Origin: Diplonema japonicum
Taxonomy: Eukaryota > Protista > Euglenozoa: Diplonemea
Reading direction: 5' to 3'
DNA: 64,000 nucleotides
Assembly: GCA_964019335.1 (NCBI GenBank)
Contig: OZ025677.1
Coordinates: forward strand, 186,001 to 250,000
Every line of letters starts with the position of its first letter. The first letter of the stretch is position 1. Positions 1-64,000 of the stretch are shown one piece after another. A model generated the notes under the pieces. The model saw nothing but the letters and a program-made list of their open reading frames with translations, made no database searches and was not told where the DNA came from. Both the position numbers and the translations under genes were made by a program.

Positions 1-75
1 TTGTTTCTGTATCGCGCACGGTTCCGTATACCTATTTTTTTTTTAATTTTTAATTTTTTTTTTCCCCCTCCCCAA

Positions 76-1599
76 TCAAACCTCCCAACATGTAATGACA
101 AACGAATTTGTCCCTTTGCTGTTCCCCTTGTGGTCCATCGTCAATTTGAATTGCGAGTAGAACACACCAGCGGCGGCAGGTATGGTCCAAACACCTGTTT
201 TGTTCTTATAGTTAATAGTGTCGTCTTCCTGGTGGACCATGAGCTCATCCCATGTGGTCCCATCTGCGGAAGCATGCAGCGTCCAGCTTCTTGGGAAGAA
301 GTCAATGGACCCCGCTCTGTGTGAGAAGCTGTACGCCACCGGGGAGACAGAGATGTTTTGGGGGAAGGCGAACTTCACCCAGACGGGTTCGCCATCAGTA
401 TCGCTCTCGCCCTCTTTCTTGATTTTCTCCGAGTAGAATATCTGTTTGTTGGTGAACCGCCTGTCGACAGCCGCTCTGCTCGACCCCACCACCTTCCCGT
501 TCGTGGTGACCTTGAACCCAACATCAAGACAGGAGCCGCCTTGGCTGTTCCTGGCGACATATGCCAATGCGCCGTGGTTGCTTTGAAGAGCTTTGTTTCC
601 GTGGGGTTTGAAGTAGTTCAGCTGGCGTTCTGCGGGGGGTGGTGGGGGGAGGGGTTTCTTCAGCTCGGTTTTCAAAGTATCATCGAAACTCTTGCACTCC
701 CTCGCAGTGCCGTACAGCTCGAAACACGCAACATACAGCTCGTCCGTCCCCGATGTGTTCCCACCCTCGTCCATTTTCAAACGGAAATGCCTGTAGTACT
801 TCGTGCACGGTGGTGTGGAGAACGCAGCCCATGGAACCGCTGCTGTCAGCGTCGCGTCGTCTCGGCGTCTATCAAGTGTTTCCCACACAGTGCCGTCGCT
901 GGACGCTTCTAGGACCCACGATCTCAAGAAAGACTCTTCGCTCCGTGTACCAGTCGCAAGCGAGTACACAGACGGGCAGACTACGACAGATTCGAACTTC
1001 AGTTCGATCCATTGTCCAGCTGTCGTGCCTTGTGTGTTGAAAAAATGGTTCTGTGAGGTGTATGCCTTGTCCGTTACTGTGTACAGAGCAGGGGTTTCTT
1101 CTCCTGAAGTGCGCAGAGAGACTTCGGGGTGGGCGCCCTTTGCTGGGTTTGACCATGAGCTGCGGCCCTTGTGCATGCCCAGCCATGCGATGATGCCCTC
1201 ACCGTCGCCCACGCGTCGGAAAGAAAAAGAATGCGAGACTACCTCGCGTGCCGAAATTCTCGGTGCGATCGCCAGCAACGGGTGCTTCACAGCGACCGGG
1301 GCTTGCTCGTCTTCATCTGTTTCCTCGTCGAACTTCGTGAAGTTCGGCCGCCTCACTGGTTTCTTCCCCTTACCAAGCCGTCGGAGAGGGTGGTTTCTTT
1401 TCATGGCCTGTACTGCGCCGGGGCCGTCGGCAGTCACCTTTTCTGCTGCCTCTTGGCTTAACCCGGCTGCTTGGAGCTTTGCTGCTCCAAGGTGGATGGC
1501 GTCCTTTCCTGTCCTCACACCACTCTCCTTTAGACTCTTCACCGCCTCGTCGGGCACAGCAAGCTTCAGATGGCTGAAGAAGCTTGTTAGTTGTGACAT
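76..1599 (-). CDS. Protein with two discoidin/F5-8C (galactose-binding-like) domains
   Basis: ATG at 1599 follows an A-run. Two copies of the motif W-x-x-x-x-F...V-x-P-x-x-Y-S...RSW-x-L-x-AS-x-DG-x-x-W...F-x-L-x-MD-x-x-GN-x-x-GT are present. Confidence 0.72.
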   Translation of the reverse strand: MSQLTSFFSHLKLAVPDEAVKSLKESGVRTGKDAIHLGAAKLQAAGLSQEAAEKVTADGPGAVQAMKRNHPLRRLGKGKKPVRRPNFTKFDEETDEDEQAPVAVKHPLLAIAPRISAREVVSHSFSFRRVGDGEGIIAWLGMHKGRSSWSNPAKGAHPEVSLRTSGEETPALYTVTDKAYTSQNHFFNTQGTTAGQWIELKFESVVVCPSVYSLATGTRSEESFLRSWVLEASSDGTVWETLDRRRDDATLTAAVPWAAFSTPPCTKYYRHFRLKMDEGGNTSGTDELYVACFELYGTARECKSFDDTLKTELKKPLPPPPPAERQLNYFKPHGNKALQSNHGALAYVARNSQGGSCLDVGFKVTTNGKVVGSSRAAVDRRFTNKQIFYSEKIKKEGESDTDGEPVWVKFAFPQNISVSPVAYSFSHRAGSIDFFPRSWTLHASADGTTWDELMVHQEDDTINYKNKTGVWTIPAAAGVFYSQFKLTMDHKGNSKGTNSFVITCWEV

Positions 1600-2715
1600 T
1601 TTTTTTTCCCTTTTTTTTTTTCCCTTCTTTTTTTTTTCTTCTCCCAAATTCCCACACTCCTTTATTTTTAGTTGTGAAAGCAAACCAAGCGAACCATGCT
1701 AGAAAAGGCATAGGGCGTCAGGCGACCTCTTCTTGTAGTGGTGGGTTGTGCAATTTTCTTTACGCAGTCGAAATGAGAGGGGGAAAAAAAAAATGAAATA
1801 AAAAAATAAAAGGAGCATGGTTCATGGCTCAATGTGTGCCATCCCATGATGAAGAAGGAAGAGAGCGAATGAGAAAAGAAAAAGAAGGAGAAAAAAAAGA
1901 AATGAACAAAACAATTAGCTCGATCTATTCTTTGCGGTGCTGTCACCAGACTGTTGTTGCGTCTGGAGCGCGGTTGGTGTTACCTGTCCTGTCGGGCAAG
2001 GGCCCAGAAAAGCACTTTGTTGCGCTTTCTAGAGGGAAAGAAGAAGGCAACAGGTCAGAAAAGGGAGAAAACGAGGCTCTTGAACCATATCTCTAAACGA
2101 GTTGCGGACACTGTTTTTTTTTTTTTTTTTTTTGAAAAAGTAGCAATTTTCTGTGTCCTCCTAACGGAAGGGTAACCAGACTGATATTGACAGACCCTTT
2201 TTTTCCATTTTTTTTTTTTTCGTTGTTTCTTTTTTTTTTTTTTTCCCTCCTTCGTTTTTTGCAAGAACAACGAGTCTTTGATTTGTCAAAACAAAAAAAG
2301 GGGGGGGGGTGCTGGCAACGGCAGGTATAAACAACTGCCAGTGTTCCTCTTTTCTATCATGACTTCAAAAATAAAAAGAAAATATAAAAAAAAAAGTATT
2401 ACAATAATTAATAAGGAAAAACAAGGGGGGGCTAACGACATCATTTTGGGGTCCATTTTTGAAGAAGAGGGAATGTTCAAGCCAGAAAGAAGGAGAAGAA
2501 AAGAAAAGAAAAAAAATAGGTATACAAAGTACAGGGGACACACACACATTCAAGCCTTTTTAGATCACAAGGGTCCTACCGTGGTAGGCTTGGGCCTTGT
2601 ACAAAAATCTCGCTAGTGATGAGAGATGACTGGGCTAACGGTTCGTCTCTGAAAAAAAACCAAAATAAGAGAAAGGGAAAAGGAAAATCTTAGCGGGTTA
2701 CATTCAGTTCTTTCA

Positions 2716-2747
<32 letters not shown>

Positions 2748-3206
2748 TCAAGCCGATCGGCAACATGTGTTCTGCAAGTACTTTCTTTCCCTCAGTGAAA
2801 GTGTCATGCTTGTAAAGGCAAAAAGGGGGAAAAGTTTTTCTCCCTTTCGTTTGCTTAGAGCACCCGATTTCTTTTTTTTTTCTTTCATGGTGAGATGTTT
2901 TTTTTTTCTTCTTCTTTTTTTTTTGTTTTTAAGTCACACATACTGAAACAAAACAAACAAACAAAAGGGGGGGGGGGGGTATATATAGGGGGGATAAAAA
3001 AAGATAAAATAAAAAATAAAAAAATAAATACAACAACAAAAAAAGCTTTTTTTTTCCCTTCTTGCGATTCTTTTTTCCTTTTTTTTTTTTTAAATTCCCC
3101 TATTTTTTTCTTTCACACTCTAAAAGAATGAAAAAAATGATCCCGGATGCGGGGGGGGGGGGGGGGGGGGGGGTTCGATTTTGTGCGAATCTATTTAATT
3201 TCATTC

Positions 3207-3246
<40 letters not shown>

Positions 3247-3378
3247 CCTTCTTCTTTCTCCTGGACAACACAGTTAAGCGGTTAGAAGAAGAAAAAGTCG
3301 ATGTCACAATGCAAACTCCGCGCGAGAGTCGCAGGCCCCTAGAAGGGGAGGGAGTATGGTCAGTAGAAAGCACAGGCC

Positions 3379-4437
3379 TCACAACCCCTCCACATGCTGT
3401 ATACCCTGCGCTTCCCACCTTTGAACAAACCGTGTCCAGTAATCAAGATTCTCATCATGCCTACGAGCTGGCAAAGCAGCTGCGGGTGTTGCTGGTGTTG
3501 GTTCAGAATAGCTCTCCGGCACCATCGGTGAGGCACGCATAGCAGTAGGACGGTACCCTTCAGAGAGCCAGAAACTATTTGGAGGATACTCTGCAGTTTG
3601 TCTTGAGGCTCTTCGCGGGCTGTGCAGGCCTGACAGTGTTCGTTTTCTGTACGACGACGATGAAGATACTGTGGAAGGGAAAAAAGTGACCTGTTTCTCT
3701 TCAGAAATCTGAAGTTTATCGGGCTTACCAGGCATGGGCTCAAGATCGCCGAGCAGCCCAATCTCCTCTTGTCTAGCGGCATCACGGAGAATCCCCGCCT
3801 CCTTTCGAGAGAGTTCCTGCTCCCGCTTTGCCATATTCTTTTCTAAATCGTTTAACCTCTTCTCGTTTTCCAGTGATTCGGGAGATGCTTTGGGCTCAAC
3901 CTGTGGAGGCTTAGGGGGTGGGGCCACAATGGGGAGCCCTGTTTTTTTCGCTTTATTGTAAACTTTGTATGGCGCTTCAAAACCAGGATTTTTCTTAAGG
4001 CTCGCGGTTTTTGTCAGGTCAACCTCCGTGGTTTCAATGGTGATGGGGAGCAGCTTTCCGGCAGGGAGGTATGGTTGTGAGTACTTTGAGAGGATTTCCA
4101 AGATTTTCTGTTGTTCGTTAGGTCCAGCGGGTGTTTGGTTCAAGGGGTCGTGGGTGAACCGGAGCAGCACGTCGTGCTCGTTCTTCACTTTGAACCTTAT
4201 CTGGACTACGCCCTCCCACATGGCCATCACGACCTTTTCTATTTTTTCAAACGGGAGGTACCTCTTCACACCGCCCCCCACCTCGCAAACAAACACACAC
4301 GCTACTGTAATGGACAGCACCCGACGCTGGGTTTTTTTTGCATGGTCGACCTTGTCGCACACCCTGATGTACCTCAATGTGGGGTTTCGAAACTTTGACA
4401 GTTCCCTCGGCGGCTCAACAGCCTCCCCCACGCTCAT
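3379..4437 (-). CDS. Protein with N-terminal myosin-TH1/PH-like domain, coiled coil and low-complexity tail
   Basis: ATG at 4437 (MSVGEAVEPP). CDKVDHAKKTQRRVLSIT...CVFVC resembles the TH1 'K+NR..K.Q.R.L++T' motif. A paralog lies at 10644-11234. Confidence 0.7.
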   Translation of the reverse strand: MSVGEAVEPPRELSKFRNPTLRYIRVCDKVDHAKKTQRRVLSITVACVFVCEVGGGVKRYLPFEKIEKVVMAMWEGVVQIRFKVKNEHDVLLRFTHDPLNQTPAGPNEQQKILEILSKYSQPYLPAGKLLPITIETTEVDLTKTASLKKNPGFEAPYKVYNKAKKTGLPIVAPPPKPPQVEPKASPESLENEKRLNDLEKNMAKREQELSRKEAGILRDAARQEEIGLLGDLEPMPGKPDKLQISEEKQVTFFPSTVSSSSSYRKRTLSGLHSPRRASRQTAEYPPNSFWLSEGYRPTAMRASPMVPESYSEPTPATPAAALPARRHDENLDYWTRFVQRWEAQGIQHVEGL

Positions 4438-4801
4438 GGTTTCCTTTTTTTTTTTTTTTTTTTTTAAGTCAGGAGCGGGAAAAAAAAAAGAAATGGGGGG
4501 GGGGGGAGAACATATGATCCATTTGTTTTTATATTTTGTCCGTGAATCCACATTTTTTTTCCCTCTGAAAATAATCCGGAAGCATTCCTCGCTCTGAAAA
4601 AAAAAGAGAAAAAAAAAAAGAAAGAAGAAAAGAGGACCCAAAGGTGGCAGCATTTTAACCAAAGGTACCCAAGAAAGGTGTAATTTAAGGTAATTGACTG
4701 TTTGGACAACTTTCTTTTTTTTTTTTTTTTTTTTTTTTTTAGAAGAATTCTTTTTGCTGCACGTGATCTCAGGAACAAGTATAGAATACTTGATTATAAA
4801 G

Positions 4802-4840
<39 letters not shown>

Positions 4841-4843
<3 letters not shown>

Positions 4844-5094
4844 ACATTTAAGGGTACCTGCGGTATGTGGCAGGACGCCTGAAGAGTCTCAATCTATCTC
4901 TTGATCGAACCTTTCTGCTGTGGTGTGGCCTTCGGCCCCTCGTTCACCCTCCTCGGTACCTTAGGTATAAAACCCTCAACCGGGTTGGTAAGGACACAAT
5001 AGTTGTACAGTTGTTTCTCAAGGATGTGGCGGGTCACCGGGGAGGCGAATACCGGTCTAGAGGAGTGGCCCCTTACGGAGCTGTTGTAGTAACC
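4841..5094 (-). mobile_element. 5'-truncated non-LTR retrotransposon fragment (same family as 12081-14580)
   Basis: Minus strand translates to ...GHSSRPVFASPVTRHILEKQL...EGPKATPQQKGSIKR*, matching the RT ORF C-terminus GYSTRPVFASPKATHPILEEQL...DGPKALPRQKGSNTR*. The 3' UTR is also similar. Confidence 0.85.
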
Positions 5095-5161
5095 AAAAAA
5101 AAGAAGAGAAGAAAAAGACTAGTTTGGCGCTTCGTTTGGATGCCAAACAGAATTTTACCTA

Positions 5162-5237
5162 CCCTTCAGGCGGATATCCAAAGGTTCACTGTTTTCCAGA
5201 TACAGACTGAAGATCAGACTCTTTGCGTTCTGAAGGG
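5162..5237. mobile_element. 76-bp mini TIR element (CCCTTCAG...CTGAAGGG) with CTA duplication
   Basis: 8-bp perfect TIR flanked by CTA on both sides. The uninterrupted target is present in the homologous repeat at about 55410-55431 (reverse complement CAGAATTTTACCTAATAAAAT). Confidence 0.65.
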
Positions 5238-5611
5238 CTAATAAAATAGCTCATTGCGCTCAACTAGTTTTTTTTTGTTTACGTTCTATTTTGTGCGCAC
5301 GGGCGTTTTTTTTTTTTTTTTTTTTTTTTTTTTCGTACCAGGTTAGACCTGATAAGAATTGCTCATTGTGCCAACAACTAGTTTTTAGTTTGTCTCGATA
5401 TAATAGAATTATTGAAGAGGGGGGAGAGAGAAAAAAAGAAGAAGAAAAAAGAAAAAGGAGGGGAGAAGCAGAGAACTAAACCCCTATAATATAAATCGAA
5501 GGGTGTATTTTTTCCCACGGGTTTGCGGGGGGGTCTCTCTTTTCTTTCTCTCTCTTCGATCTGCCATTGTTGGCTAGGCGGAAGAAAAAAAAGGGAGCAA
5601 ATAAAAAACTC

Positions 5612-6175
5612 AAATTAACATGCAAACTCCCAGAGCGAAAGCCGCATGCCCTAAAAAGGGAGGGGGTATGGTCAGTACTAGGTATCTCTCAGTTTCGATC
5701 TAATCTTGCGACTCCTCCAAGTGCTGATCTCTTCAGGCAAGAAGCACCCTTCATTGGCTCCCACTAGCGTCCCAGCAGGTTTGGAGAGTACTTTTCCCGA
5801 CCACGGTCTCCGCATTCGCTCTGTGGACAAGGCTATGGAGAGCCAGGTCCTTAGTGGCTCCTGCGCGGGTGGGGGGGACGGAAATTATCTTAGCAGGCTA
5901 AGTGGCATTGTGGGCTGAGGCATCGTATCCCTTATTTCTTTACACGACCAATGTCCATGAGGGATACTCATAGCACGGCCAGATGCGGTATGCATGCGCC
6001 CTGCGGACCGGTTGGGGCCGGGGGGCCGCAGGACAAGGATCGCAACCCCGACAATAGCGCAGCTAGCCCACGCAGATAATAGAAACCCAAATTAACATGC
6101 AAACTCCCAGAGCGAAAGCCGCATGCCCTAAAAAGGGGGGGGGTATGGTCAGTACTAGGTATCTCTCAGTTTCGA
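5612..6175 (+). repeat. Dispersed repeat with ~87-bp near-identical direct copies (5612-5698, 6089-6175)
   Basis: AAATTAACATGCAAACTCCCAGAGCGAAAGCC...CAGTTTCGA occurs twice. Diverged relatives lie at about 3308-3366 and 19965-20140. Confidence 0.75.
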
Positions 6176-6192
6176 AAAAAAAAATATATATA

Positions 6193-7518
6193 CCGGATTT
6201 GTATTTATATTGTTCAGTTTTAATAATGGTCTGGGGATTTAGTGTGCTGTATAAATTATGTACCTTTTTCGGATTTTGGACCCAACTTGGGACTTTTTAC
6301 AGAACAATACAAAAAACTATTTTTATTATTTTTGGCCTGACCCCCCCCAGGACAGGCCCCACTAAAATCAAAGCCACGTTTGTGGTGTACAAGATCTACT
6401 TTTGGTTTCCATTTTCAAAACAAGGTACGCGGACGCCCTGAAGGCCCAGATAAAGAAAGAGCAGAAAAGACACAGAAGAGAAGCCCTTCTTACTGCTGTT
6501 GGTCCGGCTTCTGTTCCTGTTGCTTGCCGCGCCTGGTGCTTCTGTTGTTGCCGGTCCCGTTGCTTCTGTTGCCGGTCCCGTTGCTTCTGTTGCCGGTCCC
6601 GTGGCCTCCCCTGCTGCCCCGACACCTTAACAGATTGCAAAATCAGCAATGCTAGAGGTTGACAAAAGGACAAAGATTATGCGTCCTTTTGTTCTTGCCT
6701 GGGGTGTCGAGGCTTACCGCAAGCTAATAGAAACCACAATCCGGGCAGGGTACGCTTACCTTTTTAACGATCTACCACCCGGGTCTGCATCCGTGCCCCG
6801 GCCCACCGAGGACGTTCCTGCGCCCTCGCCTGGCCCTCCGCCCCCGCCTTCCGAGGTCGGGCTGGTTCGAGAAGCTGGGTGCAGATGCAGGAGTTGACCC
6901 GATGGAGATTGATCCATTGGAGCCTGTCAGTCGACCCGGAACCAGCACCCGAAGACCCGGACATTGAGATCACAGATGTTCAGCAGGCTGGGCATCGACA
7001 TAGAGGCCATTTCTGATGCGCCTTCTTCTGACGAAGAAGCAGAAGAAGAAGAAATGCTTGACCAAGAAGCCTCAGCCCCAAGCCAAGCAGCGGCACCAAG
7101 CCAAGTGACCCCAAGTCAGCGAACGAACAACGTGACGAGGGTGCCCTGCCCCAACTGCAGCGCAACCCTCAAGCAGGTTAGAAAGGAGAGACCAGGGTGG
7201 GAGTGCACGGAATGCTCTGGTGAGCATGACATGAGAACCCGCGGGAGGGTCTGCCCGTCCTGCGACTATGTGGTGTGCTTTACGTGCAGGACTGGGCAAT
7301 AGTGAACTAGAATTGCGGTAATACCACCCCCTCCCCGGCTGGGGGGTATTTTGTTTTTGTCTTGAGATTTTTTATTTTTTAGGGATATTTTCTGGGATTT
7401 CTTTTATTTTTGTAATTTTTATGTTCAGTTTAAATGGTGTTCTGTAAATATTATGTACCTTTTCGAATTTCTTGCCCAATTTGGGACTTTTCACATAACA
7501 ATATAAGTACAAATCCGG
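6193..7518 (+). mobile_element. TA-flanked TIR DNA transposon (non-autonomous/decayed) with Cys-rich C-terminal ORF remnant
   Basis: TA|CCGGATTTGTATTTATATTGTT ... AACAATATAAGTACAAATCCGG|TA. Subterminal ~90-bp direct repeats (6210-6310 / 7421-7503). Frameshifted ORF pieces end in CPNC...CTEC...H...CPSCDYVVCFTC. Confidence 0.75.
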
Positions 7519-8090
7519 TATAACTCCAGTCAGATTTTCAACTGTGGTGGTGAATATAATATTTCACGCTTCACTTTATTTTCACGGTAGATTTCAGGCT
7601 TGTTTTAGGAAGAAAACAGGGGCAGAAATGAAAATTACTTTATGAGTGAATATAAAGTACTTTATATTCACGCTAGCCCTATTTTCACGGGGTTCGGGGG
7701 CGCAAACACGGAAAGAAAATCACCCAAGTGGTTACCACACAGGTCCCAGGTGCTAGTGGGGCAACCTCAGCAATCCAGGCAGCAGTCCCACAGGTCCAGA
7801 CCGAGGTCCTGTCAGCACCCATGGACGCACAGCCCGCACCACACAGGATAGCCTTGACAATCAATATCAACGTCAACCATAAGCACCCCCGATAAAATTT
7901 GTAACTTGTAACTTGTAATACCCCACCCTTTCAAATATGACTGACGTTAAATAAAACAACGGATTTAGTGAAAATAGATCCGATTTTCACTTGTGGTGGC
8001 ATGTTTAACTTGTTGATGTTACTTCGTTCGTGAAGTCTCGTTAACGCGTGAAAATCATACGATCTTATTTTCACTAAATAAATAGTTATT
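7519..8090 (+). mobile_element. Non-autonomous YR/Crypton-like hairpin element (E1)
   Basis: Reverse-complement homolog of 11302-12070. IRs at 7521-7548 and 7922-7949, partly deleted hairpin, terminal TAAATAGTTATT. Retains a YR-like C-terminal tail (LTININVNHK, compare DVNININIRT). Confidence 0.8.
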
Positions 8091-8969
8091 CTTCCAAAAA
8101 GAAGTTACCTCTGTCAGGCAATTCATTTAAAAAAAAGAAGAAGAAATGATAATAATAACTATAATAGGTGAGCTATTCTTTGTTTGTGCGCAATGGTCAC
8201 AAACCTTCCTAATTTAAGAGATCTTTGAAACACGTATCGCTGCCAGCCTTCCTTTTGACAACTACAATAACAAGTGTTTGTGCTCATCAAAAAAAAGAAA
8301 AAAGTTAGCAAAACAAAAATTCAATCCGGTAAGGTGTTTTTTTTTTTTTCTTTTTTTTCTCTCTCTCTTTTTTTTTTTAAATCTTTTTTTTAACCACTAA
8401 ACCCACATGTGATATATGAACAACCACCTGGAGCGCCGCAAAATCGGCAAAATAGTCACAGAAGCCGAAATACGAGCGTCTGAAACTCACCACCCGTCCC
8501 AACTGCTGGGTACTTGCGAAGAGCGTCAACTCCTCCATCAAGTTCAACGGGCTGAAAGAATGCATCGCACCTGCACTACCGAGACTCGAAAGATGTAGGT
8601 TTGGCCGCACCAAACAGCATTTATTCCTGCGAAAATTAAGCAAAATAGGTGCGGCATGGGTCTCAGAAAGTCCTCTGGCTATGAATGTTCCACCTAATGC
8701 CTTTTGAATTTTTTTTTTTAGGAGTTGCTTTCAAAAAATGGACTTTTTTTTCGTTTTTTAGCCTGTGGGCTTAGTGGTTAAGAAAAAAAAAAAGGGAATT
8801 AAAAAAAGGAGGGGGGGGGGGGGGGGGGGGGCAAGAGTGCTCAAACCACTCCTCTTGATTGCTAGATCTATTATTAGATTTTTCTTTTTTTTTTTTTGTA
8901 TTTTCTCCGACGAGCGATCAGGACGTACATTTACACGGAAGATAGCAACAAACAAAAGAATTGTATTCG

Positions 8970-9009
<40 letters not shown>

Positions 9010-9236
9010 GTTTCCCTCTGTGGGAGTGCGTCGTCACTGCGTCCTTTTTTATACATAAACATTATTTTCTTTTTTTTTTTTTTTTATTTCTAAAATAAAT
9101 TTTCTCTATAAAAAAAAAAAAAAAAAAAAAAAAAAATGTATATTGTTCGTATCCCCACCCTCCCCCCTCTCTCTCTCTTAAAGCGCCAAACAGTAAAGGG
9201 TACTTTTTTTTTTTTGTCTCTCACTTTTTTTTTTTT

Positions 9237-10612
9237 TATTTCACAGTTTATTTCCCTCGGCCTAAATTCTCAAAGAGCGGGGAACGTAAAGTAGGGTTTT
9301 TCCCCCCCGGGCAAATAAACTTTTAAGCCAAATTTAACAGGGCGGGGAAATAAACTAACATAATTCTTCCAGCTCTTTTTTTTTTATCAAAGATGCCAAA
9401 AAGCAAGAAGGTCAAGCGCATGGAAGAGATCTATGAATCAAACACATATAAGAACCCTTCCTATGAAAAAGCGTTGACTGCGATGCTCGAGTCAGAGAAC
9501 ATAGCAGGGAAGCCGCGTGAGCAAGATATCGTGAGCTACTTCCAAAGCAGGAGGGAAGCCGGGCTCAAGGCATCGAGCCTCTGGTGTCTTTACTCCAAAT
9601 TGAACGCAACCTTCAAAGCCAAGTACAACTGCAAACTACAAGCTTGGCCTCGTTTGACGTCTTTGTTAAAGTCCTGGGACCGTAACGAAGAGCGTCACGT
9701 GGCTGCCACTTTATCAAGTGACGAGGTTCAAGATTATATAGAACAAAAAAAAGGGACCGCTACCGCCGCTATCGTTGCTTGCATGTTTAGCGGGGGCATG
9801 AGAGCTTGCGAAGTGGTGTCGATGGAAATCAGCGACATTGTTAAGAATCAAGTTGATGGGAGTTTTATCTGCACTGTAGCGCGTTCAAAGACGGGTGGGC
9901 ACACAAAATTCCACATGTCTGGCATTCATGCATCAGCAATGGACCAGTACTTGTTGCTACGACCTAAGAAAGAGACCAAGCGTCTGTTCCTTTCGGAGAG
10001 AGGAACGCCCATTGGCACAAACAAGGTATACAAACTGGGGTGTGGCATCCGTCATCGGAAAGCCCGCCAATGAGTTACGTCACACGCTTTTCGACGTTCT
10101 GCGGCCACAGCTGCTGCTGAAAACGGTGCATCTATCTCCATGATGCAATCACATTTTGGATGGAGAAACACAAGCATGCCAGCAATGTACGTGGAACAGA
10201 GCACAAGCCGTGCGCAACACATGGCAGGACTTTTGAGTCAAATACAGACCAGCCCAGGACCAGGAAGCCCAAGCCAGTCACAGGACGTCAACATCAATAT
10301 CAACATCCGCACACGCCAGGAGTAGATAGTACCCACTCCACCCCTTTTTTCTTTTCTTTTGCCATTTTTATTTTTTCATTCTACAAACAAGCGTGATAGT
10401 CCAGCGTATTCCGGAGTCCACGTCCCGCTCTTTGAGAATTTAGGCCTCGGGAAAATAAACTGTAAATAAAACGTCGTATTCCGGGGTAAAGTAGGGTTTA
10501 CCTTTTCCCTCGACAGATTGTCCTGGCCCCTCGGAACCAATTTTTCCTCGGGAGCCACAATCTGTCTCGTGGAAATAAACCCTACTTTATTGCCCCGGAA
10601 TAAATAGTTATT
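9237..10612 (+). mobile_element. Tyrosine-recombinase (Crypton-like) element E0: IR - YR gene - IR - terminal hairpin
   Basis: ~50-bp IRs at 9237-9287 and 10421-10467 (CAGTTTATTTCCCTCGGCCTAAATTCTCAAAGAGCGGG vs CCCGCTCTTTGAGAATTTAGGCCTCGGGAAAATAAACTG). Hairpin at 10477-10602. Terminus TAAATAGTTATT. Confidence 0.85.
9393..10325 (+). pseudogene. Tyrosine recombinase (phage-integrase fold), interrupted by TGA at 10071-10073
   Basis: All catalytic motifs are present: GGMRACE (R), RSKTG (K), SHAFRRS (HxxR), HFGW, AMYVE (Y). ORFs 9393-10073 and 10140-10325 are in the same frame. Confidence 0.88.
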
Positions 10613-10643
10613 TTTTTTTTTTTTTTTCCCCATACATTTCCCC

Positions 10644-11234
10644 TTACCCCATCCGCTTCATTTCACCGTTTTGTATCGCCTCAAGCAGTTCAGGCTTCAC
10701 TTTAAAAAACCCTGGATACTCCATCAGCAAAGGACACACCGTAGTTTTGATGGGAACCGGTATGACAAGAGGCTTCTGAGAGGCCTTAGCGGTGGTGTGG
10801 ATGTCTTTCGGAGTTTTGAAATCCGGTCTTCTAGAAAGCTGGGCCCATGGGGCAAGGGGTGTGGGAGTGGGCAGGACCTCTACCAGTGAAGGCTTAAGGG
10901 AGTAGGTATTAAGAGATGTTCTTAAGTCCGTGCACATTTCTTCGCCAGATATTCTGAGTAGGATATCGTGCTGTTTAGAATCCTCTCGAAGTTTGAATAA
11001 AACTTGAGTGATCCCCGCATCAGGTGCCATGACCACCTTCGTTATTTCGCCGAACGGGACGAACCTCTTCACATCACCTTTAGTTGTACACACGAACACG
11101 CATAGAGTGGTCACCAGCAGAACCCTCTTTTGAGTACTGAGTTTATGGTTGACCTTGTCACACACCTTGATATATCTCAGTGTGTTGGTGTTGAACATTT
11201 CGAGCTCCGGGGGGACATCTAGTAGTTTATTCAT
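10644..11234 (-). CDS. Short paralog of the TH1/PH-like protein at 3379-4437
   Basis: PPELEMFNTNTLRYIKVCDKVNHKLSTQKRVLLVTTLCVFVC aligns with PRELSKFRNPTLRYIRVCDKVDHAKKTQRRVLSITVACVFVC. Intact 196-aa ORF with ATG. Confidence 0.8.
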   Translation of the reverse strand: MNKLLDVPPELEMFNTNTLRYIKVCDKVNHKLSTQKRVLLVTTLCVFVCTTKGDVKRFVPFGEITKVVMAPDAGITQVLFKLREDSKQHDILLRISGEEMCTDLRTSLNTYSLKPSLVEVLPTPTPLAPWAQLSRRPDFKTPKDIHTTAKASQKPLVIPVPIKTTVCPLLMEYPGFFKVKPELLEAIQNGEMKRMG

Positions 11235-11301
11235 TTTTTTTTTTTTTTTTTTTTTTTTTGCCTTTTTCCTCCGTTGTGTGTCAACTGAAAATTAATTTAA
11301 A

Positions 11302-12070
11302 AATAACTATTTATTTAGTGAAAATAAGATCGTATGATTTTCACGCGTGGTGGCAGTGGTTTAACGAGTGGGTATATGACTTCACGAGCGAAGCGAGTGC
11401 AGTCATGAATGTCTACTTCACGAGCGAAGCGAGTGAAGTAACATCAACGAGTTAAACATGCCACCACAAGTGAAAATCGGATCTATTTTCACTAAATCCG
11501 TTGTTTTATTTAACGTCAGTCAGATTTGAAAGGGTGGGGCATTACAGGTTACAAGTTACAAGTTACAAATTTTATTGGGGGTGCTTATGGTTGATATTGT
11601 TTGTCAAGGCATATCCTGTGTGGTACGGGCTGTGCGTCCATGGGTGCTGACAGGACCTCGGTCTGGACCTGTGGGGCTGCTGCCTGAGTTGCTGAGGTTG
11701 CCCCACTAGCAGCTGTCACCGCGGCTTGCCAAGCCCTCTCTCCCCTTCTGTTGAGAGAGGCGACCAGATCCTTGAGTGACGTAAAAAGTGAGATTCCCAG
11801 ATTCGAACCGGGGTTTCCAAAACAAGAGGCCTGTGTGGTAACCACTTAGGTGATTTCTTTTCCGTGTTTGCGCCCCCAACCCCTTGCTGTGCAGTGAAAA
11901 TAGGGCAAGCGTGAATATAAAGTACTTTATATTCACTCATAAATTTTCATTTCTGCCCCTGTTTTCTTTCTAAAACAAGCCTGAAATCTGCAATGAAAAT
12001 AAAGTGAAGCGTGAAATAATGTGAAATATTATATTCACTCCCACCCTTGAAAATCTGACTGGAGTTATAT
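11302..12070 (-). mobile_element. Non-autonomous YR/Crypton-like hairpin element (E2) with branched hairpin
   Basis: Starts AATAACTATTTA. Hairpin 11313-11497 has two CACGAGCGAAGCGAGTG arms. 28-bp IRs at 11511-11538 and 12040-12067. Confidence 0.85.
11788..11857 (-). other. tRNA-derived (SINE-head-like) segment inside E2
   Basis: Minus strand has A-box-like CACCTAAGTGGTTA and T-arm CCCGG-TTCGAAT-CTGGG (B box). No convincing acceptor or anticodon stems. Confidence 0.55.
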
Positions 12071-12080
12071 ATAAAAAAAA

Positions 12081-14580
12081 GGTGTCTTTGAAGGGAACCT
12101 GCAGTATGTGACAGGATCGCCTAACGACAATCAACTCATCTAGTGTTTGATCCCTTCTGTCGTGGTAGTGCCTTAGGCCCGTCGTAGTATCTCATCAGCA
12201 GCTTGGGCGTGAAACCGACTAGCGAGTTGTTGAGGATGCAATGCGTTCGCAGTTGCTCCTCTAGGATCGGGTGGGTTGCCTTCGGGGACGCGAAGACCGG
12301 ACGAGTGGAGTATCCAATGATGGAATGGCTGTGGAGCCCCAGGGTACGCAGTGAGTGTACTGACTTCTTAGTTTCTGCTGGAATCAGGTGATTCCCCGTT
12401 CCTGTTCTGTGTGCCCTGTCCAGGACGTTGAGGATTCTTCCGATTTTCCTAGCCCAGCATGCCAGGTCTTCACCACCCATGTGGATTCTCTCCGTTGCTA
12501 TGAAGTCGACAGCAAGCTCCGCCTTGGACACTTGCCCTCCATCCTTGCCCCATTTCAGGGCACTCAGCCATTTGAGGACAAACGGGATCAGCCCCGGGAA
12601 GTACTTCTTCCCCAGCCCGTGCTTGTGATACCAAATGAGGGGTTTCGGTTCTAATAGGTTTCCCGGTTGGAATGGTCTTTTCCAGAAGTGCAGATTGTCG
12701 TATCTGACCTGCTTCTCGGTGTGCAGGCTCTCGAGTTTCCCCGCAATTTCCGCAAACATCAGGTGTAGTTCCTTGACACTTGTCAGGCTTATGTCCATAT
12801 CAGAGGTAATAATGCCGTGTAGTCGGGCGCAGCTTGGCCAGCTGACGTGGTCTTGCACCAGCCGAATGCGGTCAGTGTTGGTCGTTCTGCAGTCGGCGTG
12901 CGCTGGGCATTGCCAGATCGTATGTTGTAGTAGGGAGCTGGTCCCGTTCCCAATGTTATATGGTGTGCCACACCCCAGGCATTTCGTATGTGAGCCGTTC
13001 ATGTCGCCGTAAGCTCTGGGGTGTAGGGGAAGCATCGCGCCCGCAATGGCACAAAGTATCCTCCTTGCTTTCTGTGGGTTGGTGGTCGTCACCTCGTTGT
13101 GGAGGAAGTTCGTTTTCTCCTCGTCAATGCCTGTTTCGACCCCCTGGTAGGTGTCTCGCTCTTCGGCCAGATCCTCACGTAGTTTGGCTTTCAGCAGCGT
13201 CCTGATCTCGTGTTTCAGGAGCTGTTTGCCTTGCGGTAGTATCTTCGTCTGGAAGTCCTTCCACCTTGACCCTATTTCTCGGAGCCATAGGTCTGCATTG
13301 GCAAATGGTCCCATCGGAAATGATGGAGAGCCTTGATCCCTTGCTCTCCTGTACGCTTCCCAGCATGATATGAAAAGGGACTTGTTCGAATGTCGTGTGC
13401 AAAGTCGTCCCAGAGTAGAGATGGCCTTGTAGATCGCAGTAGAGTACGGGTCCAGGGTGTGTCCCTTATGGGCAATTCCCAGCAGGGCGCTGGAGGAGCG
13501 CATTGGGTTGCGGGCACCCCAGACGCAAAGAGTGATCCGCTTCTTCAATTTCTCCAGCCAAGAGTCCGGGATCGGGTCGAACAGGATGCCGTAGAAGGCG
13601 GATGGCAGGATGTTCTCTGCGATGATCCGTACCTTGCGATCGTGGTATAGCCTAGTTGAGGCGAGGCGTTCTATTTCGGCCAGGGCTTTGTGGACCCTCG
13701 AGTTATCCCTCCTGCTCGGCTGGAAGTAGATTTGTACCCCTAAGATTTGCAGACTACTGGTCGTGGCAAAGGTCTCTCCGTTCAACTTCACATTCCCCCG
13801 GTATTTGGGTTTCGTTCCAAATGACCTGGTCTTCTTCGGGTGTACGGTCATCCCCGTGAGCTTGCAAAGGCTGCCTAGTAGATTTACGGAACGCTGAACC
13901 GCGGCCTCCGAGGTAATTGACGTGAAGTTAAGGTCGTCTGCATATGACACTGGGTGTGCGTTTCTTGGATTTGCCGTACATTTCTTGGTGAAGATGGCAA
14001 GGATTGCGTTGATGAAAACGGGCGAGATCGGGCATCCCTGGAGTATTCCATTCGTGGTTCGGAATGGAGCACCTACTCCCACGGGGAAACGTAGGCGGCG
14101 GATTAGGTCAGAGTAGATGGCCTTGATCGGTCTCAGGATGAGCTGGCTTAGGCCTAACCGATCGACCAGTTCGAACGTGAGTGCGTGGGGGACAGAGTCA
14201 AAGCATTTCTTGAAGTCGACCGAGAGACCCCAAAGGTGGTTGCCAGATACTTTTGCCAACTCCACACTGGTGCAGACCTTCGCGAGGAGGTCATCTGTGC
14301 TGTGTTCCGGTCTGAAGCCGAATTGGAGCGGAGTAATCCACTCCTCTTGCCATTCGAGGATGGCTGGTAGTCGTGCGCCAGCCCAGAGCCGATAGAATGC
14401 GCTCGATACAGTAATAGGTCTGTGATCTAGCGGCTTTTCGGATTCTCCTTTCGGGATCATCGTAACAAGCGCGGTCAGGACTGCCTTTGGCCATCGTCCC
14501 TCATCCTCAATCCAGTTGTATAGGAAGATGAATCCCTCTAGCAGGGCATCTGGTAAGTGGGCGAGTTCGCAGAGCCTCCA
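12081..14580 (-). mobile_element. 5'-truncated non-LTR retrotransposon (LINE) with intact RT ORF 12136-~14580
   Basis: RT motifs RPITVSS, QFGFRP, DFKKCFDSV, GILQGCPISP and YADD. C-terminal C-x2-C...H-x4-C (KCLGC...HTIWQC). Bounded by homopolymers at both ends. Confidence 0.93.
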
Positions 14581-15077
14581 AAAAAAAAAAAAAAAAAAAA
14601 AAAAGGAAATCGTTAAAAACAAGATTACGGGGGAAGTGGGGGGGATGAGTTTGGGGGAGGGAACGGGTCACACTTTTTTTTTTTTTTTTTTTTTTTTGAG
14701 AAACCTGCTAATTTTTTAGCCCTAAGTTTGGGGTTTATACATAGAAGGGGGGGGGGAGGGGGGGGGAATGCTTAGTCCAAGGTCTATAGAAGAAAGTTTT
14801 TTTTTTTTTTCCCCTTTTTTTTTTATCTGACCCCTATATGTTCAAAAACAATTCTTTTAAAATGTCACCGTTACTGATGGTGTTTTTTTTTGTTGGACAT
14901 GCGAAGCCATAATTTCGGTGTATTTTGTAAAAACAAGGGGGGTGGGCTTTGATCATTTCGAAAACCTGGGGCCAAGTTAGCACTCCACCTTTTTTCTTTT
15001 GTTGTATTTCTTGTTACAAATATTTTTCTTTTCAAAAAAAAATGATTTTATAAGTATGAACAACTTGTGCCGGGCAA

Positions 15078-15123
<46 letters not shown>

Positions 15124-15292
15124 TTCACAGCTTTTTAAAATTTTTAAATCTTTTTTTTTTTTAACTCGTGCGAACAACAAAAGACAAATCGTCATAACGG
15201 TACTTTTTTTTTTCATTTTTTTTTTCCCCTTTTTTTTTTCGTCCGGGTGTTATAAAAAATGATTCACCAGAAGCCCGAGCGGTTCACCAGAT

Positions 15293-15328
<36 letters not shown>

Positions 15329-15433
15329 CGAAGGGGAAAGAGCAACAGTAAACATTCTTGAACAGAAAGTAGTTAGTAAAAAGAAAATGAGGGCTGAAAA
15401 CCTCCTGCTGGGAACGGCTCGGCGATGAAATCA

Positions 15434-15465
<32 letters not shown>

Positions 15466-16060
15466 GCTGACAAATGGCGGTTAACCCCACTTCACGCCAA
15501 GAGCCCACCCACGTTCAGCATTAAAAATCTCTTCAAGAAATTCAGCTGCCAGGGAAGGGTGGGAAGAAGAGCGGCTGTGGGACGACCGCAGCATCTACGC
15601 GTAGGTGGCCCAACAGACCCCTTGTGTATCCCACCAAAAAAAACATTATGTTTTCCTCCTAGGGCCTGACTGAACGTGAGAAAGACACGCATGCTTGTCC
15701 TGCTCGTCATTCTTTTTTTTTTTTTTTTTTCTTTTTTTTTCTTTCGCAGTAGTGGTTTTGAAAAAGAAAATAGTTCTAGCATGGCGGAGCACGAAAAGGA
15801 ACAAAGAGAAGGGAAAAAAAAAGATTTTATAGGCAAGTTTATTATTGTTTCTTTCAGTTACAAAAAAAAAAAAATTGTTTCCTTATAAAATGTAATTACA
15901 CGCACCCTTCCCCCCCCCCCCCCCCCCCTATTGTGTTTCGTTCTTTGATATCTGCAAGAAACAAGTATTTCTGTTCTGAAAAAAAAAAAAAAATAAATAA
16001 ATAATGGGGCTTTGATTGCAACACTAAGTGGCGTTAAGTGTGCAACGAAGCACGAACTGT

Positions 16061-16160
16061 CTACTTGATTACAGGGGGCGCACCTCCGGGCTGTAGCTTC
16101 TTCTGCGTTCCGCGTTATGTCCTTAATGCGTGCGGTGTAAAATTCAACTGAGCATCTGCT
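16061..16160 (+). repeat. Dispersed SINE-like repeat (ACTTGATTACAGGGGG...TGTAGCTTCTTCTG)
   Basis: Further copies at about 22833-22889, 55120-55240, 55715-55795 and 56878-56933. Confidence 0.75.
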
Positions 16161-16166
16161 TTTACC

Positions 16167-16242
<76 letters not shown>

Positions 16243-16834
16243 GCAATATAAAAATAAAAAGTGGGGCGGTATCTGTTCTTCCCTCCAATTTCTTCCTTCC
16301 CCCAGCAGGAAGAAAAAAAAGGGGGGAATCCTCCGAAGTATTTTTTTTTTTTTTTTTTTTTTTTTTCACCTCAAAAAGAATGCTGAGACAGAAAGAAGAA
16401 GAGAAAAAAAAAATTCACTATGATAGGAACGAAGTGGTTAGCAACGGCCCGCCAAAAAAAAGAAAAGGTATTTCTGTAGGAACTACTTCGCATGAAACAA
16501 GGGATTGTTTTCTTTCTTTTTTTTTTTTTTTGCCAATAAAATTGGTTCGATATATTTATGGCGACATATTCCTAGATATGGTGATTTTTCTTTTAAGCAT
16601 CCTCTTTGCAATCGCAGCAAAAAGAGGAAAGGGGAGAGGGGGATAGGGGGGGGGGGGGGAAGTCTGAAAGAAAAAAATAAAATGGGAGGGACTCTGAAGG
16701 GGCTGACAAAGGAGTTGAAATAGTGCTAGCTGTGAGTTTGAAAAAAAAAAAAAAAAAAAATAGTAAGATCCATGAACTTTCGTGAGCTCATAACGTAGTT
16801 TGGGTGTGTGCACTGCAAAAGATTTTTTTTTTGT

Positions 16835-16873
<39 letters not shown>

Positions 16874-18651
16874 GAGGGGGAGTGTTTAGCTACAAACCTC
16901 TTTTTTTTCCCTTCTTTCTTTCGTTCAAATTCTTTCTTTTTTTCGGTTTTTTTTTTTGTTTTTTTTGTTTCCCTTCTTTTTTTCTTTTTCGTATTTGACA
17001 AATATAGCCAATGCTGACACCCCGTGAGGAAAAATGTGGTAAAACCAGGCTCTCCGGTAAGGTGGGGATAGACCGGCGAATTTCTTAGGCCCACGGGGGG
17101 GCAGGGGTTACCCCTTTTGTGAGGAATTTTTCTCTTTTTATTAATCACGGGGCGAGCGGTTTTAGTATCAGTTGAAAGCCACGATGTGCTTCTTCCATCA
17201 AACATAGTTCCGGACAACAACCTGGTTAGCGAGACACAGGTACCCGGGATGGCAAGGGGACGAGGACGCCCTGCGAACTCTCAGCGCCTTAGGGGGTCGA
17301 TTATGGGTTTCACAACACAACGGCCCACCCATGAACCTCTCTCTCAACGCGAAGGGAGTCCTGAGGTCACTGTGGAGCTGCCTTCTACACGCAGTTTGCA
17401 GCAAGCTGCGCCTCGTGTTCACAAGGCTCAGGACATCAATTAAACCTGAGACCTGAACCGTCTATTGGTGAGCACGGAGGGGGCCGACAAGCAGGCATGT
17501 GAACCTTACTGAGGCTGGGTTTCTGGAGGAGTGGCACAAACGTTCAGGGAGTGATCACAGTGTGGCCGGGGAGCCCAATTAACGTTCACCCCTATTATTA
17601 TTTTGAAAAAAAGGGTCAAAAAATCGGCCAAAAAGTATCGCAGGTCTATCGAAAAAAACCCATTTTGAACCGGGGGCCCTGGTAAAACCTGTCTTTTTTT
17701 TTTTTTTTTTTGGTCTTTCGGCACAAAAAAAGTAAACAAGTTTTATAAAGAGCAAAGGGGGGGGGGGGGGGGGGGAAGAGGAAAAAAGAGTCGGTTGATT
17801 GTTGTTTGTGCACAGCCGGGGTTAACCTGTAGAAGGATAAGCCCAACAATGCTACCACTACTCTTTTTAGCACGAACAATTCATTGTCAATATATTGTTT
17901 TTCTTGTTCATGCAAAAAGAAAATAGAAGAAAAAAACTTTTTAATCTTTCTTTTGACTTCGACTTGTTAACATTTTTTTTTTTCTTTTCTTTTGCTGTTC
18001 CCGTGAGAGCAACAACGCAGGAAAGGGGGGGGATTTTTTTTTCTCTTTCCACCTGCTGATGTTTCTTACTTCGGTACAAAGTGTCAAATCTTTGATCTTT
18101 TTTTTTTTTTTTCTTTTTTCTTTTTTGGAAAATCTGTAGAAGGTTTTAACCAGTAAAAAACTCTTTTGTCAATGTTCTTTGTGCTGAAAAAGTGGGGGAG
18201 GAAATAATACTACAAAAAAAAAGAAGAAGAAGAAGGCCTCCTGAACGGACTTTTTTTTCTCCATTAGAGATAAACGAGGCCGGTGTTGCTACACATTGGC
18301 AGGAGAAACAACCCCCCCCCCCCCCCCCCACGAGAACAGAGCGGCGCTGTAGGTCCTGGGGCCCTGGGTAGCGGGACGCCACGATGGTTCTCAGTGCACA
18401 CCATGAAACAATTTACCAGTGAGGGTTGACTCCTCTGCAGTTGTACCTGGAAGCAATCTGGGTGAAGAGAAGCAGGCGGTCTTGTAAAGGACCCCAAGAC
18501 ATCTACAGCAGTCTACAGCAAAGTTCATCAAAAAAAAATACAAATAAGACCACTCAAGTATTTATCGCTTTGCCCCTCCCCCCCCCCCCCCCCCAATGAA
18601 GAGGAGGGTCGTAATAAAAATCTTTATCCAAAAAAAAAATTTTAATGGGGA

Positions 18652-18682
<31 letters not shown>

Positions 18683-19284
18683 ATTTTTTTATATACCTAA
18701 CAAGGCTTGTTAAACATGAAAGAAAAGAGGGGTTTTTCACTATTACTGTTATTATTATTATTATTTTTTTTCTTTGATTAGAAACACATAAACCTGGGCG
18801 GGGTTTTTTTTTCCTTTTTTTTTTCTTTTTTTTTTTTTTTTTTTTTTTCTCTTCTTCAAATAAAGAAGTGGACAATACCTTAGAACCTCTAATCTCAAAT
18901 GCACCCAGAACCCTGCCGAGCCACCATGCTCTTTTGGCGTGTCATCGGCAGAGGCTATTGCACAGAGGTACCTCCATAAGCATGCCAGGTTTTAACTTTA
19001 AAGAAGAAGAAAAAAGAAAAAATCGGTTTGATAGTTGTTTCTGCACAGCTAGCCCACAGGGGGAGAAAAGAACAAAAGAAAAAAAAATGTGGCCTTTCAC
19101 CACTATTTATCGAGTGAAAATACCACGCCAGCTGCTCAAGGAAGTCTGATTTGAAAAAGAAAGCACCATAACATAACGAAAATATCGTACTCGAAAGGGG
19201 TGGGGGGGGGGGGGGGGGGGGGCTACAGGGAATCGCAAAACGGGTCCCCTTTTTTTGTGACTTAAAAAAAAAAAGAAGAGGGGC

Positions 19285-19315
<31 letters not shown>

Positions 19316-19624
19316 TTTTAAAGTTCAAGCAGATTTTATATATTATGCAATCGGCAAAATAGTGAGAACAGAGTCATCTTCAACGGCAGAATAAAAAGGG
19401 GAGGGGAGACTACCAGAAGAAGGGAAGAAGGGGGGGGGGGGGGGGGGGGGGGGGTTAAGGGCAGACCACCTTAAAAAAAAAGAAGGAACCCCGTTAACAA
19501 AGACTACTTCAGTAATTAAAACAAAGGGGGGGCTGGGGAGATCCACGCAAAAAAGGGGGGGTCTCGGAAATTAGACTCCCTCCCTCTCATTGATCTGCAA
19601 ATCTAAATCCTTTGCATCAGGTGT

Positions 19625-19755
19625 CTGTCATCACCTTCACACACTATGTGTTGCCGTTGCTCCTCTAGGATAGGCGGGTGGCTGGTATGCAGAGAGTTGT
19701 ACTGACTTCTTAGTTCCTGCCGGATCAGGTAGGTGATCCCTTCACTGTACCTTTT
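19625..19755 (-). mobile_element. Degenerate internal fragment of the same LINE family
   Basis: Matches 12255-12400 (HPILEEQ; PAETKKSV; shared TACTGACTTCTTAGTT). Confidence 0.6.
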
Positions 19756-19763
19756 GATGCACT

Positions 19764-21336
19764 CTGTAAAACAAAAATCCACCGGAAGATAAAATATCCG
19801 GACCGCCGAAACATCCGGTGATTTTTTCTTCCGGACATTTTTTCTTCCGGACATTTTTTTTGGGCACTTTTCTAAGGGGGGTACCTAGCCTGTCCTACGA
19901 CTGTACCTCTGTCTGGAAAACTTATATTTCTGTTGCAAGAGTCTTAAGAACGGCAAAAATAAGATTCAAATCCGACGAAAGCTGCATGCTCTAAAAAGGG
20001 GAAGGATATATCTCGCGACTCCTCCAGATGCTGACCTCTTCAGGTGACTGAAATGATATTGCAAGTGGGAATATCTTCAGGTGAGAGGCGCCCTTCAATG
20101 GCTGCGTCCCAGCAGGTTGGAGAGTACTTTTCCCGACCAATAAAACTAAAAAAGGGGCGAGGAAAGGGCTACCTGTCCGCACGTCTGGCCGTCTTGTTTG
20201 CTGCTTAACTTACAATCATTTCAGCTGCCTTCGCAGTCTTGGCAGTGCGCCTGGCCTCGGCCTCAGCAAGTCTTGGGCTGGCACAAATAGGTGAAGTCTG
20301 GGGGACAAACGCTAAGTGAACGTTTGTTTCTGAAAACAAGTTCACAAAAGCCTGCGTAGTGTGGACATTGTAGTCATCAAGGATGAGTAGGATGGGCTCG
20401 GTGGGTGCTCAGCCGGAGAAACAAATATTTTACCCAGAGCCGAAGCGTTTCCTGGGTGGCCCAGTGTGATTTCGAAGCTGTTAAACTCCAGCCTTTTGGT
20501 GTGCAACACGAGGGACGGACCCGGGGTATTTCCTGCCGCGAGCTGGTTCTGTTTTTCCCGTGTAAATTAACTGCGGGTGCAGTTTGCCACCAGACAGGGA
20601 AACGCAAAACTGTCCGGTGACGGCACGCTTGTCCCAAATCCCTAACCGTGACAACCTTGGGACCCCTTTTCGTCTTCTTCCCAGTGGCAGCAGCTGGTCC
20701 ATGTTCCAGTTCAACCGGCCTGATCCCTGTGAACCTCCTCGCTGCTTGGGTGTCTTTGGGGCTGCTAGACTCCCCTATTGTTGGGCGGCGGCTTGTGATG
20801 CCATGCTTGGAGCACAGCTGGTTGGCCCTCTGCATACAGGCAGATGCCCGACGCTGCTACCGGCACCCCCTTCCGTTCTGCACCTGGATCCAAACAAAGA
20901 GCTTTGTTGTTTCTTCCTTGTTCAGAGGCTTGCGACCCGCAGTAACGGGTGCGGCAGGGGGATCGACCTTGGAGCTACCAAAGCGGTGCTTCCAGTCTGA
21001 TATACTGGACATTGGCTCCATGACGCAAACCCGCAAAGCATAAGAACAACCCTAAAGCAAGCACAGTGGTTCGGTTCAACAAGCTTGTGGTAGAAGCGAA
21101 CAATCAGGATCTGGAAAAGCACGTAATTCAATTCTCTGATTTTCGTTTGATTTTCTCTTGCTACAGACACTAGTTTCATCTGTTTTCGGGTCCAGCCCTT
21201 TAAAAAAAAAGGGGGGGTCCCAGGAAAAAAATGTCCGGAAGAAAAAATATCCGGACCGCCAGAGCTTCCGGACATTTTATCTTCCGGACAATTTTTCTTC
21301 CGGACATTTTATCTTCCGGTGATTTTTGTTTTACAG
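19764..21336 (-). mobile_element. pogo/Tigger-like (Tc1-mariner superfamily) DNA transposon, decayed
   Basis: TIR CTGTAAAACAAAAATC(C)ACCGGAAGATAAAAT at both ends with TCCGGA subterminal repeats, and TA on the right. Frameshifted DDE_1 remnants NWNMDQ...DKRAVT...GGKLHPQLIYTGKT...GWSLTASKSHWATQET. Confidence 0.85.
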
Positions 21337-22615
21337 TATTTCTTTTTTTTAGGGATGGGGGCATGGCGGTAGGGACACGTGCCCCCCACATCGACGGCTT
21401 GCAGTGGCCGGGAACATGGGGAGGGATGCACGGGGAAAAGAAGGGGAGCAAAAGAGAAAAAAAAATGCTGCTTAAGTAAGAAGTCAATCGACGACCGGGC
21501 TCTGTACTCTTCTGGGGGGGGGGGGGGGGGGGATTCACAGGGTACTGCTAATCACTAAATAGCTCCGTATTTTAAATTGCAATGGATTTAAATTACATAT
21601 AGCTAGAGAAAAAGCTTTTTTTCGTTCTGGGAAGGGGGGGGGGGGGGGGGGGGTAACAAGTTACCGTAAATCTCTTAATTTCGACATAGATGGAATATCC
21701 CTTTTTACTCAAAAGAAACCCGTATTTTTTTTTTCTCTTCTTTTCTTGTAATTCATACACTGAAAAGAATTTTTTTTTTTTTCTAGAAGGGAGAGAGAGG
21801 TATTCTATTCCAATTTCAATTTCAATTCAAATTCATGAGGTCTCTTAGAAGACAGTATGGTTCTCAGAATATTTTTATTTTTATTTTATTTTCTTTCTCT
21901 CGTACTGCGCCTCAAATCTCTACAGACTGTAAACCTCAGTCGGAGAGGGTTAAAAGGTCTACTAATTCCCAAGGAAATTTCTAATAGAGGATCCGCAAAG
22001 TGCTATACAGGTGTCACTTACAAGTTCTAAGCATTTTCAAAGCCAGTGCATGGTACACAGTACAGAGGAAGCAAAAATAATAACCCATTTATAGGCATGT
22101 ATAAAAAAAGGGGGGGATGCAGGAGGAGGTATCACCCCCCCCCCCCCCATTCTTCAATAATGATAAAAAAAAGAGAGCAGGTTGGTTAGCCTCTTTTATC
22201 TCTGTTCTTCCCATAAAGGACATCTTTTTTTTTTTCTCTAGTAGCCCCGTGCCCTTTGTGATGCGGCACTAGTTGTTGCAGCAAACCTAAGAAAACGGAT
22301 AAACTTGATGTTCTGTCTAACTCATCCGTCCTTTATGGGTGGTGATTAAATAAAAAAAAAGGAGAAAAAAAAGAAAAAAAAAGCGGTGCGTGGGAAATGT
22401 ATCGTTGGTACTTTGCTTTTGTTTTGTTTTGTTAAAAAAGAAATTGAATTATGGTTAAGAGAGAGAAAAAAGAAACGGGGGGGGGGGGGGGGTCAAACTG
22501 TGAGGTTAAGCGCTGGGTTCCTCCTTTCTCAGTTGCTCATTATAGCATTTGTTGGCTCCTCCCAAAAAGAAAAGAAAACCCAATCGGCCTAAATTATGAA
22601 ACTTGCTGGTGGTGT

Positions 22616-22650
<35 letters not shown>

Positions 22651-23224
22651 CTCGTTTTCATCTTCTTCTTCCAATGATAGACAAGGGGCTGTGGTGAGCA
22701 AGTTTTTGGAGTAAAAAGAAGAAAAAGGAAAAAAAAAGGGGGGGGGAGAAGAGCTCTGTGACAATATGAAGAAAAAAAAAAAACTCGATGATTTAAAGGA
22801 AGCCGGTGGGGGCACCCTGCACAAGCACCATTTACTTGATTACAGGGGCGCACCTCGGCCTAGCTGTAGCTTCTTCTGCATTCCGCGTCGAAAAAAAAAA
22901 TGAACAGAAACACTTGTAGTTTAAGCTATTCGAAGAAAAAGGAAACAAAAAAAAAAAAAGAGACATTTATAGAAAAAGAAAATGTTGAAGCAGCATTCAC
23001 TCCTTGTTTACAATATAAAATATAAAATAATGTCTTCATTAGGATGATAAAAAAAAAAGAAAAAAAAAGAAGAAAAAAACATTCGTGGCCGTTACTCACA
23101 AACAAAGAATAACTCTCCTATTATTATTATTATTACTATTATTATTATTTTTTTAAGGCCAACAACAAGAAAAGAGGGGGGAAAGTGAGTATAGATGATG
23201 AAGAGAGCAACGGGGGGAGGAAGA

Positions 23225-23283
<59 letters not shown>

Positions 23284-24045
23284 CGGGGGAAAAAAGAAGA
23301 AAATAGCCTCTCTGAATAGTGCGCCACTACCACCAAAAGGTGCGCATAGCGTTCACTGTTTAAGGGGGCAGAGAGTGGGCGGGGGAACGGGGGGCCCGAT
23401 CGCCCATCCCAAGCTATTTTCCTTCCTTACGTTTTGACTAGTGTTTTTTTTTTTCTCCCCCTTTTTTATTTAAAAAAAGTTTTCCCTCCTTCCGATAAAG
23501 AGCTTCATAACCTCGCTGGCAATAGCACGTGACCAAATTTAAAAAAGGGGGGGGGGGGAGGTCAAAAACGGTCGATAAATATATCTGTGGAATGGAGAGG
23601 GGAGAGGGGTGTCTGGCATGACCCACATGGCATGCTGCATAGCTTCAATTTCAACATATTCTTTTTTTTCCCGGGCCAAAATTGAAGTTTAAGAAAAAAA
23701 AGAAAAATGAAGCGATTGCCTCTGATTTTACGATTTGCTCCCCCCCTCTGGTGACAGTCAAGAAACAATGTGTCAACTTGATTTACCCTGCAACATAAAT
23801 ATAAAATTTGTTTTAAGTACTTAACCCGTTTTTTGGAAAACTGTGACAGTAGTGGTGCCTGTTTGCACCCGTATATACCTACCACTCATGAAATTTCTCT
23901 ATTAGTGGTAGGTGGTTTCCTCACAAAGAAACCCCCAAGGGGGGAAAAAAAAAGGGGGACGGAGAAAACATTACTACTTTTCATTATCGATATTAAGAAA
24001 GGGGAAAAAGAAGATTTGAGGTGGCATTGTTTTTTTTTTTTTTTT

Positions 24046-24076
<31 letters not shown>

Positions 24077-24276
24077 TGTATAACAACTGCTCAGTAAGAG
24101 CAGAAGAGAGTAGTGGTAGCATGCAGTGCACAAACAAATGCTAAAAATCAGCTCTTTTTTTTCTTTTTTTTTTTTTTTTTTTTTTTTTTAATTCTGAGCA
24201 GCTCTCTTAAAGAATTTAGGCTGGAAGATATAAATCAGGTTTCACTTTATTTCACGCCCAGACCTGGGTGTGAAAT

Positions 24277-24920
24277 AATAACTATTTATTTAGTGAATAT
24301 AAGATCCTATGATTTCACACGTGGTGGCAGTGGTTTTGACGAGTGAGGTAACTACTTCACGAGCGAAGCGAGTGTTATAACGTTTAACGAGTCAAAACTG
24401 CCACCACAAACCTTCACAAATACGATATTTTAAACGACAGCAAAATTTGAGTGTGTGGGAGGTACAGGTGGTACCAATTACAACAGGTGTCGGATGTGCC
24501 TCGGTAGTGCACATGTTTCCTGCAAACATCAACGCTGCATAAGCGTGGCGGACGATGCCATACCTCGGTGCTAAAGAATTCTGTTATTTGCTCTTGGGCA
24601 AAGATGTTCGCCTTTTTTGTTGACTCGCCTTCTTGGAACCTCTTGAGGGGGACCTTTAGTCGGGGGTGGTCTTGCAACTGCTTGTTGTAATTCCTCTTCA
24701 CAACCGAGTTTAGCCTTGAATAAACCGTCCGGACTGAACTGGCAGCAGGCCTTGCTTGTTCATGTCGCTGAAATGGAGAATAAAATCCTCTTCTTTCGGA
24801 CGGGCCCTTCTTTTCCTTCCTATAATTATGAAACACACAAAAGCGTGCCCATTCCTTTTCGTATGACTCTTGGAAGGGCTGCGTCCGCCTCTTGTGCAGT
24901 CGGGTTCTTGCCCATCCCAA
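24277..24920 (-). mobile_element. YR/Crypton-like element remnant (E3): hairpin end plus N-terminal YR fragment
   Basis: AATAACTATTTATTTAGTG terminus and hairpin 24321-24407. ORF AASSVRTVYSRLNSVVKRNYNKQLQDHPRL aligns with E0 KASSLWCLYSKLNATFKAKYNCKLQAWPRL. Confidence 0.8.
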
Positions 24921-25217
24921 AGGACCCTTGGTAGAAACTCTTGGAGGGTTTTGCTTAAATTAGGCCCAGGAGTGAAATAATATTTCTTATTTTAACGCTA
25001 TCAGAATTTTTTCACTCCTAGGCCTAATTTCTTTTAGAAGCCGGAGCGTGAAAATAAAGTCAGGAGTGAAATAAAGTGAATTCTCATTTTCACTCCCATG
25101 AAAATTTTGGTGGAGTTAAATAAAGTATCTGATTTTTTCCTCATGTTTTTAAGCCAAACGTTGCTGGGCGTGAAAATCAGGTACTTTATTTCACGCCCAC
25201 AGTCATTTTCTAGCAAA

Positions 25218-25380
25218 ATGGAAGAAACCGAAGGCGACCGGGAAGCGAGCCAAGGGCATCAGCTCGAGAAAGAGGCCAAAACTGTGATGGAAGACAGGCT
25301 TCCAACGGCAAGCAAAATGGCCTACAGGAAGGAGTGGGAGAGGTTTTGCACCTACCACTCGATCAAACCCAATAGAAAAG
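25218..25380 (+). pseudogene. N-terminal fragment of another YR of the same family
   Basis: LPTASKMAYRKEWERFCTYH is similar to QESYEKEWARFCVFH in E3. Preceded by family-type GTGAAAATAAAGT palindromic repeats (24955-25200). Confidence 0.6.
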
Positions 25381-25736
25381 CACGGTCAACTGTTGAACAA
25401 ACACAGCAGTCCCCTGCAACGCCCCCTTCAGCCCTGCCCCCCTCGACACAGCCCATTTCTTCAACAGTGCACAGAATCACGTTTCCTCATTTCCTCTGAA
25501 ATGCACGCACAAACAGTTTTATAGTGGGAACAATTCTGCAAGTTTTAGTCATTCTCAAAAGACGACAAAAGAAAGCGAAGGTTACTGTTGGAGGAGGTAA
25601 ATACAGCAGCTTGTCAGTTATTTTTTTTTCTTTTTTTTTTTTTCTTCCTTGATCAGGGGAGGAAAATGAAGTGAGAGGAGGGGAGAGAAGAGGAAATCTG
25701 GCGTATTTTCTGTAAGGGGAAAATCTTTTTTTTCTG

Positions 25737-25780
<44 letters not shown>

Positions 25781-26226
25781 AGAGAAAAAAAAGCGAACCC
25801 CCCTACTCAGCTTGCAGTATAAAAAAAAAATCTTTTTTTAAAAATTGTAGCGATGAATATCAGACAATTTCTCTCCCCCTTCTTTTTTTCTTTTTTCCTC
25901 CTCCGCCTTTCTTTTTTTTTGGGGGGGTGTATCAGTTAAAGTTTTGTAGGTGTGCACTACCCAAGCTCGCACCAAGGCCAACGGCACCTTGGGTTGCCCA
26001 TCTCGGGGAGAATAAAAAAAACAAAAGTCACCCTGAGTGCACCATTGGCAGTGTGGGGGGGGGGGGGGGGGGGAGTTTTTTTTATAAGAAGAAAATAGGG
26101 AGAGGTAGTTTTATAGAAGATTTCCTGAAGGTACTTCTAGATGACCCAATTAGAACTAGAACTAGAAAAAACCCCTATTCCTTTTTGTTCTTTTTAAATC
26201 ACAAAATGGCAAAAGGAAAAAAAAAA

Positions 26227-27305
26227 AATGACTATTTACTAAATAAAAATCAGATTACCTGATTTTTACGAAGAATTTTTTTTTTCACGAGTAGTTGAAT
26301 TTCACGAGCGAAGCGAGTGAAATTCAAAAAAACGAGTGGCTGATTTTTATCTTCTAAAGTATGATATTTTACTTAATTTTTGCAAAGTTAAATGAGGAAA
26401 TTTCGGACACTGTAAACCCTTTATGTTCACTTCTGCGAAATATTCACATTGATGTCAAAACTAAGCCTGATTGCCGAAGATGATGTCAAATTGACAGAAT
26501 TCTGTAGGTTTTGTGTAATTTGTGTCGGCACTTGATCATCGCTCTTCAGAAACTGCTGGTTTTGTGCAGGGGCTTGATCAGATCTGACTTCCAGCCAAAA
26601 TAGCAGGTTCCTTCATCAACAAGGTATCGTGCAAAAGAACGCCTGTATGCATGGCCAGTGTAATTTTCGGCATTTGCCGGCCTCAGGTGTGATGCTTGGT
26701 GGCTCGGAAACCTGGTAAAGTGTGTTTATGCCTCTTTTGCCTCGGATACCTGGCTGTGTTTTGGGCAGGTTGGGTTACGTCTCATATTTTGCGAACCAGT
26801 TAATTTATATGTCGAGTGACGTTTGTAAAAGCGCAACATGCTGTAGCTCAGTGGTAGCTCAGTGGTAGCTCAGTGGTAGCTCAGTGGTAGCTCAGTGGTA
26901 GCTCAGTGGTAGCTCAGTGGTAGCTCAGTGGTAGCTCAGTGGTTATGTCGTCGCACTCGTCTCCTGGAGACGCCAGATCAAATCCCGGACCTCGAACTTT
27001 TTCGATAAAATCGGGGTCAAAAAAACGGTCCCTCCCCTGAAACCCTGGCCGAGGGTCCTGACCACTGACCTACGGCGGTGTTAGCGGCCGCCAGATGCAA
27101 AAAATGAAGACGAATACCGAAAAAGCCCGAAAATTGCTCAGAGTAAAAATCAGATTTTACTTTGCATTTACTGCACTTTTTTAAGCCAAATTCGGCCTAT
27201 TACTTTGCATTTATTCTTCACTTTGCATTTACTCGTGAACGGCAAAGTGATTTCTGATTTTTATGGCCCTTTAGAAATTTCCTTATGTAACTTTGCGGAA
27301 TTAAG

Positions 27306-27309
<4 letters not shown>
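26227..27309 (-). mobile_element. Non-autonomous YR/Crypton-like hairpin element (E4), different subfamily
   Basis: Terminus AATGACTATTTA. Hairpin core TTGAATTTCACGAGCGAAGCGAGTGAAATTCAA (26295-26327). ~34-bp IRs at 26370-26404 and 27274-27307. Confidence 0.75.
26844..26942 (+). repeat. 9 x 11-bp perfect tandem repeat TAGCTCAGTGG (tRNA A-box)
   Basis: Counted directly. Followed by a degenerate B-box AGATCAAATCCC at about 26975-26986. Confidence 0.9.
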
Positions 27310-27350
<41 letters not shown>

Positions 27351-27563
27351 ATATATATGAGCTTGTCCGGAAAAAAAATGCCAACACCTTTTTTGGAAGT
27401 TCGAAATTTTTTTGTTTTGATTATTTGAGCAAAAAAAGGGCAGCATGCAACCATAGGAAGATGACATACATGGTGTACCTGTTGCCGTTCTTTCAATTGC
27501 GGTGCTTGTTTTGCCATGAGGGTGGCGATAAAGAGCCCAAAACCACCCAAAATGATTTGTTGA

Positions 27564-27596
<33 letters not shown>

Positions 27597-27637
27597 CCCA
27601 GACAGACTCACAAAAAAATATTATAATAATAACGATC

Positions 27638-27681
<44 letters not shown>

Positions 27682-28265
27682 CCCTTTTTGTTTTGTTTTT
27701 TTTTTTCTTCTTTTCTTTTTTCTTCTTCTTCTTCTTCTTTTTTTTTTTCCCGGTCTTTCACCTCATACATGAAGGACAATCGGGAAGAATGGTTTTTGAA
27801 AAACTTCTAAACTTAGTTTTTCTCTTTTTTTTCCTCCCTATTGTTTTCCTTTTTTTTTTTTTTTTTTTTTTTTTTGAGAAACGCTAACTTGAGCCCTGAG
27901 TGTTGGGAGCAGGACCCCCAGTAAGAGAAAAAGGGGTCTCGTTTGGTAATTCAAAAATCTGGGGAAGCTGCCTTTGAGCATTTCGAAAATTTGGGGGTCA
28001 AGTTAGCACTCTATCCTCTTTTTTTTTTTTATTTTTTTTTTTTTTTATCAACAGCCATGATTTTCTGTTGTTCTGTTCACCGTTGTTAACGTTTCTTTCT
28101 TTTAGCGTGTGTCCAGTTGGAGCTAACCGCCTATCTATTTTTTTTCTCCTCTATTCATATTTGTAAGAGTCTTTTTTCTTGGGGGGGGAGGGATTTCTTT
28201 TACCGTTGTTTCCTTCCCTGATAAATAATAATAATAATAATAAGAAAAGAATAGTAACCTCGCCA

Positions 28266-28712
28266 TCAATCCCCCCCCCAGTCGTCGAGGAGCTCTGGGG
28301 GTTCGTCATCCGAGTCTTCCGACACGGCAGGACGGTGCTCGGCCTTTGCTTTATTGAGCACATCACAGGAGGTGCCCTTGAGGACAGAATCGCCGAACCT
28401 CTCATAGCGTTCCAAGATGGTGTTCTTCTTTCTTCGCACGTGCAGCATCTCGCACTCCGTTCCTTTCTTGCAGTAGTCATGCAAGAAGGCCATGCAACGT
28501 GGGACATTGCTACTGGGTATCTTCCATCGTCCTTGACATTCCCGACACCGCAGTACCTTGTGGCCCTTTCGAGTCCGCACGTCATCCCAGTCGTTGTGGC
28601 TGCATGGCTTGATGGAGTCGTTGCCTTCTACTGCTGCTGCTGCTGCTGCTGCTGCCACTGCTTTTGGCACCTCGGGAGCAGCCTCGAAGCCCGAGGCGTC
28701 GGCAGCATGCAT
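28266..28712 (-). CDS. Small zinc-finger protein (CxHNxWD...CRxC plus CCCH finger)
   Basis: PCSHNDWDDVRTRKGHKVLRCRECQ followed by C-x7-C-x5-C-x3-H (CMAFLHDYCKKGTECEMLH). Confidence 0.75.
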   Translation of the reverse strand: MHAADASGFEAAPEVPKAVAAAAAAAAVEGNDSIKPCSHNDWDDVRTRKGHKVLRCRECQGRWKIPSSNVPRCMAFLHDYCKKGTECEMLHVRRKKNTILERYERFGDSVLKGTSCDVLNKAKAEHRPAVSEDSDDEPPELLDDWGGD

Positions 28713-28776
28713 GTTCCTCTCCCTCCCTCCCCCTTGGTTGTATTTTTATTATGAAAGGTGGGGGTGGGGGGGATTC

Positions 28777-29772
28777 TCAATGACTGCAAATGAACTCCGC
28801 AATCCTCCCCACTGCATAACCCGCCTCGGGGAACACCCCTGTGAAGATCGGGAAGCAGTGGCACATGTTCCTGGCGACCCACAGTTTGGAGTCGACGCCC
28901 GCGGTCACTGCCTTGGCGTGTGCCCGTGTGCTGTCCTCGAGGAGCACCTCCTTCGTGCCGACGACGAAGTAAAGAGGAGGAAGCCCTTCGAACCCACCGT
29001 GCAAAGGAGAGCAGGTCGGCGAAGAAGGATCGGGTATGAAACCGTGAACTATCCCGGCATACTGTTTAAGAAGCTCGGGGCTGAGAATGCAATCGTGGAC
29101 GGTGGACTGCAAGGAGTAAGTTAAAGATAGATCCGTCCACGGTGACAGAAGTACGGCACAGGCAGGCATGGGCAAGGTGGAAACAGATCGCATCTTTTGC
29201 AACGCGAGAAGAACAAGACCTCCCCCAGCGGAATCGCCGAGGAAGCTGATCTCCCGCGGTGAGATGTTATCAATGGTGAGGAGCGCTTTGTAGACAGCCA
29301 GCACATCGTCGACAGCGTCCTCCACACTGTTCTCTGGGCACAGCCTGTAGTCCACGGAGAGGACACTGCCGTTGATGGCTTTGCTGAGCGTGTGGGAGAA
29401 GCCTGAAAAGACCTCAGGGGCGCCTGTTGCGTAGCCACCTCCATGGAGCTGAATGACCACTCTTTCGAGCCCCGTGAACTCCACGCAGCGTACGCCTGCC
29501 ATGAGCCGTGTGCGGCCGTTGAAGGTCCCTATGGCGTGTCCCAAGGAGCACACACCCCGCCTCTTCTGCTGTACTGCGACGCTCTTCCTTAGCCCCAGCT
29601 TTATGAACAGCATCATCAAGGCATCGAATTTTAAAAAATCGTCGCTCGGCGGCATACCGTTCACCCACGACGTGTCGACCCACCACCACCCCACCACCCT
29701 TTGCCATAGCACCAGGACCACTCCTAGGACAGTCCCCTGCACACCTTTTTGGGTGGGCGTCGTGTCAAACAT
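28777..29772 (-). CDS. Alpha/beta hydrolase, hormone-sensitive-lipase-like esterase
   Basis: HGGGY oxyanion motif, DYRLCPE, GDSAGG nucleophile, and E/H in GTKEVLLED...MCHCF. Confidence 0.9.
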   Translation of the reverse strand: MFDTTPTQKGVQGTVLGVVLVLWQRVVGWWWVDTSWVNGMPPSDDFLKFDALMMLFIKLGLRKSVAVQQKRRGVCSLGHAIGTFNGRTRLMAGVRCVEFTGLERVVIQLHGGGYATGAPEVFSGFSHTLSKAINGSVLSVDYRLCPENSVEDAVDDVLAVYKALLTIDNISPREISFLGDSAGGGLVLLALQKMRSVSTLPMPACAVLLSPWTDLSLTYSLQSTVHDCILSPELLKQYAGIVHGFIPDPSSPTCSPLHGGFEGLPPLYFVVGTKEVLLEDSTRAHAKAVTAGVDSKLWVARNMCHCFPIFTGVFPEAGYAVGRIAEFICSH

Positions 29773-29829
29773 TATTTTTTTTTTTTTCTCGTACTTTGTT
29801 TAATGAGTTTGCCGGCAAAAGAAAACAAT

Positions 29830-30180
29830 TTTTATTTCACGGTTGCCAGAATTTCGAGTTAAACCCGCCACCCACAAGTGAAATAATGCCACTTCTTTTC
29901 ATTTAATATGTTGTTTTATTTAATAAGAGCCGGGTTTGAAAGGGTGGGGTACAGGTTACAAGAAGAAATCAAAACTGAGAGGCTCAAGTTACCAGTTCTC
30001 GTTAGTTTTAACATTAAAATAGGTGCAGGAGTGACATAATGTAACATTATATCACTCCTGTACATTATGTCACTCCTGGGCCTTATTTCTCTATAAACTG
30101 GGAGTGAAAATAAAGTTGAGCGTGATATAAGGTGAAATCTTATTTTCACGCCCTTGAAAAACTGGCTTGAATTAAATAAC
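29830..30180 (-). mobile_element. Short non-autonomous YR/Crypton-like derivative (E5)
   Basis: Co-linear with E2 (GAGTTAAAC...CCACAAGTGAAA...GTTGTTTTATTTAA...TTTGAAAGGGTGGGG and far end CCCTTGAAAA). Internal palindrome at 30024-30064. Confidence 0.7.
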
Positions 30181-30618
30181 ATAAACAAAAACAAAAAACG
30201 TTCTGAAGATAAAAAAACTTTTAATCGTGTGGGTTAGGTCATCCTTGCCTTTCCTCCGTCTACCCATTGTGCGGGAAGGCAGAAAATTTCTTCACTTTGA
30301 TCTCGCTCAAAGAGGAAGACATCTAGATTTTTTTTTCTCTCCTTTTTTTGTTCTTTTTTCTTCTTCTTTCTTTTTTTTTTTTTTTTTTTTTTTTTTTTCT
30401 TTTTTTTTTTCTTTGCGCTCGCAACGGTTACAAGTCTTCATTTTATGATGTAAAGAAAAAGAAAAAAAAAAAAGAGAAAAAGACATTTATCCGCTATCGC
30501 GTAACGCTGACCAAACATTTCTTTTTTCTTTTGGATTACGAATAACTTGGTCGTTTCTGTTCATCCTTTTTTTTTTTCTTTTTTTTTTTCCTTTGTTTTT
30601 TTTTTTTCTTTTCTTCAA

Positions 30619-31470
30619 TCATTGCAAACCGCAGCATTGGCATTCTGACTCCAATGTAGGGGTGTCTTTCTGCACAACGTGGCCTTCGTCCCATTCATCA
30701 AACTTCTGAGATATAGGCCCCAGGAGGGCCTTGATGACCCAGTCCCCGCGTCCGAAACGCTGGCAGTTCCCACTGCTGAGGACCTGGTCCCTCTCTGAGT
30801 AGTAGTCGTCGGTCACGTCAACGGCAGCGAACTGCTTGTCGAAGGTGTCCAGCCATGACACGGAGGCTTCATCAGCAGTGCAGGCAAGGATCTGGAACTT
30901 GAAGGTGCACCGTGTGTTCTCCTTCCCGACAATTCTCGCCACAAGATGCATGAACCTCTCGTGCCCGCCATTGGGCTCACCATCAGTCGCTATTATCAGT
31001 AGAACTGGTTGTTCCGAACAGTCGTCCTCACGCTCTCTCACCACCCTCTCCACTGTCTCGGTCAAAGGAGTGGACCCCCTTGGTGGGGCAGATAGTGCCA
31101 TGTAAAGATCCGGGTCATCACTCGATTTGATTCCCTTCAATGAAGGCCTATTCAGGAAGTGCAGGTCTATCCCATCATCGTCAAACACACATGCCAGCTC
31201 CGCAACCATCTTCACTGTCTCACCAAGCTCCTCCCACCTTGTCCTCGACGTGCTCCCCAGTACTCTCTGCGAGGCAGGTACGCTGGACAAGCTCATGCTC
31301 CCCGAGTCATCCAAGATGAACACAATATCATATCCCTCCAAGGCAACAAGGTCGTTGGCTTCCGCTATCGTTATCTCGTACTTGGTCAGGATGTTCTCCA
31401 ATCTGTCCAGCTTGTTGTCGTCATTCGCGCAGCTCCCAAACGGTGGGGCTGAGGGCTCGGGGGTGTACAT
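30619..31470 (-). CDS. von Willebrand factor A domain protein
   Basis: MIDAS motif DDSGSM, T in GSTPL, IIATDGEP. C-terminal CQCCGLQ is a possible lipidation site. Confidence 0.88.
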   Translation of the reverse strand: MYTPEPSAPPFGSCANDDNKLDRLENILTKYEITIAEANDLVALEGYDIVFILDDSGSMSLSSVPASQRVLGSTSRTRWEELGETVKMVAELACVFDDDGIDLHFLNRPSLKGIKSSDDPDLYMALSAPPRGSTPLTETVERVVREREDDCSEQPVLLIIATDGEPNGGHERFMHLVARIVGKENTRCTFKFQILACTADEASVSWLDTFDKQFAAVDVTDDYYSERDQVLSSGNCQRFGRGDWVIKALLGPISQKFDEWDEGHVVQKDTPTLESECQCCGLQ

Positions 31471-32259
31471 GCTGCTGCCTTTTTCCCCCCCTCTTTTTTT
31501 TTTTTTAATTCTCAGATATGCGTTCTCCGCCCGTCACCTGCCGACAAGGTGCCAGAAAGTGGGAACACTGCTTCGCCGCACAAGGAGTACAGCGCTAAGG
31601 TAATACCAGCTGTCCACTTCAGCATGTGGCACGAATACAATGGCCTGCCATCATCGCAACCGAAGCAGTGGACGGCACAAAAACCACAAAAACGTAGTGG
31701 AGCCCCCAGAGTAAAAGATGAGAATCAACAACAAGAAGTAAAGGAGGGAAGGGGAGGGGGAAGGAATTTTTTTTATTTTTCATTTTTTTTTTTTTTTTTT
31801 TTTTTTTTGCCCCTTAAAACGCCGAATCGTCCAAAATTTGGATGGTTGAATTATTCTTTTCTTTTAGGGTGCCTACCGTTAGTTGGCTTTCCTCAGAAAG
31901 GATTCTCAATAAAGGGAAGCGATGCATCCCACGCAAGTGGTGTGCCGGATCTGAACCTGCAAGCCACACCGCCCATGACCATGGGTGCTTCGCCTAGTGC
32001 TATGTAGGTTGCAGGGCTATGGCTGCACACCGCACTTTTTCTTTTAGTAAAAATTGGACGCAAAAATCGGTCTAAGCGTTAAGGAGACACATAATCATCA
32101 GAACCAAACCTGAAGAAAAAAAAAGGGCAGGCGGGGCGGGGGGAGATCGGGAATCCAGTTTAGAAATACATTTTCAGGCAGGGGGAAGGGGGGGGGGGGG
32201 GGGTATAAAACTTCCGTTTTAATCTCGTTGCAGGTTTATTATTATTATTATTATTATTT

Positions 32260-32303
<44 letters not shown>

Positions 32304-32638
32304 CTGCGTCTAACTCTGACCCCCAAGTTTTCAAAATGCTCAAAATCCGCCCCAAACCGCCCAAAAGTCAGCCCCCCTTAGTTTCAAAAAGTGCTTTGAG
32401 GTACATTGGCATTTATGAAACCCCTTTTTCTCTCCTAAATAGACCTTGGGCATTTCTCAAACAAAAAAAAGGGGGGGGGAGGGGGGGGTTGATTAAGTTA
32501 GCAGGTTTTTCTCCTTTCTTTGTTACTCCCTTCATTCAATACCTCCCTGAAAACGGGCCTAAATTTAAGAGGAGTAGGGGGAGGGGATATCTATATATAA
32601 AACAAAAAAAAAAAGACAACCTCCACAACATCACACTG

Positions 32639-33910
32639 CTACTCAAGAAGCGGTGACTGTGGGGGTATCCGAGTTGGCAGAGACGAGCTGCGCGTGCTAG
32701 GAGGAGTGGGAGCAGGTGTCCGCGACCTCCCTCTCGAGGAGGTGCGGGTTCGGGACGAAGAATTGTGCCCCGACCGAAGCTTATCGCTTTGCAGTGTGAT
32801 GGCAGAGGTCCAATCGAGCGCCTCCTTCGGAGAGGCCGCCCTGAAGTAAAGACACTCCCTAGAAGACTTCACTGTGAAATCACACCCGCTGATAAACCTG
32901 AGCTCAAGGGAGTCGACATCAACAAGGGGTATCTGGATATATCTCCGTGCCCAAAAGGACGTCTTCTGCTTCCAACATAAAATCGTGTCAGAAAATAAAA
33001 ACAAGGTAGCAGCAGTGTACTGGTCAGGCACGCTCCCCCTCGCCTTCGACAGCGTTCCTTCCTTGATGATTATCCTGCAGGGTTGTTGCAGGTCGGGGAT
33101 CTTCATCTTTTTTCCGAGCTCGCCGACCTTTTGAAACGAGTCAGATTCCTTCTTCCGCTGGTTGCAGTACACGACAAGCTCGTTGATTTCTTGTTTAAGA
33201 AGATACGCCTCACGGCTGCCCTCCTTTTGACACAACAGCTCTGTGAACTGAAGGTATTTAGTAAGCCGCTGCACTGGGGTTATCGACAACCCGTAGAACG
33301 ACGAATCGTACCCCGTCGGTAGTAAAGGGTCGGCTTGCAATGTGCAATAATCCAGTTCTTCCACCTCGGCTGTGACCATTTTGACACAGGTTTCATACAT
33401 GCTTATGTACTCTGAGTAGACAACCATGCGTGGGAGGTGCTGGGAGAGGATGTCGGTTATGGAGGGCGGGGTCGGGTCCCGTTTCCACTTTCGTAGATCG
33501 AACAGTAGCATTTCGTTGCACCTCCTCACGAGCTTCGCGGCGCTCAGCCACCGTTCTAAAAGCGCTTTTTCCCGCTTTGCCTTGCCCCTCCCTTTTTTCT
33601 CGCAGATTTTTGATATGTAAACATCACACAGAACCTCTACTCCAGCAACATACTTCTCCTCCGTTGTAATCAGCTCATGGATAACGCCATTCAGCGATCT
33701 TTCTTCGTTATAAGGGCACGAAGGAGGTGGCGTGGCGCGGGACTGCTGTGTGTCTCCTTCGTCGTCGGACTCATACGAGTGGAACGACAACGATTCCCAA
33801 GTATCTTCCTCACTGGCTGTCCAGCTGGAGGTCAGGGACCCTGGCACAGCATCGCTTACCTGTGGTACCTCTGTTTTATACTGCAGCTCCCCCCCGCTCA
33901 CGGGGTCCAT
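32639..33910 (-). CDS. RhoGEF (DH-PH domain protein)
   Basis: ATG at 33910. DH motifs VIHELITTEEKYV and ITPVQRLTKY. PH motifs IIKEGTLSK...LFLFSDTIL...EALDWTSAI. Confidence 0.88.
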   Translation of the reverse strand: MDPVSGGELQYKTEVPQVSDAVPGSLTSSWTASEEDTWESLSFHSYESDDEGDTQQSRATPPPSCPYNEERSLNGVIHELITTEEKYVAGVEVLCDVYISKICEKKGRGKAKREKALLERWLSAAKLVRRCNEMLLFDLRKWKRDPTPPSITDILSQHLPRMVVYSEYISMYETCVKMVTAEVEELDYCTLQADPLLPTGYDSSFYGLSITPVQRLTKYLQFTELLCQKEGSREAYLLKQEINELVVYCNQRKKESDSFQKVGELGKKMKIPDLQQPCRIIIKEGTLSKARGSVPDQYTAATLFLFSDTILCWKQKTSFWARRYIQIPLVDVDSLELRFISGCDFTVKSSRECLYFRAASPKEALDWTSAITLQSDKLRSGHNSSSRTRTSSRGRSRTPAPTPPSTRSSSLPTRIPPQSPLLE

Positions 33911-34173
33911 ATTTGCTTTGCTTTTGACAGCCTTCGTTCTTTTCCCCTGTGTGTGTGTGTGTTTTTTTTGGAAAAAAGGGAACGGGGATGATGAAGGGGA
34001 ATATGTTGGCGTAAAGAAAAAATGAAGAGAGAGAAATGAAAGAAAAGAAGAGGGGGGGGTCGGGAGAAACTGGTGGAAAGATATAAGAAAAGGGACTTCC
34101 TTGGGGGAGAAACACAAAGGGCGGAAACAAAAGAAATATGGCAAGTTTTGCTTTCTCTTTTTTTTTTATGTAC

Positions 34174-34207
<34 letters not shown>

Positions 34208-34237
34208 CCATTGTCACACGAATACTTGTAAGAAAAG

Positions 34238-34275
<38 letters not shown>

Positions 34276-34333
34276 CTTTTTTTTTTTTTTCCCTCTTCTT
34301 TTCCCCGTTCTACCCCTGGCGGCGAGAGTACCT

Positions 34334-34375
<42 letters not shown>

Positions 34376-34898
34376 CTCATTCTTTTTTTTTTTCTCTTTA
34401 TAATTCGTGGCGAAAAACTAAAAGCGGCACTTAGACCAGTGAAAACAGGAGTCCGTTCCACATATAAATAAAAGTGAAAAACACCCGCTGTCCTTTTCGC
34501 GTCGAGAGCCTGTCACGGAGCTTGACATTTGTCAGCCCGACATTTTCACTCTGCAGTAACTTTAGCTATTCTTCGTACCATTTTTTCTCAAAAGGGCCGC
34601 TGCCCCTGAAGGGGGCACATGAACGAAGACAACAAGAACCCCCCCCCCCCCCCCCCCCCCCCCCTCGCTTTTCTTTTTCTCGAGTTTTTTGTATTTCATA
34701 CCAGCCGAGCGAAGCGAAGAAGATTACACACATCAAGATGAGCCCGATGATCAAAGCGACAACGTCAGCACCACCCATTTTTTTTTTTTTTTTCTTTTTT
34801 TTCAAATTTCTCTGAAACATAAGTACGACAACAACAAAAAAAGAGAAAAAAAAAAAGGGAAACGCAATATCATGGAGAATCAGAGGAGAATCAAAATT

Positions 34899-34934
<36 letters not shown>

Positions 34935-35124
34935 AGTCTGCACCAGGCACTCTTAAAAGGCGCCTGAGCATCTTTATAAGCGCAAGGTCCGCTTAGTCCA
35001 AGAAAGTACAGATACAACTCGCTGCAAGACCTTTTCACGCGAGGATAAAACTAAAGGGAATACTGCAGAAGAAAGAAAAGAATAATGCATCGACTTCTCT
35101 TTAAGAGTTCGGGTGCTTTTTTTT

Positions 35125-35173
<49 letters not shown>

Positions 35174-35715
35174 CGTTCTACGGTTTATAGTGTATAGTAA
35201 ATAATAATAATAACCAGAAGGGGAGGGGGAAAGGCCAAAACTACTTCTATCACCCGATTATGCGCCGGTTTTTTTTTTTTTTTTTTTTTTTCTTTTTTTT
35301 TTCCCCTTTATTTTACAGTTATATTTTTTTAGTTTGTATGTGAGACCACCATCAACGCCCACACCTAACCAGTCCGGTCGATCCTGGACTTCCCAAAGGT
35401 TGGCTGGGAAAACACCTGTGTTGTGTAACAGTCCTCGGGAAGTACCCTTCCCCAGCGGCGTGCAATCAATGAAGAGAGCCGCGAAACGATTTCATTTGCG
35501 GCCGTGCAATTTTCTGTGTCCCTTCGAACACAAGGTGGGGTGGTGCTAAAATGGTTTTAGAGATATGAAAACGCAAAATAAAAAGGGAAAAAAAAGGGAG
35601 GGTGGGATTGGGTTAGTAGTTATGTGGTTTAAAAAGCTTATTGAACAGGTTATTAAAAGAAAGGGGTGTGATCAAATCTCGCGGCAAAAAAGAAAAGGAG
35701 GAGCACCCGTTTCTT

Positions 35716-37035
35716 TTATTCCAAATCCAAGTACGCCCCGACCACCTCTGCAACGTCCTCAGGCACGGAGTACTTCTCCCGGAAGGAATGAACAGCAAAC
35801 CGAGACTCATACTGGGAGAGCGATCGGGGAACACGCGTGGACTGCGCATAAACGGCATCATCAGCCTGTTTGAATAGCACACTGTGGTACACAGGCCGCA
35901 GACGATAACGAGGCAGGAAGAATATCTTAAGGCTGATACACGTCCCACAGGGTCGGGCGGGCGAGGCAAATGGAAGCACCTGCTGCAGACACTGCCCAGC
36001 ACCATAGCCGCAGATGTGAGGTGCTACATAGTGGTGCATCCCCTTGTCTTTGCATGGCACGTTGAGCGCAGTTGTAGAACCAGACCGGCAGCGGGACAAA
36101 GATTTCGCGAATTCGGTTTTCCCCGACAAGGGCTCACCCTGCACCCATACGTCAAGACGATCCTCAACTGGCCATCGTGAACACAAGGGCAGAACAGCCC
36201 ATTCCACACCTTTTCTGTCCCGTGCATCAAGGCTTGCGTAGCCCACCTCACCAAAGATCCCCTTCACAAGCCGTCGAATGTCATTCTTCAAACAGCACGG
36301 GAGGCCCTTCCTCCCAGGGACATCATGCATCGTGTGCACTATCAACAACCCCGGTCTGCCCATGGTATGCCTTGCCTTGAAGCCTTCAAGCCACTTTGTA
36401 AACCCCGCGCATATAGGATCGTGCGACGTATGGGTGTACACAACAAGACCAGGTGGCAGCTTCGCCAAAGGGCCGCTCTCGTGTATATCGATTTGGATTT
36501 TTTTAAAGGTGAAAGGGACTTCAACCGGTGGTCTGTTGGCTCCTTTTAAAGGTTCCGAGTAGAGGTCGATGGTAAGGCATGCTGGTTGGGATGACTCCAG
36601 GGTGAACTGCCGGACAGTACTTTGCGACTGTGGGATGCCGTCCAGCCTTGTAGAGCACCCTGCTGCAGAGATGGGTAAGGGCGTGATCTTCACGTCCCCT
36701 AATGTCACGTCGAATGATATTTTCCGGTTTGTGTGAGGGATCCTTCGCAGCTCTACGCAGAAGGTGCTCTTGGCGCTCGCATAGGCGATGTACTCCCTGC
36801 CGCTCTTCCGTACGCCTTCCACAGCGCCTTCTGCTTCACTGATTTTCAGTCTTTTCACGATTCTTGGGAATTCGGACCCTGCTTCAGTTTCCCAGAGTCC
36901 TACCCATATCCCCTTGTAGCCGGGGTGAGTCATGCTGAGCACGCCTTCTGTGTCTGACTTCACACAGCCTGTTTCTGTGCCTTGTGGGCGAGTGTTGAAC
37001 CAGCTGAGCGCTTTCGTCACAAAAGGGTTCAGCAT
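35716..37035 (-). CDS. Hypothetical protein with degenerate P-loop-like motif near C-terminus
   Basis: 439-aa ORF with ATG after an A-run and coding-like composition. Contains VWVQGEPLSGKTEF. Confidence 0.65.
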   Translation of the reverse strand: MLNPFVTKALSWFNTRPQGTETGCVKSDTEGVLSMTHPGYKGIWVGLWETEAGSEFPRIVKRLKISEAEGAVEGVRKSGREYIAYASAKSTFCVELRRIPHTNRKISFDVTLGDVKITPLPISAAGCSTRLDGIPQSQSTVRQFTLESSQPACLTIDLYSEPLKGANRPPVEVPFTFKKIQIDIHESGPLAKLPPGLVVYTHTSHDPICAGFTKWLEGFKARHTMGRPGLLIVHTMHDVPGRKGLPCCLKNDIRRLVKGIFGEVGYASLDARDRKGVEWAVLPLCSRWPVEDRLDVWVQGEPLSGKTEFAKSLSRCRSGSTTALNVPCKDKGMHHYVAPHICGYGAGQCLQQVLPFASPARPCGTCISLKIFFLPRYRLRPVYHSVLFKQADDAVYAQSTRVPRSLSQYESRFAVHSFREKYSVPEDVAEVVGAYLDLE

Positions 37036-37276
37036 TTTTTTTTCCCCCCTCCCCCGATGGAAAAGTTTAAATTTTATGTGTATGTCGTGTATGGGTATGG
37101 GTATGGGTGTTCTGTGATTGTTTGTTGGGTTTTTTCAAAAAAAAAAAAAAAAGAAGAAGAAGAAACAGACGAAGCAGGGGGGGAGGAGGGAAACCACAAG
37201 TTTGCTGGGGAATCCCCTCCTCTGTCACGAAGAGAAGGAATTTAAAAAAAAAAAGGAAGAAAAAAAAAAGAGAGGA

Positions 37277-37321
<45 letters not shown>

Positions 37322-37738
37322 CCTTCTCCGACAGCAACGCGCTGCGAAGGAACAATAAAAAAAAGGGGGGGGGATGAAAAGGGGATACTGATGGCGGTGG
37401 ACAGAAAGGAAAGGGGGTGAAAAAGTAATATTAAGTGGACTTCTTCCAATACCGGACTCGCTCCTATCATTGCTGGTTTTGTTGGTAGCCTTACCGCACC
37501 TGGCAACTCGCTGCGAGAAAATAAAAAGGGGTTCGTGAAATGTTCTTTCAAAGGTACGTCCCAAAGGGGAAAATACAATGTAAAAAGGAATGAAGAAAAA
37601 AAAGGAGGGGAAAGGTCCCAGACCCAAAACGATAGGGTATTTACCCCTCCCTCTTTTTTTTTTTTTCATGCAGAAAAGGTGAAAAATATAAAATGAAACC
37701 TTTTATAAAAAAAAATTTAAAAAAAGGAACCCGCTGCT

Positions 37739-37776
<38 letters not shown>

Positions 37777-38556
37777 CTAAATGAATAACATAGCTGTGTG
37801 TTAATACTTATTTTTTGTTTATTTTTTCTTTTTTTTCGTTTCTCTTTGTGCCGGGTTAGAGTTCAATAAGGTTCAGCTCAAAAAGGATGACAGTTTGTAT
37901 AAGAAAAAAGGGGGGAAAGGGGGGAAATCAGAAAAGTAAAAACGGAAAAGAGAAATAAAATAATAAAAAAAAGAAAGGCGGAAGCTTTAAGCTTGAGTGT
38001 TTCTTTCTTTTCTTTTTTTTTTTTTTTTTTTTTTTTTTCCTTCTTTTTTTCCGTGCTTGCAATTCGCATCAAGGCAGGACAATGGGGCAACAATTATCTT
38101 TTGTTTTCTTTTCAACTTTTCGTCATTTTCCTCACCAACTGCCATCGGTGGGGGGGGGGGGGGGGGGGGGTTGGTTATTTTGACTATTTCCAGCTTCGAG
38201 GACATTCCAGCCCTAGAAAGTGGGAATAGTACTTTGGATGTCCCATCCTAGGTGAGAAGGGCCCCTACGGGGCCCTTAAGAAACAGAACGAGGTGAGGAA
38301 AGCAACTTACCGCCAAGTGAGATGTAATGCAACTCGGTACCTCTTTTTTTTTTTCTTTTTTTCTTTCCGCACGGGGCCTGCAAAAAGAAAAAAGAAAAAG
38401 AAATCGAGACTCACAGCAGTTAAAATTACAAAAAAAGCTTGTTGGTAATAGTTGGTTTATCTTTTCTTTCTTTCTTTTTTTTTTTTTTTTTCTTTCAAGA
38501 AGTCCCAGTGTGTCACTTTGTTGCTGCGAGTCATAGCACGGGGGGGAAAAAAAGAG

Positions 38557-38590
<34 letters not shown>

Positions 38591-39124
38591 GTAGCCTCAC
38601 TTGTATCGTGGTGCAACATCTAGACAAAAAAAGACATAGGGGGGAAAAGGGGGGACTAAGGAAAATTGCGTAAGCTAGGCACTACCTCCTTCTCATCCTG
38701 GATAACAGGCTGGAGAAAGGGGAATAGAGTTAGTTCTAAATGAATGGGGGGGGGGGGGGGGGGGGGTGAACACGGAAGGGCCCTTCCCTTTGCCTGGCTA
38801 ACAGGATGCAAAAAAGGGGAGAGAGGGGGGTTTTCTTTTGGCGCCCTGGCACACAGCTACTAAGCATGCTTACAGAATAAAAAGAAAACAAACTTTTTTT
38901 TTTCTTCGATGTTTCTTCTTTTTCTGGTGTTCAAAAAAAAAGGGGGGTCGTGTATTGAGGGAGAGAGAGAAAAAAAAAAGGTTTACAATGAAAAAAAAAG
39001 GGGGGTAAGAGGGTGGAAACTACTATTTTTTTTTTCCCTTCTTTTTTGGGGGCTCCGACAGCACGTGGCTATGTCCTCCCAAAAGAAAAAAAAAAGAAGG
39101 AAAGGGAGAAAAATCTCGCAGGGA

Positions 39125-39361
39125 TCAACCCCTGGGGAAATCGTCGTTCAGCATCTCTTCCAGCACACTCTTGGACTGGGGGACTTTTTTCATGAAATAA
39201 AACTCGCGGATGTGCCTTGCTGCCGCGACCTGCTGCTGTGCCCTTTCAGGCTTCAAGAAATAGTCATTGATCAAGCACTTAACATTTTGCGTGGATTTTC
39301 CCTGAATCACCTGCACACCACGAGCCTGCATCTTCATCATAAGAGCAACACTGCGCTGCAT
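39125..39361 (-). CDS. Small basic hypothetical protein (78 aa)
   Basis: MQRSVALMMKMQARG...FPRG. Coding-like island on the cluster strand; the N-terminus resembles a mitochondrial presequence. Confidence 0.5.
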   Translation of the reverse strand: MQRSVALMMKMQARGVQVIQGKSTQNVKCLINDYFLKPERAQQQVAAARHIREFYFMKKVPQSKSVLEEMLNDDFPRG

Positions 39362-39633
39362 AATAATTATTTGCCTGTGTTGGGGGTGGTAAAGGGGAAA
39401 AGAGGGGATAATACTGCAAATAACGAGGGGAAAAAAAAGGGGGGGGGGGGTGAACACAGTCGAACTCCGGTAGCACATTGCATTGGGTTATATAGTAAGA
39501 AGAATGGAAACGTTGTATGTCATTCATGCAAAGTCAGCATCGTGCGGGTCATGTTACAGAAAAGGGGGCAATTCTGGAGACCCATCCGACACCCACACCT
39601 ACACCTGTTTTACTTCTTCGCTTCACTTCATCT

Positions 39634-41571
39634 TCAGAACCCCCTGTCCCCCCTGGGGCCGACATCGGAGGTGTCGATCTGCTGGAAACCGAGGGCCAAG
39701 GCGGGGGATCCAGGGAGCAACGTGAAGTTTGCATTGCCAGGGTCTGCCATCAAAGGGTCACCCACCACTGAGTGGGTGTCCTGTCCCATCGAACGCCAGT
39801 CTTGTAAACTGCAGTCGCAGGCAGCGGTTCCCTTGCATGGGAAGGTGGCAGTGCTGCCTGGAGTGAAGTACACATTAGAGTCGAAGGTGACATTGGCGAA
39901 GCCGTTCTTTGAGGTAGCCATGAAGAGTGGTGGGTTGCCTGCAGCGGTGCTGATCACATTCAAAGTGAAATTGAAGTTACTAATGCTGTCCTGGTTGCCT
40001 GGCGTGTCGCCGGCCGAGCTTCGCAGAGCAGAGTCGCAGACAGCGCCCCCTGTGGCCGTGTTGCTGTTGACACCGTAGAACAGGTTGTTCGTCAGAACGT
40101 TGTCGATGCCGAAGTGCTGGTGGAAACCCGAGCACTTTGTGAGGTACGCCACGTTCCCCTTCAGCAGGACCCCCCTCGAGGCCTGGTCTGTGTAGTACCC
40201 CCACCCGCCGTAGTCGAACGATGTCACGTTGGTGCACACGTTGCCGCTGATCTCCGTCCCGTAGTCCTGCCCCAGGTGGTACACGCACCCCAGGTCGGAG
40301 AGGTCCCCCATTCCGATCGCATGGATCATGTTCTTCGCAATGAGGTTGCGCCTCTCGGTTGTTTCTTCGTAGTTCCATGTCCACCCCACGCTGATCCCCG
40401 TGTACCGGAAGTACGCCACCTCATTGTGGACCACCTTCACGTCGCTTGCTGCCTGCAGCAGCACCCCGCAGCCCATGCGGTAGATCTGCGAGCCGTGCGT
40501 GATCGTGTTGTCGCTCACTGTGATGCGCTGCGCAAGTTGACTGCTGACGCCATGTGTTCCGGGCCCGATACGCACGCCACTGCCGCCTACATCCGTCACC
40601 GTGCCTGCGACAAAGGAACAGTCCCTGCTAAGCACGTCGAACCACACCCCTGTGTCGCCCGTGTGCTTCACAGTGACGTTCACGAAGGCGACCCCAGAGG
40701 AGTTCAGCACATGCACGGCAGCGGCTGTGGAAAAGCTGGCAGACTGGCTGGTGCAGTCGCTTTGGAGACAAGGCCCCCAGTTGACACGGGAGTGCTGCAG
40801 CACGACACCGCGCATTGTGACGTTGGCCTGCTTGTCAACACGCACGAGCTCTGTGAGGTTGGCCACCCATGTATCGATGCGGCGGGTGGGGTCTGCAGGG
40901 GCGTAGTACAGCAGCCCTGCTGTCTCATCGTGGTAGAAGCTGCCTGAGCTTGCGTGCAGGTATTCAAAAGCGTTCTCGAGGTAGTACCGCCTGCCTGACG
41001 CGTAGCCGCCGTAGTACGAGATGGAGGCATTGCGCTGCAGTACTATGGTGGTGCCTTCAGCAGACTTCACCTGCGAGTAAGATGCCGTCCAGTACTCATA
41101 TTTGACGACACGCATGGCGGTAGGGTTGCTGTAATTGGCCAGCAGCTGTCCTGCAGAGACTTGTATCGTGTCAAAGGTTGGGCCGGGTGGCACGTAGGTC
41201 GTGTACTGCATGGTGGCACTGCGGGCCACACCCACACGCTCCCCAGAGTCGAACAGTTGGCTGATGCCTGTCACACCCGCAGGGGCTTCAGTCATGTACA
41301 GCCACGCCTTGCCAGCTACCTGCCGCCACCCATCCACAGGCACACCTCCCGTGACCACCGCACCTTCTCCAACTACCTCAATCCCGCTGCCAAGCCTCAG
41401 CGTTTCCTTCAGGCGGTGCAGACCACGCTCTAGCACTACCCTCTTCACACCCTCCTCCTGTGCCTTTTGTACAACAGATGCTAAACATCTAGCGCTAGGA
41501 GGCACCCTTAACTCCGTAGTGCACGTGGTGATGATGGGGAAGAGCAGCAGGTGGGCAAGTATTCTTTGCAT
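39634..41571 (-). CDS. Secreted right-handed beta-helix protein, GH141-like glycoside hydrolase
   Basis: Signal peptide, RYYLENAFEYL...GSFYHD, YTGISVGWTW, LSDLGCVY, YGGWGYYTDQAS, and C-terminal F-x-L-x-x-x-SPA...GF...VGP. Confidence 0.8.
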   Translation of the reverse strand: MQRILAHLLLFPIITTCTTELRVPPSARCLASVVQKAQEEGVKRVVLERGLHRLKETLRLGSGIEVVGEGAVVTGGVPVDGWRQVAGKAWLYMTEAPAGVTGISQLFDSGERVGVARSATMQYTTYVPPGPTFDTIQVSAGQLLANYSNPTAMRVVKYEYWTASYSQVKSAEGTTIVLQRNASISYYGGYASGRRYYLENAFEYLHASSGSFYHDETAGLLYYAPADPTRRIDTWVANLTELVRVDKQANVTMRGVVLQHSRVNWGPCLQSDCTSQSASFSTAAAVHVLNSSGVAFVNVTVKHTGDTGVWFDVLSRDCSFVAGTVTDVGGSGVRIGPGTHGVSSQLAQRITVSDNTITHGSQIYRMGCGVLLQAASDVKVVHNEVAYFRYTGISVGWTWNYEETTERRNLIAKNMIHAIGMGDLSDLGCVYHLGQDYGTEISGNVCTNVTSFDYGGWGYYTDQASRGVLLKGNVAYLTKCSGFHQHFGIDNVLTNNLFYGVNSNTATGGAVCDSALRSSAGDTPGNQDSISNFNFTLNVISTAAGNPPLFMATSKNGFANVTFDSNVYFTPGSTATFPCKGTAACDCSLQDWRSMGQDTHSVVGDPLMADPGNANFTLLPGSPALALGFQQIDTSDVGPRGDRGF

Positions 41572-41844
41572 GTTTCGTATTTTTAATTGGTTTCTTTGTC
41601 TTGTTCTTTTTTTTTTTTTTTTTTCTTTTTTTTTTTTTCTTGTAGTATTTTATTGGTTCGGGCAACAAATAAAATAAGACACTTTTCCCCCCCCTGTTTT
41701 CTTTTCCGTTTCTTTACATCAGGAAATCGGGGACTACTCCGGTATTTCTATTGCTTTCAACAACAGGATTTTGTGGGGAAAGCCTCAAAAGCTGAACCAC
41801 CAGGGGGGGAAAAAAAAACACAAAAAAGGAGAGATGTGTATGCT

Positions 41845-41882
<38 letters not shown>

Positions 41883-41922
41883 CTCTTTGAAAAAGTCCAT
41901 TCTTTCCTATTTCGGGGAGAAT

Positions 41923-42930
41923 CTAAGGAGTGAAAACTTCTATGTCCCAATCAGGGGTACCTTTCGAGGCACAGATGAACGAGTAGTGCGAGTGGATGAG
42001 AACCCTGTGTTTGCCCCATTCCCTCCCCCCAGTACCTTGAAGTGCATACCACTCTTCGATTTCGTCAAGAAGCTCGATTTTAGAAACACGCAGCTTGTCA
42101 GCAGCAGAGAGGGAAGCCCATACATCATTCATGTCTTTCGCAGAACACGAGGTGAAGCCAGCAGAGAGGTACCGGTCCACCTGTGCCTCAAGGGTTGGAT
42201 AAGCAGAGTAGGAGAGGAGCGGACATCCCCGTGCAGCAAGGTTGGTAAGCATACGTTGGCCGAAGGGCGTCGTCGGGTTTATTTGTTCATATGTGACAAT
42301 GGAGACAGTCCTCAGCCTTGAAGCAAAGCTTCTCAACAGAACATCGCCATCCTCAGGACGGAGGTACACAAGCACGCACTCTGAAATGCACAAGGTGGGT
42401 ATGTCTGCATCTATGAGACAGTTTTTAAAGAGCGCGTCAGGCAGCCCTGGGTCACGCAGGTCAAACGCAAGCATTTGATAAATACTGTCTTCAAGCAAGC
42501 TGGCTACGACCTGGTCTTCCTCCACATGTTTCTTCTTTTTTGCTATCACTTGGGGGAGGTCCACATCCGCCCACCTTCGAAGCCTGCCCTCGTAGTGCTT
42601 CCTCAACCGGAAGAAGCTGGAGTCGTACCCACACCCTACCGACACCACTTGGAACTCCTTGTGCTTGCATGCAAAGGCTGCAATACATTTTTCGACGAAC
42701 CGGACCCTTGCCCAGTAACCCCTCCTCACCAGTGGTGACTCTGCTGCAATGCCTGTCGGGACCATCTTTGCCACCTTCCCAATATAAGGGTCAGCATAGT
42801 ATCCCAAGTGCACTGCCCTCAGCTTGCTGCTTGTTGCGGCATCGTTGGTAGCAATGACACCAGCATCCCCCGAGGTGGGGGGCTGTGGGGCCTTCATCGC
42901 CCGGAGGGGCGGGGATGGGGGTGGTTGCAT
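41923..42930 (-). CDS. LCMT1: Leucine carboxyl methyltransferase 1 (PP2A methyltransferase)
   Basis: TNDAATSSKLRAVHLGY, RGYWAR, QVVSVGCGYDS, SECVLVYL, YEQI...FGQRMLTNL, ELLDEIEEW...HY. Confidence 0.92.
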   Translation of the reverse strand: MQPPPSPPLRAMKAPQPPTSGDAGVIATNDAATSSKLRAVHLGYYADPYIGKVAKMVPTGIAAESPLVRRGYWARVRFVEKCIAAFACKHKEFQVVSVGCGYDSSFFRLRKHYEGRLRRWADVDLPQVIAKKKKHVEEDQVVASLLEDSIYQMLAFDLRDPGLPDALFKNCLIDADIPTLCISECVLVYLRPEDGDVLLRSFASRLRTVSIVTYEQINPTTPFGQRMLTNLAARGCPLLSYSAYPTLEAQVDRYLSAGFTSCSAKDMNDVWASLSAADKLRVSKIELLDEIEEWYALQGTGGREWGKHRVLIHSHYSFICASKGTPDWDIEVFTP

Positions 42931-43207
42931 GTGTTATATATTATGTTCCTTTACAAAAAAAAGTATTTATATCGCTTCATATCCGCTATCACAGCCTGCA
43001 TTTTGAAGGGCTAAAAAAAAAAAAAATTCCAATTGCTTTTTCTAGGGCTGGAATGGATTTATTTGTGCCTGGGGCCCAAGGTCTGACATGTGGAATTTTA
43101 TTTTTGTACTAAAAGTTTTTTTTAAAGTGATTTTGCCTGACTTTGTACTATACGGGGTTCAAACCTGATGCAAGGTTTCCCCCGTGGTTGTGAACCTCAA
43201 AGAAATC

Positions 43208-43280
43208 GAGTAAGAGTGGGATTCGAATCTGCTTCTCTTAGTTCAGCAGGGCAAATCCCTCTAGCTAGACTACGCAAGCT
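43208..43280 (-). other. Degenerate tRNA-derived/SINE-like sequence
   Basis: Minus strand has TAGTCTAGCTAG (A-box-like) and AGATTCGAATCCC (B-box). Stems are poor. Confidence 0.35.
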
Positions 43281-44618
43281 TTGAGAATATTTTCCGCAAA
43301 AATACTGGTTCAGGAAGATGCTCATTTTTGCCAAATTTTCAGGTTTCAAAAAAAAAAAATCCCCTCAAAACACCTATGACCCAATTTTACAGAGGCTGGG
43401 TCACTCAGTGGATATGAAGCGTTTAAAAAAAATAAAAAGTAGCCCAAGGGAGGTGGTTGCGCATGGAAAAAAAAAGGGGGGGGTGTGAGAAAAGTGCTTT
43501 TTTTTCTTTTTGGGTGGGATTACGGATGTGGAAGGACGGGGAATTTCAGGCAATGAAAAAAAAAAAGAATAAAATAAAATAAAATAAAATATAAAAAAAA
43601 AAAAAAGGGTCTGTGTGTTGGTTACTCTCGAGACTTTTTAGGGTTGAGAGTGGGGGGGGAAGGGGGAGAAAAAGCACTTGGAATGGAACAAACAAAACAA
43701 GGGGATAGAACATCAGGGGGAGAAACTTATGGTAATGTGGTGTGGCAGTTCGTCATGCGATTGACTTAGCGAGGGTTGCCTATTCTGTTTTCTTCTTTTT
43801 CTTTTTTCTTTTGGTTTCTATTTCCAGGAAACAGTCCTTCTTTAGGCAGATCTTCGATTCTCTTTTTTTTTTTTTTTTTTTCTTTTTTTTTTTTCTCCCC
43901 CAATCTTTCAACACATGTCCCTTTTCCTAACCCGGACTCCGAAATAGAATTCTCCCTCATTCTTGTCAAAGATAGCCCATAAACAACTTTTTCAATTTCT
44001 CCTTCTCTTTTTTTTTTTTTTTTTTTCTTTTTTTTTTATCCTCTCTTTTTCACGCACACAAATAACTTAGCTGCTCTTGTTCTCTTCAACTACAAAAAAA
44101 AGGGTCAAAGATCTTCCTTATGGCATTTTTTTTTTCTTTTTTTTTTTCTGCTTCTTTTTTTTTATTATTCCTCTTTTTTTTCTTATATGTTCTTTCAATT
44201 TCTTTTTTTTTTCTTTTTATGCAAAATCCGTGTACAGGGGAAGAGAAGGGAGGAAGACTGAAAGAATAGAATACTGAACAGATTCGAGAACAGAATAAAA
44301 AAGAAAAAAAGAGAAAACAATAAAATAAAATAAAAGCACCCCCCCATTTTTTTTATATAAATCAGTGCTTAAATCTTGATTTGCGGAGCATCCACATGAG
44401 ATTTAATTTGAACTCCGATATCCTCTTTCTTGGGGGTTTTTGACATGGGAAGGTATTCGAGATATAGCCGCAGATCTGTATGATTCTTTTTTTTTTTTTC
44501 TTTCTTATTCTCCATACCATTTCGACTAAAAGCGAAGGAAGCTTGAGATATTTAACCAGCTCCTCAAGGGAGCCAGCATTAGACAGCAAGCGGCATTGCA
44601 ACTTAAGGAAGACGCGGA

Positions 44619-45569
44619 CTACATTTGTGTAAGTGCCGTGTTGCTGCAAGAATTTTTTTTTTTTTTTTTTTTTTTCTCGTGTTCTTCGCATACTTCAGTA
44701 ACCTTCCTCCATCTAAAGGAGGGGCAATGGGACTGGTTCAGTGTGTTGCTCCCCCAGCAGATTGTGTTACCGTCCCCCAGCAAGGCCATGGAGTGGTACC
44801 CCCCTGCATCTATATCAACGGCTTTTCTAGAATCAAACGATTTTGGTTTCGCAGCCCCATCCTTGTTCTCGCCCCACCCGACAACTGTGCCATCCTTCAG
44901 CAGTGCTAAGGAGTGGCGGCCTCCCGCAGCCAGCTTCACGACTGTCCTCCCCATAGCACGGAAGGAAGGCGGAAGCGCTTGCCCGAAGGAATTGTCACCC
45001 CACCCAACGACACCACCATCAGCCAGTAAAGCTAAAGAATGCGCCCCGCCTGCAGCCATGGCAACAGCTTTTCTCCCTCCAAAGGAAGGGGGTCTTCCAG
45101 GACCGACTCGAGGGTTTCCCCCCCACCCTTTAATAGTGCCATCTTCAAGTAAGGCAAGGGAGTGATAGCACCCAGCAGAGATGGACACAGCACGCTGGTC
45201 CCCAAATGAAGGAACGGCGGTTTGCTTCAAGTCGTTGCACCCCCAGCAGACCACCTTCCCGTTGTCGAGAAGTGCCATGGAATGCCGCCCACCTGCAGCG
45301 ATGGCCACCACATGGCTCCCCACAGGGAGGATGCCAGGGGCGGGTGTAGTCTGCCCGTCGAAGTTGTACCCCCACCCCACCACAGACCCGTCCGCCAGCA
45401 GCGCCAGAGAGTGAAAGTACCCTGCCGCTACAGCCACCGCCCGTCTGCCGTTGAACAAAGGCATCCCCGGACACTGCAATGATGTCTGGCCATGCTCGTG
45501 GCTGCCCCACCCTATCACGCTGCCATCCTCGAGCAGGGCCAGGGAGTGCCCCACACCTGACGCCGCCAT
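44619..45569 (-). CDS. RCC1/BLIP-II repeat beta-propeller protein
   Basis: Seven repeats of A-x-G-x-x-HS(L/M)ALL-x-(D/N)G-x-V-x-x-WG-x-N-x-x-GQ. Confidence 0.88.
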   Translation of the reverse strand: MAASGVGHSLALLEDGSVIGWGSHEHGQTSLQCPGMPLFNGRRAVAVAAGYFHSLALLADGSVVGWGYNFDGQTTPAPGILPVGSHVVAIAAGGRHSMALLDNGKVVCWGCNDLKQTAVPSFGDQRAVSISAGCYHSLALLEDGTIKGWGGNPRVGPGRPPSFGGRKAVAMAAGGAHSLALLADGGVVGWGDNSFGQALPPSFRAMGRTVVKLAAGGRHSLALLKDGTVVGWGENKDGAAKPKSFDSRKAVDIDAGGYHSMALLGDGNTICWGSNTLNQSHCPSFRWRKVTEVCEEHEKKKKKKKNSCSNTALTQM

Positions 45570-45819
45570 TTTTTCTTTAAAAAATCGTCCGGTGTCCTTC
45601 TCTTCTGGTTTTCCCCCCCTCCTTTTTCTTTCTTTCTTTTTTTAGCTGTTGAAGTGGCGAGGATAATAAGAAAAAGCAAAAAGAAGGGGAAGAGCAGGGA
45701 GGGAGGACTTGACCTTTTTTGTTTCTCTCGTTCTTTCTTGATAGAATGGCCTACCACCTAAACCACCATTCCCGTTTTCGGGTTTTTTCTCTCTCTTTTT
45801 TTTCTTTTTTTCCTTTCGT

Positions 45820-45861
<42 letters not shown>

Positions 45862-46843
45862 CTTCTTGGCAGGCTGGAATCATAGTCCCTTATCGTAATG
45901 TGGTCAGGCCTATGGGTTAATATATCTTTTTCTTTCTTGAAAAAAAGGGGGAAATGTTTGGTTTGGTTTTCCTCCCCTAACAGACACCTTCAGGGGCAAA
46001 GGTTGAAGATAAATAGTGTATGATTTTCTTTTTACTTTATTTTTTTTTTTTTTTATTTCCAAGCTGCTTTCTCTTGAAATTCTGGCAAGGGTTTGCGAAG
46101 GAAGATTCTGGGAAGAAATCCCCTGTTTCTTTGCTGAAGGTTCTCTTTTTTCTTCTTTTTTTTTTCTGTAAAAGTGAGTAGCGCCATTTCTGAGCTATTT
46201 TTTTGAAGGAGTTGATCACTCATACAGCACAAGTACCGCTGCTAAGATTGTTGCCCCTTCCCCTTTTTTTTTACGTCTTAAATATGATGATGCTAGTGTA
46301 TCAAAAGAATTGAAAGAGTAAAATAAGGGCGGCTCAGCCCACTCCCAGGCTGATAGAAGAAAAAAAAAATGAAGATAAAAAGAAATGTTTTACATTGTTT
46401 AAAAAGAAAATTGCTGGCTTCACACAAGGGCATGTGAAGTACTATAGAAAATAACCCCAAGTACCCCCCTTTTTTTTGAAATACGAACACAAGCACATAT
46501 GGCAAGGAAGATGGGGGGAGACCTCATTCCGGCGTTTGTTTGCGCTATAAAAAGTATGCAAACTGCACAATTATGGGGCTGTCAATCAGATTTGGTATCA
46601 CAAAAGGAAGAAGAAGAAAAATGAAAAGCTGATCACAAATGGGAGAGTTCGGTGTCGTTCACTTGTACTTCTCTTCATTGCGATGTGTTGCCTCATGAAG
46701 GGGACTGCAAACCCGATTGGCTCACAAGAACGAAGAAAATAAACAGCTACCAATTTCTTCGGAACATCAGAAAATAAAAGGAAAGGTACAGAAGGTTCAG
46801 AGGGCTCCCGTCCTGTTACGGAGAAGATTCCAACTACAGGCGG

Positions 46844-48982
46844 TCACGACGTGTGACAGGCTTTGAAGCGGTGGCATTCCTCAAGAGCCGCTTGTAAGAG
46901 AAGGGCGTCGTCCTGGTATGTTTCGCCAACGAGGAGGAGCGCCTTGTACATGCCAAGGATGGAGACGATAGGGATGAAGGCCTTGCAGTCAGAGACGAAG
47001 ACATCAATGTCAGCAGTCTCAATGGGCTCTTGAGGGGACTTGGAGGAGAAGTAGGCAGTTACAGCAGCACGAAGGAGAATGTCGGCCTCAGACTCAGCGC
47101 ATACCAGCATGAGACGGGTGTACACCCTGGCAAAGTCGCACACCACAAGGTCCGGCCCACAGAAGCCAGGGCTGAGCAGAGCTGCCTCCGTGTCATCCAT
47201 CTTCACAAGCACCTTTTCAAAAGTGAGATCGCAGTGTCCAAGCACCACCTGTGTGCTATGCTTGGACTTGACTTCCCTTAGCACCACCTTCTTTGCCGTC
47301 TCCACGTCCTTCCCTTCTAGCACCTCCACCACCTCTCGCCACCCTGCCGTCTCCACCACTCGTGCTCCCTTCATGAGGCACTTCCGCCGCCACGTCTCAA
47401 GCAACATAAAGCATTCGGGCACACCGCCCATCCCCTCGAAGTGGTGGTTCCTTGCCCCCTCCTGGAACCCCTCGTTCTCGATCACGCTGTGGAACTTGTA
47501 CAAAGCACGACCCAGCGCACTGAAAGCTTTTTCTCTATCACCCGTGGAACCAAGCAACTCAGCAAGTGTCCTACTGTCAGACAGACATGTACTGAAGCAG
47601 CCGAGGTGGTTCCCCCGCCCGAAGTACCCTGCCTCGACAGTGTGGAGCAGCGGCGTTACGCCAGCAGCATCGAGAGCCTTCGAAATGTTATGCAGGAAGC
47701 TCTTCTCGTCGTGGATACGGCGCTCAGGCTGGTGGGGGTCGTAGAAGGTGGCGAGGACGGTGTCTGTGCCGTGTGAGATCTTCACAGCAGGCGTGCCATA
47801 GAGGCAGGCAACGTCAAGGGTGGCAGGAGCCACGTCGCGCCACTGCGGGAGGTTGTCCACGCAGTACTGGCGGAGCACGTCGGGCTGCCGCAGCTGCGCA
47901 ACATCAGCACTCACCGCATGCTTCTCACCCTGCGCAAGGAAGAGCTTGTTTATGTGGTACAGGAAGCGGTCGACACCCTTGTACCCTGGCAGCACGTTGA
48001 TGTCGACGATATAGTGCTCCTTCGTGTTCTTGTCCACGAGCACGTCGAAGCCGAACAGGTCGATGCCCCACTCGCTCTGGATCGCCTCCCGCACGTAGCT
48101 CACCGTCTCGAACTCTAGAAGGTCACCCGACTCCTGCATCGCGTGGTCATAAAGGGTTTTGCAATCCACCTTCCCAATCCGGTTGGTGATGATATTGCTG
48201 CAGAAGGTAATGTACGCGCTGCACTCTTCAGTTGTGGTGTACTCGGTGCAAGTCCCTTGGATCTCATGTGCGGTCTTCTGCAGGGAAGCCAGCGACGGAT
48301 CGAAGTCTGGAAGGGATGGGCGGCACCCGACGAAGATGTGCTTCCCCACAACATAGATCTTGTACACGGTCCCCGAGTGCGGGACATACTGCTCGAGGGA
48401 AAAATGTGTCCCCTCTGAGGCCTTCATAAAACTGTACAAACCGTCTTTGTTGAAAACGACACCCATTTGTTTGATGGCTGTTGACTTGGGCTTTACAACG
48501 ATGGGGAACGGAGGGAGGGCGTGGTCCGGGATCGCCTCTCCTTTTACACACGACAACCACTTCGGGAAATCGCAAGCGCAACCATGTGCGTTGGCCTTCA
48601 CCACCACAGAGGTCACTCTTTTCAGAAACCCGACCATGCTGTACCTGTCTACAAGGACCTTTTCGCATTCCAAGGGCATCATGTTGATCCGCTTGAACGT
48701 CTCACCATAATCACTTTCGAGCAATGCGTTGTAGTTGTCGATACATTTCTTAGATTCCTCGTCTGCGCTCCCGAGTGCCTTGTGCATCTTGCTGAGTATC
48801 ACATCTGGCTTGACTTCCAGCCGTGCGATTTGTTTGTGCAGGTCCTCCTTGGCGTTCAGGGTGACAATCTCCACACGGTCTGCCAGATCATCTTTTGTCA
48901 TGTTCAATAACTTCCCATTTCTATCCACTGCAAAGCAGGTCGCAACCTGCAGTTTCCGGTTCCGCCCAAGCTGGACACTCAT
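46844..48982 (-). CDS. ITPK1: Inositol-tetrakisphosphate 1-kinase (ATP-grasp) fused to choline/ethanolamine-kinase-like domain
   Basis: ATG at 48982. ITPK1 motifs FPIVVKP, EQYVPHSGTVYKIYVVG, RPSLPD, LFGFDV, IVDINVLPGY. C-terminal LYKFH...VVLGHCDL. Confidence 0.82.
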   Translation of the reverse strand: MSVQLGRNRKLQVATCFAVDRNGKLLNMTKDDLADRVEIVTLNAKEDLHKQIARLEVKPDVILSKMHKALGSADEESKKCIDNYNALLESDYGETFKRINMMPLECEKVLVDRYSMVGFLKRVTSVVVKANAHGCACDFPKWLSCVKGEAIPDHALPPFPIVVKPKSTAIKQMGVVFNKDGLYSFMKASEGTHFSLEQYVPHSGTVYKIYVVGKHIFVGCRPSLPDFDPSLASLQKTAHEIQGTCTEYTTTEECSAYITFCSNIITNRIGKVDCKTLYDHAMQESGDLLEFETVSYVREAIQSEWGIDLFGFDVLVDKNTKEHYIVDINVLPGYKGVDRFLYHINKLFLAQGEKHAVSADVAQLRQPDVLRQYCVDNLPQWRDVAPATLDVACLYGTPAVKISHGTDTVLATFYDPHQPERRIHDEKSFLHNISKALDAAGVTPLLHTVEAGYFGRGNHLGCFSTCLSDSRTLAELLGSTGDREKAFSALGRALYKFHSVIENEGFQEGARNHHFEGMGGVPECFMLLETWRRKCLMKGARVVETAGWREVVEVLEGKDVETAKKVVLREVKSKHSTQVVLGHCDLTFEKVLVKMDDTEAALLSPGFCGPDLVVCDFARVYTRLMLVCAESEADILLRAAVTAYFSSKSPQEPIETADIDVFVSDCKAFIPIVSILGMYKALLLVGETYQDDALLLQAALEECHRFKACHTS

Positions 48983-49784
48983 TTTCTTTTTTTTTCCCTG
49001 CTCTTTCTTTTTTCTTTTTGTGGCAATTAGTTTGTTTTGTAAAGTAAGAGAAAGAAAGAAATAAGAAAGGCCGCAAAACGGGGGGGGGGGGGCTTTTTTT
49101 GAGGGTCGCCGGCTATTCTGATGTGTTGCCGAGAGGACAAAAAAAAAAAAGAAAACAACTGTGTGAATAGCCGCTGTGTCTTGTTCCTTGCGAAACTCTC
49201 CAAAAAAAAGATAAAAAGAAAAAAAGAAGAAAAACCACTCTGGGCCGTTCGTTTCATGCACACTAGCACTAGCATCGCCCCCCCCCCCCCCCCCCCCTTT
49301 TTTTTTCCTTCTTCTTCCTTTACCATAACGAAAAAGCACTGACAAATTGAATTTGTTACCACAAAGGAACAACACGATTTTGATCCTATGGGGAGGGGGA
49401 GAGAAGAGAAGGAAATGGAGCGTAGATGGAAGGAAAGGGAGAAAAGAAGTTTTAGCCCTGTGAGGTTGGCAAATTTGGAAATACAAGCTGGTAACGACTT
49501 TTCCCTATATTCTTTTCTCCGAACGCCCCTATGGAGCGCTTGGAACAAGGGGTGACCACCAAGGAAAGAAATCAGAAGAAACCACAAGGTCTCAAGAGGC
49601 CACACGGAATTCCTTTTTGCTTTTTTTTTTTTTTTGTTCAGGCAGAACCAAAAAATCGAATAAGAGTAAACTCATCATGAAAGAAATTCACTATGAGAAA
49701 AAAAAAAGGGGAGAAAAAAAAAATCAGGTAGTTAACCTAAGGTACTACCTGATTTTACTACGTAAGTAAAGGCAGGACAAAGAT

Positions 49785-50897
49785 CTACAACAGGTCACGC
49801 GTGATGTCTTTGACACCATTCTCATAATTGTAAAGCGGGATGGTAAAGGCATTCTTCCAGTCCGTCTTTTTCAAATCGATTTTCCTCCACTGCATGTTGT
49901 TATATGTGCGCAGGTAATACTGCTGCTGCCCAGGGATTTTAAGGCTGGCAAACTGTGTGAAGTCCCATGTGCCATCATTCCCAGGGCCGCCTTTGTGAGC
50001 CACAACACCTTTTGGGATGTGCACCGAGTTGAGGAGACCTGTTGCAAGGTCAACACCTTCGCCTATATTGGAGGGGGGTGTGTTGCGTTCCGCAAACTGC
50101 TTCAAGTAAAACGCCCTTGTGAACCTTCCAGGGGGAGAGAAGTCCCCAGGCAGCCCGACAAGGTTGAGCCCATGACTGATCTGGTTTGGGATAGCCCCAA
50201 ACTCGGGGGTCTGGACCTGGATGTGTGCAGGGTTTGACCACTTGGTGTCTAGCATGACACCCTGGTTCAGGTTGAGAATCTGCCATTCGAAAGGCGGGTC
50301 ATTGGTCATAACCTTGACAGTGTTGTTGTGGATGCGCAGCTCTCCCTTCAAGTACTCGATCACAATGTTGTTCTTGAACTTATCAGAAACGCTCCAATGC
50401 TGGAAGCCGTGGGATGAGAACCCAGGCAGTGCAACGACGTTGGTGGAGTTGAGTGTGTTGAGGACACACGGGACGTCGCTGCAGGTCGACAGCAGCCACG
50501 TTGTCATGTCCTGCCAGCAGACAGCAGGCTTTCCCGCTGCAGGGACTTGGTACTGTGTCATCCTCAACGTCTGCTCACCGATGGACAGGCCCTCCATGTT
50601 CATTCCGTCTGTCACTCTGTAATCGCTTGTCTCATACCCCACACCTACATAGCTGTACTTCCCTACCCATCCTGCTACGGCTTGCCCCTTGCACGAGTCG
50701 CTCTCAGAAGGTTTGAACTCCCTACCGGCCGGAACCTTAACGATATCCCACGGCATCGGTGCGTCTACCTCAGCGGGTTGCACCCCACCCAACTCCATGC
50801 TGCGCCCCAGCACATCGCCCTCAGGCGTCCCAAGGATGAAATGTGTACATCCGTGTGCCATGGAGGCAATGGTGGCAAGCACCATGCTGCGTGACAT
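49785..50897 (-). CDS. Choloylglycine hydrolase / penicillin V acylase family Ntn-hydrolase with signal peptide
   Basis: Nucleophile Cys in CT immediately after the signal peptide, GRSMEL, DGMNMEGL, VMTNDPPFEWQILNL, GLPGDFSPPGRF. Confidence 0.92.
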   Translation of the reverse strand: MSRSMVLATIASMAHGCTHFILGTPEGDVLGRSMELGGVQPAEVDAPMPWDIVKVPAGREFKPSESDSCKGQAVAGWVGKYSYVGVGYETSDYRVTDGMNMEGLSIGEQTLRMTQYQVPAAGKPAVCWQDMTTWLLSTCSDVPCVLNTLNSTNVVALPGFSSHGFQHWSVSDKFKNNIVIEYLKGELRIHNNTVKVMTNDPPFEWQILNLNQGVMLDTKWSNPAHIQVQTPEFGAIPNQISHGLNLVGLPGDFSPPGRFTRAFYLKQFAERNTPPSNIGEGVDLATGLLNSVHIPKGVVAHKGGPGNDGTWDFTQFASLKIPGQQQYYLRTYNNMQWRKIDLKKTDWKNAFTIPLYNYENGVKDITRDLL

Positions 50898-51713
50898 TTT
50901 ATGTGGTTTCCCCCCCTTTTTTCTCTTCTTTCGTTTTTTTTTTTGAATGAAGGGGGAAGGATGATGACTATACAGGGTTTACTCTGGTTTTACCAAACGG
51001 GGCCCCAAAAATTAGAACACAGTGACAGGGTGCCACAGTTGGTCAAAGAATCAGCAGCCTACAGAATACCTGTTAGGACAACAAACAGCAGCCACCTACA
51101 GAACACCTGTAAGGAGAGGAGGCAGGGGACAGAACAGAAAAAGACGGTAAGGAGGAAGGGGCCTGGACAGGGTTGCAGAGAAAACAGTGACGAAGATAAA
51201 AAAAAAAAAAAAAAAAGATTTATGCAGGTCATCTGATGAGATAAGAAAAAAAGAACGTTTTTTTTTTTTTTTTGAATGGAGGGTGATGTCTGAACTCCTC
51301 AGACTGAGAGAAACGCCTGGAGCAGGCTAGACTGGATGACTGCCAACATCTTGTAGAAATCCTGTCGAATCCTACAGCAATCCTAATCTTCCCTCTTGTG
51401 GACCATCCCAACACCTGCAGCACCCCTTGCTCCTCAGCAGCAGCAGAGTGCACTCCCTCATGGCTTCTACTGCCTTGCTACAGGTATTGACAGGGGAGAC
51501 CTTATCACTTCAATTGAAGTGATGATCACACAGGACCAGCAGTAGAAGTAATAGAATAGTAAGAAAAAAAAAAGGGAAAAAAAAAAAAAGAAAAAAGAAG
51601 GGGAAAAAAAAAAGAGACATTTAAGGGTATGTCTGCAGTATGTGGCAGGACGCCTGAAAAAACAGAAAGGGAAACAAAACAAAAAGAAAGGAAATAGTGT
51701 GAGAATTGATATA

Positions 51714-52738
51714 CTGTAAAACAAAAATCACTGGAAGAAAAATGTCTGGAAGCTCTGGTGGTCTGGATATTTTTTCTTCCAGATATTTTTTTCCTGGGAC
51801 CCCCTTTTTTTTTAAAGGGCTGGACCTGAAAACAGATGAAACTAGTGTCTGTAGCAAGAGAGAATCAAACAAAAATCAGAGAATTGAATTACAGACTTTT
51901 CCAGATCCTGATTGTTTGCTTCTACCACAAGCTTGTTGAACCAAACCACTTCTTGCTTTAGGGTTGTTCTTATACTTTGCAGGTTTGCATCATGGAGCCA
52001 ATGTCCAGTATATCAGACTGGAAGTACCACTTTGGTAGCTCCAAGGTCGATCCCCCTGCCACACCTGTTACTGCAGGTTGCAAGCCTCTTCTGAACAAGG
52101 AAGAAACAACAAAGCTCTTTGTTTGGATCCAGGTGCAGAACGGAAGGGGGGTGCCAGTAGCAGCGTTGGACATCTGCCTGTATGCAAAGGGCCAACCAGC
52201 TGTGCTCCAAGCATGGGAGGTTCACAGGGATCAGGCTGGTTGACCTGGAACATGGACCAGCTTTTTTTTTTTTTAAAATAAACCTCTTTTTTTTTAGGCT
52301 GGCCAGACCATTCTCTCTTCTTTCTTTTTCCCTCCTCCCAGCCAGGGGGGTGTGTGGGGGTGGGTGGGGGAAAGGGAAAACAGAAATCAAAGAGTCAAAA
52401 AAAAGAAGAACACAAGCAAATCATAGCTTGCTAGTTTTTAACAGGTGCTTTCTCACCTTTTGGGGAGGGGGGGTGAGTACTCATACCACAAAATTGTGGG
52501 TCCTTTATCTACAAGTATTTGCCAAAAAATAGAAGTGGGTTTTTTACCTCTTCTCCTTTCCTTTTTTTTTTCTTTCCCCTTTTCCTCATAAAACACTGAT
52601 AAATGCAAATGATAGAGGGAGGTAGGTGGGAGGGAGATTTTTTTTTTTACACTTGTGAGGGGTTCCAATTAAAGGAGTGAGCTGCTGCTGCTGGGATGAA
52701 AAGGGGTCCCAAAGTTGTCAAGGTTAGGGATTTGGGAG
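51714..52738 (+). mobile_element. Second copy of the pogo-like element, CpG-eroded and interrupted by a poly(A)-tailed insert
   Basis: TA|CTGTAAAACAAAAATCACTGGAAG is the reverse complement of 21336 to about 20630. Homology stops at about 52261 and resumes at about 52683. Confidence 0.85.
52262..52682 (-). mobile_element. ~420-bp poly(A)-tailed SINE-like retroposed element, copy 1
   Basis: Near-identical to 55997-56415 in opposite orientation. Poly(T) on plus at 52262-52274. Splits the pogo copy. Confidence 0.7.
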
Positions 52739-55700
52739 GTTAAAACCCAACTCATAGCCTTCACGTGGCACCTCCTGTAAGTAAGCTTTGGCTGAAACTA
52801 ATGTGAGCTATGGTAAACAAAAACAAAAAATACACAAGGGTGAGAGGGTAGGTTTTAAATGATGAGAAGAGTTAACAGAAGGAAGCCAAAGAGAGCAGTA
52901 GTGAAAAAGTGAATTGACAAGGGGGGAAAGAGGGAGGAGAAGCAGATGAAAGGGAAAAGAAACATGCAAGGTCAGCACCCTCCTCTACACAAGGAGGCTC
53001 ATGGTTCCTGTGGTTGATCAACATGTGGTGCTGAACATCATCCATGGGCAGCTGAGGAGGTTGGATGTGAAGAGGGCAGGTGTAGACAGGGGTTTTGCAG
53101 TGGCAAATGAGCTGGCCAGGAGCTTCAGGGACCAGAACCTCCCCCCATCATACCTGGTAAGGATCCAAGCAGCAGATAAGACACTGGAGGCAACCTGCAA
53201 GGCAGAGAAAGGTCAGAGGAGCAGTGGACGTGTATGACACAGCAACAGCAACAGCAACAACAGCAATCACAGCAGCAGCAACAGTACAAGGCAAGGGGGT
53301 CAGGACCCTTGGGTTTTCAGGCGTGTGGGGCCAAAGGTGGTTGGTAGTGAGCTGTGGGCAGTGTTGTTACAGGAAAAAACCCGGGGGGGCTGGGGGGTGG
53401 GGGGCAAAAAAAATTTTTTTTTCTAGGGACCCTCACTCATTTAGCACCCTCAAAACAGACTTTTTTGGAAATTTTTGGCCAAAAAAAAAATTTTTTTTCC
53501 CAGGGGACCCCAAACTTGGGGTCACTTTGGCCATTTTTGACCCTAAATTTTTTTTTCTGGAAAAAGCCAGAAATCATGAAATTTATATTTAAAACACCTT
53601 AAAAACCCATTTCTGCAAACCAAAAAGTTCAGAAAGGTGTTTAGGTGGAATACATCTCTAAACTATATTCTGAAGTAAAAAGTAAGTAAAAATCCAAAAA
53701 CTTCAGGGGGGTAACTCATTCTCATAACAACACTGGGAGGGTAAAAAAAAAATTTTTTTTTTTTTTTGAACACCCAATTTAGTCCTGAAAATGGAATTCT
53801 GAACAGCCAATGGAAAGTTTTAACCCCACTTGGACTGAAATTTTTTTTTCAAAAATCACTTTAGGAATTTTCCTTAGGGTCTAAATGGCCACCTGAAAAT
53901 CACAAAATCAAGCTTCATTTTAGAATGGTATTTTTGGAATTTTGGCCTAATTTTGGGTGATGATAAGCAAAATGCTCCTTGAAGTAGGTTTCCCAGCTGT
54001 GGTTACCTAATCGAATTTTTTTTTTCTTCAAGGAATCAACTTTCTTCTGAAAATTTAAGATTCATATCATTCTACCACCTTATAACTCACTTTTCAGGAA
54101 ACACACAATTTCACACATTTGAATTTATTCTTTAGTTTTTTTCTGAACCTATTTAATTTTTAAACCTAATAAAGAAAGTGTAAATCTCCTAATCAAGATT
54201 TTTTAGTACCAGTGTTGCCAAAATGGGTTGAAAATTAAAGTACCCAGCTGTGGTTACTTAATCAAAAAAGAATTTAATAGTCCATTTAACCGTATTCAAA
54301 CCTTTTACCCTTACTTGGTTTTTTTTTGGAATTTATTTCATTCAACCCCAATATTGCCAGCCATGCCCCCTTTCCACCCAAGGTAGGCTATCAGGTAGGG
54401 TTTTGCTGGTGCTATTGGGGTGTCTTATTGGGTTAGGTTATTTTTTAAAACAACCTGCCAATAAAGTACAGTAAAAACAGGGGGGGGGGGGGGGGGGGGG
54501 GGGGAATACAAAGAATGAGAAAGGTAAGTTATAAGGAAAGAAAAATGACAGATGGACCATTACTAGGCCAAGTACAGACTTTGTGAAAAAAATCTTATTT
54601 TCTGAGGTAAAATATCACTTTTCAGGTGTTTTTGACAATTTTTTTTGTGAGGAAAAAAATTCTTTAGGCACTTTTTTTTTGACCCATGACCATCTCACTT
54701 TCACTATTAGCCTCATTGAGGTCTAAAATAGGTATTTTTGAGGGAAAAAAAAATTTTTTTTGAGAAAAAATCAATCTAAGGGTGTTTTTGGCCACTTTTT
54801 TTGGGAGGAAAAACAATTTTTTTGGACACTATTTTTTTTTTTTTTCCAGCACCCCATGCACCCAATAAAGTACAGTAAAAAAAAGGGGGGTAAATACAAA
54901 GAATGAGAAGGGTAAGTCATAAAGGAGAGAAAACCAACAGATAGATCAAGCCATTTGCACCTATCTACTCTGGTGCACTGCAGCTGCAGGTATGTACAAA
55001 TGTCCAGAAATGTTGTATTTGGATGTAATACAACCCGGCTGTGGTGATCGATGTGGAATACAGAAGAAGCTACAACCCGGCCACAGTGAGAGATATATGA
55101 GTTAAAGGACCTGCACAAGACTACTTGATTACAGGGGGCACCACAGCCGAGTTGTAGCTTCTTCTGTGTTCCATGTCGTGTCCTTAATGTGTGTGGTGTT
55201 CAGCTCAACCCCAGCTGGGGCGTCCTGGGTAACTAAGATTCTGCTTGTGCAGGATTGGGTTGTTCCATTCCCTTCCGCCAAACTGAAAGTCGGAACTTGG
55301 CAGAATGGCAGAACCAGAACTTGGCAGAACAGGGAATTCCTTACCTTTTTTTTTGTTTTAACAATATTATTGTCGAGACTAAAAACTAGTTGATGGCAGC
55401 ATAATGAGCTATTTTATTAGGTAAAATTCTGCTTGTGCACACAAACAAATGGAGTGTCAAACTAGTTTCCCCCCCCCCTTTTTTTTCCTCTTTGCATCAT
55501 CAAGGTTGAAAGTGGTGACTATATCACCACAACACTGACAGCACAATATTCCGTGTTGTGTCCTTAATGTGTGCAGTGTGCAGCTCAACACCAGCCATGG
55601 CCCTGGTAACTAAGATTCTGGCCCTAAGTAGTTTACTCACCCTGAGCATCTGCAATTTGTTCTTCCACTCAGGGTGCTACAGGTGATGACCGGCCAAGTG

Positions 55701-55996
55701 CCTGCACAAGAACTGTTAACTTGATACAGGGGGGCACTGCAGCTGAGTTGTAGCTTCTTCTGTGTTCTGTGTTGTGTTCTTAATGTGTGCAGGTTTGAGC
55801 AGGAAACACAATGTGGGGGGAAAGAGGGAGGAGAAGCAGACAAAAGGGAAAAGAAACATGCAAGAGTGACACAGGGGTAGGGAACAAGCCCTCCAAGCCA
55901 ATCCCAAAGCTTGAATACATAACCCTACACTGCAGATCCAAGCTTGAGTACCACCCAACATCAACACTTAGGCACTGCCAAGGCAGACCAGGTGTT

Positions 55997-56415
55997 GCTC
56001 ACTCCTTTAATTGGAACCCCTCACAAGTGTAAAAAACATCTCCCTCCCACCTACCTCCCTCTATCATTTGCGTTTATCAGTGTTTTATGAGGAAAAGGGG
56101 AAAGAAAAAAAAAAGGAAAGGAGAAGAGGTAAAAAACCCACTTCTATTTTTTGGCAAATACTTGTAGATAAAGGACCCACAATTTTGTGGTATGAGTACT
56201 CGCCCCCCCTCCCCAAAAGGTGAGAAAGCACCTGTTAAAAACTAGCAAGCTATGATTTGCTTGTGTTCTTCTTTTTTTTGACTCTTTGATTTCTGTTTTC
56301 CCTTTCCCCCACCCACCCCCACACACCCCCCTGGCTGGGAGGAGGGAAAAAGAAAGAAGAGAGAATGGTCTGGCCAGCCTAAAAAAAAAGAGGTTTATTT
56401 AAAAAAAAAAAAAAA
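55997..56415 (+). mobile_element. ~420-bp poly(A)-tailed SINE-like element, copy 2
   Basis: Reverse complement of 52262-52682. Ends GGTTTATTT(A)15. Confidence 0.7.
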
Positions 56416-57363
56416 GTAGAACTGGTGGAACATGGCAGAACATGGTGGAACTGGTGGAACTGGCGGAACATGGTGGAACTGGTGGAACTGGCAGAACAGG
56501 GAATTCCTTACCTAATTTTTTTTTTCTTTCCCCCCTTTTTTCCTCTTTGCATCATCAAGGTTGAAAGTGGTGACTATATCACCACAACACTGACAGCACA
56601 ATATTTCCATGTCGTGTCCTTAATGTGTGCAGTGTGCAGCTCAACACCAGCCATGGCACCCCTGGTAACCAAGATTCTGGGTATGTATAATTTGCTGCCA
56701 ATTCATCACCCTGAGCATCTGCATTATGTTCTCCCACTTGGGCACTACTGATGATGACTGATGAGGAGGTCAACAGTGAACAACACATCTGATGTTTTTT
56801 CATGTTATCCCCACCACCTTTGGAATAATATATGAGTTAAAGGAGGCTGGTGTTGGCAGCACCCTGCACAAGAACTGTCTACTTGATTACAGGGGGTGCA
56901 CCACAGCCAGGTTGTAGCTTCTTCTGCATTCTGCACTTACCATACAGTGATCTGTCCAAAATCCCCTGTTCACGAGTACCCTTTTTTATGTTGTATTGTT
57001 TTAACATACCTGCGATGCCAAAGATACACAGGAGAAAATATGTTTGGCAGTTGCACCCTGCAGGCACCTTCTGAAGCAGTCCCAGGCGGCTTGGAGCTGG
57101 CAGCAAAGGCAAGGCAGCAGCAGCACCTGGTTGAGGCTGCACAGGGAGGCAAGGGAGATTGCCAAGATGATTGTGGATGAGAAGGGTGGGTCTGCTACAA
57201 CAAAGGCAGGTCTGGAAGGACGCCTCTCCAAGGCAATCTCAAGGCTGCAGGTGCTGGAGGGAGAGCACTCCCTCACCCTCAGGAGGGTTGAGCAGGCAGG
57301 AGCAGAGGCCCAGCAGGCACACACAGACCAAAAGCGTTCGACGTCCACGCTTGCATCAAGGGA

Positions 57364-60360
57364 GTGCAGGACGAGGTAATGCCACCGGTTTCAGGCCCCT
57401 GTTTGAGCCAGACCCCTGCAGCTAGCCTCACCCCCAATGATGACCCGGTCCCTTCACCTGGTCCGGACTCAGACGCTAATCCGGTCCACAGCATTGACCC
57501 GACCCCCGTTGCAGACCCGGTCCATACATCTGGCCCGATCTCCGTCACGGACCCGGCCCCAACGGCTAATCCGGTCGCAGACTCGGTCCCTGCGACTAAA
57601 CCGGTTGCAAACACGGCCCCCGTCACGAACCCGGTCCCTGCGACTAGCCCAATCGCTGACCCGGTCCTCATCACAGACCCAGTTACCGCAGCTAGCCCGA
57701 TCACGGACCCGGTCCCCGTCACAGACACGGCCCCCGTCGCAGACCCGGTCCCCACAACCAGCCCAGTCGCTGACCCGGTCCCCGTCACGGACCCGGTCCC
57801 CACATCTGGCCCGGTCGCAGACACGACCCACATCACAGACGCGATCCCCGAAACCAGCTTAGTCGTTGACCCGGTCCCTGCAAGTAACCCAGTCGCTGAC
57901 CCGGTCCTCACCACAGACCCGGTCTCCACGACTAACCCGGTCGCAGACATGGCCCCTGCCACAGATCCAGTCCCTGCAACCAGCCCAGTCGCTGACCCGG
58001 TCCCCGTCACAGACCCGGTCCCCGCATCTGGCCCGGTCGCAGACACGACCCACATCACAGACGCGATCCCCGAAACCAGTTTGGTCGTTGACCCGGTCCC
58101 TACAAGTAACCCAGTCGCTGACCCGGTCCGCACCGCAGACCCGGTCTCCACGGCTAACCCGGTCGCAGACACGGCCCCTGCCACAGATCCAGTCCCCGCA
58201 ACCAGCCCAGTCGCTGACCCGGTCCCCGTCACAGACCCGGTCCCCGCAGCTAACCCGGTCCCTGTCACGGACCCGGCCCCCACAACCAACCCGGTTGGAG
58301 ACACGGCCCCCATCACAGACCCGGTCCCCGCAGCCAGCCCAATCGCTGACCCGGTCCCCGTCACGGATCCGGTCCCCGCATCTGGCCCGGTCTCGATAGT
58401 CCCTGACGACCCAGTGCCCACAACTGGCCCAGTCTACGCCACGGACCTAGTCAGTTCGCCTGGCCCGATCTCTGTCACGGACGCAGTCCCCACCACAGGC
58501 CCGGTCCACGCTTCTAGTCTGATCCCCTCCACAGACCCGGTTCCAACACCAGGCGCAGCCTCCACCAGAGACCCGGTCCCCGCGTCTGACCCGGTCCTCG
58601 CCTCGGACCCGTTACCCGAAGTTGATGCCCTCCCCGTTACAGACCCAGTCCCCGTGCAGATGGACCTGTCTGAACCTCTGGGGCAGCATGGATCGACGAC
58701 ATGGGTGCAACCCGAGCCCTCAACGAAGGCGGTCGCCCCACCACCCCTCTTGACGACAGCGGAGCCCTGGGTGCCGTTAGCTCTGACGACGATGTCGCAA
58801 CGACAGATGCAAAGCAGTAGCAGGACTGCGTTAGGACGGGGCACTTCTACTTCTCCTCCTTCTTTTTCTGCTTCTTCTTCTTTTACGCGAACAACGACGA
58901 CTGTCCATCAGAGTCTGCTGTGGTCCGATGTCCCAGGGCACCAACGAGGTCGTGGGGGCATCACGAGAGGTCGCACGTCAAGCCCCGGATCACAACCGAG
59001 ACGCGCACACAGCGCAACGACCGCGTGTTTCCCTCGCACCCCAGAACGATTCTCACCCCTGGCCGGTCTGTCGGCTACAGACGACCTGTACATGCCGGAG
59101 CTGACACAGCACAGCAGAGACATGTACATGCTGGAGCCACCCGCGGATTTGACTGCTGCGACGGAACCTCCTCCTCCCCCACAGGGGGACATGTACATGC
59201 TGGAGCCACCACCCACGGAGTCGACGCAAACAGACGACGACCCCCATCCTCAGTCAGCGAGACCTGCCCCACGGGGGACCGATGAGGCACAGAGAAATCT
59301 GAAGGTGGTCATAGACCTGACTGGCGACGACGACGACAAAGTCTCTGCCCCGACCTCGACCCCGCCATCGGAGACGGCGGAACCTGCGCCACGGACGGAG
59401 GAGCTGGAACTGGCATGCCTCACTACCCACGACGGCGACGAAGCCCTGGCCCCACACTCAGCCCCAGCCCCGGCCCCGCCCCTCGCAAGCCACCACAAGA
59501 AGAAGCGAAAGGGAGGCGCATGCCCGGACGTGTACCTTGGCCACGACAACAAGCTGGTAAGGACCAGCACAGATCGTGCACCAGCGCCACCTCTGCTCGT
59601 CAAATGGCGGTCCAAGAGCGCGAAGCGCGGGCAGTTGTGCGACGGACAAGCGGAGCCCGCAAAGAAGAAAGACCGCTTGGACCTCCTCAGGGCGAACCGA
59701 CGGTCGGGCAAGGCCGCCGTTCACGCCCTGGCTGAAGAACATCGAGCGGGTCTGGAAGATAAGCTCTCCCACACGAAACTGGCGACGGCCGGGATCGTCG
59801 AAGCGGAAGGGGAGTGGACGCCAGAAGCCATGATACGGGTCTGCAAACACGTGCTCGGCGAAGAGCCTAAAACCGCGAAGGAACTCGGGATTCACATGAA
59901 GTTTGTCCGGTTCGCCCTCATCCTGGATTTTGACAGGACGTGGATCATGGCCAGGTATGACTCGGAAGGCTGGAAGGCGAAGGGGGACGTCGAGAGACGG
60001 CAGCAGTTCACGCGGCACGGAGATATGAGAGCCTTGAAGGATCACTACTTCGTGGCCACTGACTGGCTGTTCTTCACCACGCTGCAGTGGCATAATGTGG
60101 GACAGCGCCACCCCCAAGAACCACGAAGACCTTACGCAAGTAAGAGTGCTGGCCCGGCGAGCTACGAGGGCAAAAAACCTCTTTTCTCCTTGGAGATGAG
60201 AACATATATTATAGTGCGACATGATCAGACTGGAACGGCCGCCCCGGGGCATCCTCTGCTCAACCCGGCGGACGTGGGAGGCCCTTCTTCGGAAGGTGCC
60301 AGTCGCTTGATCAGTGTCGTCGAATGCGCGCTATATTTTACATTTTATAAGTACATATAA
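57364..60360 (+). CDS. Large Pro/Thr/Asp-rich repeat protein with unknown C-terminal domain
   Basis: 998-codon open frame, first ATG at 57379. (DPVP)-rich repeats and an NLS-like HHKKKRK. Confidence 0.6.
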   Translation: MQDEVMPPVSGPCLSQTPAASLTPNDDPVPSPGPDSDANPVHSIDPTPVADPVHTSGPISVTDPAPTANPVADSVPATKPVANTAPVTNPVPATSPIADPVLITDPVTAASPITDPVPVTDTAPVADPVPTTSPVADPVPVTDPVPTSGPVADTTHITDAIPETSLVVDPVPASNPVADPVLTTDPVSTTNPVADMAPATDPVPATSPVADPVPVTDPVPASGPVADTTHITDAIPETSLVVDPVPTSNPVADPVRTADPVSTANPVADTAPATDPVPATSPVADPVPVTDPVPAANPVPVTDPAPTTNPVGDTAPITDPVPAASPIADPVPVTDPVPASGPVSIVPDDPVPTTGPVYATDLVSSPGPISVTDAVPTTGPVHASSLIPSTDPVPTPGAASTRDPVPASDPVLASDPLPEVDALPVTDPVPVQMDLSEPLGQHGSTTWVQPEPSTKAVAPPPLLTTAEPWVPLALTTMSQRQMQSSSRTALGRGTSTSPPSFSASSSFTRTTTTVHQSLLWSDVPGHQRGRGGITRGRTSSPGSQPRRAHSATTACFPRTPERFSPLAGLSATDDLYMPELTQHSRDMYMLEPPADLTAATEPPPPPQGDMYMLEPPPTESTQTDDDPHPQSARPAPRGTDEAQRNLKVVIDLTGDDDDKVSAPTSTPPSETAEPAPRTEELELACLTTHDGDEALAPHSAPAPAPPLASHHKKKRKGGACPDVYLGHDNKLVRTSTDRAPAPPLLVKWRSKSAKRGQLCDGQAEPAKKKDRLDLLRANRRSGKAAVHALAEEHRAGLEDKLSHTKLATAGIVEAEGEWTPEAMIRVCKHVLGEEPKTAKELGIHMKFVRFALILDFDRTWIMARYDSEGWKAKGDVERRQQFTRHGDMRALKDHYFVATDWLFFTTLQWHNVGQRHPQEPRRPYASKSAGPASYEGKKPLFSLEMRTYIIVRHDQTGTAAPGHPLLNPADVGGPSSEGASRLISVVECALYFTFYKYI
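57440..58660 (+). repeat. Coding minisatellite GACCCGGTCCCC with 222-bp higher-order duplication
   Basis: Repeated DPVP units. GCGATCCCCGAAACCAG occurs at 57841 and 58063 (74-aa unit). Confidence 0.9.
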
Positions 60361-60933
60361 CAATCGATTGAAAGAAGAAGAACGTTTTACCAAGGGTTAC
60401 AAGACGTGGATCTGAGTGGCTTCACTAACGTGGCCTTCATTGGCCATTCCTTCCTGTCTGGGTGCTCGGTATTGCAAAACTTAGATCTGAGTTTCTTCAC
60501 CAACATCACCTCCATTAGCGCATACTTTCTGTGTGAGTGCAGGGCATTGCAAAACGTGGTTCTAAGCGGCTTCACCAACGTCACCTCTATTGGTCATAAC
60601 TTCCTGCATAATTGCTTGGCAATGCAAAATGTGGATCTGAGTGTTTTCACTAAAGTGACATTTATTGGTCATAACTTCCTGAATTGTTGCTTGGCATTGC
60701 AAAACGTGGATCTGAGTGTCTTCACAAAAGTGACAACCATTTGCGATGCTTTTCTGTCTGGATGCTCAGGGTTGCAAAACGTGGATTTGCATGCTTTTAC
60801 CAACGTGACCTACGTTGGCAGTGAATTCCTGAAGTTTGTCCCTGGATTGCAAAACATCGAGGCACCATTGCTTCCCAAAGAGCACGCCCTGATGGTGGCA
60901 CTACCATTGACAAACACTTCTTCAACACCCTGA
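60361..60933 (+). CDS. BspA/TpLRR-like leucine-rich repeat region (no own ATG)
   Basis: About six 25-aa repeats LQNVDLSxFTxVTxIGHNFLxxCxx, in frame with the upstream ORF after its TAA. Confidence 0.65.
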   Translation, partial: QSIERRRTFYQGLQDVDLSGFTNVAFIGHSFLSGCSVLQNLDLSFFTNITSISAYFLCECRALQNVVLSGFTNVTSIGHNFLHNCLAMQNVDLSVFTKVTFIGHNFLNCCLALQNVDLSVFTKVTTICDAFLSGCSGLQNVDLHAFTNVTYVGSEFLKFVPGLQNIEAPLLPKEHALMVALPLTNTSSTP

Positions 60934-61280
60934 CGTTGAAATTTATCTTTTCCTTGAAGAGGCCGAAACCTTGAGGAAACCTCATTTTACTTTCGCTTCA
61001 CCTCCTTCCTGTTAACTTCCTTTTGCAATAATCTCGAGTCTTTTGACTTATTTGAGCAAAAGGGGAACGTTGACAACCTGTTTGTGGGTTATAATACAGG
61101 CTTCCACATTCATGCACAACGACCAGTTCCTCTTTTGACATATAAGCTGAGAGTTGAAAGAAGATTATCAAAAAAGAAAATAATTTCTTTTCTACCAATC
61201 TTTATCCTCCTTTTTTTTGTTGCAGGGCTATTTCTCGTGGTGGAAAAAAATAAAGAAAGGAAAGAAAAAAGAGAAAAAAT

Positions 61281-62101
61281 ATGGGAAACGAAAGTAAGCT
61301 TGTCGTGGTTGGGGCGGGGGGTGTGGGGAAGTCTGCAATTTCGGTGAGATTCGTGCAGGTATGTCCAGACAGGGTAAAAAAAGGGAAATCAAAAAAAAAA
61401 AAAAAAAATCCTAGGGTAAATTCGTACCGTTCTATGACCCATCTATTCTCGACAAGTACAGGAAGCAGGTCCAGATAGACGGAAGGACGGAGATTGTTGA
61501 GATCGTGGACACTGCAGGGCAAGAGGAATACAGATCCATGAGAGCACAGTACTACGAAAAGGGCGAGGGGTTCGTTGTGGTTTACAGCATCACAGACCGG
61601 GGGAGTATGGGTGAGGTGGAAAAGCTGAGGGATGATATTCTGGAGGAGAAAGGCTGCAGCTGTGTGCCGATGGTGCTTGTGGGGAATAAGTGCGACTTGG
61701 AAACTGAGAGAAAAGTGACGAAGTCAGAAGGTGAGGCGCTGGCCAGGAACTGGTTCAGGGAGAACAAAGGCATCCCCTTCTTCGAGTCGTCTGCTAAGGA
61801 CGCCATCAACATCGATGAGTGTATCCATCAGATTGTGCGCGAGTTACGTTCTCAAAAGGCTACTCCAGTGCACGAGTTACGTCCACAAAAGGTCCTTCAG
61901 GAATGTCAACAAGTGGTCCCCCAGGAACGTCTACAAAAGGTCCTTCAGGAACGTCAGCAAGTGGTCCCTCAGGAACGTCCACAAAAGGTCCTTCAGGAAC
62001 GTCAGCAAAAGGTCACTCAGAAACAAAAGGTCCTCCAGGATCGTCAGCAGGTCTCTCAAAAGCTTTCTGTCAGAAAGAAGTGGAATTGCTCTGTGATGTG
62101 A
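61281..62101 (+). CDS. Ras/Rap-family small GTPase; exons 61281-61358 and 61415-62101
   Basis: KLVVVGAGGVGKSA / GKFVPFYDPSILDKYRKQ / DTAGQEEY / NKCD / ESSAK / CaaX CSVM. A 56-nt GT-AG intron restores the frame. Confidence 0.92.
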
Positions 62102-62506
62102 GCGACAGATATGATGTTTTCGTCTTTTTGCCTAGCTCCTCTTCTTTTTTTGCCCCCATCCTATTGAATGCACAAAAAAAAGGGGGTGAAAAAAAAAAAA
62201 AAAAAAAGAAGAAAGAAAAAAAAAATCCCTTACCTTTCCTTTTCATTGTTTTTTCGATTTAAAATCCCTTGCCTTTCTTTACCCTTACTATCTATAGGGT
62301 TTTATTTTTCCTCCCTGGTTTTCTTCTTTTTTGTAAAAGCGGCCTTTAATTGTGTGGTACCAAACGGTTAACAATCTGATTTTTGTTCCTTTCAGGTTCC
62401 CTTCAAAGACACCCTTTTCCTTCTTTTTTTTTGTTTTTTTGTTCTCTATTCTATCTGACTCTATTCTATCTGACTCTTTTCAACTTGTTCATAAGGCTTT
62501 ACACAC

Positions 62507-64000
62507 ATGGGTTCCTTCATAACCGATTTCACTGAAAAGTCCAGTGGGAGATGTGGCCATGTGTATGAAGCATTCATGGGCCTTGTGGAGAAGGAAAGCG
62601 ACTGCAGCGACGACCGAATACGGAAACGGTTATTGTTCCCGATGGGAGCTGTGTTTCTGGCCCTGTACATGTTCCTGGTGCCGTACACATGGGCTACTGA
62701 GAGCTGGTATGCTGCGATGTTCATGTCTGGGGTGCGGATGCTATTGTTCGTGCTGTTCTACATTTATTGCATAACTACCAAGACATGCCCCACATGGTTG
62801 GTTGAGGGGATAATTGTGGCCGTGGGCTTCACAATCTTCCTTGTGGATGACATTCTAACATATGGTATCTACGAGTCGTGGTCCGCTGCCATTCTGATGA
62901 TGGACGGCCTGCTTCTTACAAAATGTCGCGACAGGGTGACCACCCTGGCCTTCTTTGGTGCTGCCCTGTACCTTACTGTGAAGACCACCGAGGAGGCCTT
63001 CGACATTGGGATCTATGGAAACCTCCCCTCCGTTGCCGACAACCTCTCCCCCCGTGACAGCCAAGGCTCATACTGGTTCTTCCGAGTCCTCCCTCTCCGC
63101 CTTATCACCTTCATGGCCGATTTCGTGATGACACGCAACTTCGCAAATGGGATGCGTTCTGAGAAGCAACGCTCCGAAGAAGACATCATCATGGCGAACC
63201 GTGTTGCTGCGTCTCTTGTGAAGTTCGATCTTGATGCAGCGGAACACCACCTTGTGAAACGTCACAGCGGGAGCTCCAGTGACCTGCGAGATGCCTTCCT
63301 TTCCCTCATCGCAAACTTGAAGCTGTACAAGCCATACCTCCCCGATGCTCTTTTCCACTTGTCGGAGAGCTCTAGTGAGATCGAACATGCCGATGACCAC
63401 CCTGTCACTAAGTACTTCCCGGCAAGGCAGACGCCCCCTGGAATGGGTGGAGAGTCAGTGGCGTTAGCCTTCACCGATATCCAGTCGTCAACAGACATTT
63501 GGGAGAAGCACACGACTGCTATGCGGACGGCGATGGAGCTGCACAACCAGGCCATGCGAGAGTGCATCTTCAAAACGAACGGCTACGAGGTGAAGACAAT
63601 TGGAGATGCTTTCATGGTGGCCTTCGATACCGTGGCTGAAGCTGTGCGCTTCAGTCTGATGGCTCAGGAGGAACTTCTTGCACAGCCATGGCCCTCTTCT
63701 CTCCTGGAACACCATCTCTGCAAGGCAAGTAGCGGGGCTTGGAAGGGGCTGAGGGTGCGAATCGGAGTCCACACAGGGCATGCTCGTCTAGAAGTGAACC
63801 CCACAACAGCGAGGACCGACTACATGGGACCTACAGTGAACAAGACAGCGAGAGTAGAGGCAGCCTCTGTTGGAGGTGCTGTAGCTGTCACAGATGAAGT
63901 GCTTCAGGCATTAGATAAGGATGGCGGCCTAAAGGAGATGGGGAGCCCACTGACCATCAAGATAGGAACGCAGAAGCTTAAGGGCGTCGGGTGCGTGCCA
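62507..64000 (+). CDS. Multi-pass membrane class III adenylate cyclase (runs off window end)
   Basis: ATG at 62507 and several hydrophobic helices. In-frame AFTDIQSST, GYEVKTIGDAFMVAF, GLRVRIGVHTG, DYMGPTVNKTARVE. Confidence 0.92.
   Translation, partial: MGSFITDFTEKSSGRCGHVYEAFMGLVEKESDCSDDRIRKRLLFPMGAVFLALYMFLVPYTWATESWYAAMFMSGVRMLLFVLFYIYCITTKTCPTWLVEGIIVAVGFTIFLVDDILTYGIYESWSAAILMMDGLLLTKCRDRVTTLAFFGAALYLTVKTTEEAFDIGIYGNLPSVADNLSPRDSQGSYWFFRVLPLRLITFMADFVMTRNFANGMRSEKQRSEEDIIMANRVAASLVKFDLDAAEHHLVKRHSGSSSDLRDAFLSLIANLKLYKPYLPDALFHLSESSSEIEHADDHPVTKYFPARQTPPGMGGESVALAFTDIQSSTDIWEKHTTAMRTAMELHNQAMRECIFKTNGYEVKTIGDAFMVAFDTVAEAVRFSLMAQEELLAQPWPSSLLEHHLCKASSGAWKGLRVRIGVHTGHARLEVNPTTARTDYMGPTVNKTARVEAASVGGAVAVTDEVLQALDKDGGLKEMGSPLTIKIGTQKLKGVGCVP

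What the first reader, a model, noticed from the sequence alone, without database searches (positions are those of the whole stretch)
9237..10612. Tyrosine-recombinase element family with strand-specific ssDNA hairpins built on tandem sheared G.A pairs (integron attC-like logic in a eukaryote)
Seen: E0 (9237-10612), E1 (7519-8090), E2 (11302-12070), E3 (24277-), E4 (26227-27309) and E5 (29830-30180) share, fully or in part, IR - cargo - IR - long hairpin - TAAATAGTTATT. Stems are repeatedly interrupted by the same mismatch, 5'-GA opposite 5'-GA. On the E0 bottom strand these are TTCC-GA-GG/CC-GA-GGAA and CTGTC-GA/GA-GACAG, and in the IRs TTCCC-GA-GGCC/GGCC-GA-GGGAA. E2 has TTTAAC-GA-GT/AC-GA-GTTAAA. 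E3 has the compensatory variant TTTTGAC-GA-GT/AC-GA-GTCAAAA. E2, E3 and E4 share the apex CAC-GA-GC-GAA-GC-GA-GTG. Relative to the terminus, the GA strand is always the one that is antisense to the YR in E0. Established: d(GCGAAGC) mini-hairpins and tandem sheared G.A pairs are very stable in ssDNA, while the complementary TC/TC strand is not. Integron IntI and XerCD on CTXphi act on folded single strands, whereas Cryptons are usually modelled with dsDNA circles. Inference: this family mobilises through a folded ssDNA substrate recognised by its YR. Cryptons themselves are known; the claimed novelty is the conserved strand-asymmetric structure.
Basis: partly seen in the sequence, partly recalled or inferred. 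Interest (0 to 1): 0.88.

Follow-up and report, generated by a model that had tools for sequence, protein, structure and literature searches.

The report
Recombinase transposons with a conserved mismatched hairpin
A marine protist (Diplonema japonicum) carries families of small Crypton-like jumping genes whose right end holds a long DNA palindrome with a fixed set of G.A-type mismatches and a famously stable GCGAAGC tip. This points to folded DNA having a role, but the claimed strict strand specificity and single-strand mechanism are not borne out.

Summary
E0 (9237-10612) is a decayed copy of a tyrosine-recombinase (YR) transposon of Diplonema japonicum. At least 10 near-full copies exist, all of them broken, plus non-autonomous families (A-G here) that share its layout. 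The layout is a T-run, the left end, an inverted repeat (IR), the cargo, a second IR, a 130-180 nt imperfect palindrome, and the terminus AAATAGTTATT.

Stems covary between families. Nearly every 2x2 internal loop is C-TC-G/C-TC-G, which reads C-GA-G/C-GA-G on the other strand. The centre is GC-TTC-GC, or GCGAAGC on the other strand. Of 241 predicted 2x2 loops in 125 hairpins, 205 are of this type.

The "always the same strand" claim fails genome-wide. E0's own family mostly carries the apex in the opposite orientation, and inner segments are flipped in at least eight lineages. The orientation tally by pattern is 89:10, and about one third of a less biased sample has a flip.

The element boundary lies 10-15 nt outside the hairpin. 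A nested insertion shows no target duplication and fits conservative recombination across a TTATTT overlap. The joined ends would form a classical inverted-repeat core.

My reading is a Crypton-like element with a new, conserved folded-DNA accessory module. A single-stranded attC-like substrate is possible but unsupported. Other first-stage readers of this scan noted the same families elsewhere in this genome.

The parts
9237..10612 (+). E0: a decayed copy of the YR-encoding element (IR, YR pseudogene, IR, hairpin, terminus)
   Evidence: At least 10 near-full copies at 86-94% identity, plus internal-deletion derivatives, share these boundaries.
9225..9236 (+). T-run abutting the left end (the target side)
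   Evidence: About 95% of copies in all families have a T-run immediately 5' of the left end.
9234..9281 (+). Left inverted repeat (IR-L), containing TTCCC-TC-GGCC
   Evidence: the repeat finder I1: 48 nt, 81% complementary to 10424-10471.
9393..10325 (+). Tyrosine-recombinase pseudogene (TGA at 10071-10073 inside a frameshifted stretch, about 10040-10075)
   Evidence: Both halves match PF00589. It is 94-97% identical to D. japonicum transcript proteins P0001/P0002. P0001 has the catalytic R, HxxR, W and Y when aligned to XerA.
10424..10471 (+). Right inverted repeat (IR-R), containing GGCC-TC-GGGAA
10477..10602 (.). Imperfect palindrome (hairpin) with two C-TC-G/C-TC-G loops. The 30-nt apex module is deleted in this copy.
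   Evidence: z about -9.4. The apex is present in sister copies.
10599..10612 (+). Conserved right terminus AATAAATAGTTATT
   Evidence: Identical in families A-D and E0. A T-run follows at 10613-10629.
7519..8090 (+). E1: a family A non-autonomous element with a degenerate hairpin (apex lost)
   Evidence: The same ends as family A.
11302..12072 (-). E2: a family A non-autonomous element. The Y-shaped hairpin at 11313-11497 has two apices.
   Evidence: GA strand -47.5, TC strand -44.0 kcal/mol.
24277..25121 (-). E3: a family B element carrying an N-terminal YR remnant, inserted in an iteron of another element
   Evidence: The host reads GGGTGTGAAAT^AAAGTATCTG, against the paralogous iteron GGGCGTGAAATAAAGTACCTG.
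24190..24276 (+). Left part of the host element E3h (it resumes at 25122 and runs to about 25560). This is a different YR family, with 61 genomic matches.
26227..27309 (-). E4: a family D element with terminus TAGTCATT and a hairpin with three C-GA-G/C-GA-G loops below the apex pair
29830..30180 (-). E5: a truncated family C element that lacks the terminus and half of the hairpin
   Evidence: compared with family C copies.

Best explanation
E0 and its partners are Crypton-like DNA transposons of Diplonema japonicum that are moved by a Xer-type tyrosine recombinase.

Inferred integration mechanism: the two ends are joined, presumably in an excised circle. The joint forms an inverted-repeat core. 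In family A this is AGTTAT-TTAT-ATAACT, and in E0 it is GGAATAAATAG-TTATTATTTC-ACAGTTTATTTCC. The core surrounds a T-rich overlap of about TTATTT. The recombinase exchanges strands with T-rich targets, so the element sits 3' of a T-run in one orientation and makes no target duplication.

The 130-180 nt palindrome just inside the right end is a conserved accessory module and not the crossover site. Its stems co-vary, while the C-TC-G/C-TC-G loops and the GC-TTC-GC centre stay fixed. On the complementary strand these are C-GA-G tandem G.A pairs and the GCGAAGC mini-hairpin.

The module most likely works as folded DNA that nucleates from its centre. This could be a cruciform in a supercoiled circle, or a hairpin in transiently single-stranded DNA. 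It would then act as an architectural or recognition platform, since its arms carry the iterated GTGAAA(A)TA / GGGAAATAAA motifs, or possibly as a priming signal.

Strand identity is not essential, because inner segments occur in both orientations.

Shown here: the family, the anatomy, the conservation pattern, the flips, the T-run association, and one insertion without a target duplication. Inferred: the circle, the core and overlap, and the folding in vivo.
For: - The YR domain and catalytic residues are present. E0 holds no other ORF or domain.
- Copies and boundaries are defined.
- The E3 junctions fit J = AAATAG-TTA-[TTATTT]-AACTCC recombining with T = GATAC-T-[TTATTT]-CACACC, with no gain or loss relative to a paralogous iteron.
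- About 14 of 76 right junctions keep TTATT-ATT(T). The rest read TTATT-T(n), as expected if the overlap derives from either partner.
- The hairpin ends 10-15 nt before the terminus in all families.
- At least 15 compensatory pairs are seen among 5 families.
- 205 of 241 predicted 2x2 loops are CTCG/CTCG or CGAG/CGAG.
- CTCG is not enriched outside the palindromes.
- The same nested design with unrelated stems occurs in metagenome contigs L146 and L154.
- GCGAAGC has exceptional stability and is used at ssDNA phage origins (PMC13037366).
- Flips occur in families A, B, C', E0, F and G.
Against: - No circle junction, empty site or excision was seen. Only Logan unitigs were available, and no tandem junction exists in the assembly.
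- The overlap model rests on a single nested insertion plus flank statistics.
- Co-variation of inverted repeats is also expected if both arms simply bind the same protein as duplex DNA.
- No intact E0-family YR exists in the assembly. The 'intact' transcript protein could be a Trinity chimera.
- The autonomous partner of families A-D was not examined.
- The strong orientation bias in the high-copy families (89:10) could still mean that one strand matters.
Confidence: 0.55

Rival explanations
1. The recombinase acts on a folded single strand (integron attC or CTX-phage logic), with the tandem G.A pairs and the GCGAAGC tip marking the reactive strand.
For: - The GA strand is predicted to be more stable in all 38 family A copies (mean 3.65 kcal/mol) and in most B, C and D copies.
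- The orientation bias is 89:10.
- Insertion is orientation-specific and makes no duplication.
- The context is the optimal C-GA-G, and the mini-hairpin is exact (PMC13037366).
- Families A and C even read GTTTAAC/GTTAAAC next to the loop, like the attC R boxes. This comparison rests on my own knowledge and may be coincidence.
Against: - The crossover lies outside the hairpin.
- One strand often carries both GA/GA and TC/TC loops. Examples are the E0 majority, L138, L144, L056, L100 and L137.
- Flipped variants have multiplied to several loci.
- The joined ends form an ordinary duplex core.
- The stem energy of -40 to -60 kcal/mol dwarfs the 1-4 kcal/mol asymmetry.
Confidence: 0.2
2. The module acts purely as duplex DNA. 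The palindrome is a symmetric array of protein-binding sites (iterons), CTCG is a short directional duplex motif kept in the same orientation on both arms, and the DNA never folds.
For: - The arms contain the same iterated motifs that occur in IR-L and IR-R and near the left end.
- Inverted binding sites co-vary without any folding.
- E0's IR arms, 1.1 kb apart, show the same TC/TC feature.
Against: - Only four bases (CTCG) are constant, and their flanks follow pairing, not a shared direct motif.
- CTCG is not enriched elsewhere in the elements.
- A 3-nt centre that exactly matches the most stable known DNA mini-hairpin, kept in every family and in foreign contigs, has no reason to exist in a duplex-only model.
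- Flipping CTCG to CGAG is tolerated.
Confidence: 0.13
3. The hairpin acts in RNA. It could sit in the 3' UTR of the YR mRNA or in an antisense or read-through transcript, for example for stability, for 3'-end formation next to the T-run, or as a small-RNA precursor. Tandem G.A pairs and GAA loops are also stable in RNA.
For: - In the only coding family seen here, the apex is mostly in the GA form on the mRNA-sense strand.
- Transcripts of the family exist.
Against: - The lower loops are UC/UC on that same RNA.
- Non-coding families keep the module in the other orientation.
- There is no Rfam match.
- The module always sits at a fixed distance from the DNA terminus.
Confidence: 0.07
4. The elements are not mobilised by the YR at all. 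They would move either by rolling-circle or HUH-type transposition (a subterminal 3' hairpin as in Helitron or IS200/IS605), or as poly(A)-tailed retrocopies read on the opposite strand.
For: - The hairpin lies 10-15 nt from the 3' end, there is no target duplication, and orientation is fixed.
- On the other strand the left T-run looks like a poly(A) tail of variable length.
Against: - No HUH or RT ORF occurs in any element examined.
- Non-autonomous families carry YR gene remnants.
- E3 was inserted with only TTT, so with no tail, and with no duplication.
Confidence: 0.04

Closest known systems
Crypton DNA transposons (Goodwin 2003; Kojima & Jurka 2011, PMC3212892)
   Same: They have a single YR gene and no reverse transcriptase. 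Their ends carry short direct repeats (here TTATTT-like) that reflect microhomology with the target rather than a true duplication. A circular intermediate is presumed.
   Different: Described Cryptons lack TIRs, subterminal IRs and hairpins. These elements have a 48-nt IR pair, iterated motifs, 6-bp terminal inverted repeats and a conserved 130-180 nt mismatched palindrome. They target T-runs and have large non-autonomous families. No Crypton has been reported from diplonemids in the searched library.
Integron attC sites and the CTX-phage attP(+) site (folded single-strand substrates of IntI / XerCD)
   Same: A YR enzyme is paired with an imperfect palindrome whose irregularities are conserved while the stems vary. 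One strand is predicted to fold better.
   Different: In those systems the crossover lies inside the folded stem and strand choice is strict. Here the boundary lies outside the hairpin, and the irregularities occur in both orientations, even within one hairpin.
Subterminal hairpins of Helitrons and IS200/IS605 (HUH enzymes)
   Same: The hairpin lies about 10-15 nt from the 3' end, insertion makes no duplication next to a short T-rich or AT motif, and orientation is fixed.
   Different: No HUH or Rep gene is present and the encoded enzyme is a YR. The hairpin is ten times longer and carries a fixed mismatch code.
AAV/parvovirus ITRs (flip/flop, T-shaped hairpins) and hairpin-mediated minute inversions of chloroplast DNA (from my own knowledge)
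   Same: Double-apex copies fold into a Y or T shape, and inner palindromic segments exist in two inverted states.
   Different: The module is internal to chromosomal DNA and not at a molecular end. Only inner segments flip, and independently of each other, as expected for inversions between the flanking stem arms rather than for hairpin transfer.

Membership tests
Tyrosine recombinase superfamily (PF00589) | A catalytic domain with R, K, HxxR, H/W and Y | tested here: met
   PF00589 scores E = 5e-19 for P0001, and both halves of the E0 ORF match. R (GMRACE), HTFRRSAAT, FGW and MY align with XerA 5hxy. In E0 itself the gene is broken.
Crypton | A YR is the only mobility gene, with no RT/RNase H | tested here: met
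   E0 (1376 bp) holds one YR ORF and no other Pfam hit. The non-autonomous relatives carry only YR remnants.
Crypton | No terminal inverted or long terminal repeats | tested here: not met
   A 48-nt IR pair, a 126-180 nt palindrome and 6-bp terminal inverted repeats (ATAACT/AGTTAT in families A and B) are present.
Crypton | Short (4-6 bp) direct repeats at both termini that match the target (recombination microhomology) | tested here: inconclusive
   TTATTT stands at both junctions of E3, and the model reproduces both junctions. In most copies the T-runs blur the boundary. Only one inferred empty site is available.
Crypton | The YR falls within the CryptonF/S/A/I clades | not testable with these tools
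   No Repbase reference sequences were available. The nearest relatives are unnamed proteins from diplonemids, a coral and a beetle at no more than 38% identity.
DIRS/Ngaro/VIPER YR retroelements | RT/RNase H genes and split or inverted terminal repeats with an internal complementary region | tested here: not met
   No RT is present. The element is only 0.7-1.4 kb long.
attC / CTX-type folded single-strand recombination site | The crossover point lies within the folded stem | tested here: not met
   The element boundary lies 10-15 nt 3' of the hairpin base in all families.
attC / CTX-type folded single-strand recombination site | Structural marks are conserved on one defined strand | tested here: not met
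   The apex orientation tally is 89 against 10. The E0 family is mostly reversed, mixed GA and TC loops occur on one strand, and 11 of 34 elements in a less biased sample have a flip.
attC / CTX-type folded single-strand recombination site | The recombinase binds or cleaves single-stranded folded DNA | not testable with these tools
   This needs biochemistry.
HUH (Helitron, IS200/IS605) hairpin-ended transposons | A Rep/HUH endonuclease is encoded | tested here: not met
   No such ORF or domain occurs in E0, in E3 or in the flanks.

The most novel reading that the evidence does not exclude
A eukaryotic tyrosine recombinase recognises a folded DNA module (a hairpin or cruciform) built on tandem sheared G.A pairs and a GCGAAGC mini-hairpin, and transposition passes through, or is licensed by, single-stranded or extruded DNA. 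The flip/flop states and the occurrence of the same module in unrelated metagenome contigs would then mark a widespread and so far undescribed class of structure-dependent YR elements.
Probability: 0.22. Interest if true: 0.85.

Novelty: new variant of a known kind. Interest (0 to 1): 0.6.

Why it matters
Cryptons are the least understood class of eukaryotic DNA transposons. No termini rules, no biochemistry and no intermediates are established for them.

This system offers several things:
- sharply defined ends;
- a predicted core site and overlap;
- abundant, recently amplified non-autonomous families;
- a conserved non-B-DNA module with a simple 'code' (C-GA-G loops and a GCGAAGC tip) that can be mutated, flipped or made perfect.

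It therefore makes the question 'do eukaryotic YR transposons use DNA structure?' directly testable. It would also be a natural example of the d(GCGAAGC) mini-hairpin under selection in a eukaryotic genome. If the module proves dispensable, this is still the first Crypton-like family described in Euglenozoa, with unusual T-run targeting.

Tried and rejected
- Reads: only Logan unitigs were offered. No circle junction, excision or empty site was visible.
The intact 429-440 aa YR loci and other copies of the E3 host element could therefore not be fetched.
- A search for an uninterrupted copy of the L075 target found nothing. A search for tandem or joined ends in the assembly also found nothing.
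- The retrocopy (poly-A tail) idea was rejected, because E3 was inserted next to only TTT and without a duplication.
- The HUH idea was rejected for lack of any such ORF.
- CTCG as a general duplex motif is not enriched outside the palindromes.
- The within-family conservation test shows no excess conservation, but it is uninformative because inserted copies decay neutrally.
- No tRNA and no Rfam family was found in 7000-31000.
- tblastn of YR proteins against the 11 metagenome contigs gave no hit.
- The tree of E0 copies is star-like. The flipped copies L002, L004 and L009 are not clearly monophyletic, with weak support.
Full report
**What is there**

The window is part of contig C30 of a 62.5-Mb assembly. 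The E0 recombinase is 94-97% identical to proteins from the Diplonema japonicum transcriptome in EukProt. A 62.3-Mb PacBio HiFi assembly of D. japonicum YPF1604 has been published (PMC13598402). The host is therefore this diplonemid, a member of the Euglenozoa.

E0 (9237-10612) has the following parts:
- a T-run on its left flank;
- a 48-nt inverted repeat, 9234-9281 and 10424-10471, 81% complementary;
- a YR ORF at 9393-10325, both halves of which match PF00589;
- a 126-nt imperfect palindrome at 10477-10602 (-40.0 and -40.8 kcal/mol, z about -9.4);
- the terminus AATAAATAGTTATT, followed by a T-run.

The ORF is broken by a locally shifted frame that contains a TGA at 10071. The transcript-derived protein P0001 (285 aa) has R, HxxR, W and Y aligned with XerA. 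No genomic copy of this family is intact, so P0001 may be a chimeric assembly.

**A family, and several sister families**

The genome holds at least 10 near-full E0 copies at 86-94% identity. The differences are mostly indels, and substitution distances are about 1-3%. There are also internal-deletion derivatives down to about 150 bp that keep the T-run, a few left-end bases, the hairpin and the terminus.

I fetched 74 further loci through the apex-plus-terminus pattern and 40 through the apex alone. These define non-autonomous families:
- A: includes E1 and E2, about 770 bp;
- B: includes E3, about 850 bp, with an N-terminal YR remnant;
- C and C';
- D: includes E4;
- F and G.

All of them share the layout T-run, left end, IR-L, cargo, IR-R, palindrome, and a 10-15 nt tail ending in AAATAG(T/C)(T/C)ATT. 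Iterated GTGAAA(A)TA motifs (GGGAAATAAA in E0 and F) occur in the IRs and in the palindrome arms.

**The mismatch 'code' is real**

I folded 125 oriented hairpins with DNA parameters. This gave 241 predicted 2x2 internal loops. Of these, 190 are CTCG/CTCG on the terminus strand and 15 are CGAG/CGAG. The remainder are scattered, mostly in mutated copies or in upstream sequence. The apical loops are C-TTC-G in 105 cases and C-GAA-G in 13.

Across representatives of eight families the stems differ. Examples are TTTAAC, TTTTGAC, GGGTTTAAC, TTTTTAC, TTCAC, CTGTC and TCC. The loop is always closed by C and G. A five-family alignment shows at least 15 pairs with compensatory changes.

The 12-mer GAGCGAAGCGAG occurs 286 times in the genome, against about 7 expected.

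On the complementary strand the features are tandem G.A mismatches in a C-GA-G context. From my own knowledge, Y-GA-R is the context that favours sheared pairs. The centre becomes d(GCGAAGC), whose Tm is 76.5 C and which recurs at single-strand initiation sites of phage and plasmid origins (PMC13037366).

CTCG is not enriched outside the palindromes.

A composite pattern scan of metagenomes found contigs L146 and L154 with unrelated stems but the same nested loops and centre. It also found tandem arrays of the apex module in other contigs, some of them GC-rich. The pattern itself demanded the CTCG words, so only the surrounding palindromy is independent evidence.

**Strand asymmetry is a tendency, not a rule**

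E0 lacks 30 nt at its apex. Its sisters carry ACC-GA-GC-GAA-GC-GA-GGT on the YR-sense (terminus) strand in 8-9 copies. The reverse complement is found in L002, L004, L009 and L019. The two lower loops stay TC/TC on that strand throughout. One strand therefore carries both kinds of loop.

Genome-wide, the TC form of the apex lies on the terminus strand in 89 pattern hits and the GA form in 10.

Flips elsewhere:
- family A: L060 and L113;
- family B: L056, L100 and L137, which share one configuration at three loci, so it either transposed or was inherited;
- family C': L114, L121 and L054;
- family F: L135, L138 and L141, against L132-134 and L140;
- family G: L119, L130 and L136, where the apex and the next loop are flipped together, against L123. 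L144 is mixed.

In the sample chosen without regard to orientation (L105-L144), 23 elements are 'normal' and 11 have at least one flipped module.

Flips always change both loop sides and the centre together. They are therefore small inversions between the perfectly paired stem arms, and not point changes.

The predicted stability favours the GA strand by 3.65 kcal/mol in family A (38 of 38 copies), by about 2 kcal/mol in B-D and by 0.9 in E0. This is small against totals of -40 to -60 kcal/mol.

Within family A the lower CTCG columns vary as much as other columns, 2.0% against 1.55%, with a permutation fraction of 0.78. It is a weak test, however, because inserted copies decay neutrally. The informative signal is the conservation between families.

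**How the elements insert**

The left flank is a T-run in about 95% of copies. The right flank begins with T's in most copies and with ATT(T) in about 14 of 76.

E3 sits inside an iteron of another element (E3h). The host reads GGGTGTGAAAT^AAAGTATCTG, and a paralogous iteron reads GGGCGTGAAATAAAGTACCTG. Nothing was duplicated or lost.

Both E3 junctions are reproduced by conservative exchange between a joined-end site, AAATAG-TTA-[TTATTT]-AACTCC, and the target, GATAC-T-[TTATTT]-CACACC.

Joining the ends also creates an inverted-repeat core. In family A this is AGTTAT-TTAT-ATAACT. In E0 it is GGAATAAATAG-TTATTATTTC-ACAGTTTATTTCC.

This is the classical arrangement for YR elements and agrees with the Crypton model of short terminal direct repeats as recombination substrates (PMC3212892, PMC13465315). 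The crossover therefore lies outside the palindrome, unlike attC or CTX attP.

**What the palindrome may do**

Three observations argue that the DNA folds:
- the centre is an exact match to the most stable known DNA mini-hairpin;
- the loops are in the optimal context for stable G.A pairs;
- the stems co-vary, and the design recurs in foreign contigs.

A stable centre would nucleate cruciform extrusion in a supercoiled circle, or a hairpin in transient single strands. The folded arms would present the iterons in a fixed geometry, or the centre could serve as a priming signal.

A caveat applies. Inverted protein-binding sites also co-vary, so folding is inferred and not shown.

An RNA-level role, HUH-type transposition and retroposition were considered and ranked low. 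The rival explanations give the reasons.

**Comparison and verdict**

These are YR-only DNA transposons that fit the Crypton concept in gene content and in terminal microhomology. They depart from every described Crypton in four ways: IRs, terminal inverted hexamers, T-run targeting, and a long conserved mismatched palindrome. No such element is reported for diplonemids in the searched literature.

I class the finding as a new variant of a known kind. The strand-specific single-strand mechanism is not supported by what could be tested, but it is not excluded either.

**Limits**

- Only assembled unitigs, and no raw reads, could be laid on the window.
- Other first-stage notes of this scan describe the same families elsewhere in this genome.

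Noticed in passing
L002, L004, L009, L019 against L003, L006-L008, L011-L014 (E0 family); L056/L100/L137; L060; L113; L135/L138/L141; L119/L130/L136; L144: Inner segments of the palindromes exist in two inverted states (flip/flop). Sometimes only the apex is flipped, and sometimes the apex together with the next loop. At least 8 independent lineages show this.
   Followed up: yes
window 11380-11440 (E2) and many family A, B and C copies: A 36-nt duplication gives two apical mini-hairpins, so the module folds into a Y or T shape reminiscent of AAV ITRs. When the two apices have opposite orientation they pair with each other into a longer perfect stem (-61 against -46 kcal/mol).
   Followed up: partly
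L146:1225-1415(-), L154:12-170(+); also L145, L147, L148, L150, L152, L153, L155: Metagenome contigs from unknown organisms carry the same nested CTCG/CTCG loops and the GC-TTC-GC centre with unrelated stems. Other contigs, some with 56-69% GC, carry tandem arrays of the 17-nt apex module next to coding-like sequence. No YR is encoded on these short contigs.
   Followed up: partly
window 24190-24276 and 25122 to about 25560: E3 is nested in a second YR-element family (E3h), which has its own N-terminal YR remnant (MAYRKEWERFCTYH...). The 5' part of this family has 61 matches in the genome.
   Followed up: partly
G000 C7:842551-843348, C73:317821-318618, C60:185386-186180, C36:2558-3355: Uninterrupted ORFs of 429-440 aa that are 30-31% identical to the E0-family YR. 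They are candidate autonomous partners of families A-D and were not fetched.
   Followed up: no
window about 26843-26943 (inside E4): About nine tandem copies of an 11-nt unit, GTAGCTCAGTG, which resembles a tRNA D-arm. A T-arm-like GGTTCGAATC segment lies in the E1/E2 cargo at about 11790-11850. ARAGORN and Rfam call nothing there.
   Followed up: partly
window 8330-9240: Very long homopolymer runs occur between the elements: T of about 45, A of about 30, G of about 24, and several T runs of 15-20. Such runs are the preferred insertion sites.
   Followed up: no
L055, L112, L119 (flanks): Another repeat family ends in ...CGTTTTACAG and is rich in CCGGAC/GTCCGG palindromes. It is inserted into the termini of hairpin elements.
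   Followed up: no
Families A, B, C, C', G: outer stem CACTTGTGG / CCACGCGTG: A second conserved non-Watson-Crick spot (T.C plus T.G) is kept in one orientation relative to the terminus, even where the inner segments are flipped.
   Followed up: partly
Families A and C: GTTTAAC-TC-GT / AC-TC-GTTAAAC: The stems next to the lower loop match the integron attC core consensus RYYYAAC / GTTRRRY (recalled from my own knowledge). Families B, D, E0 and F do not match, so this is probably coincidence.
   Followed up: no
E0-family copies L001-L013: The copies differ mainly by many small and medium indels, while substitution distances are only about 1-3%. This is an unusual decay pattern for a HiFi assembly.
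   Followed up: no
window 10644-11234 (-): A 196-aa ORF between E0 and E2 has a weak match to the myosin TH1 domain (E = 2e-4, below the Pfam cutoff).
   Followed up: no
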